A stretch of 64,000 nt of DNA from Mobula hypostoma (GCF_963921235.1 NC_086097.1:43960001-44024000); one strand, 5' to 3'. Shown: positions 1 to 64,000, counted from the stretch's first letter. Notes: generated by a model from the sequence alone, not told the origin. Translations and numbers: made by a program.

Positions 1-27
1 AATTTTAAAGATGGCTCATACAATGCC

Positions 28-3000
28 TTTATACTTTATACTTTATACTTCATTGTCGCCAAACAATTGATACTAGAACGTACAATCATCACAGCAATAT
101 TTGATTCTGCACTTTACACTCTCCGGATTACAAATATTAAAAATAGTTAAAATTAGTAAATATTAAAAATTTAAATTATAAATCATAAATAGAAAATAGA
201 AAAATGGGAAGTAAGGTAGTGCAAAAAAGCCGAGAGGCAGGTCCGGATATTTGGAGGGTATGGCCCAGATCCGGGTCAGGATCCGTTCAGCAGTCCTATC
301 ACAGCTGGAAAGAAGCTGTTCCCAAATCTGGCCGTATGAGTCTTCAAGCTCCTGAACCTTCTCCCGGAGGGAAGAGGGACGAAAAGTCTGTTGGCTGGGT
401 GGGTCGTGTCCTTGATTATCCTGGCAGCACTGTTCTGACAGCGTGCGGTGTAAAGTGAGTCCACGGACGGAAGATTGGTTTGTGTGATGTGCTGTGCCGT
501 GTTCATGATCTTCTGTAGCTTCTTTCGGTCTTGGACAGGACAACCTCCATACCAGGTTGCGATGCACCCTAGAAGAATGCTTTCTACGGTGCATTTATAA
601 AAATTAGTGAGGGTTTTAGGGGACAGGCCAAATTTGTTTAGTTTTCTCAGGAAGTAAAGGCGCTGGTGGGCCTTCTTGGCAGTGAACTCTGCTTGGTTGG
701 ACCAAGTCAGGTCATTTGTGATATTGACCCTGAGGAACTTAAAGCTTTTGACCTGTTCCACTTGCATCCCACCGACGTAAATTGGGTCGTGTGGTCCGCT
801 ACTCCTTCTGAAATCAACAACCAATTCCTTCGTCTTGCTGACGTTGAGGGATAGGTTATTGTCTTCGCACCATGCCACCAGGTTCTTAATTTCCTCTCTG
901 TACTCAAACTCATCATTACCCGAGATACCGCCTACAATTGTTGTGTCATCAGCAAACTTATATATTGAGTTTGATGGAAACTTGGCTACACAATCATGGG
1001 TATACAGTGACCATAGCAGGGGGCTGAGTACACAGCCTTGTGGGGCACCGGTGCTCAGAGTGATTGTAGAGGAGAGCTTGTCCCCTATTTTTACAGCCTG
1101 GGTCCTGTCTGTGAGGAAGTTGAAGATCCAGCTGCAGATCTGAGTGCTAAGGCCCAGGTTCCGGAGCTTAGGAATCAGTTTATTTGGAATGATGGTATTA
1201 AAGGCAGAGCTGTAGTCAATGAAAAGGAGTCTTACATATGCGTCTTTATTCTCCAGGTGTTCTAGGGAGGAATATAGGGCCAGAGAGATGGCATCTGTTG
1301 TTGACCTGTTGCTCCGGTAGGCGAATTGCAAAGCGTCGAGGTTGACCGGTAGGCTGTGGTTGATGTGTGCCATAACCAATCTCTCGAAGCACTTCATAGC
1401 AATTGATGTCAGAGCCACAGGTCGATAATCATTCAGGCATGCCACCTTGCTCTTCTTCGGCACTGGGATTATCGTTGCCTTCTTAAAACACGAGGGGATC
1501 TTAGACTGAAGCAAGGAGCAGTTGAAGATGTCAGCAAACACTGCAGCTAGCTTGCTTGCACAGGCCCGGAGAACCCCTCCCGGGACGCCATCTGGGCCCA
1601 TCGCCTTCCTTGGATTTATCTTCAGGAAGGCCCTTCTAACGACCTTCTCGGTGACGATGAATCTCGATGCCACCAGGTCCGGTTCATCCAGAGGGAGCGG
1701 GACGCTCCTCTTCTATTCAAATCTTGCGTAGAATACGTTAAGTTCGTCAGGAAGAGAAGCGCCACAGTTATTGATATTCCCAGCCTTTTCCTTGTGCCCA
1801 GTGATCTCATTTAGACCCTGCCACAGTCTACTGGCATCCCTTTGGTTAGCCCGGGCTTCCAACTTGGCTCGATATTGCTTCTTGGCGCCCTTAATGCTTT
1901 CCGGAGTTCACGCCTGGATTCCGTGTAGCGACTGGTATCCCCGAACCTAAAAGCCGCAGCTCTAGCCTTTAAAAGGGACTTGACCTCATAATTCATCTAA
2001 GGTTTCCGGTTAGGGAATACCCAGATCATCTTGTGAGATACACAGTCCTCCGTGCATTTCCAAATAAAGTCCGTGACAGCTGAGGCATACTCATCGAGGT
2101 TAGCTGCCAAGTCCTTGAATACTAACCAGTCCACCGATTCAAAGCAGTCACAGAGGACCTCATCCGTTTCCTCCATCCAACGCGACACTACTTTTGACAC
2201 CGTGGCCTCCCGCTTCAGTTTCTGTTTGTAAGTCGGGAGGAGGAGTATGGCCTGATGGTCCAATTTTCCGAAGTGAGGTCGTGGGACGGAACGGTAGGCA
2301 TCCTTGACTGCTGTGTAGCAGTGGTCAAGTATATTTGGGCCTCTAGTGGGGCAGGAGACATGTTGGTATAACTTTGGCAGCGCCTTTCTGAGGTTGGCCT
2401 GGTTAAAGTCCCCGGCTGTAATGAGCAAAGCCTCCGGATACCTGGTCTCAAGTTCACTGATGTTGGCATACAGTATGTTCAGAGCACATTCTACGTCCAC
2501 CTTGGGGGGAATGTAGACCGCTGTCAGTATGACCGAGGTGAATTCCCGTGGCAGATAGTAGGGACGACACTTCACCGACAGGTGTTCCTGGTCCGGGCTG
2601 CAGGAGCTTGTCAGTGCCACTGTGTCCGAGCACCATGCAGTGTTGATCAGTAGGCAGACACCACCTCCGCTCGTCTTGCCCGAAGACGCCATACGGTCCA
2701 TCCAAAGGATCAAAAATCCCTCCGGTCGGATGGCACAGTCGGGGGTGGCAGGGGAGAGCCAGGTCTCGGTGAAACAGAATACACAGCAGTTCTGCATCTC
2801 CCTGCAGTAGGTGAGCCTCCCTTTAAGATCATCCACCTTGTTCTCTATGGCTTGCACATTAGCTAGTAGGATGGTGGGCATAGGGACCCTGAAGCCCCTC
2901 AGCTTCAATCTGACCAGCAGCCCAGCTCTTTTCCCACGCTTCCTTGGTAAGTAGTGCATTTTTCCAGGTCTCCATCGATGCAGTGTGTTGTTGTCAGCTC

Positions 3001-3047
3001 TTTGATGTTGGCGGGTCACGTCGTCGTGCACTCCAGCTCAGGCTGAG
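28..3047 (-). mobile_element. Rex1/Babar-type LINE, 5'-truncated, with frameshift/stop between endonuclease and RT
   Basis: APE motifs (LANVQ, FTETWL, VYIPP, GDFN, LDH in place of SDH) in ORF 1997-3031. RT in ORF 276-1673 ([34 protein letters not shown]). (TATAAAG)n 3' tail at 28-50. Confidence 0.9.
276..1673 (-). CDS. Open RT plus C-terminal portion of Rex1/Babar ORF2 (fragment of a disrupted ORF)
   Basis: 465-aa open frame with non-LTR RT motifs, ending [15 protein letters not shown]. It is separated from the endonuclease by stops and a frameshift. Confidence 0.8.
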
Positions 3048-3951
3048 CAACCTTTGTGTCGTCTGCAAACTTGCCAACCCACCCTTCTACCCCCATATCC
3101 AGGTCATTAATAAAAATCATGAAAAGTACAGGTCCCAGAACAGATCCTTGTGGGACACCACTAGTCACAATTCTCCAATCTGAATGTACTCCCTCCATCA
3201 CGACCCCCTGCCTTCTGCAGGCAAGCCAATTCTGAATCCACCTGGCCAAACTTCCCTGGATCCCAAGCCTTCTGACTTTCTGAATAAGCCTACCATGTGG
3301 AACCTTGTCAAATGCCTTACTAAAATCCATATAGATCACATCCACTGCACTACCCTCATCTATATGCCTGGGCACCTCCTCAAAGAACTCTATCAGGCTT
3401 GTTAGACACGATCTGCCCTTCACAAAGCCATGCTGACTGTCCCTGATCAGACCATGATTCTCTAAATGCCCAGAGATCCTATCTCTAAGAATCTTTTCCA
3501 ACAGCTTTCCCACCACAGACATAAGGCTCACTGGTCTATAATTACCTGGACTATCCCTACTACCTTTTTTGAACAAAGGGACAACATTCGCCCCCTCCCA
3601 TCCTCCGGTACCATTCCCGTGAATAACGAGGACATAAAGATCCTAGCCAGAGGCTCAGCAATCTCTTCCCTCGCCTTGTGGAGCAGCCTGGGGAATATTC
3701 CATCAGGCCCTGGGGACTTATCGGTCCTAATGTATTTTAACAACTCCAACACCTCCTCTCCCTTAATATCAACATGCTCCAGAACATCAACCTCACTCAT
3801 ACTGTCCTCGCCGTCATCAAGTTCCCTCTCATTGGTGAATACCGAAGAGAAGTATTCATTGAGGACCTCGCTCACTTCCACAGCCTCCAGGCACATCTTC
3901 CCACCTTTATTTCTAATCGGTCCTACCTTCACTCCTGTCATCCTTTTGTTC
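3048..3951 (-). mobile_element. CR1 LINE internal ORF2 fragment
   Basis: [53 protein letters not shown] and KFADD in two frames. Confidence 0.9.
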
Positions 3952-3967
3952 TAAAATTATTCCAAAA

Positions 3968-4158
3968 TTAAAGTCACTTAGATCGCATTTGTCCACCTTT
4001 CTGATCACATTTCTGACATTTGGTCTGAACACCAACTGAACCTCTTGACCATGTCAGCATACTTTGCTGCATTGAGCTGCTGCCACATGATTGTCTGATT
4101 AGATATTTGGATTAACAAACAGGTGTAGGTGTACTTAATAAGTTGACCAATGAGTGTA
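3968..4158. mobile_element. Probable Tc1/mariner terminal fragment
   Basis: Resembles, from recall, a common fish Tc1-type end (…GCTGCCACATGATT…CAGGTGTA…TGAGTG) followed by TA at 4157-4158. No transposase is present. Confidence 0.55.
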
Positions 4159-5779
4159 TGTTGGCATAGAGCTTTTCCTTGGTTGACCTGTACTTTTCAA
4201 TTCAATGTATAGCCTCAGAGTGCCCAGAGCAAAAGATCATTGAATTTCAAGTACAAGTTTTGTCCATTGAATTAACTGATTGTAACTTTATGCATCAATT
4301 TAAAAATGTTATGCTTCAAATTCCTTTAACCCATAAAATGGACATAGGTCCTGTCAGGGTTAATTGTCATTGTCGGTTCCACTCATTGTGCTGATCTGTG
4401 GGTTTACAAAGAGGATGCCAAACTTTGGTAAGAGTGATCAGGTTTTAAAAACTTGTGTATAACTTTTCAAAATATATCAAAAAACTGGCAACTGGATACC
4501 AATATCCATTCTGTCTAGTTTTATTTAAAAGGACTCTCAGTTACATAAAGCTAGTTAAAAAGAATTAAATTATTTTTAAAATAAACTCAACAGGTAAATA
4601 CAATAACTTTATGCAGTTATTTAAATGTTTAATAGTTTATGATTTCATCAACAAATTTTACCTGTTAATTTATTGTGTTCGTTTGACAGTAATGATATAT
4701 TTGTAAGAAAAAACTACAACTTAATCAGGTCATAGGTTATATGATACTCTTGAGTATTTCTAACTGGAGTACCTGCAGTAATGAACTGTGAATATTATTA
4801 ATGAAAATATTTTATTGTTGTTGTGATTAGCTGGCAATGTTTTTATTTATCAGGGTTTATCAATAAAAACAAAGTCCTGCCCCCACCAGCCTCCGGGTCC
4901 AACATATTATTCTCCGTAACTTCCGCCACCTCCAATGGGATCCCACCACTAAGCACATCTTTCCCTCCCCACCTCTCTCTGCATTCCGCAGGGATCGCTC
5001 CCTACACGACTCCCTTGTCCATTCGTCCCCCCCATCCCTCCCCACTGATCTCCCTCCTGGCACTTATCCGTGTAAGTGGAACAAGTGCTACACATGCCCT
5101 TACACTTCCTCCCTTACCACCATTCAGGGTCCCAAACAGTCCTTCCAGGTGAGGCATCACTTCACCTGTGAGTCAGCTGGGGTGATATACTGCATCTGGT
5201 GCTCCCGATGTGGCCTTTTATATATTGGCGAGACCCGACGCAGACTGGGAGACCGCTTTGCTGAACACCTATGCTCTGTCCACCAGAGAAAGCAGGATCT
5301 CCCAGTGGCCACACATTTTAATTCCACATCCCATTCCCATTCTGACATGTCTATCCACGGCCTCCTCTACTGTAAAGATGAAGCCACACTCAGGTTGGAG
5401 GAATAACACCTTATATTCCATCTGGGTAGCCTCCAACCTGATGGCATGAACATTGACTTCTCTAACTTCCGCTAAAGCCCCACCTCCCCCTCGTACCCCA
5501 TCTGTTATTTATTTATATATACACACATTCTTTCTCTCTCTCTCTCTCTCTCCTTTTTCTCCCACTGTCCCTCTGACTATACCCCTTGCCCATCCTCTGG
5601 GCTCCCCCCCCCTTGTCTTTCTCCCCGGACCTCCTGTCCCATGATCCTCTCATATCCCCTTTGCCTATCACCTGTCCAGCTCTTTGCTCCATCCCTCCCC
5701 CTCCTGTCTTCTCCTATCATTTTCAATCTCCTCCCTCCCCCTCCCACTTTGAAATCTCTTACTATCTCTTCTTTCAGTT

Positions 5780-5815
5780 AGTCCTGACGAAGAGTCTCGG
5801 CCCGAAACGTCAACT
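5780..5815 (+). ncRNA. Minimal type I hammerhead ribozyme motif in pLTR (stem mismatches)
   Basis: AGTC-CTGACGA-AGAGTCTCGGCCC-GAAACGTC-AACT. Core is intact; one mismatch each in stems I and II. Confidence 0.75.
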
Positions 5816-5823
5816 GTACCTCT

Positions 5824-6681
5824 TGTTACGTACCCCGTAACTGGGTTGCCAAACCAGCAGAAATGGATCACTCAGTTGGAGTCTGGAGTACTAGAACTAA
5901 GAAAGTTTTATTAAAGAAACAAGCAACACAGTAATCGAAAGGATAATAAATGCAACAGTTCAGTGATGATAAACACACATGTGCACAGAATTAAGATAAC
6001 AGCATCAATCAAGCTCTATCGTTGTCTAGGGGTAAATGACCAATTTCAAAATGACTCAAAGTTCAGTCCAGTTTAGTAGTTCAGTTCGCAGTAATCGTTG
6101 TCATGGCGATGGACAAGGTGGGGAAGAGAGACATAGAATAGGAACAACTGATCATTCAGCACAGCTTCACTCACAGACCAGCGGGATGGCTCACAAACAG
6201 CATTTGGGCGGGTCCTTGGTGATGTCACCTGAGGTCACCGACTGTGACCCCTCCTCCAGATGCGGTCGATCCTCTGCAGTGAACCCGGCACCCAGGCAAG
6301 GGCGGACACACACCGGGTTCCCGCTGATCGTACCTTTCCACCCTGTGCGTTGTCCGATTCTTCTCACCACTCGTGAGAGGCGCACCGCTTCCAGGGTCTC
6401 GTTACCTCGGGTGGCGTGTGTGTCTGTCTTAGCGAACCTGTCCCTTTTTATCCCCCTGCTGGGGTATCGCCTGTCCATCACTTCAAACAGTTCAGGGTTC
6501 AAAGGGGGGAGCCGCTCCAGACAGCTCTTCCTCCCACATCCCTTCATTACACATCTCCAGACGCTGCTCCATTGTTCCTTATCTCTCCTTCCCCTGAGGG
6601 CAGGTGGCAGACCAACTGCTGATGCCACTGATGCTAGCCCAGGCCAGCAAACATCTTAATTTTATGTGTATTCTCGTAACA
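5824..6681 (-). repeat. 3' LTR (858 bp)
   Basis: TG…CA termini with 7-bp inverted repeat. Adjacent PPT. AATAAA on the minus strand at about 5907-5912. Confidence 0.95.
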
Positions 6682-6695
6682 CTTCCCCCCTTTAA
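6682..6695 (-). promoter_or_regulatory. Polypurine tract
   Basis: Minus strand reads TTAAAGGGGGGAAG immediately before the 3' LTR. Confidence 0.85.
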
Positions 6696-6853
6696 GGATT
6701 TTTACCGGGAGGTAAAAATTACAAACATGACTACATTATCTGATACATACACAATATACATCTTTAACAGTTATTTAGCTAATACAGAGAATTTGAAGCT
6801 GTCAATACCTTGACAGACAGTCATCACATTTTCTGTTCCTTTTACACGTGTTA

Positions 6854-9700
6854 TTAATAATCCCTTAGACCAGGCTCCAACTCAGCAAACTTCATAGTGG
6901 CCAAAAACACTGATGAATTGCGACCAATGTAACCTCTCATTTGGTTTTGTCCCGGACCACAACAACAAGGGTCGTCCCATTCCGACTCAATTTTCCCTCG
7001 CAAGGGCTTAGTAGGAGGGGGACGGGTATTGACCGCAGAGTTATTGCAAAACTTCCTGCAGTACCCCACCATCTCCAAAAGCCTTCTGAGGGCCCTCTTG
7101 TCTGTCGGGGTTGGGAGGTCAGCGATAGCCTGCACTGTAGCTTGCATCACTGCCAGCTGCCCCTGTGTCACCACAATTCCCAGGTAAGTGACATTCGTGT
7201 GGCCGAATTCATTTTTTCCAAGGTTCACTATCAAGCTGGCTTCAGACAGCCGTGTTAGATTGCCAATACACACCTCTGTGTTCATCAGCCCTTTAGTCAC
7301 TGAGTTACTCAAAAAATATGGGTGTTGTTTACTTGGCCGCCCTATTGTAACAGACATAACCCAACGTCCCAGTTCTTTGCATTTCCTCGGGACAATCAAA
7401 CACATGGGTGCGAGTCGTTTAATTACTCCTTCGGGGATTAAGGGAGAGACCTTATCAGTAGACCTGGCCAAAACAATAGCCTTCTCCCATCTGACCGATC
7501 CCATCCTAATCTTTTCAAAATGGTTTTTTCCTCTTAGCAAGGGGCCCCTAGCTTCATTGATTTCCACGCTAACACCGACTAGGTTTGTTAGCATATCAAA
7601 AGCCGGTGACCGTCTCAGTTCGCGTCGGTCATGATCAATAACATTTTTCCCCCTGGGCAGCCGGTAACTCTCTTTCATGATTCCACCAACTGTTTCCTCC
7701 AGCACCGCAAAATGTCCACCGGGGGGTACCTCGTGGGCCATGTTAAAAACCTCATCCCCATAACTCTTTTGCACCACCCCCCACTCCTCATCTGCGGATG
7801 CTGTACTTGATTTCCCTTTCTTCCTTAGCACCTCCTTATCCGCACAATAGCTTGTCAAGGCTGTGTCAGAGAGAGCGGTCTCGGCCAAAACCATCAGCCC
7901 CTCGTCTCGCTCCTGCGTCTGCACAAATTCTTTCCTGGCTACTGCTACGTCCGTCCCAGCTCCCTCACTACCTCTTATCTCACTACACCCTGTCTCATAC
8001 AAGGTTGGCAGAAATGTTTCAGCCAAGTTCACCATCGCGGGCGGGGCCTCCATGCTGGCAGGCTGACCCGTCAATCTCACGACTGGGAACACGATTCCTC
8101 CGGCGATGTCATTACCGAGCAAGACTTCCACGTCTTTCATCGGTAATTCGGACCTCACCCCGATCGTGACTAGTCCAGAGACCAGGTTGCTCTGTAAATG
8201 TATCTGGTGCAAAGGGACTGACTCTGTCCCTTCCCCAACACCTTTGACCTCTACCTCCCCAGTCTGGGTCTCTGAGCTAAACTCTAATACACTCTTCAGT
8301 ATTAGTGACTGACACGCTCCCGTGTCTCTCCAGATCCGCACTGGAACTGGTTTTAACCTCTCCTTCACTGACACCAGTCCGGCCGAGATAAACCTCTCGC
8401 GCCCTTCCTGGACTTTTTCAGACCTGTCCTTCCCTAGCGGTTCGCTTAACAGCTCAATACAGCCATTCAAAATTTCCGCTTTTCCTTTCCCCGTCTCCTT
8501 CCTTGGGGCAAAGCACCTGGACGCAAAGTGTCCGACTTTCCCACAATTATAACAGACGACTCCAGGAGACTTCCTACCAGACTGCTCCCGGTCTACCTTA
8601 TCCTTTTCACTAGTCCCCGGCTTACTTTCTGACTTTTCCGGTGGACTCTCCCCGCCGTCCTGACTACCCTTCTGGTAGCCTTTACTCGGGGCAACCTTCA
8701 TTTTATGCGTCAACGCATACTCATCCGCTAACTTAGCAGTTGCGGCTAACGTGGCTGCCTCTTTCTCATCGAGGTAGGGTCTCATACCCTCAGGGACACA
8801 ACCTTTAAACTGCTCAATCAGAACCAGTTGCAGCAGTCTGTCATAATCCCCCTCTACCCCTTTCGAGGCGCACCAACGCTCACAATATGTTTGCATCTCA
8901 CGAGCAAACTCCAAATACGTGCGGTCCCACCGCTTCCTCGCATTCCGGAACCTCTGCCGGTATGCCTCCGGGACCAACTCATAAGTCCTGAGGATGGCCT
9001 CCTTCACCACCTCATACTTCTGGGCATCTTCCGGGGATAAAGCGGAGTAAGCTTGTTGGGCTTTCCCTTTCAGTACACTCTGAAGTAAAACAACCCACTT
9101 ATCCCTCGGCCAATCCTGACTTATAGCTACTTTTTCGAAGTGGAGAAAGTACCGATCCACATCGGTATCGTCAAAAGGGGGAACCAGCCTAACCTCCTGG
9201 GTCGCCCGGAACCCTCCACCTTGGTTCGGCACGAGCCCCTGCTCGGCCCTTATCCTTAACTTTTCCAGCTCAAATTCCCTTTCCCTCTGTTTCTCCTCTC
9301 TCTCCAACTGTCTGTCCCTCTCTCTCTCTTCTCTCTCCAACTGTCTTTCTCTCTCTTGCCTTTCTAACTCTCTCTCTTTCTCCTGCCTTTCTAACTCTCT
9401 CTCTTTCTCCTGCCTTTCTAACTGCCGTACCCGGAACTCGTGCTCGAGTCTCAGTTTTTCAAGCTGTACCTGTACCGCGTCTCCAGCAGGTTTTTCAATA
9501 GACACCTCCCCCAGCTCACCTTGGGGAAACACACCTTTAGATACATAGTGCTCTACAATAGCTCTGTGTATCTCCTCTCTCCTCATTGTCGACTTCACCT
9601 TAGCAAGATTCACCCGTTTTGCCACAGCTATCAATTCCGATTTCCTGGCATCCTCTAATGCCTCCAAGGTCGGCGCCTTTATAAATTCCTCAACCTCCAT
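6854..9700 (-). CDS. Gag (coiled coil, SCAN-like capsid, CCHC knuckle) + aspartic protease + degenerate integrase/RT tail, 948 aa
   Basis: ATG start. PEAYRQRFR…EQF…LADEY SCAN-like region, CYNCGKVGHFASRC, RDTGACQS…LLGND protease. AHEVPPGGHF integrase Zn-finger half; KQHPY, VTYLG and VGYCRKFC RT remnants; no DDE core, YxDD or RNase H. Confidence 0.9.
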   Translation of the reverse strand: MEVEEFIKAPTLEALEDARKSELIAVAKRVNLAKVKSTMRREEIHRAIVEHYVSKGVFPQGELGEVSIEKPAGDAVQVQLEKLRLEHEFRVRQLERQEKERELERQEKERELERQERERQLEREERERDRQLEREEKQREREFELEKLRIRAEQGLVPNQGGGFRATQEVRLVPPFDDTDVDRYFLHFEKVAISQDWPRDKWVVLLQSVLKGKAQQAYSALSPEDAQKYEVVKEAILRTYELVPEAYRQRFRNARKRWDRTYLEFAREMQTYCERWCASKGVEGDYDRLLQLVLIEQFKGCVPEGMRPYLDEKEAATLAATAKLADEYALTHKMKVAPSKGYQKGSQDGGESPPEKSESKPGTSEKDKVDREQSGRKSPGVVCYNCGKVGHFASRCFAPRKETGKGKAEILNGCIELLSEPLGKDRSEKVQEGRERFISAGLVSVKERLKPVPVRIWRDTGACQSLILKSVLEFSSETQTGEVEVKGVGEGTESVPLHQIHLQSNLVSGLVTIGVRSELPMKDVEVLLGNDIAGGIVFPVVRLTGQPASMEAPPAMVNLAETFLPTLYETGCSEIRGSEGAGTDVAVARKEFVQTQERDEGLMVLAETALSDTALTSYCADKEVLRKKGKSSTASADEEWGVVQKSYGDEVFNMAHEVPPGGHFAVLEETVGGIMKESYRLPRGKNVIDHDRRELRRSPAFDMLTNLVGVSVEINEARGPLLRGKNHFEKIRMGSVRWEKAIVLARSTDKVSPLIPEGVIKRLAPMCLIVPRKCKELGRWVMSVTIGRPSKQHPYFLSNSVTKGLMNTEVCIGNLTRLSEASLIVNLGKNEFGHTNVTYLGIVVTQGQLAVMQATVQAIADLPTPTDKRALRRLLEMVGYCRKFCNNSAVNTRPPPTKPLRGKIESEWDDPCCCGPGQNQMRGYIGRNSSVFLATMKFAELEPGLRDY

Positions 9701-9769
9701 TTCTGCTGTTTGTCTTTTCTTTCTTTCGGGAATTTTAACCCAATCAATTTACTCCGTCCCAAATTTAGC

Positions 9770-9795
9770 GTTCAAAATCGCGGACGAGAACCCCA
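9770..9795 (-). promoter_or_regulatory. Primer-binding site, tRNA-Pro-like, imperfect
   Basis: Minus strand TGGGGTTCTCGTCCGCGATTTTGAAC versus the tRNA-Pro 3' complement TGGGGGCTCGTCCGGGATTTGAAC, 4 nt after the 5' LTR. Confidence 0.8.
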
Positions 9796-9799
9796 CTTA

Positions 9800-10677
9800 T
9801 GTTACGTACCCCGTAACTGGGTTGCCAAACCAGCAGAAATGGATCACTCAGTTGGAGTCTGGAGTACTAGAACTAAGAAAGTTTTATTACAGAAACAAGC
9901 AACACAGTAATCGAAAGGATAATAAATGCAACAGTTCAGTGATGATAAACACACATGTGCACAGAATTAAGATAACAGCATCAATCAAGCTCTATCGTTG
10001 TCTAGGGGTAAATGACCAATTTCAAAATGACTCAAAGTTCAGTCCAGTTTAGTAGTTCAGTTCGCAGTAATCGTTGTCATGGCGATGGACAAGGTGGGGA
10101 AGAGAGACATAGAATAGGAACAACTCATCATTCAGAACGGCTTCACTCACAGACCAGCAAGATGGCTCACAGACCAGCGAGATGGCTCACAAACAGCATT
10201 TGGGCGGGTCCTTGGTGATGTCACCTGAGGTCACCGACTGTGACCCCTCCTCCAGATGCGGTCGATCCTCTGCAGTGAACCCGGCACCCAGGCAAGGGCG
10301 GACACACACCGGGTTCCCGCTGATCGTACCTTTCCACCCTGTGCGTTGTCCGATTCTTCTCACCACTCGTGAGAGGCGCACCGCTTCCAGGGTCTCGTTA
10401 CCTCGGGTGGCGTGTGTGTCTGTCTTAGCGAACCTGTCCCTTTTTATCCCCCTGCTGGGGTATCGCCTGTCCATCACTTCAAACAGTTCAGGGTTCAAAG
10501 GGGGGAGCCGCTCCAGACAGCTCTTCCTCCCACATCCCTTCATTACACATCTCCAGACGCTGCTCCATTGTTCCTTATCTCTCCTTCCCCTGAGGGCAGG
10601 TGGCAGACCAACTGCTGATGCCACTGATGCTAGCCCAGGCCAGCAAACATCTTAATTTTATGTGTATTCTCGTAACA
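9800..10677 (-). repeat. 5' LTR (878 bp)
   Basis: Direct repeat of 5824-6681 with an extra 20-bp tandem unit near 10150-10190 and five substitutions seen by eye. Confidence 0.95.
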
Positions 10678-12175
10678 CTCTTCCTAGAGTTGCTGCCTGG
10701 CCTGCTGTGTTCACCAGCAACTTTGATGTGTGTCCTGCCAATATTATTGCAGAAGATCTGATGAAAGGATATTGGCTCGACTTGACAAATCTTACTTTCT
10801 CTCCCCAGATGCTGACTGATTTACTGAGTTTTTCTACCGTTTTCTGTTTTTGTTTCAGACTTCTAGCATTTGCAGTCTTTGTTCGCTTTTCGAAGACTTT
10901 CGGAAAGAATTACTTTTAATGCAAAATGAAAGGAAATATTAAGTTCTACTTTTGGTGATATGAAAATAAGTTTCAAGAAGTATTAAAAAAGGCATCTCAA
11001 GAAGAGGACAATATTGATGCAATTTATATCCAATTCCTGATTGCTCTGAGAATGGAAACTCTCCACTGTTTATTTTTCAAAACAACACGCATGAAGATGA
11101 AGTTTGATGATGTTCAACATCTATGGCATTCTCTGCCATTTGAATAATGCTTCTCAGCTCAACATATTACTGTTCACCTTATAATGTAGTCTGAAAGCAA
11201 AGAAATGCTCTGGTCTTGATTTGAGCAAATTTATTATACTTGCAAAATGCTAATTTTCTTGATGATTCTATCTATGTATATACTTGTGTTTTGAAGTACT
11301 GATTAGCTTTTTCACTTCCAAGGGGTAAATTGCTGGCTATATTCCGGCTTCCTTTCATGTTGGCCTAATTCTAGTCTCTATCTATGTCAGGGAGAAAATG
11401 ATCTAGCGTAACTGTACACAAATGAGGTGCTCATTTACTGTTGAGAGGGAAAATAACATGCAGAAGCTCAACTGATAGAAAACTTTTCAATATCTGATTC
11501 TATAGATCAGTTAGTAGCTTTATTGTAACTTTTCTCAAGTGGCCTAGCGTTATCATTATCTGCCTTTGTGCAGGAATACTTTAGAGGGCAGGATTTCTAA
11601 TGTGGAAATGTAAGAAAGCAAAGAATCTAAAATTCCCTGCTTATAACATATATTTTGTAAGAATGTTATCCATAATCTTCATGGAAGCTCGGATTTTAAA
11701 TGCATTGTATTTGGAGTATGTGAGATGCTAGTCAATCCGGTTCTATGTTCTTAGAGGCTACTCTGAGATTATCCCCAGATTTAATATTTCTGGTGAATAG
11801 CACTCAGTATAGCAGAAAACACCACACATTCTTCGATATGCATTGTATGAGAATCCAATGACATAAGGATCAACAAGAACAGACCCAATGCTAGGAGAGG
11901 TGGTTAGGTAAGTTGGAGGTTAATGGGGAATTGTGAAGAAATGAATCTAGAATGGCAAGGTAGTATTGGGAGACAGAATCAAGCACTGGCCTACGATTTT
12001 CCAGTGGTATAGGAGACCAAATTGATGGGTGTAGAATTCTTGCTCCATCATGACTTATAAGCATCTTATCAAAGATAAAATTATGCTTGAATGCTTGTCA
12101 CCTTGTAGGCTATAGTGAATGGGAATATGTTGCCTATAGAACTTCACCAGTAAAACTGTGCCGTGGCTAATGATT

Positions 12176-12482
12176 ATGTATGTATGTATGTACGTATGTA
12201 TTTTATTGATATACAGTGACGAATTGGCCATTCTGACCCTTTGAACCATACTGCCCAGCAGTCCCCCAATTTAATCCTAGTCTAATCACAGGAAAATTGA
12301 GAATGACCAATTAACCTACTAACCAGTATGTCTTTGGAATGTGAGAGATAACTGGAGCACCCAGAGAAAACCCACATGGTCACGGCGAGATTGTACAAAC
12401 TCCTTACAGGCAGTGGCGGGAATTGAACCCAGATCGCTGGTACAGTAGAGCGTTTTGCTAACCACTACATTACCATGCTGCC
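12176..12482 (-). mobile_element. tRNA-derived V-SINE-like element
   Basis: Minus strand has an A box (TGTAGTGGTTAGC), a B box (GGTTCAATTCC), a central GAGTTTGTAC…CCGTGACCATGTGGGTTTT domain and a (TACA)n tail. Confidence 0.75.
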
Positions 12483-12631
12483 CCATTAATAATAATAATG
12501 TTATTATTCACTATTTATTCATCTTAACTGGACCTCTCTCTGGTTGGAATTGCCTGACTCATTTACTGTGTTAAGGGGGAAGTGTTCAGTTACACTGCTG
12601 GGGGATGTCTCAAACACCCTAACCTCTACCT

Positions 12632-12850
12632 TCAGAATGAATCAGGTTTATTATCACTGATGTATGTCATGAAATATGTTGCTCCGTGGCAGCAGTACAG
12701 TGCAAAACATTTTTGAAAACTATAAATTACAAGAAGTAAAAAAGCAAATAGTTCAAAAGAGGAAATAGCATGGTAGAGTTCATGGGTCATTGGACCATCC
12801 AGAACTCTGACGGTGGAGGAGAAGAAACTGTTCCTAAAATATTGAGTGTT
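12632..12850 (-). mobile_element. Rex1/L2-type LINE 3' end
   Basis: FRNSFFSSTVRVLD C-terminus and AATAAACCTGATTC tail, shared with 20523-20773, 22760-22993 and about 39690-39850. Confidence 0.6.
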
Positions 12851-14429
12851 AGCCTTTGGGCTGCAGGTGATAGGTGGAACCAGATGAGGGGATGAGGGCA
12901 AGAAAGATGTCAGAAGCCAGGAAGAGAGATATGGAAATAACAAAGAGCTGATCATGATTGAATCTGATACAAGAGGACATTAGCATAAGGTACAAGAGAC
13001 TGCTGTTTATTTAGCTTTGGTGTGCATAGCTCCTTTCCATTCACATCATAACTCTCCTTAACCTGTGAGTTGGAACCTTAAAATCTGGTGAGGTTATATT
13101 TTACTGGCAAAATTTGCAGACATTTGGATTCCTATGTATGTAATTTTGTTGGGGGAGCAGATTTACTTTAAACAATACTGGAGGAATTTAGTAGCTTTGG
13201 AAAATTTGTCTAGAATAAAGTTGCCTGTAGTTGAGTAAGATACAGCAAAATACAGCAGGTTGAGATGTGACAGAATGTCATTTTATAAGCAGTGAAATAT
13301 AATGAATTGAAAATATGCTGTATTATTTCTTATATTTAATAGCCAGATGAGACACTCTTAAATATACAGTAATATCCAAATTGTTTTTAAAAGTGAAATT
13401 CAGTATTATCTCTCAACATTGTAAGAATTCAATGAAAATAGTGATTAGTATTAAAATGTAAATAAATTAAATTATTTCAGCAACCAAAAGGAACCACAGA
13501 GGCAATATACTAGAACTGAATCTAAAACAGCTGTATAAAACACCAACAGATCAAAGAATGACCTTAATCATCGTATAAGAATACTTAATGTTAAAGGAAG
13601 TGCTAATTTTAAACATAATAAATCTTTAACAAACAGGGGTCTCTATTGTCTAATTATTTGCTTTGTTTGCATTTTATCATCACATTTGAATTTTGAAAAA
13701 GAGACTTCAAAGCTGAAGAAAAATACTTTGATCTTGATATCCTAGAATTTCTTAGTTACCGGTAATTATGCAAGGCTTTCCCAAAAATTCGAATTTACAT
13801 TAAAAAAGCCCCTCAAGATGCAACTTAAAACATTCAATTTTCTGAGGTCTCTGCTTTTAATACAAAAAGATGAAAGTGATAAGGAATTTTATGGGTTACA
13901 TTTGTTTTAATTTATGGATTACTGGAAGTTCACAGAAAGAAAATACCTTTCTTGATAAACAGTTTTAAGTCTTAAATGTCCATTGAAGAGTCTGCAGTGA
14001 AAATTCTTTCTTCTATACATCAGTATTCAGTTAAATCTTTCCTTAAACTGGTAAAGCAATAATGATCAAGATGTAAAGTACATTTTTTCAGTTGTTGCTT
14101 GACAATAAACTGTTCAATTTCAAATTAAATGAGGAGATTGTGAATTTTTGTTGCTTCTATTGTAGCAGCAAATGTGTCTTACTTTAAGTTACTGCACAAG
14201 GGATTACTGCCATCAACTAAGAATAATGTCAATTCAAATTAATGCTGTCAGTAACTTCCCCAAACTGAACAAGAATCTTTTAGGAGACGAAGTGCATGCT
14301 TTAAAATAGCACATCCCTACAATGTGGTAGCAACATTATCATGTTATTTTGAAGTATTTTTTTCTGCTCTTCTTAAACATAACAACAAAATCAATTCATC
14401 CCTAATGTGTGTAAATTTGAGTTAAGATC

Positions 14430-14787
14430 TGGAGGTATATAAGGTGATGAGAGGCATAGATTGTGTGGATAGTCAGAGGTTTTTTCCCAGGGCTGGAATG
14501 GCTAGCATGAGAGGGCACAGTTTTAAGGTGCTTGGAAGTAGGTACAGAGGAGATGTCAGGGGGAAGTTTTTTATGCAAAGAGTGGTGAGTGCGTGGAATG
14601 GGCTGCCGGCGACGGTGGTGGAGGCAGATACAATAGGGTCTTTTAAGAGACTCCTGGATAGGTACATGGAGCTCAGAAAAAGAGAGGGCTGTGGGTAACC
14701 CTAGGTAATTTCTAAGGTAAGGACATGTTCGGCGCAGCTTTGTGGGCCGAAAGGCCTGTATTGTGCTGTAGGTTTTCTATGTTTCTA
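14430..14787 (+). mobile_element. CR1 3' fragment
   Basis: RGHSFKV…FFMQRVVSAWNGLP…FKRLLDRYM and a TTTCTATG tail. Same family as 27465-28667 and 44725-45852. Confidence 0.9.
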
Positions 14788-17329
14788 AGGTGAAAGTGCA
14801 GGAATATATACACTGGGCAGGAGAAATGAAAGTGGGAAATCATTAATGAAAGGGGTAATGAAGATAATTATTAAAACAAAACAATTTTCTTGATATTATT
14901 TTGATGAAAATATTGTTATTTTAGATGCATTGCCAATATCTAGACACTGATAATAACTACTTAATCAGACTAGAAAAAAAGAGAAACAGTTTACTTAAGA
15001 ACATAAAGCTTATTCTCAAAATCTAGATGATAGTTTCCTTCGGTAATGCAGTAAGCACTTATTCTATTCATTACAAAAATAGCAAGATAATCCTCCTGTC
15101 TGGTATAAAGGTTTAATTCAGTCTCACGGCAGAAATAGAATCTTATTAGAACTTTGGCAGCATGGCATTGTTCTTTTATTAAAAGAGAAATAGGAATTTG
15201 CTTAGAAAAGCTACTTACAAAGAAGAAGGAAACCATTGAGTTCAGATTGAGCAGCAAGTTATTTGGGTCCACTAATTCAGATGTTGGTCAGAAGAGAGTA
15301 ACTTGTAGCTTTGGTCTTTCTAACCCTTTGTTTGCATTGATCCTCCAATATGAAATGATCGCAATGTCTTTCCTTTGATTACAGTTTGTTGCACTGGGTG
15401 CAGTTTTAGAATTAATCTTCAGTCAATCTTTTCTGCATATTTGTCATACATTGCATTGAATTTGAAGGTGGCTAGTGTAACTCAACAACCGTGAGAAGTA
15501 CATTTTTGATATTCTTTCCTGATGGGACAATTTTGACGGTGGGTATGCCATGAAACTAGATATCGATCAACTGGATAGAAAACTGGATGGATTATAGCTA
15601 TATCATTTAGGATTTAATGATTACACCAGGTTCACAGGGCATGGCAAATGCATTCTAAGAAGGATATAGACTTTAGATATGGTTGGAGGGTAGGGGGAAA
15701 TGACCTAGCAGAGGAAAGTCACAGAAGTCGGGTCTCTAGCACTGAGTCTGACTCTGTGACTCAGAAGGGAAGGGGGGAGAAGAGGTGCGCTGTGGAGATA
15801 GGGGGTTCATTAGTTAGGGGACCAGAAAAGAGGTTCTGTGGATGAGAATAAGATTCCCAGATGGTTTGTTGCCTGTGGGTGGCAGGGTCAGGGACATCTT
15901 GGACTGACTAAATGGGAGTGGTACAGCCAGAGGTCGTGGTCCATGTAGGTACCAATGACATGGGCAGGAAGTATGATGAGGTTCTGCAAAGTGAGTTTAG
16001 GGAATTAGGTGCTATGCTAAAGGGTAGGACCTCCAGGGTTATGATCTTAGGGTTGCTACCCATGCCACATGCTAGTGAGGCCAGAAATAGGAAGATTGTA
16101 CAGTTTAACACGTGGCTAAGGAGTTGGTGCAGGAGAGAGGAGGTCAGACTTTTGGATCATTGGCTCTCTTCCAGGGAAGGTGGGACCTGCACAGAAGAGA
16201 GGGTTTGCACCTGAACTGGAGGGGGACTAATATCCTAGTGGGAAGGTTTGCACGTGCTGCACGGGGGTGGGGGTTTAAAATAGAGTTGCAAGGGGATGGG
16301 AATCAGAGTGCCAAACGGATAGTGGAGGGGTTGTGCAGGAAGATGTTGCTAAGATCTCAGACAAAGTCAGGAATCAAAAAGTTGAGCATGGTGTGACTAG
16401 TGTCCTGAGCTGTGTATATTTCAATGCAAGAAGTATTGTAGGAAAGGCAGAAGAGCTCAAGGAATGGATCAACACATGGAATTATGACATTGTAGTCATT
16501 AGTGAGACTTGGTGGCAGGAGGGGTAGGACTGACAGCTCAGTATTCTGGGTTCCATTGTAGCTGCGACAGAGTGAGAGGGATTAAATGAGGAGAGGTGGC
16601 ATTACTAGTCAGGGAAAAAGTTACGGTGGTGCTTGGTCAGGATGGACTGGAGAACTTATCCAGTGAGGAGTTATGGGGGGAACTGAGGAATAAGAAAGGT
16701 ATTGCCACATTAATGGGACTATATTACAGACCACCCAACAGTCAGAGGGAATTAGAGGAACAAGTGCGTAGAGAGATCACAGACTGTTGCACAAAACGTA
16801 AGGTTGTTATAGTAGGTGATTATAACTTTCCAAATATTGACTTTGACTCCCGTAGTGTAAGAGGACTAGATGGGAAAGAGTTTGTCAAATGCATTCAGGA
16901 AAGTTTCCTTAATTAGTACATAGAAGTCCCAATGAGAGAGCGTGAGGTACTTGATCTGCTAATAGGGAATGAGACAGGGCAGGTAACAGAAATTTGTGTA
17001 GGGGAACACTTTGCATCTAGTGATCATACTGCCATTGGTTTCAAAGTAAATATGCAAAAAGATAGGTGTGGCCCACGGGTCGAGATTGGAGAAAGACTAG
17101 TTTTGATGGTATCAGAAAGGATCTGGCAAGTGTGGATTGGGACAGCATGTTTTCTGGCAAAGGTGTATTTGATAAATTGGAATCCTTCAAAAGTGAAAGT
17201 ACTAAGCCTGTCAGAATAAAAGGTAAAGATAACAGGTATAGGGAACCTCAGTTTTCAAGAGATATTTAGGCCCTGGTTAAGAGAAAAACAGAGATTTATA
17301 GCAGGTATAGGCAAGTAGGAACAAATGAT

Positions 17330-20323
17330 GTGATTATGGAATATAAGAGGGATGGGAACCAGTGCAGAGAGACAGAGGGGTGTAAAGTGAGCGTAGAAGC
17401 AAAAAGTACAAAGGAGAAAAGTAAAAGTGGCAGGCCGACAAATCCAGGGCAAGCATTAAAAAGGGCCACTTTTCAACATAATTGTATAAGGGCTAAGAGA
17501 GTTGTAAAAGAGCGCCTGAAGGCTTTATGTGTCAATGCAAGGAGCATTCGTAATAAGGTGGATGAATTGAAAGTGCAGATTGTTATTAATGATTATGATA
17601 TAGTTGGGATCACAGAGACATGGCTTCAGGGTGACCAGGGATGGGAGCTCAACGTTCAGGGATATTCAATATTCAGGAGGGATAGACATGAAGGAAGGGG
17701 AGGTGGGGTGGCGTTGCTGGTTAAAGAAGAGATTAACGCAATAGAAAGGAAGGACATAAGCCGGGAAGATGTGGAATCGATATGGGTAGAGCTGCGTAAC
17801 ACTAAGGGGCAGAAGACGCTGCTGGGAGTTGTGTACAGTCCACCTAACAGTAGTAGTGAGGTCGGAGATGGTATTAAACAGGAAATTAGAAATGTGTGCA
17901 ATAAAGGAACAGCAGTTATAATGGGTGACTTCAATCTACATGTAGATTGGGTGAACCAAATTGGTAAAGGTGCTGAGGAAGAGGATTTCTTGGAATGTAT
18001 GCGGGATGGTTTTTTGAACCAACATGTCGAGGAACCAACTAGAGAGCAGGCTATTCTGGACTGGGTTTTGAGCAATGAGGAAGGGTTAATTAGCGATCTT
18101 GTCGTGAGAGGCCCCTTGGGTAAGAGTGACCATAATATGGTGGAATTCTTCATTAATATGGAGAGTGACATAGTTAATTCAGAAACAAAGGTTCTGAACT
18201 TAAAGAGGGGTAACTTTGAAGGTATGAGACGTGAATTAGCTAAGATAGACTGGCAAATGACACTTAAAGGATTGACGGTGGATATGCAATGGCAAGCATT
18301 TAAAGGTTGCATGGATGAACTACAACAATTGTTCATCCCAGTTTGGCAAAAGAATAAATCAAGGAAGGTAGTGCACCCGTGGCTGACAAGAGAAATTAGG
18401 GATAGTATCAATTCCAAAGAAGTAGCATACAAATTAGCCAGAGAAAGTGGCTCACCTGAGGACTGGGAGAAATTCAGAGTTCAGCAGAGGAGGACAAAGG
18501 GCTTAATTAGGAAGGGGAAAAAAGATTATGAGAGAAAACTGGTGGGGAACATAAAAACGGACTGTAAAAGCTTTTATAGATATGTAAAAAGGAAAAGACT
18601 GGTAAAGACAAATGTAGGTCCCCTGCAGACAGAAACAGGTGAATTGATTATGGGGAGCAAGGACATGGCAGACCAATTGAATAATTACTTTGGTTCTGTC
18701 TTCATTAAGGAGGACATAAATAATCTTCCAGAAATAGTAGGGGACAGAGGGTCCAGTGAGATGGAGGAACTGAGTGAAATACATGTTAGTAGGGAAGTGG
18801 TGTTAGGTAAATTGAAGGGATTGAAGGCAGATAAATCCCCAGGGCCAGATGGTCTGCATCCTAGAGTGCTTAAGGAAGTAGCCCAAGAAATAGTGGATCC
18901 ATTAGTGATAATTTTTCAAAACTCGTTAGATTCTGGACTAGTTCCTGAGGATTGGAGGGTGGCTAATGTAACTCCACTTTTTAAAAAAGGAGGGAGAGAG
19001 AAACCGGGGAATTATAGACCGGTTAGCCTAACGTCGGTGGTGGGGAAACTGCTGGAGTCAGTTATCAAGGATGTGATAACAGCACATTTGGAAAGCGGTG
19101 AAATGATCGGACAAAGTCAGCATGGATTTGTGAAAGGAAAATCATGTCTGACGAATCTCATAGAATTTTTTGAGGATGTAACTAGTAGAGTGGATAGGGG
19201 AGAACCAGTGGATGTGGTATATTTGGATTTTCAAAAGGCTTTTGACAAGGTCCCACACAGGAGATTAGTGTGCAAACTTAAAGCACACGGTATTGGGGGT
19301 AAGGTATTGGTGTGGGTGGAGAATTGGTTAGCAGACAGGAAGCAAAGAGTGGGAATAAACGGGACCTTTTCAGAATGGCAGGCGGTGACTAGTGGGGTAC
19401 CGCAAGGCTCAGTGCTGGGACCCCAGTTGTTTACAATATATATTAATGACTTGGATGAGGGAATTAAATGCAGCATCTCCAAGTTTGCGGATGACACAAA
19501 GCTGGGTGGCAGTGTTAGCAGTGAGGAGGATGCTAAGAGGATGCAGGGTGACTTGGATAGGTTGGGTGAGTGGGCAAACTCATGGCAGATGCAATTTAAT
19601 GTGGATAAATGTGAAGTTATCCACTTTGGTGGCAAAAATAGGAAAACAGATTATTATCTGAATGGTGGCCGATTAGGAAAAGGGGAGGTGCAACGAGACC
19701 TGGGTGTCATTATACACCAGTCATTGAAAGTGGGCATGCAGGTACAACAGGCGGTGAAAAAGGCGAATGGTATGCTGGCATTTATAGCGAGAGGATTCGA
19801 GTACAGGAGCAGGGAGGTACTACTGCAGTTGTACAAGGCCTTGGTGAGACCACACCTGGAGTATTGTGTGCAGTTTTGGTCCCCTAATCTGAGGAAAGAC
19901 ATCTTTGCCATAGAGGGAGTACAAAGAAGGTTCACCAGATTGATTCCTGGGATGGCAGGACTTTCATATGAAGAAAGACTGGATGAACTGGGCATGTACT
20001 CGTTAGAATTTAGAAGATTGAGGGGGGATCTGATTGAAACGTATAAGATCCTAAAGGGATTGGACAGGCTAGATGCAGGAAGATTGTTCCCGATGTTGGG
20101 GAAGTCCAGAACAAGGGGTCACAGTTTGAGGATAGAGGGGAAGCCTTTTAGGACCGAGATTAGGAAAAACTTCTTCACACAGAGAGTGGTGAATCTGTGG
20201 AATTCTCTGCCACAGGAAACTGTTGAGGCCAGTTCATTGGCTATGTTTAAGAGGGAGTTAGATATGGCCCTTGTGGCTACAGGGGTCAGGGGGTATGGAG
20301 GGAAGGCTGGGGCGGGGTTCTGA
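17330..20323 (+). CDS. Uninterrupted CR1 ORF2: APE endonuclease + reverse transcriptase
   Basis: 997-codon open frame with [45 protein letters not shown] and LVRPHLEYCVQFWSP. The first codons come from the host element. Confidence 0.9.
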   Translation: MIMEYKRDGNQCRETEGCKVSVEAKSTKEKSKSGRPTNPGQALKRATFQHNCIRAKRVVKERLKALCVNARSIRNKVDELKVQIVINDYDIVGITETWLQGDQGWELNVQGYSIFRRDRHEGRGGGVALLVKEEINAIERKDISREDVESIWVELRNTKGQKTLLGVVYSPPNSSSEVGDGIKQEIRNVCNKGTAVIMGDFNLHVDWVNQIGKGAEEEDFLECMRDGFLNQHVEEPTREQAILDWVLSNEEGLISDLVVRGPLGKSDHNMVEFFINMESDIVNSETKVLNLKRGNFEGMRRELAKIDWQMTLKGLTVDMQWQAFKGCMDELQQLFIPVWQKNKSRKVVHPWLTREIRDSINSKEVAYKLARESGSPEDWEKFRVQQRRTKGLIRKGKKDYERKLVGNIKTDCKSFYRYVKRKRLVKTNVGPLQTETGELIMGSKDMADQLNNYFGSVFIKEDINNLPEIVGDRGSSEMEELSEIHVSREVVLGKLKGLKADKSPGPDGLHPRVLKEVAQEIVDPLVIIFQNSLDSGLVPEDWRVANVTPLFKKGGREKPGNYRPVSLTSVVGKLLESVIKDVITAHLESGEMIGQSQHGFVKGKSCLTNLIEFFEDVTSRVDRGEPVDVVYLDFQKAFDKVPHRRLVCKLKAHGIGGKVLVWVENWLADRKQRVGINGTFSEWQAVTSGVPQGSVLGPQLFTIYINDLDEGIKCSISKFADDTKLGGSVSSEEDAKRMQGDLDRLGEWANSWQMQFNVDKCEVIHFGGKNRKTDYYLNGGRLGKGEVQRDLGVIIHQSLKVGMQVQQAVKKANGMLAFIARGFEYRSREVLLQLYKALVRPHLEYCVQFWSPNLRKDIFAIEGVQRRFTRLIPGMAGLSYEERLDELGMYSLEFRRLRGDLIETYKILKGLDRLDAGRLFPMLGKSRTRGHSLRIEGKPFRTEIRKNFFTQRVVNLWNSLPQETVEASSLAMFKRELDMALVATGVRGYGGKAGAGF

Positions 20324-20421
20324 GTTGGATGATCAGCCATGATCATAATAAATGGCGGTTCAGGCTCGAAGGGCCGAATGGCCTACTCCTGCACCTATTT
20401 TCTATGTTTCTATGTTTCTAT
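17349..20421 (+). mobile_element. Young CR1, 5'-truncated (ORF2 only)
   Basis: Colinear with 47993-51087. (TTTCTATG)n tail at 20398-20421. Host CR1 sequence continues on both sides. Confidence 0.95.
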
Positions 20422-20522
20422 GAAATGCAAGAGGACACCGGAAAGAAATCAGGAGGGCTAAAAGAAGGTAGGAGTTTACCCTAGCAGACAAGGTGAAGGA
20501 GAATCCTAAGGGATTCTACAGA

Positions 20523-20773
20523 TCTCTAAATCCGATCTGATTTCTCAATGGGCATGGAACCCATGAACACTGCCTCACTACTTGTTTTATTTCTTTTTTT
20601 TGGCACTACTTGTTTTAACTTAACTCTTTAAAAGACAGATACATACTTACGGTAATTCAGTCTTTTTTCTCTATCTTTATTTATCATATATTTCATTGTA
20701 CTGCTGACGTAAATTTAACAAATTTTACAACACATACCAGTGATATTAAATTAAAGCTGATTCTGATTCTGAT
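20523..20773 (+). mobile_element. LINE 3' UTR fragment with (ATTCTG)n tail inserted in CR1
   Basis: Interrupts GGATTCTACAGAT|ATGTCAAG of the host; tail at about 20759-20773. Confidence 0.6.
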
Positions 20774-22225
20774 TTTGAGATATGTCAAGAGCAAAAGGAT
20801 TGCAAGGGATAAAATTGGCCTTCTGGAAGATCAGAATGGTCATCCACGCGTAGAGCCAAAAGAGATGGGGGAGATCTTAAATGGATCTTTTGCATCTGTA
20901 TTTTCTCAGGAGATGGACACAGAGTCTATGGAAGTGAGGCAAAGCAGCATCAACTTCATGGACCCTGTACAGACTACAGAGGACGAAGTGTTTGCTGCCT
21001 CGAGGCAAATTAAGGTGGATAAATCCCCAGGGCCTGACAACGTGTTCCCACTGACCCTGTGGGATGTAAGTGCAGAAATTGCAGGGGCCCTAGCAGAGAT
21101 ATTTAAATCATTCTTAGCGACAGGTGAAGTACCCAAGGATTGGAGGATAGCTAATATTGTTCTGCTGTTTAAGAAAGGCTCTAAAAATAAACCAGGAAAC
21201 TCTAGGCTGGTGAGTCTGACATCAGTAGTGAGAAAGTCATTGGAAAGTATTCTACAGGACTGGATATGAGTATTTGGATAGACCTGGACTTATTAGGGAT
21301 AGTCAGCATGGCTTCGTGCGTGGTAGAACAATCTTACAGAGTTTTTTTGAGCAAGGTATTTAATAAAGTCCCGTGTAAGAGGTTGGCCAAGAAAAGTTCA
21401 GGCGCTCAGCATTCAAAATGAGCTAGCAAATTGGATTAGACATTGGGTTTGTGGGAGAAGCTAGAGAGTGGTAGTAGATGGTTGCTTCTCCGAATGGAGG
21501 CCTTTGACTAGTGATATGACACAGGGATTGGTGCTGGTCCCATTGTTGTTTGTCATCTATATCAATGATCTGAATGATAATGTGGTTAAGTGAATCAGCA
21601 AATTTGCGGATGATACCAAGATTGGGGGTGTAGTCGACAGTGAGGAAGATTATCGAGGCTTGTGGTGGGATCTGTATCAGCAGGAAAAATTGGGTGGAAA
21701 ATGGCAGGTAGAATTTAATGCAGACAAGTGTGAGGTGTGTTGCATTTCTTTAGGACCGACCAGGGTAGGTCTCACACAGTTCATGGTAGAGCACTGAGAA
21801 GTGCTGTAGGACAAAAGGATCTGGGAATACATGTCCATAATTAATTGAAAATGGCATCATAGGTAGGAAATATTGAGTACAAGAGATGGGATATTATGTT
21901 GAAGTTGTATAGGACATTAGTAAGGCCTAATTTGGAATATTGTGTGCAGTTTTGGTCACAGGAAAGATGTAAATAAGGTTGAAAAAGTACAGCGAAAATT
22001 TTCAAGGATGTTATCGACACTGGAGGACCTGAGTTATAAGAAAAGATGGAATAGGTTAGGACTTTATTCTTTGGAATGTCGAAGATTGAGGGGAGATTTG
22101 ATAGAGCTATACAAAATGATAAAGGGTATAGATAGGGTAAATACAAGCAGGCTTTTTTTCACTGAGGTTGGGTCAGACTACAACTAGAGGTTATGGGTTA
22201 AGGGTGAAAGATGAAAAGTTTAAGG

Positions 22226-22579
22226 AAGCCGTGTGAGGTAATTTTCCAAAAGGTAAAGGAAATGGCTATGTCAGACACCATAGTTACACACATCGTCTTG
22301 CGAAGCTTGTCAACACTGTTCAGGATGCCAACACATCCAGAAGAAAGGTTTCCAGAGCTGTCAGAACCACTTCCTGCAGACCCAGAGACAACTCATACAA
22401 TCACCACAGAGGAGGATACAGAATCCGAGATTGTTTCACAGCCACAAGTACCTCCTGCCAGGCAGTCTGACCCTCGCTGTCAGAAAAGATGTTATCCCAC
22501 AGGAGTAAGAAATCCTCCATAATGATTAAATCTTTAGACCTAAAATTGAATAGGACAATATAAACTTACTATGCTGTGG

Positions 22580-22616
<37 letters not shown>

Positions 22617-23082
22617 AATGAGGTGCATTCTTGATGTTGAGATGGAGTTTATAGCTAAGCTGGGAGGGGTGTGGTATATTTAAGAATTCAGTGATATTTG
22701 AGCAATATTGTAAATATATAGTTTGATTAAGCATTCTTTGTTGTTTACATAATTCATTACTGTATGTACATCACTATTGTATGCATTGAACTTACCTCAC
22801 TTTTTTAATATACAGTATTTCTGTTTTGTTGCAAGTATTTTAATCTATTCAATATATGTATACTGTAATTTATTTATTTATTATTATTATTTTCTTTTTC
22901 TCTTCTAGATCATGTATTGCATTGAACTGCTGCTGTTAAATTCACAAATTTCACGTCACATGACAGTGATAATAAACCTGATTCTGATTCTGAACACCTC
23001 ACTAAAGATAAACTTATGTCGACACTTTTCCTGTCTCCTGTGTTTTTCTTTTTATTAGTTTTTGGAGTTGTAAAACATAATA
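22226..23082 (+). mobile_element. Gypsy remnant: collapsed pol 3' end + PPT + 3' LTR (22670-23082)
   Basis: FQKVKEMAMSDTIVTH, then HCSGCQHIQ, then RCYPTGVRNPP. Purine tract followed by TG. Homologous to 53863-54565. The LTR is interrupted by a LINE tail at 22760-22993. Confidence 0.75.
22581..22613. repeat. (TG)n microsatellite
   Basis: Read directly from the sequence. Confidence 0.95.
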
Positions 23083-26000
23083 AGGGGCCTTGTTAGAGCT
23101 TTGATCAGCGACCAATCCAGACAGTGGGTTTTGAGAGGAGAGGACTTCAATCAGGTCCACTGCTTGAGTACAAAAAGCAGCAGCAGGTCGCTGCAACGAG
23201 GAAGAGCTTTGATCAGTGACCAATCAGCGTTTAGGATTGACAACAAGACCAAATTAAAGGAAAGCAGAGGCATCCCTGCGGTCATCACCTGAGTGGACAG
23301 AGTCAGGGTGGTGATTGTGAGGCTTTAGCTCTTCGAGGCTTCCAGGTACAGAGACTTCAGTCAGAGAAAGCAAAGAGAAGAAAAGCTGTCGGTTAAGGTT
23401 CTTTCCCTTCCCTTCTTTATATCTGCTCAGTTAGGACAGTAGAGATGCCAGGCAGGATAGTGGAATGCTCCTTCTTGTGGGATGTGGGAAAGCAGGGAGA
23501 CGTCCAGTGTCCCTGATGACTACAACTGGGAGAAGTATATCCAGCTGCAGCTTCTAACTATCTGCATTAAGGAGGTGGATGAGCTCAAGATCATTTGGGA
23601 GGCTGAGGGGATGATCGATAGGACATAAAAAAAGGTAGATACACTCAAGGTGCAGGACACAGGAAACTGAGTGTCAGTTGGGAAGGGGAAAAGAGTAAAG
23701 AAACCAGTGCAGAGTACTCCTATGGCCAACCCCCTCAACAACAGGTATATCACTTTGGGTACTGTTAGGGGCAATGACCTACAGAGGAAAGTCACAGTGG
23801 TCGGGTCTCTGGCACCGAGCTTGCCTCTGTGGTTCAGAAGGGAGAAGGGAAGTAAGGGGGGAGAAGAAGCATGTCATGGTGATAGGGGATTCATTACTTA
23901 GGGGAATAGGCAGGAGGTTCCTTGGGTGAGAATGAGATTCCCAGATGGTAAGTTGCCTCCTGAAAGCCAGGGTCAGGGATATCTTGGATCAAGTCCTCAG
24001 CATTCTTGAGGGTAAACAGCCAGATGTCATGGTCCATGTAGGTACCAATGACGTGGGTAGGACGAGTGACAAGGTTCTGCACAGGGAATTCATTTGGAGT
24101 TAGGTGCCTAATTAAAGGGCAGGACGTCCAGGGTTGTGATCTCAGGATTGCTACCCGTGCCACGTGCCAGTGCGGGTAGAACTAGGAAGATTATACAGTT
24201 AAATATGTTGCTAAGGAGTTGGTGTAGGAGGGAGGGCATAAGATTCTTGGATCATTGGGCTCTCTTCCAGGGAAGGTGGGACCTGTACAGAAGGGATGGT
24301 TTGCACCTGAACTGGAGGGGGACTAATAACCTAGCGTGAAGGTTTGTTAATGCTGCACGGTGGAGTTTAAACTGGACTTGCAGGGGGATGGGAACCAGTG
24401 CCAGAACGGTTAGTGGAGAGGTTGTGGTAAGACCTGAGACAAAGTTGGGAATCAAAAGGTTGAGCATGGTGCAACTAGTGTCCTCAGCTGCCTGTATTTC
24501 AATGCAAGAAGTATCGTAGGAAAGGCAGATGACAGTACTGAAGATGAGGTAGCTGGTTTACAAACAGAGGCAGTGTGTAGTGAGGAGAGGCTGTTGATCA
24601 GGCAAAATTGGGGTCAACAGGATGAGTTGCAATGTAGAAGGTGGACAAAATCGAAAAGGGTGAGTACAGGAGAGAAAGTGTAATATTTGAATGCGCGCAG
24701 TATACGGATTAAAGTCAGTGAACTTGCAGCACAGCTGCAGAGTAGCAGGTTAGCATCACTGAATCATGGCTGAAAGATTATACCTGGGAGTTTAATGTCC
24801 AAGGATACACATTGTATCAAAATTACAGGCAGAAAGGCAGAGGGGGTGGTGTTGCTCTGTTGATAAAAAATGAAATCAAATCATTAGAAAGAGGTGACAT
24901 AGGGTTGGAAGGTGTTGAACGAACAGCAAGGGTAAAAAGACCTTGATGGGAGTTGTATACAGACCCCCAAACAGTAGTAAGGATACGGTCTACTAATTAC
25001 AATGAGAGATAGAAAATGCATGGAAAAAGGGCAATGTTACAATAGTCATGAGAAATTTTAATATGCAGATAGATTGGGAAAATCAGGTTGGAGCTGGATT
25101 CCAAGAGGGGGATCTTCCAGAATGCCTACTTTTCATTCCACTCTTCAAGAAGGGAGAGAGGCAGAAGAAAGGGAAGCTATAGGCAGGTTAGTCTGTGCTC
25201 AGTGATTGTGGAGTTAATTATTAAGGACAAGGCCTCAGGGTACTTGGAGCCACATAATAAAATAGGCCATAGTCAGCATAGTTTTCTCAAGGGAAAATCT
25301 TGCCTGTTAAACCTGTTGGAAATTTTTGAAGAACCACCAAGCAGGATAGCCAAAGGAGATTTGGTTGGTGTTGTTTACTTGGATTAAGTCCTTTGACAAG
25401 GTGCCACACATGAGACTGCTTAACAAGCTATGAGCCCATGGTATTACAGGAAATATTCTAGCATGGATAAATCAGTGGCTAATTGGCAGGAGGCAAAGAG
25501 TGGGAATAAATGGAGCTTGTTTTGGCTGGCTGTTGGTGACTAGTGGTGTTCAGGTGGGGTCTGTGTTGGGACTGATTCTTTTTATACTTTATACTTTATT
25601 GTCGCCAAACAACTGGTACTAGAATGTACAATCATCACAACGATATTTGATTCTGCGCTTCACACTCCCTGGATTACAAATATTAAAATATTAAAAATAA
25701 TTAAAATTAGTAAATATTAAAAATGTAAGTTATAAATCATAAATAGAAAATAGAAAAATGGGAAGTAAGGTAGTGCAAAAAAGCCGAGAGGCAGGTCCGG
25801 ATATTTGGAGGGTACGGCCCAGATCCGGGTCAGGATCAGTTCAACACTCTTATCACAGTTGGAAAGAAGCTGTTCCCAAATCTGGCTGTACGAGTCTTCA
25901 AGCTCCTGAACCTTCTCCCGGAGGGAAGAGGGATGAAAAGTTTGTTGGCTGGGTGGGTCGTGTCCTTGATTATCCTGGCAGCACTGCTCCGACGGCATGC

Positions 26001-27327
26001 GGTGTAAAGTGAGTCCAAGGACGGAAGATTGGTTTGTGTGATGTGCTGCGCTGTGTTCACGATCTTCTGCAGCTTCTTCCGGTCTTGGACAGGACAACTT
26101 CCATACCAGGTTGTGATGAACCCTAGAAGAATGCTTTCTGCGGTGCTTCTATAAAAATTAGTGAGGGTTTTAAGGGACAGGCCAAATTTGTTTAGTTTTC
26201 TCAGGAAGTAAAGGCGCTGGTGGGCCTTCTTGGCAGTGAACTCTGCTTGGTTGGACCAAGTCAGGTCATTTGTGATATTGACCCTGAGGAACTTAAAGCT
26301 TTTGACCTGTTCCACTTGCGCACCACCAATGAAAATTGGGTCGTGTGGTCCGCTACTCCTAAGTTAAATGCCAATGATTTGGATGAGGGAATTGATTACT
26401 TTGTTGCAAAGATTGCAGATGATATGAAGATAGGTGAAGGGGCAGGTAGTTTTGAGGAAGTAGAAAGGCTACAGAAGGAATTAGACAGATTCGGAGAATG
26501 GGTAAAGAAATGGCAGATGGAATACATTATGGTAAAGTGTATGGTCATGCACTTTGGTAGAGAAATGTATGGGTTGACGATTTTTTAACTGGAGAGAAAA
26601 TACAAAAAAACTGAGGTGCAAAGTGACTTGGGAGTCCTTGCGCAGGATTCCCTAAAGGTTAATTTGCAAGTTTGAGTCTGTGGTGAGGAAGGCAAATACA
26701 ATGTTGGCATTCATTTCAAGAGGACTGGAATATAAAAGCAAGGATGTAATATTGACACTTTATAAAGAACTGGAGAGGCCTCACTTGGAGTATTGTGAGC
26801 AGTTTGGGCCACATACCTTAGAAAGGATGTGCTGAAACTGGAGAGGGTTCAAAGGAGGTTCACGAAACAGGATTGAATGGCTTGTCATATGAAGAGTGTT
26901 TGATGGCTCTGGGCCTGTATTCACTGGAATTCAGAAGAATGAGGGGTGACCTCATTGAAACCTATTGAATGGTGAAAGGCCTTGACAGAGTGGATGTGGA
27001 GAGGATGTTTCCTATGGTGGGAGAGACTAAGTCCAGGGAACAAAGCCTCAGAATAGAGGGGCATACTTTTAGAAATGTGATGAGGAGGAACTTTTAGCCA
27101 GACAGTGGTGAATCTGTGGAATTTTTTGCCGCAGGAAGCTATGGAGACCAAGACAATGTATATAAGTCAGAGGTTGATAGATTCTTGATTGGTCAGAGCA
27201 TGAAGGGACACGTGGAGAAGGCAGGAGATTGGAGCCAAGGGGAAAATTGGATCTGCCATGATGAAATGGTGGAGCAGACTCGATGGGCCAAATGCCTAAT
27301 TCTGTTCCTATATCTTATGGGTTTATA
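23083..27327 (+). mobile_element. Decayed near-full-length CR1 with internal deletions
   Basis: 5' UTR with repeated GAGCTTTGATCAGYGACCAATC. ORF1 ATG at 23445 with Cys motif and SGNH motifs (DGLHLNWRG). ORF2 remnants. TCTTATGG-type tail. Confidence 0.85.
25581..26359 (-). mobile_element. Rex1/Babar 3' fragment nested in CR1
   Basis: Closely similar to 28-805, with the same (TATAAAG)n tail. Confidence 0.9.
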
Positions 27328-27464
27328 GCATCTGAGGGAAATTCTTTTTCATCCACAGGGGAGCTGAAAGCTGTAATGTATTGCCTGAGCTGGTTATGGA
27401 AGCAGAGTCTTTAAATATTTTAAGGTAGAGATAGATAGAATTTTGATTAGCATGTAGGCAATGA

Positions 27465-28667
27465 AACATAGAAACATAGAAAACCTACAGCACAATACAG
27501 GCCCTTCCCCACAAAGTTGTGCTGGACATGTCCCTACCTTAGAAATTACTAGGCTTACCCATAGCCCTCTATTTTTCTAAGCTCCATGTACCTATCCAAA
27601 AGTCTCTTAAAAGACCCTATCGTATCCGCCTCCACCACCGTTGCCGGCAGCCCATTCCACGCACTCACCACTCTCTGAGTGAAAAACTTACCCCTGACAT
27701 CTCCTCTGTACCTACTCCCCAGCACCTTAAACCTGTGTCCTCTTGTGGCAACCATTTCAGCCCTGGGAAAAAGCCTCTGACTATCCACACGATCAATGCC
27801 TCTTATCATCTTATACACCTCTATCAGGTCACCTCTCATCCTCCGCCGCTCCAAGGAGAAAAGGCCGAGTTCACTCAACCTGTTTTCATAAGGCATGCTC
27901 CCCAATCCAGGCAACATTCTTGTAAATCTCCTCTGCATCCTTGCTACGGCTTCCACATCCTTCCTGTAGTGAGGCGGCCAGAACTGAGCACAATACTCCA
28001 AGTGGGGTCTGACCAGGGTCCTACACAGCTGCAACATTACCCCTTGGCTCCTAAATTCAATTCCATGATTGATGAAGGCCAATGCACCGTATGCCTTCTT
28101 AACCACAGTCAAACTGCGCAGCTGCTTTGAGTGTCCTATAGACTCCGACCCCAAGATCCCTCTGATCCTCCACACTGTCAAGATTCTTACCATTCATACT
28201 ATATTCTGCCTTTGTATTTGACCTACCAAAATGAACCACTTCACACTTACCTGGGTTGAACTCTATCTGCCACTTCTCAGCCCAGTTTTGCATCCTATCA
28301 GTGTCCTGCTGTAACCTGTGACAGCCCTCCACACTATCCACAACACCCCGAACCTTTGTGTCATCAGCAAACTTACTAACCCATCCCTCCGCTTCCTCAT
28401 CCAGGTCATTTATAAAAATCACAAAGAGTAAGGGTCCCAGAACAGATCCCTGAGGCACACCACTGGTCACTGACCTCCATGCAGAAAATGACCCATCTAC
28501 AACCATTCTTTGCCTTCTGTGGGCAAGCCAGTTCTGGATCCACAGAGCGATATCCCCTTATATCCCATGCCTCCTTATTTTCTCAATAAGCCTTGCATGG
28601 GGTACCTTATTGAAATGCCTTGTTGAAATCCATATACACTACATCTACTGCTCTTCCTTCATCAATG
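27465..28667 (-). mobile_element. CR1 3' fragment
   Basis: RT C-terminal ORFs 27555-28193 and 28099-28506. Candidate TSD CAATGAAA at 27459-27466 and 28663-28670. The target is an older CR1 3' end. Confidence 0.9.
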
Positions 28668-31586
28668 AAATGTTACTGTGGGTAAACAGGATGTAGATTT
28701 GAGGTTACGGTCAGATCAGCCATGAACTTACCAAATAATGATGCAGGCATGAGGGATTCAGTGACCAACCCTAGCTTTTAATTTGTGTGTTTGAATTTAA
28801 CATCACTCTTTTGGGGTTTTTCTATTAACTTAATGGAAAGAAAGAACAAATGTGATTGTTGCCTGCTTAGCATTAATCTTGGACTTTTGCCAATCTTCTA
28901 CTGCTCTTACAGCAAGAGAACAGCAGAAACTACATGGGATTTTTTGGCTTAAACATGAAAATCTGCCAAAAGCCGACAGCAGTAATAAAGTGGTAGATTA
29001 ATTACTCCCGATAACCATTGAAATTATGTTTTTTTTTCTACCTTGCTTTCTGTATTGGGCTGGGCACATGCTACACATGAGAAAGAAATGAGGAAAATAT
29101 TTGAAAATCAGGCCTACTGCTGCTCCTGTTACTTTTGTCTTTATTTACGGTAATTACCCTTCAATTTGTTAAAGATATGAGAGGTCTGCTACACTATATC
29201 TAGTTTTAATGCCTACAGATTGATACAATGTGCTTGCAGATAGGTGATCAAATAAATTTATAAGGAAATTGACCTCACTGGCTCTGATTTCCTAATATTA
29301 AAAGTAGAAATTGAAGGAAAGCAATTAATGCGAGTGATGGTCTGGAGCACAACACATCCTTTCTCAATTTTGACGTGTCCATAAATACTTTCAATGTGGT
29401 GCCTATTACATAAGGGGCTTTTCCGTTAATGAACATAAATTAAAATATTACATTTGTGTAAATTTATTGAAACAATGCTATCCTCAACTTCTTTATGATG
29501 GTGGCCTGTGTAAGTTATTTTAGAAAACTAAGTTGCAGTCCTACTTCAAGACTTTAATTGCTTTACACTGTATTTGACTCAAATACAGCATTTGACTAAA
29601 ATGCTCAGTTTCACAAAAAAACTAATAAGAATATAAACTGATAATTTTAACATAAGAAGGATGGTTGATGGACAAGATGTCTGACTAGGTTTGTGTCCTT
29701 TTGCAGCAGTGAGTTCTTTTTAGATTTTATGCTGACCCTAAAGGTCTTTGTCTGCTCCTGTGTGTCATTACAGGTGGGTCCTGCATAAGGGAATCCCATC
29801 AATCTGATGATGCCTCATTAATCAGGCATTTCTATAAAGCGTATAAAGGACAAGCAGCACCACAGGGAAAAATTGACATTTTTCTCTTTGATGCTTTTAG
29901 AATGGTAACTACCAATGAGGTGAAATGTGTGTTTAATGACAAAGGATTAAGAGTTATGGGAAAGCATCAAAATAGCTGGACTATTTACAGAATTATCCTG
30001 CATATTTGGAAGGGTTATTCTGCCTGTAACAATAGTATAAACTTTAGATTGTTCTTTGGGTAGTATGAATGCTTTTTGATTACCAAAATGGCATCCACAC
30101 TGCATGCACGTTAATAGTGGGAGAATCAATCTCCCTTTATCCAGTTAGTTTAACAGATGTATATTATTTTCTGATGCCAATCAGATATTAGTAAATATTT
30201 AATATTTTGAAGAATCTGTGATATAAATGTTTTATTGCACCATCCAGCTGAGTTGAGTTTAATTTTTGACTTTGTTCTTTGTTTTAATGGGATACGTTTT
30301 ACTGTCTAATATGCATGTGAATTCCTGTCGGGTGAAAATGACAAAAGTGGGGATGTAGGGTGGAGGAAAATTTGTACTGAACTATTTTCCTCTCAGTTAT
30401 ATATTGTCTCTTGATATTAATTCCAAAAATGTAAAGTCAATTTAATTACTCAGTAACATTTTATTTACTTCTTTACAGCTCACAAAGGTTTTTTTATGTA
30501 GTCAGAAAACATGACTAAAATTTCAAGGACTATTCTTGACTTGAAACATACAGTATTTTCTGAAGAAAACTAGTCACCTGTGACAACCATATATAAACTT
30601 GTATTCATGAATGAGGAATAGGATCTATTGATGATGCTGTTAATGTTAGTGAAGACAATCTTAGGTCTTTATGTTGCACTTTTCCGTTCTGCAACTTGGA
30701 GTAGTTTCAACACTTTTTCTGTATACTTCATATTCCCCTAGAAATTCAACACATTCACAAAAGAACAATTTAACAGCTGTTTTAAGGTATGAACTGACAA
30801 GGCTTACAGCTGCTCAAATAATTTTTCCTCTCAACCTATCTATTACATGCTACTTCCCACACAAGTACAGGAGTGTATGTGTAATTACAGTAAATAGCGT
30901 ATAATTATTGATGCAATTAACATGACAGTGAACAGCAGAAAGTGCCACTTTCAATAATCACTCTAATAGAGCTCTCTTACATTTCCAGGAGCTACAATGA
31001 AGTTACAGTTGAATAAATGGCCTTTCAAAAATTAGTCTTGCCATTTTGCTTCTCTGGCAAAGGACAATAGATTTTGCTAATTAGGTGAAAGAAAAGGCAA
31101 ATTACTGTTCACGTGGGAGTGTACCCTTGCAATAGTCATCTGAAACACAGTAGACCACATTAGTTTTGGTCCAAATAAAGAAAGGTTTTATTTACATAAA
31201 TCAGACCTCAAGCTTGTCACATTGGGTGCAAATTTCTCGCCTTCTGCACTTGATGTGGAACTTTGTGTGCATCAAGAATGATTTTAAGTATAATATATGA
31301 AGTTGGCTTCACACTTAAAGAGCTAATTTGGACAATGTTGGAAAACATACTCCAGGATTACTTGGAGCCATAAAATCGTACAGCAACAAAAAAGGCCCTT
31401 CAGCCCAGCTGGTCCCCATACTGACCAAGATGCCCATCAAAAACAGTTCCATTTGGCTGCATTTGGTCCATACCCTTCCTGCATTTTTATACCTATACCT
31501 GTCCAAGTGGCTTTTAAATGTTGTTTGTATACGTGCTTCAACCACTTTCTCTGGCAGCTCATTAATTATAAGGTATATACATATAC

Positions 31587-32367
31587 AGTAGGACTAATCA
31601 AAATAGGACATACATGGTAAATGGTAGGGCATTGAAGAATGCTGTAGAACAGAGGGATCTAGGAATAATGGTGCATAGTTCCCTGAAGGTGGAATCTCAT
31701 GTGGATAGGGTAGTGAAGAAAGCTTTTGGTACGCTGGCCTTTATTAATCAGAGCATTGAGTATAGGAGTTGGGACGTAATGTTGAAATTGTATAAAGCAC
31801 TGGTAAGGCCAAATTTGGAGTATTGTGCACAGTTCTGGTCACCGAATTATAGGAAAGATGTCAATAAAGTTGAGAGAGTACAGAGGAGATTTACTAAAAT
31901 GTTGCCTGTGTTTCATCTCCTAAGTTACAGAGAAAAGTTGAACAAGTTAGGCCTTTATTCTTCGGAGCGTAGAAGGTTGAGGGGGGTTTTGATAGAGGTG
32001 TTTAAAATTATGAGGGGGATTGATAGAGTTGATGTGGATAGGCTTTTTCCATTGAGAGTGAGGAGATTCAAACAAGAGGACATGAGTTGAGAGTTAAAGT
32101 GCAGAAGTTTAGGGGTAACATGAGGGGGAACTTCTTTACTCAGAGAGTGGTAGCAGTGTGGAACGAGCTTCCAGCAGAAGTGGTTGCGGCAGGTTCAATG
32201 CTGTCATTTAAAGTTAAATTGGGCAGCTATATGGACAGGAAAGGAATGGAGGGTGATGGGCCGAGTGCAGGTCGGTGGGACTAGGTGAGAGTAAGAGTTT
32301 GGCATGGACTAGAAGGGCCGAGATGGCCTGTTTCCATGCTGCAATTGTTATATGGTTATATGGTTAT
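31587..32367 (+). mobile_element. CR1 3' fragment inside an older minus-strand CR1 end (about 31365-32590)
   Basis: LVRPNLEYCAQFWSP, FFTQRVVAVWNELP and an (ATATGGTT)n tail. Confidence 0.9.
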
Positions 32368-33506
32368 AGTACGCTCCACCCTCTGTGTGATGAAGTAGTT
32401 TCCTCACCATTTTAAGTCTTTTCCCTTTTATTTTGAATTTATACCCTCCAGTTCTTGATTCCCAACCTCAGGAAAAAGACTGAGTGCATTCATCCTATCT
32501 ATGTCCCTCATGGATTTGTACACCTCAATATGGTCACCCTACTCAACCTCTCCCTATAACTCAGGCCCTTGGGTCCTGGCAACATTCTCTTAAGCTCTTC
32601 TTTGCCTTAATGAAGCCTCTCCTATCAGAAAAGTCTCTTGGTAAGAAAGGAAAGGCTATATCTTTCATGTCTTGCTAAACTGCTTTTCAGTTGAAGAAGT
32701 GCTCATGAAGTAATTGCTGTTGAAAGCAGTATTCCTAGTCATCCTGGTATAACCGGGGGCTTATTGAAATAAAGGGCTGCTTCCTTGATTAATATACTCA
32801 TGGCAGCCCAGGAGATGAGTGCTTTACACTTCCTGTTCTCGTGGGTGTTGTCATATCACCGGCAGTTGTCGATCAGCTTTGAATTTGCGAACTCCATGTG
32901 CAGAGTTTTAGTCACTTGGAGAGGGCTTCGGGCTTATTAATCATAAGTGTTTCTACTGTCAGATTACTGGAAGTTGCCAGTGTTAATGATTGGGTAGTGT
33001 GGACAAATGGGATAACTCTGAAATGGCAGAACTTCTGAAATGGACAGGGTCTTTGAATTTCAGAAATACCAGTAAAGTTTTGGGGGAGGGGGGAGGGAAG
33101 GAGGAAACCCTTCTTCTTTCCCACTCTTGATAGCACGTGGTGAGATATCATGTGATTAAACTTTTCAAAAACACCCACTGTACAACCAGGGCTGGCCAGT
33201 ATCGTTAATTAAAAATGGCAGGTTATTTGTACCAGCAAGCTCTTAAAAACAAGCAGTGAAATCAATGGGCAGGGCACTGAATCCTCTGCTTGTGTAGTTA
33301 GCTTGCCAATGTTGTGTCACTCTCACGAGGCATTTGATCTGGTGAAGTGCTTTCTGTACTACTAGTGATATTTATTCTTGATATATCTGGTTCTTTGTAC
33401 CTTCAACATTTTTTCAGGTTCTGTTTGTTTTCCTAGGTACTCCATGTACTATGTTTAATCTGCTCTTATCTTTTCTGACTGCAATCAAATATGGTTTATT
33501 GTTTCA

Positions 33507-33708
33507 ATCACAAACAAGAGAAATCTGCAGATGCTGGAAATCTAAAGTAATACACACAAAATGCTGGAGAAACTCAGCACCTTTTTTATTATTTGTTTGA
33601 TGGCTATAGTGTCCTGATGAAGAGAATTTTTGCTGCTCAACCCACTGAGTTCTTCCGGCAAATCGTGTGTTGCTCCATATTCCAGCATCTGCAGTCTCTT
33701 GTGTCTCC
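33507..33708. mobile_element. Miniature, decayed inverted pair of Penelope pLTR 3' ends
   Basis: CTGCAGATGCTGGAA… on the left and …TTCCAGCATCTGCAG on the right. Half hammerhead GTCCTGATGAAG at 33611. Degenerate flanking repeat ATGGTTTATTGTTTCA / ATGTTTTATTGCTCCA. Confidence 0.65.
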
Positions 33709-34349
33709 ATGTTTTATTGCTCCATTTATAGATTGTCGGTACTTTGTCCCAGTGCTTCTTGATTTCTACATGATGCTCCTTTTCATCAACATCTTCAGGT
33801 GGTTGAAACTTATTCCCTAACAAGACCTTTCAGTATTTCAGCAGATTTTAACTTGCCGGTGTCACAAGTTCCATGTTGCTTATTTAGCAGACTTGCAATC
33901 CTAAGAAGCCTTCACAAGTTGGTGATTGTTCCAGCATCTACTCCCCATATCACATTTCATCTTTCTGTGATTCTCACCATTTGCTATTGATCATCATATG
34001 GTCAATCTGCTTCTAATCTCCTCCATTTGAAGAACATCATGTCAACTTGTGAATTTCACATGATTGACATAATGTTCTGCCTACAACTTCACTGTTATGT
34101 GGAAGAGATTAACAAGTTGTTCGCATTCATGAAGCCACACTATGTTTTCCCATTAGACTACTGTTATGCCATTATCTTTACTGCCTTTGGTATTTTGACA
34201 ATTGTCAGGTCATGATAGGCGTTTTCTCTAAGCCTGCCTGTCATCTGAGTGAGAATTTGTTCTTCTTCATGTTTTTAGTGTCATTTGAATTTTAAAAAAA
34301 TCTGATTCTAGGGTAGCCTATCTTACAATTTGTCTAGTTTTGTGCTTAG

Positions 34350-35750
34350 ACCATAAGACCATATGACATGGGAGTAGAATTAGGCCAGTCAGCTCATCAA
34401 GTCTTCTCCTCCTTCCCATCATGACTGATCCTGGATCCCACTCAACCCCATACACCTGCCTTCTCACCATATCCTTTGATGCCCTGACCGATCAGGAAAC
34501 TATCAATTTCTGCCTTAAATATACCCATGGACTTGGCCTCCGCTGTAGCCTGTGGCAGAGCATTCCACAGATTCTGGCTAAAAAAATTCCTGCTTACCTG
34601 TGTTCTAAAAGATCGCACCTCAGTTTTGAGGCTGTGCCTTCTAGTGCTGGATACTTCCACCACAGGAAACATTCTCTCCACATCCACCCTATCTAGTCCT
34701 TTCAACATTCGGTCGGTTTCAATGAGATCCCCAGGCATTCTTTTAACTTCCACTGAGTACAGGCCCAAAGCTGCCAAACACTCCTCATATGTTAGCTCCT
34801 TCATTCCCAGAATCATTCTCATGAACCTCCTCTGGACTCTCTCCAATGACAACACATCCTTTCTGAGATATGGGGCCCAAAACTGTTGACAGTATTTCAA
34901 GTGCGGCCTGACTAGTGTCTTATAAAGCATCAGCATTATCTCTTTGGTTTTATATTCTAATCTCCTTGAAGTAAATGCCAACATTGCTTTTGCCTTCTTT
35001 ACCACAGACTCAAACTGTAAATTAACCTTCTGGGAGTCTTGCACAAGGATTCTGAAGTTCCTCTATACCTCCGGTGTTTGTACCTTCTCCCCATTTAGGT
35101 AATAGTCTGCATTATTGTTCCTTTTACCAAAATGCATTTTCATACATTTCCCGACATTATATTCCATCTGCCATTCTTTTGCCCATTCTTCCAATTTGTC
35201 GAAGTCCTGCTGCAATCACATTTCTTCCTAGGCACTACCTATCCCTCCACCTATCTTAATATCATCCACAAACTTTGCCACAAAGCCATCAATTCCATTA
35301 TCCAAATCATTGACAAACGATGTGAAACGCAGCGGTCCCAATACTGACCCCTGAGGAACACCACTAGTCACTGGCAGCCAACCAGAAAAGGCCCTCTTTA
35401 TTCCCATTTGTTGGCTCCTGCCTGTCAGCCATTCCTCTATCCATGCCAGTATCTTTCCTGTAACACCATAGGACTTAATCTTGTTTTGCAGCCTCATGTG
35501 TGGCACCTAATCAAATGTCTTCTGAAAATCCAAGTAAATGTCTGCTCTGCCATTTCATCATGGCCGATCCATTTTTCTTCTCAGCCCCAATCTCCCACCT
35601 TTCCTCTGTATTTTTTCATGCCCTGACCAATCAAGAATCTAACAACCTCTGCCTTATATGTACATAAAGATTTGGCCTCCACAGTTGCCTGTGGCAGCAA
35701 ATTCCACAGGTTTAGCACTCTCTGGCTAAAGAAATTACTCCCTTATCTCC
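34350..35750 (-). mobile_element. CR1 3' fragment(s)
   Basis: [26 protein letters not shown] and (CTTATGGT)n tail. A second short 3' end lies at about 35545-35750. Confidence 0.85.
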
Positions 35751-35974
35751 ATTTTACTGATAGAGTTTTTTTCACCATAAAAAAATAATGCATGGCTGTT
35801 TTTTAATTTTTCATATACAGTATATGATTCCCAAGTTATCATTTTGTTTAAAGTTTATTAATTATGAATAAGAGATATGACATGTTAAACAGCTGCCCAA
35901 AGAGTACTAAAGTTTTATGATGAAGTGAGTTGGTTCAGAGTTTGAGCTATGGCTTCAGGTCAATGTCATTAACC

Positions 35975-36740
35975 AGCTTTAAAAGGGCAGCGATCATATT
36001 GGTGCCTGAGAACAGCAAGGTAATCTGTCTCAATAACTATTGCCCAGTAGCAGTCTGCTATGATGAAGTGCCTTGAGAGGTCGGTCATAGCTAGAATTAA
36101 CTCCTACCTGGGCATGGAACTGGACCTACTGCAATTTTCCTACCACCTCAACAGGTCTGTAGTGGATGCTATCTCACTGCCTCTCCACTCTGCTTCAGAG
36201 CCCAAAGACAACAGCAAAACATACGTCAGAGGCTGCTGTTTATTAATTACAGCTCAGCGTTCAACACCTTTATCCCCTCACGATGGATCAACGTGCTTGT
36301 GTCTACTCAATCTTAGGGTAGGGTCTATACATTGGATAGTGGGGCACTGAGCTGTGCGTTAGAACAGAGGGATCTGGGAATACAGATCCATAATTCCTTG
36401 TAAGTGGCATCACAGATACTGTGGATAGAGTTGAAAAATGAGCTTTCGGCACATTGGTGTTAATAAAAAAGAAGTACTGAGTTTAGGGATGTTATGCTGA
36501 AGCTGTATAGACATTAATGAAGCCTAACTTTGAGTTGCCTATCAATAGGAAATGTATCAATAAGACTGAAATAGTGCAGAGAAAATTTACAAGGACATTG
36601 CTGGGACTTGAGGATCTGAGTTATTGGGAATGCTGGAAAAGGTTAGGATTTCATTCCCTAAGGGGAGACTGGATAGAGGTATACAAAATGCTGATGGGTA
36701 AAGATGGTGTAAATACAAACAGGCTTCTTCCATTGATGTT
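35975..36740 (+). mobile_element. Old Rex1-type RT fragment followed by a CR1 fragment
   Basis: MKCLERSV…DLLQFSY…DAISL, then VQRKFTRTLLGLEDLSY…LRGDWIEVYK. Confidence 0.7.
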
Positions 36741-38240
36741 GAATGCCTGGCATGGGCAGCAATCCAGAGGTTCCTTCCTTGGACGTCCTGCTTTTCAGCT
36801 CTCTACCTAACCCCATATTCTCTCTTCAAGACTTCCTTCTTTTTCCTACTTGTCATTGGAACCAATAGGCAATATTTCAGGCTGTTCGCTCTTTAGAATG
36901 CTATGGACCTGACCTGAGGCATCCCTGACCCTGGCACCTGGGAGGTAAAATACCATCCGGGTGATACTTTCATGTCCACAGAATCTTCTGTCTGCTCCTC
37001 CAACTAGGGAATTCCCTATCATTACTGCACTCCCCTTCCGAGCCACAGAGCCCGACTCGGTGCTGGAGACCTGACTGCTGTGGCTTTTCTCTGTGTACCT
37101 GTGCTCTGCCTGTTGCTGAGGGGAACGGCCACAGGGGAACTCTGCAATGATTCCTTATCACCCTTTCCCCTCCTGATGATCAGCCAGTTGCCTGTGTCCT
37201 TCAGCTTGGTTGTAATTACCTTCCTATATGTCCTGTTCATCAACCCCTCGGCCTCCCAAATGATCTGGAGTTCATCCAGTTCCAGCTCCAATTCCTTAGC
37301 CTGGTCTGTAAGAAGCTGTAGCGGGATGCACCTCTTGCAGGTGTAGTCATCAGAAGCTCTGGAGGTCTCCCTGCTTTCCCACATCCCGCAAGAGGAGCAT
37401 TCCACTATCCTGTCTGACATCCCCACTGCTCTAACCGTACAGGACGAAGGAAGGAAAGAAAATTTCTTTCTTTCTTTTTCAATCTTTTTACTAATTTCAT
37501 AAAATATAAACATGACATAATAATAGTACAAAGTAATTGGGAATACATTGTTATACTTAACATGAGTAATTATAAAACCAAATAGTACTTAATTGACAAA
37601 ATTCCCAATCATATAGGGTACCAATGAATAATACAGAACAAAAAAAATCTAGACAAAGATCATGAAAAAGGAAAAAAAAAATAATAACCCCTTCAAAAAA
37701 AACTAAACAGAATTAATCAACTAAACTAAAAAAAAGACCTGGGCTGTTTTAACATCATAAAAAATGGGAGAAAAGAAAAGCTTACTGTCGATGACTCCGT
37801 TCCTCTCAACCAATACTACAGAGAAGTAAAATAAGTTTGGAAATGGTCAAATTACATCATATGAAAATGCTGAATAAATAGCCTCCAAGTGTTTTCAAAT
37901 TTAATGGAAGGGTCATAAATCACACTTCTAATTTTTTTCCAAATTTAAACACAACATAGTTTGTGAAAACCAATGAAATATAGTAGGAGGGTTAATCTTG
38001 TTCCAGTTCAGTAAAATGGATCTTCTAGCCATTAAAGTAAGAAATGCAATCATCCGACGAGTTGAAGAGATTAAATGATTTGATTCTATCATTGGTAACC
38101 CAAAAATAGCAGTAATTGGGTGAGGGGAAAGAAAATTTAATTGAGAAAAAAAAAACTACCTATAGCCTTCACCTCTCCTTGCTGAAGCCTCTATAAGCCA
38201 AAGCCTGAGCTCCCCACTCTAACATTGGCTGTTCTGCTTA
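36740..38240 (-). mobile_element. CR1 5' UTR + ORF1 fragment, interrupted by L1
   Basis: MSDRIVECSSCGMWE…CKRC, IGNSLVGGADRRFCG, LPGARVRD, IGSND. Confidence 0.8.
37466..38125 (-). mobile_element. L1 3' fragment with 13-bp TSD
   Basis: Minus strand translates as PHPITAIFGLP…ARRSILLNW…PPT…LNLEK, ending TAA at 37852. A-rich tail. TSD GGAAAGAAAATTT at 37453-37465 and 38126-38138; target TTT/AA. Confidence 0.85.
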
Positions 38241-38892
38241 AAGCTAACTTCTTTATATTGGCCCTAGCCTAGTGCTTAATTTTGCATAATCCAATGTTCC
38301 CTTGGGAACCAGTTCTTGATTCAACAGGCACATCCTACTCACTACAGTATAGCAGCACTATGACTACTTTACACTAAAATTTATTTTTTGTCTAATCGAA
38401 TTCTTTCTTGACAAAATTGTGTATGATTTATGCTTAATTAATGTTTTTTTTGTGAATGCTGCTTAACTTAGGCAATGTGCCTGTGATGCTACTAAAAGTA
38501 CATTTTTCATTTCACTTGTGCAAACATATATTTGTTCATATTACATAAACTTGACTTTGTCTTTGACCTAAGTGCAACATTTTGCATGTTTGCTGATAAT
38601 ACGAAAGATGGCCAGGAACTTAATTGTGGTGAGACACGATGGGGCAATGAAGGTGTGTGGATAGATTAAGTGAGTGAATCTAGCAGATGGAGTGTATTGA
38701 AGGTAAATTTGATACTACCACTTTTTCAGGAGGGAAAGGTAAAACAAGTATTAATTAAATGGTGTGAGGCCATCGATCATTGTTATTGAGAGAAACTGTT
38801 ATTTGGGGGTCCTCATCTAAAGTAAATGGGGCACACTAGCAAGCAGATACAGCAATTAATTAAGAAGAAAAGTGGAATAGAACATAGAATAT

Positions 38893-39127
38893 GTGGTAGT
38901 GTAGTGGTTAGCACAATGATTTACAGTAGGTTCGATTCCCGTGGCTGCCTGTGTGGACTTTGTCTGTTCTCCCCTGTTCCTCCGATTTCCTCTCACATTC
39001 CACAGATGTGGCGGTTGGTAGATCAATTGGTCACTGTAGGTTGTCCCATAATTAGGCCAGGATTAAATAGGGAGGTTGAAGGGTCGGAAGGCCATACTCT
39101 GCACTGTATCTCAATAAATAAATAATA
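38893..39127 (+). mobile_element. tRNA-derived V-SINE-like element
   Basis: A box TAGTGTAGTGG at 38897, B box GGTTCGATTCC at 38929, (TAAA)n tail. Confidence 0.75.
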
Positions 39128-39871
39128 AGCATTTGAGCACAGTACAGGCCCTTCAGCCCACGATGGTGTGCCGAACTCTTAACCTACTGTACAATCAATT
39201 TATCCCTTCCCTCCTACATAACCCTCCATTTCTCCATCTTCCATGTGGCTGTCTAAGAGTTTCTTAAATGCCCTAATGTATCTGGCTCTACCGCTACTCC
39301 GGCCGGGATATTCCCCACACCCGCCACTCTTCCTGGAAAGTATTCACCTTCTTTTTGAATTGATAGATCTGGTTTACAAATGCCAGATGTTTTGGAGATT
39401 CTTTTAAATAATGCAGATTTTTTGTAAAATTTCATAACCGAGAACTTAAAGTTGAGAAATAACATATTTATATACTTAAAATATTGGGGAAATATGAGAT
39501 TTACTCATATCAATCTGCCAATTCCATTTCATTGTCTTGATTACAAAAGACTGATGGATGTAGCTGCAACTCAGAATGATAAAACTATTTGTTGTTGTGC
39601 TTAGAATCAAGCTTCCTTCTAATCTTGGCGACAGGCCAAATTGTTCAATAGTCCAGAAAATTGATGCAAAGGTGGCCAATTTCTTCTAATGAATCAGAAT
39701 CCAAATCGGGTTTATTATCGCTGACATATATTGTGAAATTTATTGTTCTGCTGCAGCAATACATAAAAAATATGGTAAGTTACAGAAGAGATATAAAACA
39801 AATTAAGTAGTGCAAAAAAAAGAGCACGAAGTGAGGTAATGAATTCACAGTTTCAGCAGACAGCTTGGTAG

Positions 39872-40451
39872 TAGTAGGCAGCTGTCGATCCTGGCGATCA
39901 TGGGTTTGTGTCTCTGGATTGTGTCCTCTCCAGGGCGCAAGCTTGGGCCGGAAGATTTGAAGAACCGGCTGTTTCCCATGCAGCCGGCTCCCCCTCTCCA
40001 CGTCACCGAGGTAGTCCAAGGGAAGGACAAGCAGTGTTGTTGCAGAGGTTGCCAGAGTGAAGTTGTAAACAACATCAAATTGCCTTAGGGACCCGGCTCC
40101 ACATTTCTTCCTCGGGGTTTACTCCCGAAGCTTTTTCTATGGGTGGGTATGGCCGCAAGGCAATGGAAGTTTAAAATCAGTTTTCTTCTCATAGGCGGGC
40201 TGCTGTCCAAGGCTGACGAGCCCCACCTGCCCGAAGCAACTATTTTTTTGGCGTCAGTTGTCACTTTTGCCCCTCCTCTTGTCGGTAGAAACCGTCCCAC
40301 CAGGCCGAGTAGCTAATCCACATATGAAGGCCAAGAGTTGGATTTGGTTGTCAGAGGCTGTTAGAGACACAAGCCATTTGGAGCACTTTATAGGTAGTGG
40401 AAGCTTATACCCACTACCACCCCTGGCTATGACAGCCTTAGGAACCAAAAA
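39872..40451 (-). mobile_element. Non-coding short retroelement, probably RTE-derived
   Basis: TSD AGCTTGGTAG at 39862-39871 and 40452-40461. (CTA)n tail. No pol III boxes. The RTE assignment is from recall only. Confidence 0.65.
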
Positions 40452-41979
40452 AGCTTGGTAGGAAGCACATAAATTGAATATTAGCCAATTTAGAAATCTA
40501 CAAAAGCTGACAAAAAGGTTCCCTAACTAGCAGCTCAGTAACCTTGCTAATTTTGACATAGTTACAAAGGGATTTGTAGTCCAGAGTTCAGGACTGTATC
40601 ACCCCAAAGTACCCTTCTCTGTTTAATTGCCACAGGATTAAAAGAAATGCATCCACCTTTAGCCCCCTCACCCCAGTCCAGAAGGATGTGCCTTATTTTC
40701 TGCACTCTGAGATCAAACACTTGGCGGATCTCATCTGCCCTTCCTTCTCAGTTTGAGTGATGGAAGTGATGGAATTCCTTCTCAGTTTTATTGCTACTGA
40801 TCAACTTGACCACTTGCTGTAATTCGGTGTAAGCTTGCTTTAAAAGTGTATTTTGCAGATGAAAAGAATGGCAAGTAGCCAAGGAGCAGCTGTTTCTGAT
40901 CTCCTGCTCCATGAGTGTGATAACTTATTATAATTTGATCTCCAAGTAGGAGTAAAATAAAACATGTTTGGAGTCCAAGTTATACAAAAGAATATTAAAA
41001 ATAAAGCCTTACTATAGCTGGATGACCAGAACTGTGCAAAGTACTCCAAGTGTGGCCTCACTACTGACTCGTTCAGTTGGAACATCCTGACTCCTGTACT
41101 CAGTACCCTGACCAAGAAGGCAAGTCTGCCAGATGCCTTCTTTGCCGCCCTTTCTACCTGTACCATTGTTTGTAGGAAACAATGTACCTGTTCCCATAAG
41201 ACCATGAGAGATAGGAGCAGAGTTGGGCCATTCAGTCTGCTCCAGCATGCCATCACGGCTGATCCCGGATCCCACGCAACCCCATACGCCTGGCTTCTCA
41301 CCATATTCCTTGATGCCCTGACCAGTCAGGAATCTATCAACTTCCATCTTAAACATACTTACGGACTTGGCCTCCACTGCAGTCTGTGGCAGGGCATTCC
41401 ACAGATTCACTACTCTCTGTCTAAAAAAATTCCTCCTTACCTCTGTTCTGAAAGGTCGCTCCTCAGTTTTGAGGCTGTGCCCTCTAGTTCTGGATACCAC
41501 CATCATAGGAAACACATCTATCCTATCTAGTCCTTTTAACATTCTGTAGGTTTCAGTGAGATCCCCCTGTAGCTTTCTGTTCTACAACACTCTCCAGGGG
41601 GCTACCATTCATTCTGTAAATCCCACCATGGTTTAACTTAATAAAACACACTTGTCCAGTATAAATTCCATTTGCCATTCCCCGGTCCAATTTCCCCAGT
41701 TCATCCAGATCCTGTTGTGACCTTAGATAACCTTCTCCACTGTTTACAAAACCATCAATTTTGATGTAATCCGCAAATTTACTAATCACGTCAATTACAC
41801 TGTCATCCAAATCAAACAACAGTGGTGATATTTGCACCACACCACTGGTCAACAAGTCTCCAATCTGAATAACAGTCCTCCACTACCACCCTCCGTTTCC
41901 TTCCACCAGAACAATTTTGTACACATTTCCAGACCTGCCTACCGTGCAGGACCTTGAAAAAGTCCATTTAGACAATGTC

Positions 41980-43686
41980 AAACAAGAGAAAATCCGCAGA
42001 TGCTGGAAACCCAAGCAACACACACAAAATGCAGGAGGAACTCAGCAGGCCAGGCAGTATCTGTGGAAAAGAGTACAGTCGACGTTTTGGGCCGAGACCA
42101 TTCAGCAAGACTGGAGAAAAATAGATGAGGAGTCAGAGGAAGAAGGTTGGGGGGGGGAGGGGAGGAAGGAAAAAACAAGGTGATAGGTGAAACTTGGAGG
42201 GGGGGAAGGGTGAAGTAAGGAAAAAGGAAGTTGACTGGTGAAAGAGATAAAGGGCTGGATAGGAGAGGACAGAAGACTATGGAAGAAAGACAAGGGGGAG
42301 GAGCACCAGAGGAAGGTGATGGACAGGTAAGGAGATAAGGTGAGAGAGGGAAATGGGAATGGGGTATGATGTAGGAGGGCATTACCATAAGTTCAAGAAT
42401 GTTCATGCCACCAGGAGGGAGGCTACCCAGACAGAATATAAGGTGTTGCTCCTCCAACCTGAGTGTGGCCTCATTGCGACAGTAGAGGAAGCCATGGACT
42501 GATATGTTGGAAAGGGAATGGGAAGTGGAATTGAAATGGGTGGCCACCAGGAGATCCCACTTTTTCTGGCGGAGTCTCCCAATCTATGTCGGGGCTCGTC
42601 AATATACAGCAGTCTACACTGGGATCACCGAATACAGTATATGACCCCAGTGGACTCACAGGTGAAGTGTCGCCTCACCTGGAAGGACTGTTTGGGGCCC
42701 TGAACGGTAGTGAGGGAGGAGGTGTAGGAGCAGGTGAAGCACTTGTTCTGCTTGCAAGGATAAGTGCCAGGTGGGAGGTCAGTGGGGAGGGATGGGGGGT
42801 GGGGACGAATAGAGAAGGGAGTCGCAGGGGGAGCGATCCCTGTGGAAAGCAGAAAGTGAGGGGTTTGGGAAAGATATGTTAGGTGGTGGGATCTCATTGG
42901 AGATGGCGGAAGCTACAGAGAATTATATACTGGACACGGAGGCTGATGGTGTGGTAGGTGCGGACAATAGGAACCCTATCCCTGGTGGGGTGGTGGGAGG
43001 ATGGGGTGAGGGTAGATGTGCACAAAATGGAAGGGATCCGGTTGAGAGTAGAGTTGATGGTGGAGGAAGGGAAGCCCCTTTCTTTGAAGAAGGAGGACGT
43101 CTCCTTCATTCTGGAATGAAAAGCCTCATCCTGAGAGCAGATACAATGGAGATGGAAGAATTGAGAGAAGGGGATAGCATTTTAACAAGTAACAGGATGG
43201 GAGGAGATATAGTCCAGGTAGCAATGAGTCAGTAGGACCTTATATTCCATCTGGGTAGCCTCCAACCTGATGGCATGAACATCAATTTCTTAAACTTATG
43301 GTAATGCCACTCCCTTCACCATTTCCCATTCCCATTCCCCTCCCTCACCTAATCTCCTTACCTGCCCATCACCTCCCTCTGGTGCTCCTCCCCTTTTTCT
43401 TTCTTCCATGGCCTTCTGTCCTCTCCTATCACATTCCCCTTTCTCCAGCCCTGTATCTCTTTTCACCAATCAACTTCCCAGCTCCTTACTTCACCCCTCC
43501 CCTCCCCTCCTCCCGGTTTCACCTATCACCTTGTGTTTCTTCCTCCCCTCCCCCCACCTTCTAACTCTAACTCCTCATCATTTTCTCTCTGGTCCTGATG
43601 AAGGGTCTCAGCCTGAAATGTCAACTATACTCTTTTCCATAGATACTGCCTGGCCTGCTGAGTTCCTCCAGCATTTGTTTGTGTTG
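41980..43686 (-). mobile_element. Penelope-like element with inverted pLTR (43237-43686, plus strand)
   Basis: RT-thumb and GIY-YIG remnants on the minus strand. TSD TTTAGACAATGTC at 41967-41979 and 43687-43699. Decayed hammerheads at about 42076-42113 (-) and 43591-43626 (+). Confidence 0.9.
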
Positions 43687-44124
43687 TTTAGACAATGTCT
43701 ACTGCTTTGTCATCTTCAATCTTCTTTATTATCTCCTCGAAAATCTTAATTAAACTTGTGAGGCACGAATTCTCTTCACCATCAGTTCCTAGCTTTCCAA
43801 ACACTGGTAGCTGCTATCCTTTAGAATCCCCTCCTGTAACTTCCCCACCACTGATGTTAGGCTCACCAGCTTGGTGTTCAGCTTGCATCCCTTCTTAAAC
43901 AAAGGCACAAACTTAGCTACTCTCCAGTCTTCCAGCACCTCACCTGCAGTTAAAGATGATGCAAATATCTCTGTCAAGGCCCCTTCCATAGGTTCATAAA
44001 AAATCCTAGAATGTACTTGAACAGGCCCCAGGGACTTATCCACCTCAATAGGCTTTGCAACCTCAAGCATCTGCTCCGTCGTAACGTAGACATGGACGTG
44101 TACATTGATTTCCCTCAACTCATT

Positions 44125-44415
44125 CTTTCGTTATGAGATGCAACATTGACCAAGCCCTTCTAGGCCTTCGATTCTCACACCCAGCAACCCCTGGTTTGGC
44201 CCTAGCCTAATCAAGGGACACTTTACAGTGACCAAATAACCTACTGACCGGTATGTCTTTGGACCGTGGGCAGAAACTGGTGCACCCGGAGAAAGCCCAC
44301 GCATTGAACGGCAAGGAGGTACAGACTCCTTACAGATGATGTGAAATTGAACTCTGAACTCCGACGCCCCAAGCTGTAATAGTGTCGCACTAACTGCTAG
44401 TCTACCGAGGTGCCC
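44125..44415 (-). mobile_element. V-SINE-like element
   Basis: Homologous to 12176-12482 (GTATGTCTTTGGA…GGTGCACCCGGAGAAA…CTCCTTACAG). Confidence 0.7.
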
Positions 44416-44724
44416 ATTCAGCTTCCATTATCTTTTCCATAGTAAATACGGACAAGAAATATTCATTTAAAAACTTGCCGTCTCCTGTGATTCCACACAC
44501 AGATTACCACACTATTATTAAGGGTACAGCACTTATTCTTTTCCTAGTATCATTTTGCTCTTAATATACTTGTAGAATCATAAGCATTCTCCTTTACCTC
44601 AAAGCTATCTCATGACCACTTTTTCACAAAGTAAATTCATTATGAAAATACATAAACTACCTTGAGATTCATTTTCTTGCAGGCATTTACAGAAAATAAA
44701 GAAACATTTAGCATGTATCTTTAA

Positions 44725-45852
44725 AAAACATAGAAAACCTACAGCACAATACAGGCCCTTCGGCCCACAAAGTTGTGCTGAACATGTCCCTACCTTAGAA
44801 ATTACTAGGCTTCCCCATAGCCCTCTATTTTTCGAAGCTCCATGTACCTATCTAAAAGTCTCTTAAAAGACACTATCGTATCTGCCTCCAACACCGTTGC
44901 CGGCAGCCCATTCCACACACTCACTACTCTGAGCAAAAAACTTACCCCTGACATCACCTCTGTACCTGCTCCCGAGAACCTTAAACCTGTGTCCTCTTGT
45001 GGCAACCATTTCAGCTCTGGGAAAAAGACTCTGACTATCCACACGATCAATGCCTCTCATCGTCTTATACACCTCTATCAGGTCACCTCTCATCCTCTGT
45101 CGCTCCAAGGAGAAAAGGCCGCGTTCACTCAACCTGTTTTCATAAGGCATGCTCTCCAATCCAGGCAACATCCTTGTAAATCTCCTCTGCACCCTTTCTA
45201 TGGCTTCCACGTCCTTCCTGTAGTGAGGCGACCAGAACTGAGCACAGTACTCCAAATGGGGTCTAACCAGGGTAGTATATAGCTGCAACATTACCTCTTG
45301 GCTCCTAAATTCAATTCCACGATTAATGAAGACCAATACACCGTATGCCTTCTTAACCACAGCGTCAACCTGTGCAGCTGCTTTGAGCATCCTATGGACT
45401 CGGACCCCAAGATCCCTCTGATCCTCCACACTGCCAAATGTCTTACCATTAATACTATATCCTGCTATCATATTTGACCTACCAAAATGAACCACCTCAC
45501 ACTTATCTGGGTTGAAAGTTTTGCATCCTATCAATGTCCCACTGTAACCTCTGACAGCCATCCACACTATCCACAACACCTCCAACCTTTGTGTCATCAG
45601 CAAATTTGCTAACCCATTCCTCCACTTCCTCATCCAGGTCATTGATAAAAATCACGAAGAGTAAGGGTCCCAGGATAGATCGCTGAGACACGTGACTGGT
45701 CACCAACCTCCATGCAGAATATGACCTATCTACAACCACTCTTTGCCTTCTGTGGGCAAGCCAGTTCTGGATCCACAAAGCAATATCCCTTTGGATCCCA
45801 TGCCTCCTTACCTTCTCAATAAGCCTTGTATGGAGTACCTTATCAAATGCCT
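44725..45852 (-). mobile_element. CR1 3' fragment
   Basis: Colinear with 27465-28625; RT C-terminal motifs. Confidence 0.9.
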
Positions 45853-46726
45853 GTAATGTTAAATCCAGATCTCATCCTCTTACCCTGCACTTTAAGTAGA
45901 CAACATAAACTTGTGTCTTTAATAAAAACAAATCCTCTGACCATGGACCGTTTTTAATTGAAAAGAATAGTGTAGCATCTTGTCTTTGCTGTCTGCACGG
46001 TAATCTGACAAAGCCTAAGGCTTTGGCAGTTCATCCAAGAGTTCAACAAAGTACAAAACATTAAAAGTACTGACAGTAAGAAGTTTGAAGAAAGTTGGGA
46101 ATAACAAATAAATAGAAATAATGAAATTAATGAGGTATATTCTAATTCAATTCAATCGCTTGTATTGATTTATCTTGAGAATTGTCCTTTTAAACAAAAG
46201 TACAAATACTCCTCGATTTATGAAGGCTTCATATTGCCAAGTGTTATAGTAAGTAAAGCTTTGTTAATTAAAGATTGCCTGTTAGTTTCAACATGAAAAC
46301 TTTGGGTGCATTAGGAATATTGGTTAAAATATTAAAACACATCAACACATGTATCTGAAATAATGATAGCTCATTTTATTGATAATTAAATCTTAAATAA
46401 TACAAGAATATATATAATGTATCCTACTGTCAAAAATCCTGAGGGGTCTCGAAAGGGTGGACACATCTGCTTGTGTCTTATATTTTTATGGTCAAAATCT
46501 GAAACTAGGGTCACTGTCTAGTTTTTACCCATTAATGCCAGAAAATAGGCGATTTTTGTTTCTTTGAGAAGATGATCAATCTTGGACATCCTCTTCTCAA
46601 GGGCTGGCAGAAGTGGAATCTCCTTCGAGGTAGATTCTTGAAAAGGAAAGGGCTGCAAGGTCCTTACAGTATGTGAAAGTACTGTATGGAGAAGGAAGTC
46701 TGAGAATCGGAGTGGGAGTGCGGAGG

Positions 46727-46828
46727 AAGCCATTTTTGAATTTTTCGGTTTTTTTTCCCATTGGCGTTCAGAGAGGCGGGACTGCGCAGGTGTGTGACGT
46801 CGGGCAGTGAAGCGCGGAAGATTTAAAA
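46727..46828 (+). promoter_or_regulatory. Putative pol II promoter motif cluster at the CR1 5' end
   Basis: GCCATTTT (YY1-like), ATTGG (CCAAT), GAGGCGGGAC (GC box), TGCGCAGGTG (NRF1-like), TGACGTC (CRE), CGGAAG (ETS) and TTTAAAA within 100 bp. Confidence 0.55.
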
Positions 46829-46992
46829 GGAACAGAGCCTTATACAGTGGGCAGCGTAGTTTGTGGGCAGCGGAGTGAGCCGGGAGCAGAGTGAAGGCTT
46901 AAGGGCTTCGGCTCAATGGGCTTAGGCGGAAACGGGCGAGGTGAGGAAGGTTTGGTATTCATTTTTTGTTGTTATTTGAGGAGAGGGGCAGT

Positions 46993-47929
46993 ATGAGTGT
47001 GAGGGCAGTTTGTTGTTCTTGGTGCCAGATGTGGGAGGTCCTGGAGTCTCCAAGCCTCCCGGACGTCCACATCTGCGCCAGGTGCACAGAGATGCAGCTC
47101 CAAAGGAACCGCGTTAAGGAACTGGAGCTGCAGCTCGATGACCTTCGTCTGGTCAGAGAGAGTGAGGAGTTGATAGAGAGGAGTTACAGGCAGGTGGTCA
47201 CACCGGGGCCACGGGAGGCAGACAAGTGGGTCACGGCTAGGAGTGGGAAGAGGAAGACTCAGGTAATAGAGAGTACCCCAGTGGCTGTGCCCCTTGACAA
47301 TAGGTACTCCTGTTTGAGTACTGCTGGGGGTGGACAGCTTACCTGGGGGAAGTGACAGTGGCCGTGCCTCCGGCACAGAGTCTGGCCCTGTAGCTCAGAA
47401 GAGTAGGGCAAGGAAGAGGAGGGCAGTTGTAATAGGGGACTCGATAGTAAGGGGATCGGATAGGCGATTCTGTGGACGCAGTCCAGAGACCCGGATGGTA
47501 GTTTGCCTCCCTGGTGCCAGGGTCCGGGATATTTCTGATCGCGTCCAAGATATTCAGAAGTGGGAGGGTGAGGAGCCAGAGGTCGTGGTACATATAGGTA
47601 CCAATGACATAGGTAGGAAAAGGGAAGAGGTCCTGAAAGGAGAATATAGGGAGTTAGAAAGGGAGTTGAGAAAAAGGACTGCAAAGGTAGTAATCTCAGG
47701 ATTACTGCCTGTGCTATGCGACAGTGAGAGTAGGAATACAATGAGGTGGAGGATAAATGCGTGGTTGAGGGATTGGAGCAGGGGGCAGGGATTCAAGTTT
47801 TTGGATCATTGGGACCTCCTTTGGCGCAGGCGTGACCTGTACAAAAAGGACGGGTTACACTTGAATCCTAGGGGGAACAATATCCTAGCGGGAAGATTTG
47901 CAAGGGCTACTGAGGTGACTTTAAACTAG
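46993..47929 (+). pseudogene. CR1 ORF1 (Zn finger, coiled coil, SGNH esterase), one frameshift near 47330
   Basis: CCSWCQMWE…CARC, GDSIVRG, HIGTND, DGLHLN. Confidence 0.88.
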
Positions 47930-48030
47930 AACGGTTGGGGGGTGGGAATCAAATTAAAGAGACTAGGAGAGAGGAGGTTAGTTCACAACAGGGGGATGGG
48001 AACAAGTGCAGAGAGACAGCGGGGTGTAAA

Positions 48031-50990
48031 ATGAGGGTAGAAGCAAAAAGTAGTAAGGTGAAAAGTAAAAGTGGCAGGCTGGCAAATCCAGGGCAAAAAT
48101 CACAAAGGGCCACTTTTCAACATAATTGTATGAGGGCTAATAGTGTTGTAAAAGCGAGCCTGAAGGCTTTGTGTGTCAATGCAAGGAGCATTCGTAACAA
48201 GGTGGATGAATTAAAAGTTCAGATTGTTATTAATGAATATGATATAGTTGGGATCACAGAGACATGGCTCCAGGGTGACCAAGGATGGGAGCTCAACATT
48301 CAGGGATATTCAATATTCAGGAGGGATAGACATGAAAGAAAAGGAGGTGGGGTAGCATTGCTGGTTAGAGAGGAGATTTATGCAATAGAAAGGAAAGACA
48401 TTAGCCGGGAGGATTGGAATCGATATAGGTAGAGCTGCGGAACACTAAGGGGCAGAAGACGCTGGTGGGAGTTGTGTACAGGCCACCTAACAGTAGTAGT
48501 GAGGTTGGGGATGGCATTAAACAGGAAATTAGAAATGCGTGCAATAAAGGAACAGCAGTTATAATGGGTGACTTCAATCTACATACAGATTGGGTGAACC
48601 AAATTGGTAAGGGTGCTGAGGAAGAGGATTTCTTGGAATGTATGCGGGATGGTTTTTTGAACCAACATGTCGAGGAACCAACTAGAGAGCAGGCCATTCT
48701 AGACTGGGTATTGAGCAATGAGGAAGGGTTAATTAGCAATCTTGTCGTGAGAGGCCCCTTGGGTAAGAGTGACCATAATATGGTGGAATTCTTCATTAAG
48801 ACGGAGAGTGACATAGTTAATTCAGAAACAAAGGTTCTGAACTTAAAGAAGGGTAACTTTGAAGGTATGAGACGTGAATTAGCTAAGATAAACTGGCAAA
48901 TAATACTTAAAGGGTTGACGGTGGATATGCAATGGCAAGCATTTAAAGATCGCATGGATGAACTACAACAATTGTTCATCCCAGTTTGGCAAAAGAATAA
49001 ATCAAGGAAGGTAGTGCACCTGTGGCTGACAAGGGAAATTAGGGATAGTATCAATTCCAAAGAAGAAACATACAAATTAGCCAGAAAAAGCGGCTCACCT
49101 GAGCACTAGGAAAAATTCAGAGTCCAGCAGAGCAGGACAAAGCGCTTAATTTGGAAAGGGAAAAAAGATTATGAGAGAAAACTGGCAGGGAACATAAAAA
49201 CTGACTGTAAAAGCTTTTATAGATATGTGAAAAGAAAAAGATTAGTTAAGATAAATGTAGGTCCCTTACAGACAGAAACAGGTGAATTGATTGTGGGGAA
49301 CAAGGACATAGCAGATCAATTGAATAAGTACTTTGGTTCTGTCTTCACTAAGGAGGACATAAATAATCTTCTGGAAATAGTAGAGGACAGAGGGTCTAGT
49401 GAGATGGAGGAACTGAGGGAAATACATGTTCGTAGGGAAGTGGTGTTAGGTAAATTGAAGGCGTTAAAGGCAGATAAATCCCCAGGGCCAGATGGTCTGC
49501 ATCCCAGAGTGCTTAAGGAAGTAGCCCAAGAAATAGTGGATGCATTAGTGATAATTTTTCAAAACTCTTTAGATTCTGGACTAGTTCCTGAGGATTGGAG
49601 GGTGGCTAATGTAACCCCACTTTTTAAAAAAGGAGGGAGAGAGAAACCAGGGAATTATAGACCAGTTAGCCTAACATCGGTGGTGGGGAAAATGCTAGAG
49701 TCAGTTATCAAAGACGTGATAACAGCACATTTGGAAAGCGGTGAAATGATCGGACAAAGTCAGCATGGATTTGTGAAAGGAAAATCATGTCTGACGAATC
49801 TCATAAAATTTTTTGAGGATGTAACTACTAGAGTGGATAGGGGAGAACCAGTGGATGAGGTATATTTGGATTTTCAAAAGGCTTTTGACAAGGTCCCACA
49901 CAGGAGATTAGTGTGCAAACTTAAAGCACACAGTATTGGGGGTATGGTATTGATGTGGATAGATAATTGGTTGGCAGACAGGAAGCAAAGAGTGGGAATA
50001 AACGGGACCTTTTCAGAATGGCAGGCAGTGACTAGTGGGGTACTGCAAGGATCAGTGCTGGGACCCCAGTTGTTTACAATATATATTAATGACTTAGATG
50101 AGGGAATTAAATGCAGCATCTCCAAGTTTGCGGATGACACGAAGCTGGGCAGCAGTGTTAGCTGTGAGGAGGATGCTAAGAGGATGCAGGGTGACTTGGA
50201 TAGGTTAGGTGAGTGGGCAAATTCATGGCAGATGCAATTTAATGTGGATAAATGTGAGGTTATCCACTTTGGTGGCGAAAACAGGAAAACAGATTATTAT
50301 CTGAATGGTGGCCGATTAGGAAAAGGGGAGGTGCAACAAGACCTGGGTGTCATTATACACCAGTCATTGAAGTGGTCATGTAGGTACAGCAGGCGGTGAG
50401 AAAGGCGAATGGTATGCTGGCATTCATAGCAAAAGGATTCGAGTACAGGAGCAGGGAGGTACTACTGCAGTTGTACAAGGCCTTGGTGAGACCACACCTG
50501 GAGTATTGCGTGCAGTTTTGGTCCCCTAATCTGAGGAAAGACATTCTTGCCATAGAGGGAGTACAAAGAAGGTTCGCCAGATTGATTCCTGGGATGGCAG
50601 GACTTTCATATGATGAAGGACTGGATCGACTAGGCTTATACTTGTTGGAATTTAGAAGATTGAGGGGGGATCTTATTGAAACGTATAAAAGCCTAAAGGG
50701 ATTGGACAGGCTAGATGCAGAAAGATTGTTCCCGATGTTGGGGAAGTCCAGAACGAGGGGTGTTGGGGAAGTCCAGAACGAGGGGTCACAGTTTGAGGAT
50801 AAAGGGGAAGCCTTTTAGGACCGAGATTAGGAAAAACTTCTTCACACAGAGAGTGGTGAATCTGTGGAATTCTCTGCCACAGGAATCAGTTGAGGCCAGT
50901 TCATTGGCTATATTTAAGAGGGAGTTAGATATGGCCCTTGTGGCTAAAGGGATCAGGGGGTATGGAGGGAAGGCTGGTACAGGGTTCTGA
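48031..50990 (+). pseudogene. CR1 ORF2 (APE-RT), disrupted
   Basis: Frameshifts near 48410 and 50372, a stop at 49107-49109, and a 25-bp tandem duplication at 50736-50785. Confidence 0.9.
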
Positions 50991-52905
50991 GTTGGATGAT
51001 CAGCCATGATCATACTGAATGGCGGTGCAGGTTTGAAGGGCCGAATGGCCTACTCCTGCACCTATTTTCTATGTTTCTATGTTTCTACAGAGTTGATACT
51101 GTTAACTGAACATCTTATTGCATGGTGGAACAGGTTTGGAGGGGCTGGTGGTCTGCTCTGATCTTTATTGGCAAATTCCTATCTTTATATGTAAATGTAG
51201 TGGAAGCTTTGAAGGCTGAGGTGGCACTGGGGGAAGTACGAGTCAGCCTTGTCACTGGTGTTCAATAATGATAGAGTAAGTCTGAGTATGATCACGTTTA
51301 TGTAGTTGAAGACAGTGATCTTCCTGTCCCGGAGTGGCTTTTGAATGCCCTCAGAATGCAAAACAGTTAAATGTATTTACATATAAAATAGGAAAATATG
51401 CAGAGCAGATCACTTGGCCCTCAAACCTTGTCAACTCTGTATTTCCATATATTGCAGTAACCTTGTAATCCTTTGCTTTTCAAGAATCCCCAATAGAGAT
51501 TCTTCTAAAACTATTGGATAGACATTTCATCTGTTTCTGGCAAAAAAAAGCACAAGATCTTTCATCTAAAGCTGTGCTGACTGCTGGTGTTGTTATGAAA
51601 ATAGCTCTGCTTTGTAAAGATGGCAGTACAATTCTAAAAGGCTCTTCATGGGAAGCTGAATGGCAGCTTTTGCTTTCTTGTTTACACTCCAACAGACCCT
51701 CATTTGCTTTTCACTGTGCAATTCCATATCTCTTCCATATTGAACAAACATAGCTCGATCTGCCAACTTGCAGATTTTCCAGGTGTGTGAACCCATGTGA
51801 GGTGAATATATCCTGGCAACATTCATTTTCCTATTTATCATTGCAAGGATTACATCATCCCAAAAGGCAAGATGCAGTCTATCGCTTGATATTGTATCTC
51901 TTCCAAGCTTGCGGAATATCATTGTCACATGACTGAACTGGCATGCCTCATCATTCACTGCCGGTAGTAAGCCTTAAATAGAGGAATAGCACACTAACTC
52001 ATGGCTCTGATGTCTGGAGACAGAAATTGTCAGGATCTGTGGCGATTTTAAGGTCAACATCAACCCAATGCTGAAAGTAGATCAACACCCTCTGCCCAGC
52101 ATAGAGGTATTTTTGCCAGCCTTTCTGGAGGGAAACACTTCAGCAAAGATAACTTAGCAGAGGCCTACCTACAGATGGATCTGGAAGAAGTGATCAAAGT
52201 GTTTCTCAGCATTGACACTCACGAAGCGTTTTATTGCAATAATAGGCTTATCTTTGGAATGGTATCTGCACCTGCACCCCGGCAGCAAATGTGCTGCAAG
52301 GCTGCCCCAGCACTCAGTGTTGTTACTGGTAAGGATGACAAGGAACATCTCGAAAATCTTAAGACAGTGTTAAAAAGATTAGAAGATTATTGGCTCAGAG
52401 CACAATGCAATAAGTGTGAATTCTTTGAACCAGGCATCACTTACTGTTGTCACACCATTGATGCACAAGCTTTACACAAATGTGCTGAGAAAATTCAAGC
52501 AGTGGTGGATGTTCCAAGGCCAAAGGATGTGTCACAGTTGAGGTCCTTTATTGGATTTGTCAATTGCCATGAGGGGTTCCTGGCTGCTGTGCTCCACCCC
52601 CTATCTCATTAGTAGAGTGTCATAAGGGGGCGGCTGGTAGCGGACCCAAATGCAAGACACAGACACTGAAGCATTAGGAACAGGACTAGGCATGACAAGG
52701 AAACAAGGGAAGAGAGGAAGAAATTATGCTGGACATGACACAGGCCCTGGATGAGACAAGGATACAGGGCCTGGGTTAGAACTTCACTAGGATGGCAGAA
52801 CCAGGACATGGAACTTGGAACTAGGAGCCTGGGCTTGGACTCCAAACCAGAGACTGGACAAGGACCCAAAGCCTGGGTCTTGACTCGGGCTTGGACCCCG
52901 GATCT

Positions 52906-53040
52906 AGGCAAGGACATGACGGGGCTTGGGTTCCTCGAGGCGAGGACATGATGGGGCTTGGGTTCCTCGAGGTGAGGACATGACGGGGCTTGGGTTCCCC
53001 GAGGCAAGGACATGACGGGGCTTGGGTTCCTCGAGGCGAG
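52906..53040. repeat. Minisatellite, about 4.2 x 32 bp
   Basis: AGGACATGA starts at 52911, 52943, 52975 and 53007. Confidence 0.95.
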
Positions 53041-53644
53041 GGTACTTCGAGGCTTGGGTACGGACTCCAAGCCAAAGACTGAGCAAGGACCCAGAACCCG
53101 GGACTTGACTTGGGCTCGGACTCCAGAACTAGGCTCGGACAGGACATGGCTACAGGACGAGGAGAGGCAACAGGACTGGACGTGAGACTCCTGGACAGGA
53201 CCAGAGAACCCCAGCAAACGATGAGGGAACCCCAGCACCAGGATGGGCTGGCCACATGGATAAGATGAGAACACAAAACTGTAGCTTGGACAGGACAAGG
53301 TTCTTGGATCATGGCTAGGACTGCACGAGACCCCAAAGCCTTGACTAGGTTGAGGGAGAGACAGGAACATGGAACACAGAGCCGGGACCCCTCCTTGGGT
53401 ACAGGACGAAGGGCCGGGACTCATTACACAGAATGCAGAATACGACAAGATGGTTTCCAACACAAGGCAGCGGCAGACGGCCGGACCCACCTAGTGAAGG
53501 CGTGGACACAGACGGTTCCCAACACTAGGTAGCGGCGAATGGCCAGACCTACCTAGTAAAGGCGAGAACACAGAGACAGTTCTCAAGTTCCTTATCTTGC
53601 TCCAGCGATTGAACTAGACAGAGGGGGAGGGGGAGGAGAGGGGA

Positions 53645-53709
53645 GGGGATGGGGATGGGGATGGGGATTGGGATTGGGATTGGGATTGGGATTGGGATTG
53701 GGATTGGGA
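53645..53709. repeat. (GGGATG/GGGATT)n microsatellite
   Basis: Read directly from the sequence. Confidence 0.95.
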
Positions 53710-54142
53710 CAGGAGGTATGGACAGGAACAATCCAGCAGCCAGAGGCTGAATCCTGAAGCTATTTATGATGCCAGGCAAATGAGAATCAGCTGCCTCAAC
53801 AGAAACTGGGGAAAACTGGAAAACCTGGAATAAGGAACATAGACCGGACCGTGAACTGGAAAAAAAGGTTAAAAAGATGGTGACGTCAGACAGCGTACTC
53901 ACACATTGTCCAGTGAAGCTTGCCATGCACTGTTCAGGATGCCAACACATTCAGAAGAGAGGTTTCCAGAGATGTCAGTACTTTCTACAGTCCTAGAATC
54001 ATCTACTACAACCACCACAGAGGAGGATCCAGCATCTGAGGTTGTTTCACAGCCGCAAGTATTTCCCGCCAAGCACCCCTCCCCACCCCTCACTGGTCAG
54101 GAAAGATGTTATCCTACAAGAGAAAAGGACATCCTCCAATAT

Positions 54143-54246
54143 GTGGTTAAGTGCCTTGCTCAAGGATGCACACGCTGCCTCAGCCAAGGCTCGAACTAGC
54201 TACCTTCAAATCACTAGATGAACTCCATAACTACTTGGCCACGCGC
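54143..54246 (-). mobile_element. tRNA-derived SINE head fragment
   Basis: AAGTGCCTTGCTCAAGG and CTCGAACT (B-box complement). Absent from the homologous Gypsy copy at 22.5 kb. Confidence 0.5.
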
Positions 54247-54781
54247 CAACACCATGTATATATCAATACAAGGTGGAGACGCATTCTAAATTAAGATGGA
54301 TTTTATAGCCAAGCAGGGAGGAGTGTTGTGTATTTAATATTTCAGTAATAGTTGAGTCATATTGTGAATACGTTGTCAATTAAACATTCTTTGTTTAAAT
54401 AATTCGTTACTTGTTATATGTAAAATTACATAAATGGCATACATCATGATGCCACCACAAGATACATGCGCGCCTTGCTTAAAGTAAATACAAAATTAGA
54501 CTCAAATTTCGGATACCCGTCTTTTCCTTTCAATTAGCTGATGTTTTGGAGTTACAAACATAACAGTGTGCAGTCATGGAATGAAATCTAGCTGTCACGT
54601 GGAAAGCAAAGAGTTGGAATAAATGAGCCCCTATTAGGCTGGAGGAATGTAATTAGTGGAGTACCCTAGGGATCGTACTTCACCTTTGATATTACATAAG
54701 GAACTGGAAGTGGGAACAAAAGATAGGTGTTTCCAATTTTGCTGATGATACAAAAGTAGATGGAAGAGTATGAGGTAATGA

Positions 54782-57068
54782 GGACTGGTTCTCAAGGAAC
54801 TGTACAAGACCATTAACACTCTGGAGAATGTACACCCAGAGGCTGCCTTCATCATCACCAGAGACTTTAATAGAGTGTTGTTCTCTAAAGTCTCTCTAAA
54901 GTTTTGTCAACACATCCAGATGAACACACGGGAAGATAGCATACTTGATCCCTGCTACTCTCCCTTCCACAATGCTTACAAAGCGCTCCTCCGTCCACTG
55001 TTTGGGAAGTCGGATCACTCCTCCATCTTGCTTCTGCCCATGTACAGGAGCTGAAACAAGAGGTGGCCATAGTTAAAACCGTGCACTCTCGGTCTGATCG
55101 ATTTCCATGCTACAGGACTACTTTAATGATGTCAACTGAAATGTCTTTTGTGGCTTCGTCCGGAGGTGCATCGAGGATGTTGTCCCCCAAAAATCAGTCA
55201 GGGTCTATCCAAACTAGAAACCCTGGATCAACAGTTCTGTGTGCGTTGCACTTACTGTGCAAGACAGAGCTTACGTTGCCAGTAACCAACAGGAACTGAA
55301 GAAGTGCAGCTATGATCTACACAAAGTCATCAAGGCAACAAAATAACATTATAGGGACAAGATCCAGACACAACTCTCCACCAACAACACACACAGCTTA
55401 TGGTAAGGTCTGTACACCATCGCAGATTTCAAAGCTAAGCACAGTGGTTCTGCCAATATTCACTGCCTCTCTCCCAGATGAGCTAAATCTTTTTCATGCT
55501 CGGTTCGATGTCACCAGCACTGAGCCCCAGAGGAGAGCCACTGAATTGACCTGCACTCGATCATCTCTGAGGCTGAAGTACACAGGTGTTTCCAATGAGT
55601 GGACAGTCACAAGGCTGCGGGACCGGACAGCATCCCAGGGCAGGTACTCAGAATGTGTGCAGCACAACTGGCAGGTGTGTTTATAGACATTTTCAATCTC
55701 TCCCTCTCCCAGAGTAGAGTGCCCTCCTGCTTCAAAACATCCACCATTGTCCCTGTACCTAAAAAGACCAAGGTAACATGTCTGAACAACAGGCGTCCTG
55801 TCACACTCACCTCAATAATAGGCAAATGCTTTGAGAGGCTGGTCAAGGACTACAGACCCACACTGGACTCCCTACAATTCGCCTACTGACAGAACCAATC
55901 AACAAATGATGCAATAGCCACAGCTCTACACACCATCCTTACACATCTGGATAAGAAGGATGCTTATGTGAGAATGCTGTTCCTGGACTACAGTTCAGCA
56001 TTCAACATCATAATTCCCTCCAGGCTCGACAGGAATCTCAGAGACCTCAGCCTTCACCCTGCCTTGTGCAGCTGGATCCTGGACTTCCTGTTAGATAGCC
56101 GGTAGGTGGTAAGAGTGGGTTCCCTCACCTCTGTCCCTCTGACCCTCAACATGGGAGGCCCTCAGGGATGTGTCCTAAGCCTCCTCCTTTACTCTATGTA
56201 CGACCATGACGGTGTCGCCAGCCATAGCTCCAATCTGCAAATTAAATTTGCTGACGATACCACACTGATTGGCCTTATCTCAAATAATAACGAGGCAGCC
56301 TACAGAGAAGAATTCATCACCCTGACACAGTGGTGTTAAGAAAACAACCTCTTCCTCAATGTTGCAAAAACAAAGGAGCTGGTTGTGGACTACAGGAGGA
56401 ATGGAGACAGGCTAGCCCCTATTGACATCAATGGATCTGGGGTTGAGAGGGTGAACAGCTTTAAGTTCCTTGGCATAAACATCACCGAGGATCTCACGTG
56501 GTCTGTACCTACCGGCTATGTGGTGAAAAAGGCACAACAGCACCTCTTTCACCTTAGGTGGTTGAAGAAGTTTGATATGGGCCCCCAAATCCTAAGAACT
56601 TTCTACAGGGGCACAATTGAGAGCATCCTGACTGGCTGCATCCCTGCCTGGTATGGGAACTGTACTTCCCTCAATCTCAGGGCTCTGCAGAGAGTGGTGC
56701 GGACAGCCTAGCGCATCTATAGATGTGAACTTCCCACTATTCAGGACATTTACATAGACAGGTGTGTGAAAAGGGCCCGAAGGATCGTTGGGGACCCGAG
56801 TCACCCCAACCACAAATTGATCCAGCTGCTACCATCCAGGAAATGGTACCTCAGCATAAAAGCCAAGACCAACAGGCTCTGGGGCAGCTTTTCCACCAGG
56901 ACATTAGCATGATTAATTCACGCTGACACAACTGTATTTCTATGTTATACTGACTGTCCTGTTGTACACATTATTTATTACAAATTACTATAAATTGCAC
57001 ATTACATTAAGATGGAGACATAACATGTATGTGAAGAATGTAAGAAATAAAGTTAATTCAATTCAATT
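54782..57068 (+). mobile_element. Rex1/Babar LINE, decayed, nested in an old CR1 (about 54570-57545)
   Basis: [39 protein letters not shown] and an (AATTC)n tail. Confidence 0.88.
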
Positions 57069-58611
57069 CTTCAACAGGACGTAAATAGATTATTCAGTAA
57101 GAGGAATTATTATCCAGTTAAAGTGAGACTGCAAATATATGAAATTCTGTGTGAGCTAAGTGTTCCTGTACATCAATCAGAAAAAGCTAGCAAAGGCACT
57201 TTTGTCTTTATTGCAAAGGGTTGGATTCTAAGAACAGGAAGGGTTTGTTGAAATGGCTCTGCCTGGAATTCTCTGCAGAGTTTTGATCCCTTAACTAAAA
57301 ATAGGAAATAGTGGTATTGGAGGTACTGAGGTGTGTAGAAACTTCTTTTGTCAGAAGATAGTGAATCTCTGGTTCTATGCTACCGAGGGTTGTGGAGGTC
57401 TAATTAGAAAGTATATTTCAGGTGGAGATGGATAAGTATTTGAAAGATCAGGGGTTATGGGGAACTGAAGATGGACTGAGGCTAGCATAGACTAACCAAA
57501 ATTATCCAGGCTTCATGAGCCTTGTGGCCTACTCCTGCTTCCATTTTATCCACATTAAACAATTGTTTACGCACCTTCTTCACGGATTAATTTTAACTTC
57601 ATGGATTTAGGAATTAGGGAGATTCGTCTGCTGCCTTGGTATCTGCATTTGCTGCCTTATCTACAAGATAGATACAGAGTCATGCAGGTTTATATACAGT
57701 ACTTCAAACCAGTTAGTGCTGGCCTGGAACATATCAGCACCATCAGGAGATTCATCAGCCCCTCAGGTCCTTTCAAGTCTTGCCATAACATTCTTGCTTT
57801 TTTCTGAATCATCATGAAACTCAGGGGTACGCTATTGATTCTGATATTTTAACCACGTGCTTAATCCTTTTCCATTATTTTCATTATAATATTGCCACCT
57901 CCGAGTAAACTTACCAAACAGAAAAACTAATCTTAATTTCATTGGCCATACTTCTAGTATAGTCTTTTGGTGTTTATTTTCCAATGTTGTAATCTACTTC
58001 TAAAGTGGTTCGTGAAAATGCTGTAGATCAACAGATTCAAGGATCAATTATGTCAATGACGCTGTCACTGATCATGTCAAGTGCCTGGGGCCTATTACTT
58101 CAAGGGGTCTGTATCATCACAATGAGGCCGTCAACCTAATGATGGTGATATTGTAGTCACAGTTGCACTCGTGATTTTAGTTACTATATATCACTAAATG
58201 TAGCCTGTAGGTTCTTACAAAGTCCATTAGAAATAGATTAAAGGCTTGTGCTTGTTTACATAATTAGTGATTCTTATTGACTATAATTGCCAACTGTACT
58301 CCTCTCTCTGCACACACTTCAAACCCAAAACATCAAAGCTTGTGAATGATACATTTTTAAATCAAGGAACACCCGTATGCTGTTAACGTCAACTGGAAAT
58401 TATTCATTAAAATAGTGCTTGTTTGTGCATTTTCTAGTGGGTGACCTTGTTAGAGTTTGCTGTGCAAGTACAAAACGCCTGACAAACATGGTCTGGTGGA
58501 TGTGTTGCTGGCATCTGATTATCACATACCTACTTTTGTGTTTGCTTGCCCTTATTTAGGGTAAGCCTTTGATGTTGCAATCTGTTATGATCCTCTTTTG
58601 CTTAAAGAGAT

Positions 58612-58905
58612 AAGCTTTATTTGTCACATGTACATCGAAAGACTGAAACTTACAGTTTTTTTTTTGCGTTAAAGACCAGCACAGTGCGAATATGTGCAGG
58701 GGTAGGGGTAGCCTGCACGTGTCGCCATGCTTCTGGCTCCAACCTAGCATGACCTCAATGCACAAACCCTAACCCATACGTCTTTGGAATGTGGCGGGAA
58801 ACTGCAATACCTGGAGGAAACCCAAGTGGTCACAGGGAGAATGTACGAATCCTACAAGCAAAATCGAACCCCGGTCGCTGTGCTATAATAGTGTTACGCA
58901 ACTTA
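58612..58905 (-). mobile_element. V-SINE-like element
   Basis: GTCTTTGGAATGTGG…CCTGGAGGAAACCCA…GGTCACAGGGAGAATGTAC…TCGAACCC. Confidence 0.7.
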
Positions 58906-59528
58906 CAATCTCTATGTAATTTTTAAATTTGCAACATGGTCTGATATCATCTTACATTTTTGAGGAGAAATCAAATTACTTTGCATTTAATCACATACTA
59001 TGATTTTGACCTATCTACTTAATTCAGGAAATTAAAATTTTTAGCCCAATGTAAGTTTTCTGGACAGAAGAGTTCATGTTTTGGACAGCATTCATTCACA
59101 TAGTGTCTGCAAACTAATTTAGGAGTCCTGAAAGTCTATAATTCATTGCCAAATATCCATGCTACACACAAGGCACTCAAACAGATTTAGATAGACTAAG
59201 TCCACATTTTGTTTCACAACTACACAAGTTAAAGGTTTTCAACTGGCAGTTTGGTGAAATCTTCATTTAGTTCAACTATTGATCTTTGGAAGAAGGTATC
59301 ACTTAGTTTTACTACTTCTTTCAATGGCATGATCAAATTACAGCAACTAGTAAACAGTAGGTCAGCCAACTCTTGTTGATTTAAAGCACTTCCTGTTCCT
59401 CGAGCTGGAATGCCAAAAAAACACCATGTGATGATACCCTCGAAAATGTAGAAGTTCAAATACAAGCAACACACATCAAAGTTGCTGGTGAACACAGCAG
59501 GCCAAGCAGCATCTGTAGGAAGAGGTGC

Positions 59529-59564
59529 AGTCGATGTTTCAGGCCGAGACCCTTCGTCAGGACT
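59529..59564 (-). ncRNA. Minimal hammerhead motif with stem III mutation
   Basis: Minus strand AGTC-CTGACGA-AGGGTCTCGGCCT-GAAACATC-GACT. Confidence 0.7.
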
Positions 59565-59858
59565 AACTGAAGGAAGAGTGAGTAAGGGATTTGAAAGTTG
59601 GAGGGGGAGGGGGAGATCCAAAATGATAGGAGAAGACAGGAGGGGGAGGGATAGAGCCGAGAGCTGGACAGGTGATAGGCAAAAGGGGATACGAGAGGAT
59701 CATGGGACAGGAGGTCCAGGAAGAAAGACAAGGGGGGGGGGACCCAGAGGATGGGCAAGAGGTATATTCAGAGGGACAGAGGGAGAAAAAGAAGAGTGAT
59801 AGAAAGAATGTGTGCATAAAAATGAGTAACAGATGGGGTACGAGGGGGAGGTGGGGCA

Positions 59859-61270
59859 TTAGCGGAAGTTAGAGAAGTCGATGTTCATGCCATCAGGTTG
59901 GAGGCTACCCAGACGGAATATAAGGTGTTGTTCCTCCAACCTGAGTGTGGCTTCATCTTTACAGTAGAGGAGGCCGTGGATAGACATGTCAGAATGGGAA
60001 TGGGATGTGGAATTAAAATGTGTGGCCACTGGGAGATCCCGCTTTCTCTGGCGGACGGAGCGTAGATGTTCAGCAAAGCGGTCTCCCAGTCTGCGTCGGG
60101 TCTTGCCAATATATAAAAGGCCACATCGGGAGCACTGGACGCTGTATATCACCCCAGTCGACTCACAGGTGAAGTGTTGCCTCACCTGGAAGGACTGTTT
60201 GGGGCCCTGAATGGTGGTAAGGGAGGAAGTGTAAGGGCATGTGTAGCACTTGTTCCGCTTACACGGATAAGTGCCAGGAGGGAGATCAGTGGGGAGGGAT
60301 GGGGGGGACGAATGGACAAGGGAGTTGCGTAGGGAGCGATCTCTGCGGAATGCAGAGAGAGGTGGGGAGGGAAAGATATGTTTAGTGGTGGGATCCCATT
60401 GGAGGTGGCGGAAGTTACGGAGAATAATATGTTGGACCCGGAGGCTGGTGGGGTGGTAGGTGAGGACCAGGGGAACCCTATTCCTAGTGGGGTGGCGGGA
60501 GGATGGAGTGAGAGCAGATGTACGTGAAATGGGGGAGATGCGTTTAAGAGCAGAGTTGATAGTGGAGGAAGGGAAGCCTCTTTCTTTAAAAAAGGAAGAC
60601 ATCTCCCTTGTCCTAGAATGAAAAGCCTCACCCTGAGAGCAGATGCGGCGGAGACGGAGGAATTGCGAGAAGGGGATGGCGTTTTTGCAAGAGACAGGGT
60701 GAGAAGAGGAATAGTCCAGATAGCTGTGAGAGTCAGTAGGCTTATAGTAGACATCAGTGGATAAGCTGTCTCCAGAGACAGAGACAGAAAGATCTAGAAA
60801 GGGGAGGGAGGTGTCGGAGATGGACCAGGTGAACTTGAGGGCAGGGTGAAAGTTGGAGGCAAAGTTAATAAAGTCAACGAGCTCTGCATGCGTGCAGGAA
60901 GCAGCGCCAATGCAGTCGTCGATGTAGTGAAGGAAAAGTGAGGGACGGATACCAGAATAGGCATGGAACATAGATTGTTCCACAAACCCAACAAAAAGGC
61001 AGGCATAGCTAAGACCCATACGGGTGCCCATAGCTACACCTTTAGTTTGGAGGAAGTGGGAGGAGCCAAAGGAGAAATTATTAAGAGTAAGGACTAATTC
61101 CGCTAGACGGAGCAGAGTGGTGGTAGAGGGGAACTGATTAGGTCTGGAATCCAAAAAGATGCGTAGAGCTTTGAGACCTTCCTGATGGGGGATGGAAGTA
61201 TATAAGGACTGGACATCCATGGTGAAAATAAAGCGGTGGGGGCCAGGGAACTTAAAATCATCGAAAAGTT
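59859..61270 (-). CDS. Penelope RT + GIY-YIG endonuclease, open frame, N-terminally truncated
   Basis: FTMDVQSLYT, QTKGVAMG, HYIDD, FLDL, YYKPTD, GVIYSVQC…LYIGKT…RFAEH…E…GMN. The ORF-track start at 61295 lies in the inverted arm. Confidence 0.88.
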
Positions 61271-61708
61271 CCCCATCCCATTCCCATTCTGACATGTCTA
61301 TCCACGGCCTCCTCTACTGTAAAGATGAAGCCACACTCAGGTTGGAGGAACAACACCTTATATTCCGTCTGGGTAGCCTCCAACCTGATGGCATGAACAT
61401 CGACTTCTCTAACTTCCGCTAAGGGCCCACCTCCCCCTCGTACCCCATCTGTTATTCATTTTTATGCACACACTCTTTCTCTCACTCTCCTTTTTGTCCC
61501 TCTGAATATACCTCTTGCCCATCCTCTGGGTTCCCCACACCTTGTCTTTCTTCCCGGACCTCCTGTCCCATGATCCTCTCGTATCCCCTTTTGCCTATCA
61601 CCTGTCCAGCTCTTGGCTCTATCCCTCCCCCTCCTGTCTTCTCCTATCATTTTGGATCTCCCCCTCCCCCTCCAACTTTCAAATCCCTTACTCACTCTTC
61701 CTTCAGTT

Positions 61709-61744
61709 AGTCCTGACGAAGGGTCTCGGCCTGAAACGTCGACT
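61709..61744 (+). ncRNA. Minimal type I hammerhead ribozyme, best-preserved copy
   Basis: AGTC-CTGACGA-AGGGTCTCGGCCT-GAAACGTC-GACT. Stem I AGTC/GACT, palindromic ACGT stem III, predicted cleavage after GTC at 61740. Confidence 0.82.
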
Positions 61745-62409
61745 GCACCTCTTCCTACAGATGCTGCTTGGCCTGCTGCGTTCACCAGCAACTTTGATGT
61801 GTGTTGCTTGAATTTCCAGCATCTGCAGAATTCCTGTTGTTTGAAGTTCAAATACAGAAACTTTTCTTCCTCCAAAAGCTGAATTAAATGACTTAACACT
61901 AATTGGAAGTTAGCTCTTCAAAACTAACCACATTAACGTTTCTATCAGTAGATGTATTAAGTTATTTCGTTTAACTGTTTTCACTTCCAAATTTTTTTTG
62001 CATGACCTTCCCTGGGTACAGCTCATTTAAAAGCTTCCTTGACAAGGCCAAATGAGGTAAAACAGAAAAGTTGGATTGCTGACAGCTTTTTTACGTGCTT
62101 ATGAGTGATCTATGAGAACACAATATTGACATCAATGAGATTGTTTTATTGATTTTAAACTAAACGTGCTAAACATAGTAAACATCTCAATTGAAAAGAT
62201 AGAAGGAAAAGGTATATGAAGAGCATACATCTTTATATCAAAAATATACATATTGTATTAAATTTTGACAAGTTGGGTTTCATGTTTTTGTTCTTCCTCC
62301 TTCAAAGGTAAGCGTTCGGCACGGACTAGAAGGGCCGTGATGGCCCGTTTCCGTTGCTGTAATTGTGATTATAGTTATATGGTTAAATAGGAGTGTGAAA
62401 ACTTTTAGA

Positions 62410-63250
62410 GCCATAGAGTTATAAGTCTATACAGCACAGACGCTCTACAGCCCATTCCAGTTGTCTAACTGAGCTTTTCCTGTTGGTCTGTGTTTTGTCC
62501 AATCCCTCCAAACCTTACCTACCATGTAATTTTCCAAACATCTTTTCAATGTTGTAATTGTACCCGCCTCTACTACTACATTTGGCAGCTCTTCCATACA
62601 CTCACCACCATCTGTGTGAAAAACTACCCCTCAGATCCCATTTAAATTTTTTACCTTCTTACTTTTAGTTAGTTTTGGACTCTCTGGCCCTGAGAAAAGA
62701 CCATAACTGTGAACTCATGTATTTATTAAGCTTTATAAGCTCCCCACTCAATTTCTGATGCTCCAGAAGAAAAAGAGTCCTCACCTCTCCAGCCTGTTCT
62801 TATAACTGAAGTCCTCCAATCCTGATAGTATTCTCGTAATCGTTTTTGGTTGCCACTAGTTTAATGACATCCTTCTTAAGGCAATCTGACAAAAAATGCA
62901 TGAATTTCTCCAATATGATCTTTCCAATGTATTGTTTAGCTGTATTATGACATGCCAACTCCTATCTTCAATATTCTGACCGATTAAGGCTAGAACATCA
63001 CCACCCTTTTGAACTGTGGAACAATTTTCAAGGAGCTAGGTACTTCCACTCCTAGATCCCTCTGCTCAGCAACACTTCCAGTTTTCTACCAGTTACTGTG
63101 CAAGCCCTGCCCTGGTTTGTCTTAATAAAATGCAATACCTTGCATTTATCTCAATCAAGATCCACTTGCCAATTCTTGGCCCACTGACCCAATTGATCAA
63201 GACCCCTTTGTAATCTCAGATAACCTTCTTCACTGTCCGCTATATTTTAA
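62410..63250 (-). mobile_element. Old CR1 3' fragment; a short CR1 tail also lies at 62307-62385 (+)
   Basis: Decayed similarity to the other CR1 3' ends in the window. Confidence 0.6.
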
Positions 63251-63349
63251 AAAGCTTACTTTGCACTGCAGTACAAGCTTGATAAGGCTCACTATTTTAG
63301 ATATTGTATCCTGGCTCTATCATTTGCATGTCCTTCCTGGCTGTGAGAC

Positions 63350-64000
63350 TATCCGAAAGGATAGACAAATGGTAGGGCAAAATTACAGTCTGTGAGATGA
63401 GTTGCTGTGTAACACGGGGACAAAATCAAAAAGAGTGTCAAATACGGGACTGAAGGTGTTATATCTGAATGCAGGTTGTATTCAGAATAAGGTAGATGTT
63501 CTTGTACCACAGTTAGAGATTGGTAGGTATGATGCTGTGGGCATCACTGAGTTGTGGCTGAATGAAGATAATAGTTGGGAGCATAACATCCAAGGATAAA
63601 CATTGTAGCAAAAGGACGTTTGTGGAATGCCTATGAGATGGCTTTTTAGAGCAGCTTATTAAGTCCACTGGGAGGAAGGCTATTCTGGATTGAGTGTTGT
63701 GTAATGAATCAAATTTTATTAGGGACCTTAAGGTAAAGGAATCTTTAAGAGGCAGTGATCATAATATGATAGACTTCAACCTGTAATTTGAGAGAGAGAA
63801 GCTGAAGTCAGATGTGTCAGTATTACAGTGGGGAGAGGAGTTGGCCAAAGTTGACAGGATGGGAACACTGGCAGGGATGATGACAGAACAGTAACGGCTG
63901 GAGTTTCTGGAAGATATTTGGAAGGTGTAGGATTGACACATCGCAATGAAGGAAAGTATTGGGAAGGCAAGATGAAGTAACTGTGGCTGACAGGGGAAGT
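63350..64000 (+). mobile_element. CR1 ORF2 endonuclease fragment running off the window
   Basis: LKVLYLNAGCIQNK…GITELWL and an SDHNMI motif. Confidence 0.8.

Follow-up and report, generated by a model that had tools for sequence, protein, structure and literature searches.

The window, a 64,000-nt stretch of the Mobula hypostoma genome, contained an LTR retrotransposon of 4,854 nt on the minus strand (positions 5824–10677), which is of the Gmr1 type as judged by its SCAN capsid, its domain order, and its LTRs, target-site duplication (TSD), PBS, and PPT. The single open reading frame (ORF) of the element encoded Gag and an aspartic protease, followed by a dead pol tail. Codon alignments of this tail with full-length relatives and with other copies showed near-neutral drift and no working enzyme, yet its frame was kept open, with neither stop nor frameshift until close to the 3' end. 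The family to which the element belongs is best described as a semi-autonomous LTR retrotransposon of the Gmr1 type with many copies and recent mobility, and the explanation developed below, taken jointly with this description, was considered rather probable as a whole.

The 948-aa ORF, the near-identical LTRs (5 substitutions and one 20-nt indel apart), and the TSD, PBS, and PPT reported in the first-pass annotation were borne out by translation of the ORF and comparison of the LTRs, and the features are listed in Table 1. The PBS was presumably of the tRNA-Pro type. A Pfam search of the ORF matched SCAN (PF02023; aa 244–333, E 1e-12) and zf-CCHC (aa 382–396) and no other domain, and in the last 393 aa it found nothing at E<=1 and no complete RT or IN domain. 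The earlier description of the capsid, the CCHC knuckle, and the DTG motif as intact agreed with these two matches and with the presence of the motifs in the copies analysed (49 of 49 for CCHC and 47 of 49 for DTG). The predicted structure was confident over the N-terminus, the coiled coil, the capsid, and the protease, whereas pLDDT was below 50 for aa 629–857 and 880–948, the input alignment of the model being gappy. A fold search gave no match at E<=0.001; the best match of the protease was retropepsin-like (E 1e-3), and proteases of the retroviral and Ddi1 types occupied the top ranks along with a SCAN domain. The closest named proteins came from M. hypostoma, with identity up to 96%, and one of them was encoded at 100% in the genome.

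Table 1. Features of the Gmr1-type element, listed from its 5' end to its 3' end (positions in the window)
Feature	Position	Strand	Remarks
TSD, right copy, 4 bp	10678..10681	.	target-site duplication
5' LTR	9800..10677	-	878 nt, TG...CA
PBS	9778..9795	-	4-nt spacer before PBS; same PBS variants in short and full-length copies
ORF, Gag + protease + dead pol tail	6854..9700	-	948 aa, stop-free
Charged coiled-coil repeat, aa about 93–150	9251..9424	-	length differs among copies
Capsid, aa about 164–333	8702..9211	-	SCAN domain 8702–8971; common to the full-length partner, dS 0.04
CCHC zinc knuckle	8513..8557	-	in 49/49 copies; partner-like sequence stops just past the knuckle (aa 397)
Aspartic protease, aa 433–534	8099..8404	-	DTG in 47/49 copies; blocks 2%, 23%, and 10% from partner
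Dead tail 1, integrase N-terminal remnant, aa 558–701	7598..8029	-	His pair, no Cys pair; 837-nt deletion at end
Dead tail 2, integrase–RT linker to KQHPY, aa 702–798	7307..7597	-	384-nt deletion at end
Dead tail 3, RT catalytic site and thumb, aa 799–912	6965..7306	-	258-nt deletion at end
Dead tail 4, RNase H C-terminal scrap, aa 914–937	6890..6961	-	24 aa
11 off-frame codons (aa 938–948) and stop	6854..6889	-	downstream of 14-nt deletion; stop 172 nt before 3' LTR
PPT	6682..6693	-	adjoins 3' LTR
3' LTR	5824..6681	-	858 nt; polyadenylation-signal-like hexamer at LTR position 770
TSD, left copy, 4 bp	5820..5823	.	target-site duplication

A DNA search of the genome returned 2,810 candidates, and the 40 that were scored were all full length (98–100%). 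A 30-base word across the integrase-deletion junction gave 2,287 matches (2 mismatches or fewer), a word of the same length taken from the RT core that the short element lacks gave 235 (32 exact among the matches listed), and control words gave 0. The short element was roughly tenfold commoner than RT-bearing copies, the counts being based on one word each, of which the RT word also picks up sister families and the junction word loses old copies. A single-copy accident was ruled out by the junction matches and the DNA-search candidates. LTR pairs were resolved in 27 of the 30 best copies; 26 pairs differed by 0–7 substitutions and one by 15. A direct 4-bp TSD flanked 22 of these 27 copies, and the other 5 were in tandem arrangements. 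Contigs of a second organism (run X5) crossed the same integrase junction with 13 differences in 208 nt, and the integrase deletion therefore predates the split of the two organisms.

Full-length relatives with frames of 1,551–1,580 codons were found when the genome was searched with a stingray protein, and the best full-length matches carried SCAN, IN, and RT domains. The copies L031 and L032 were single ORFs of 1,564 and 1,535 aa, respectively, with the leader and PBS type of the window element. Both carried H2C2, rve, RVT_1, and RNase H in the Gmr1 order, the Pfam matches of L032 running IN-RT-RH. The autonomous partner expected from the first-pass annotation was located, with nearly the same LTR, PBS, and leader, and the Gmr1 marks it had named, a SCAN-like capsid and an integrase before RT, were found in the SCAN match and in the domain order of the partner. 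The window LTR differed from the current full-length family by 2.5–3.4% substitutions (5 of 5 helper LTRs), from five older short copies by 4.0–6.8%, and from four older full-length copies by 11–21%.

In the alignment to the full-length partner, the remnants of the window element kept the Gmr1 order PR-IN-RT-RH. The integrase His pair stood without the Cys pair and the integrase core was missing; KQHPY was fused to the catalytic region, in which YIDD read CIGN, and the thumb was present, all as originally described. CIGN was found in 48 of the 49 copies and CIGD in 1, and for the integrase His pair only the second His was counted across copies. RNase H had been called absent, and no domain match was obtained, but a C-terminal scrap of 24 aa was recognized at aa 914–937. 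An autonomous Gmr1 element has intact integrase, RT, and RNase H, whereas the catalytic motifs of the window element were lost and Pfam was blank over its tail.

Of the roughly 2,300 copies, 49 were used to assess selection (the 28 with the best scores, 16 sampled by position, and 5 older ones, after two tandem partners had been dropped), and the full-length comparison set contained 9 copies. Variants carried by at least 2 copies were classed as inherited and those of one copy as private. Inherited variants numbered 21 non-synonymous and 37 synonymous in gag (pN/pS about 0.17), 6 and 12 in the protease (about 0.17), and 60 and 33 in the tail (0.58), while the pN/pS of private variants was 0.42, 0.43, and 0.88, respectively. 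In Fisher tests of inherited against private variants, gag alone was significant (p 0.007), with p 0.15 for the tail. Purifying selection on Gag and protease was shown by these variant counts, although the protease test by itself gave p 0.16. On the branch leading to the tail, dS was about 0.36 and dN about 0.27; dN/dS was about 0.6 in the integrase and RT scraps and about 1.0 in the linker, and the thumb stretch kept 76% identity.

These values make a weak protein-level constraint on the tail possible. The tail might be needed as a protein, for protease pairing or maturation, for a shape that co-assembles with the helper Gag-Pol, or as a decoy against the helper. The lower pN/pS of inherited than of private tail variants, the dN/dS of the integrase and RT scraps relative to the linker, and the retention of the tail, with its conserved thumb, over the whole branch would fit such a role. 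However, the difference between inherited and private variants had a p value of only 0.15, catalytic and zinc-binding residues were lost in all copies checked, and the two stretches of low pLDDT lie within the tail. The branch also spans the time of a working pol, which would lower dN/dS by itself, and the tail is still shrinking. A protein role of the tail was therefore regarded as unlikely.

The reading frame of the tail was examined by an indel census against the sister full-length copy L033 at the strictest of three gap settings. All 13 indels between aa 555 and 912 (−63, −21, −12, −15, +3, −51, −837, −18, +3, −384, −54, +3, and −258 nt) were multiples of 3 (chance about 6e-7), a count that varies with the gap settings, as looser ones cut the large deletions into non-triplet pieces with phase zero again on either side. 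From aa 937 onward, 0 of 6 indels (−14, −8, −4, +1, −1, and +2; end gap excluded) were multiples of 3. On the point raised in the first-pass annotation, whether all deletions are multiples of 3, the answer was yes for aa 555–912 and no beyond, where the 14-nt deletion puts the last 11 aa out of the pol frame.

No stop was present among the 93 inherited tail variants, for which about 3.6 were expected, whereas 6 of the 154 private tail variants were stops. A neutral simulation at 0.15–0.35 substitutions per site gave 4.6–8.9 expected stops and a probability of none of 0.008–0.0002. Four small segregating deletions (27, 21, 12, and 18 nt) were all in frame and occurred in mixed combinations, and their carriers were all dead-RT; the constraint is thereby shown to act at present, on a tail that continues to lose sequence. 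Stops were purged as well as frameshifts, and the final 11 aa are read off-frame, so that pol does not appear to need an end motif here. The proposal that the frame rather than the enzyme was selected gained support from this absence of inherited stops and from purifying selection in gag-protease and not in the tail.

An open frame could also be the residue of staged decay without current selection, with early in-frame deletions made while RT and RNase H still worked, followed by lucky master copies. Because the integrase is located upstream of RT, its loss had to hold the frame if RT was still used; the copies stem from few lineages, and 12 of the 16 sampled copies were broken. However, the deletions internal to RT and RNase H were in frame too, the four segregating deletions that followed RT death were all in frame (chance 1 in 81), and inherited stops were absent where some were expected. 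Staged decay was thus judged very improbable.

Among 29 other best copies, the ORF was open in 25 and broken in 4. The 16 position-sampled copies comprised 4 that were open to the end, 5 broken in the tail, and 7 broken in gag-protease. Tail breaks of the other copies were scattered and private, as would be expected of decay after insertion. None of the points named in the first-pass annotation as able to overturn it did so: the element was multi-copy (2,287 junction matches), it had no complete RT or IN domain, and the breaks in the tail were of this private and scattered kind.

The older copies P0004 and P0005 had one common frameshift at aa 846, by which the ORF ends about 270 nt early, and the shifted frame was found in 3 of 53 loci, in one via a different indel. 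It was rejected as a common variant, with 100 of 100 of the matches listed in frame (985 exact matches at the site). A +1 indel at aa 918 was rejected as an inherited break; its two carriers were not nearest neighbours and it sits in an A run, and recurrent slippage is therefore its probable origin. Splicing of a subgenomic RNA was also considered as the source of the large deletions and rejected, since their aligned junctions lacked GT-AG ends; one of them, the 384-nt deletion ending the integrase–RT linker, has 9-nt microhomology at its site in a full-length copy. An antisense ORF holding the frame was discarded, the longest stop-free stretch of the other strand being 148 codons. The other two sense frames of the ORF region contained 34 and 32 stops.

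The short element descends from a full-length ancestor whose pol was eroded long ago by one deletion after another. The following mode of propagation is proposed. The RNA of the short element would be translated into Gag-protease, by which particles would be built and matured, and RT and integrase would be supplied by the co-assembled polyprotein of the helper. Both the LTR and gag would be refreshed, in either direction, through template switching between co-packaged RNAs. If translation stopped after the protease, the 3' UTR would grow from about 0.95 kb to about 2.1 kb and the RNA would be open to nonsense-mediated decay, and copies whose ribosomes reach the end of the ORF would out-replicate those that stop early. 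A long 3' UTR exposes retroviral RNA to decay, as described in the cited section of PMC2925335. In RSV, a long 3' UTR similarly makes the Gag-translating genomic RNA decay-prone; there, an early stop is shielded by an RNA element, whereas the ray element would avoid the early stop, and the likeness may be no closer than a resemblance.

Of the three reasons for the open tail suggested in the first-pass annotation, namely escape from decay, co-assembly, and interference with the helper, the first is favoured indirectly by the purging of both stops and frameshifts, the arbitrary C-terminal residues, the breaks tolerated near the end, and the longer 3' UTR that an early stop would leave. On these features of the sequence, the chance that the tail is kept readable in order to escape nonsense-mediated decay was put at about even. 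Escape accounts for the purged stops and not for the 1.2 kb of dead sequence that has stayed undeleted; a weak protein or RNA role would explain why the tail was not deleted. The frameshift of P0004 and P0005 at aa 846 and the small number of open position-sampled copies count against the best explanation. Alternatively, the tail could be kept for a role of the RNA in packaging, dimerisation, export, or genome length, the sweep of ribosomes being needed for that role or for cis packaging and no decay being involved. This would account for the retention of the sequence, and the scraps persist in two organisms. However, the synonymous divergence of the tail was at the expected rate and a second assumption is required for the open frame, which made an RNA role improbable.

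The relation of the short element to its helper was resolved along the ORF by synonymous distances. Between the window element and L032, dS was 0.015 for aa 1–95, 0.038 for the capsid, and 0.05 for the knuckle region, and it rose to 0.25 for aa 398–432, 0.31 (patchy) for the protease, and 0.62 for the tail. Tail dS between the window element and L033 was 0.47, compared with 0.38 between L032 and L033 in the same codons; the dead tail therefore split from the pol lineage before the L032 and L033 families parted. The element had been called young, which agrees with its near-identical LTR pair, but the age of its tail greatly exceeds what the young LTRs imply.

The gag of the short element was as distant from helpers as helpers were from one another. 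Five helper copies were 0–1.4% apart in two tail segments and 1–4% apart in the capsid, and the capsid of helper L057 was 2.0–2.2% from short copies and 3.2–4.1% from other helpers. Trees were built from 20 short and 9 full-length copies. Short copies formed one clade in the tail (100/100), whereas a short-copy clade was rejected in gag (p-AU 4e-5). By these distances and trees, the LTR, PBS, and gag were shown to make up a single gene pool common to the short element and the current full-length family. In the active-site block of the protease, the distance of the helper was small to the short element and unusually large to its own predecessors; the helper may thus have acquired this block from the short element. 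Synonymous distances to the outgroup did not settle the direction of gag transfer. Template switching between co-packaged RNAs would be the simplest cause of the mosaic and would need a particle that contains both RNAs; an alternative source of it could be gene conversion among the copies in the genome.

The partner has a single unbroken Gag-Pol ORF, so that on its own it would make capsid and enzymes one to one. A division of labour is conceivable, though doubtful, in which the full-length partner provides Gag and Pol and the short element, about ten times as numerous, surplus capsid and protease, both drawing on one recombining LTR-gag pool, with the dead pol as a translated spacer against RNA surveillance. 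Exchange in this pool would run both ways, since the partner seems to have acquired blocks of gag as well as of the protease from the short element. Related arrangements are known. In the cited sections of two reports, Sabrina_SA and WHAM of wheat and barley are semi-autonomous Gag-Pro elements with the autonomous partner RLG_Wilma; they have thousands of copies and a long co-evolution with the partner, and a bulk supply of Gag is proposed by the authors (PMC9744471, PMC5738225). As far as these sections go, the plant elements and the ray element are alike in an intact Gag-protease ORF, the lack of RT and integrase function, a high copy number, and a co-evolving autonomous partner. Sabrina_SA and WHAM, however, belong to the Athila clade of plants and their RT and integrase coding is described there as absent, while the ray element keeps about 380 in-frame remnant codons. 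The same sections limit the likeness of the barley element to its helper to the 3' end of the LTR and the PBS, whereas gag and LTR of the ray element are 97–99% alike with those of its helper and intermixed in trees.

Mobile non-autonomous LTR elements with gag only include TR-GAG of plants (PMC4350172) and Bik-1 and Bik-2 of zebrafish (PMC12067270), which encode Gag only in the parts of the reports cited; the ray element adds a protease, a readable pol remnant, and a helper with the same gag. TR-GAG elements are defined as shorter than 4 kb, whereas the ray element has 4,854 nt and carries protease and pol remnant behind Gag. Gmr1-like elements are characterized by a SCAN-type capsid followed by PR, IN, and RT-RH and are abundant in fish (10.1101/2025.03.03.638093); relative to those described in the cited part, the ray element is a member without any pol enzyme. 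In soybean, autonomous and non-autonomous elements reportedly swap LTRs (Du et al. 2010). Recombination among defective and intact retrotransposons is reviewed in the cited portions of PMC6894440 and PMC13570524. The retrotransposon clans outlined in the former and the ray element have in common that recombination during reverse transcription ties defective to intact members. In the ray element, the exchanged block takes in the LTR, the entire capsid, and the knuckle, together with patches of the protease, and ends at the old, unexchanged tail.

A non-autonomous Gmr1 family, a similar ray element, or an in-frame dead pol was not found in the literature searched, whose scope lay outside most subscription journals and Repbase. 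Relative to that literature, the features that appear new are the long-kept translatable dead pol and the capsid pool common with the helper, Gag-protease semi-autonomy being known. A helper and a dependant with one capsid pool and a pol long apart bear on the question of parasite versus capsid supplier. The thousands of copies are a natural experiment in which selection for an open frame can be viewed apart from selection on the protein, and they offer a handle on whether nonsense-mediated decay shapes the genomes of animal LTR retrotransposons.

Gag-protease followed by an open tail was also found in the stingray proteins P0021 and P0022, which come from two genera and are 79% alike over the whole length, and in P0016. 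When the proteins alone were compared, the tail of these three looked like a decayed second copy of capsid and protease. P0021-like matches in the ray genome reached to about residue 500 and covered Gag and protease only. Gag-protease was also combined with a charged tail in 58 proteins of an unrelated family, of which 32 ended in the same motif. The stingray tails and the 58-protein family hint at a repeated arrival of Gmr1 elements at such a design. Trees of LTR or gag can misdate families of this kind, and copies carry annotations as host genes, one example being a MACC1 isoform.

Open tails downstream of Gag and protease were also found in other proteins. The stingray proteins P0016, P0021, and P0022 consisted of a Gag-protease region followed by an open tail that resembled a decayed duplicate of the capsid-to-protease sequence. 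This duplicate-like tail was common to two genera, and the three proteins may form another family in which a junk tail has stayed readable. In one unrelated Gmr1-like family of 58 proteins (within P0052–P0120), the Gag-protease region was followed by a lysine/glutamate-rich tail in place of pol. Three proteins, P0002, P0009, and P0010, were copies of the element itself carrying host-gene names, namely a MACC1 isoform, a trichohyalin-like protein, and a phosphatidylserine decarboxylase isoform. The coiled-coil repeat in Gag was variable in length: individual copies differed by as much as about 190 nt, and most of these differences preserved the reading frame.

Two main variants of the primer binding site (PBS) were present, both among the short copies and among the full-length copies. 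The loci L005, L006, L010, L017, L028, L051, L055, and L060 were separated from the other loci by this difference. One variant differed by two changes from the other, which we take to be a match to the tRNA-Pro site. The coexistence of the variants is consistent with a PBS that is re-copied from the primer tRNA. Tandem arrangements with three LTRs were likewise found in the short and full-length families alike (L012/L013, L021/L026, L015, and L031).

The two flanks of the element (5760–5823 and 10678–10735), when joined, read as a single continuous repeat. This repeat resembles the 3′-terminal part of a CR1-type LINE, or of a related SINE, from cartilaginous fish, and the element appears to have been inserted within it.

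The antisense ORF in the 3′ LTR probably arose by chance. Its counterpart in the 5′ LTR had only 157 codons because of the 20-nt indel.

Coordinates in the window of the Gag repeat, the antisense ORF, and other retroelement ORFs and fragments
Feature	Position	Strand
Coiled-coil repeat in Gag	9251-9424	
207-codon antisense ORF inside the 3′ LTR of the element	6036-6659	+
LINE-type RT fragment, also matching ALKBH8_N	276-1601	-
LINE ORF2, 995 aa, with endonuclease and RT domains	17336-20323	+
LINE-type RT fragment	49404-50399	+
Penelope-like 478-aa ORF with weak RT and GIY-YIG matches	59859-61295	-
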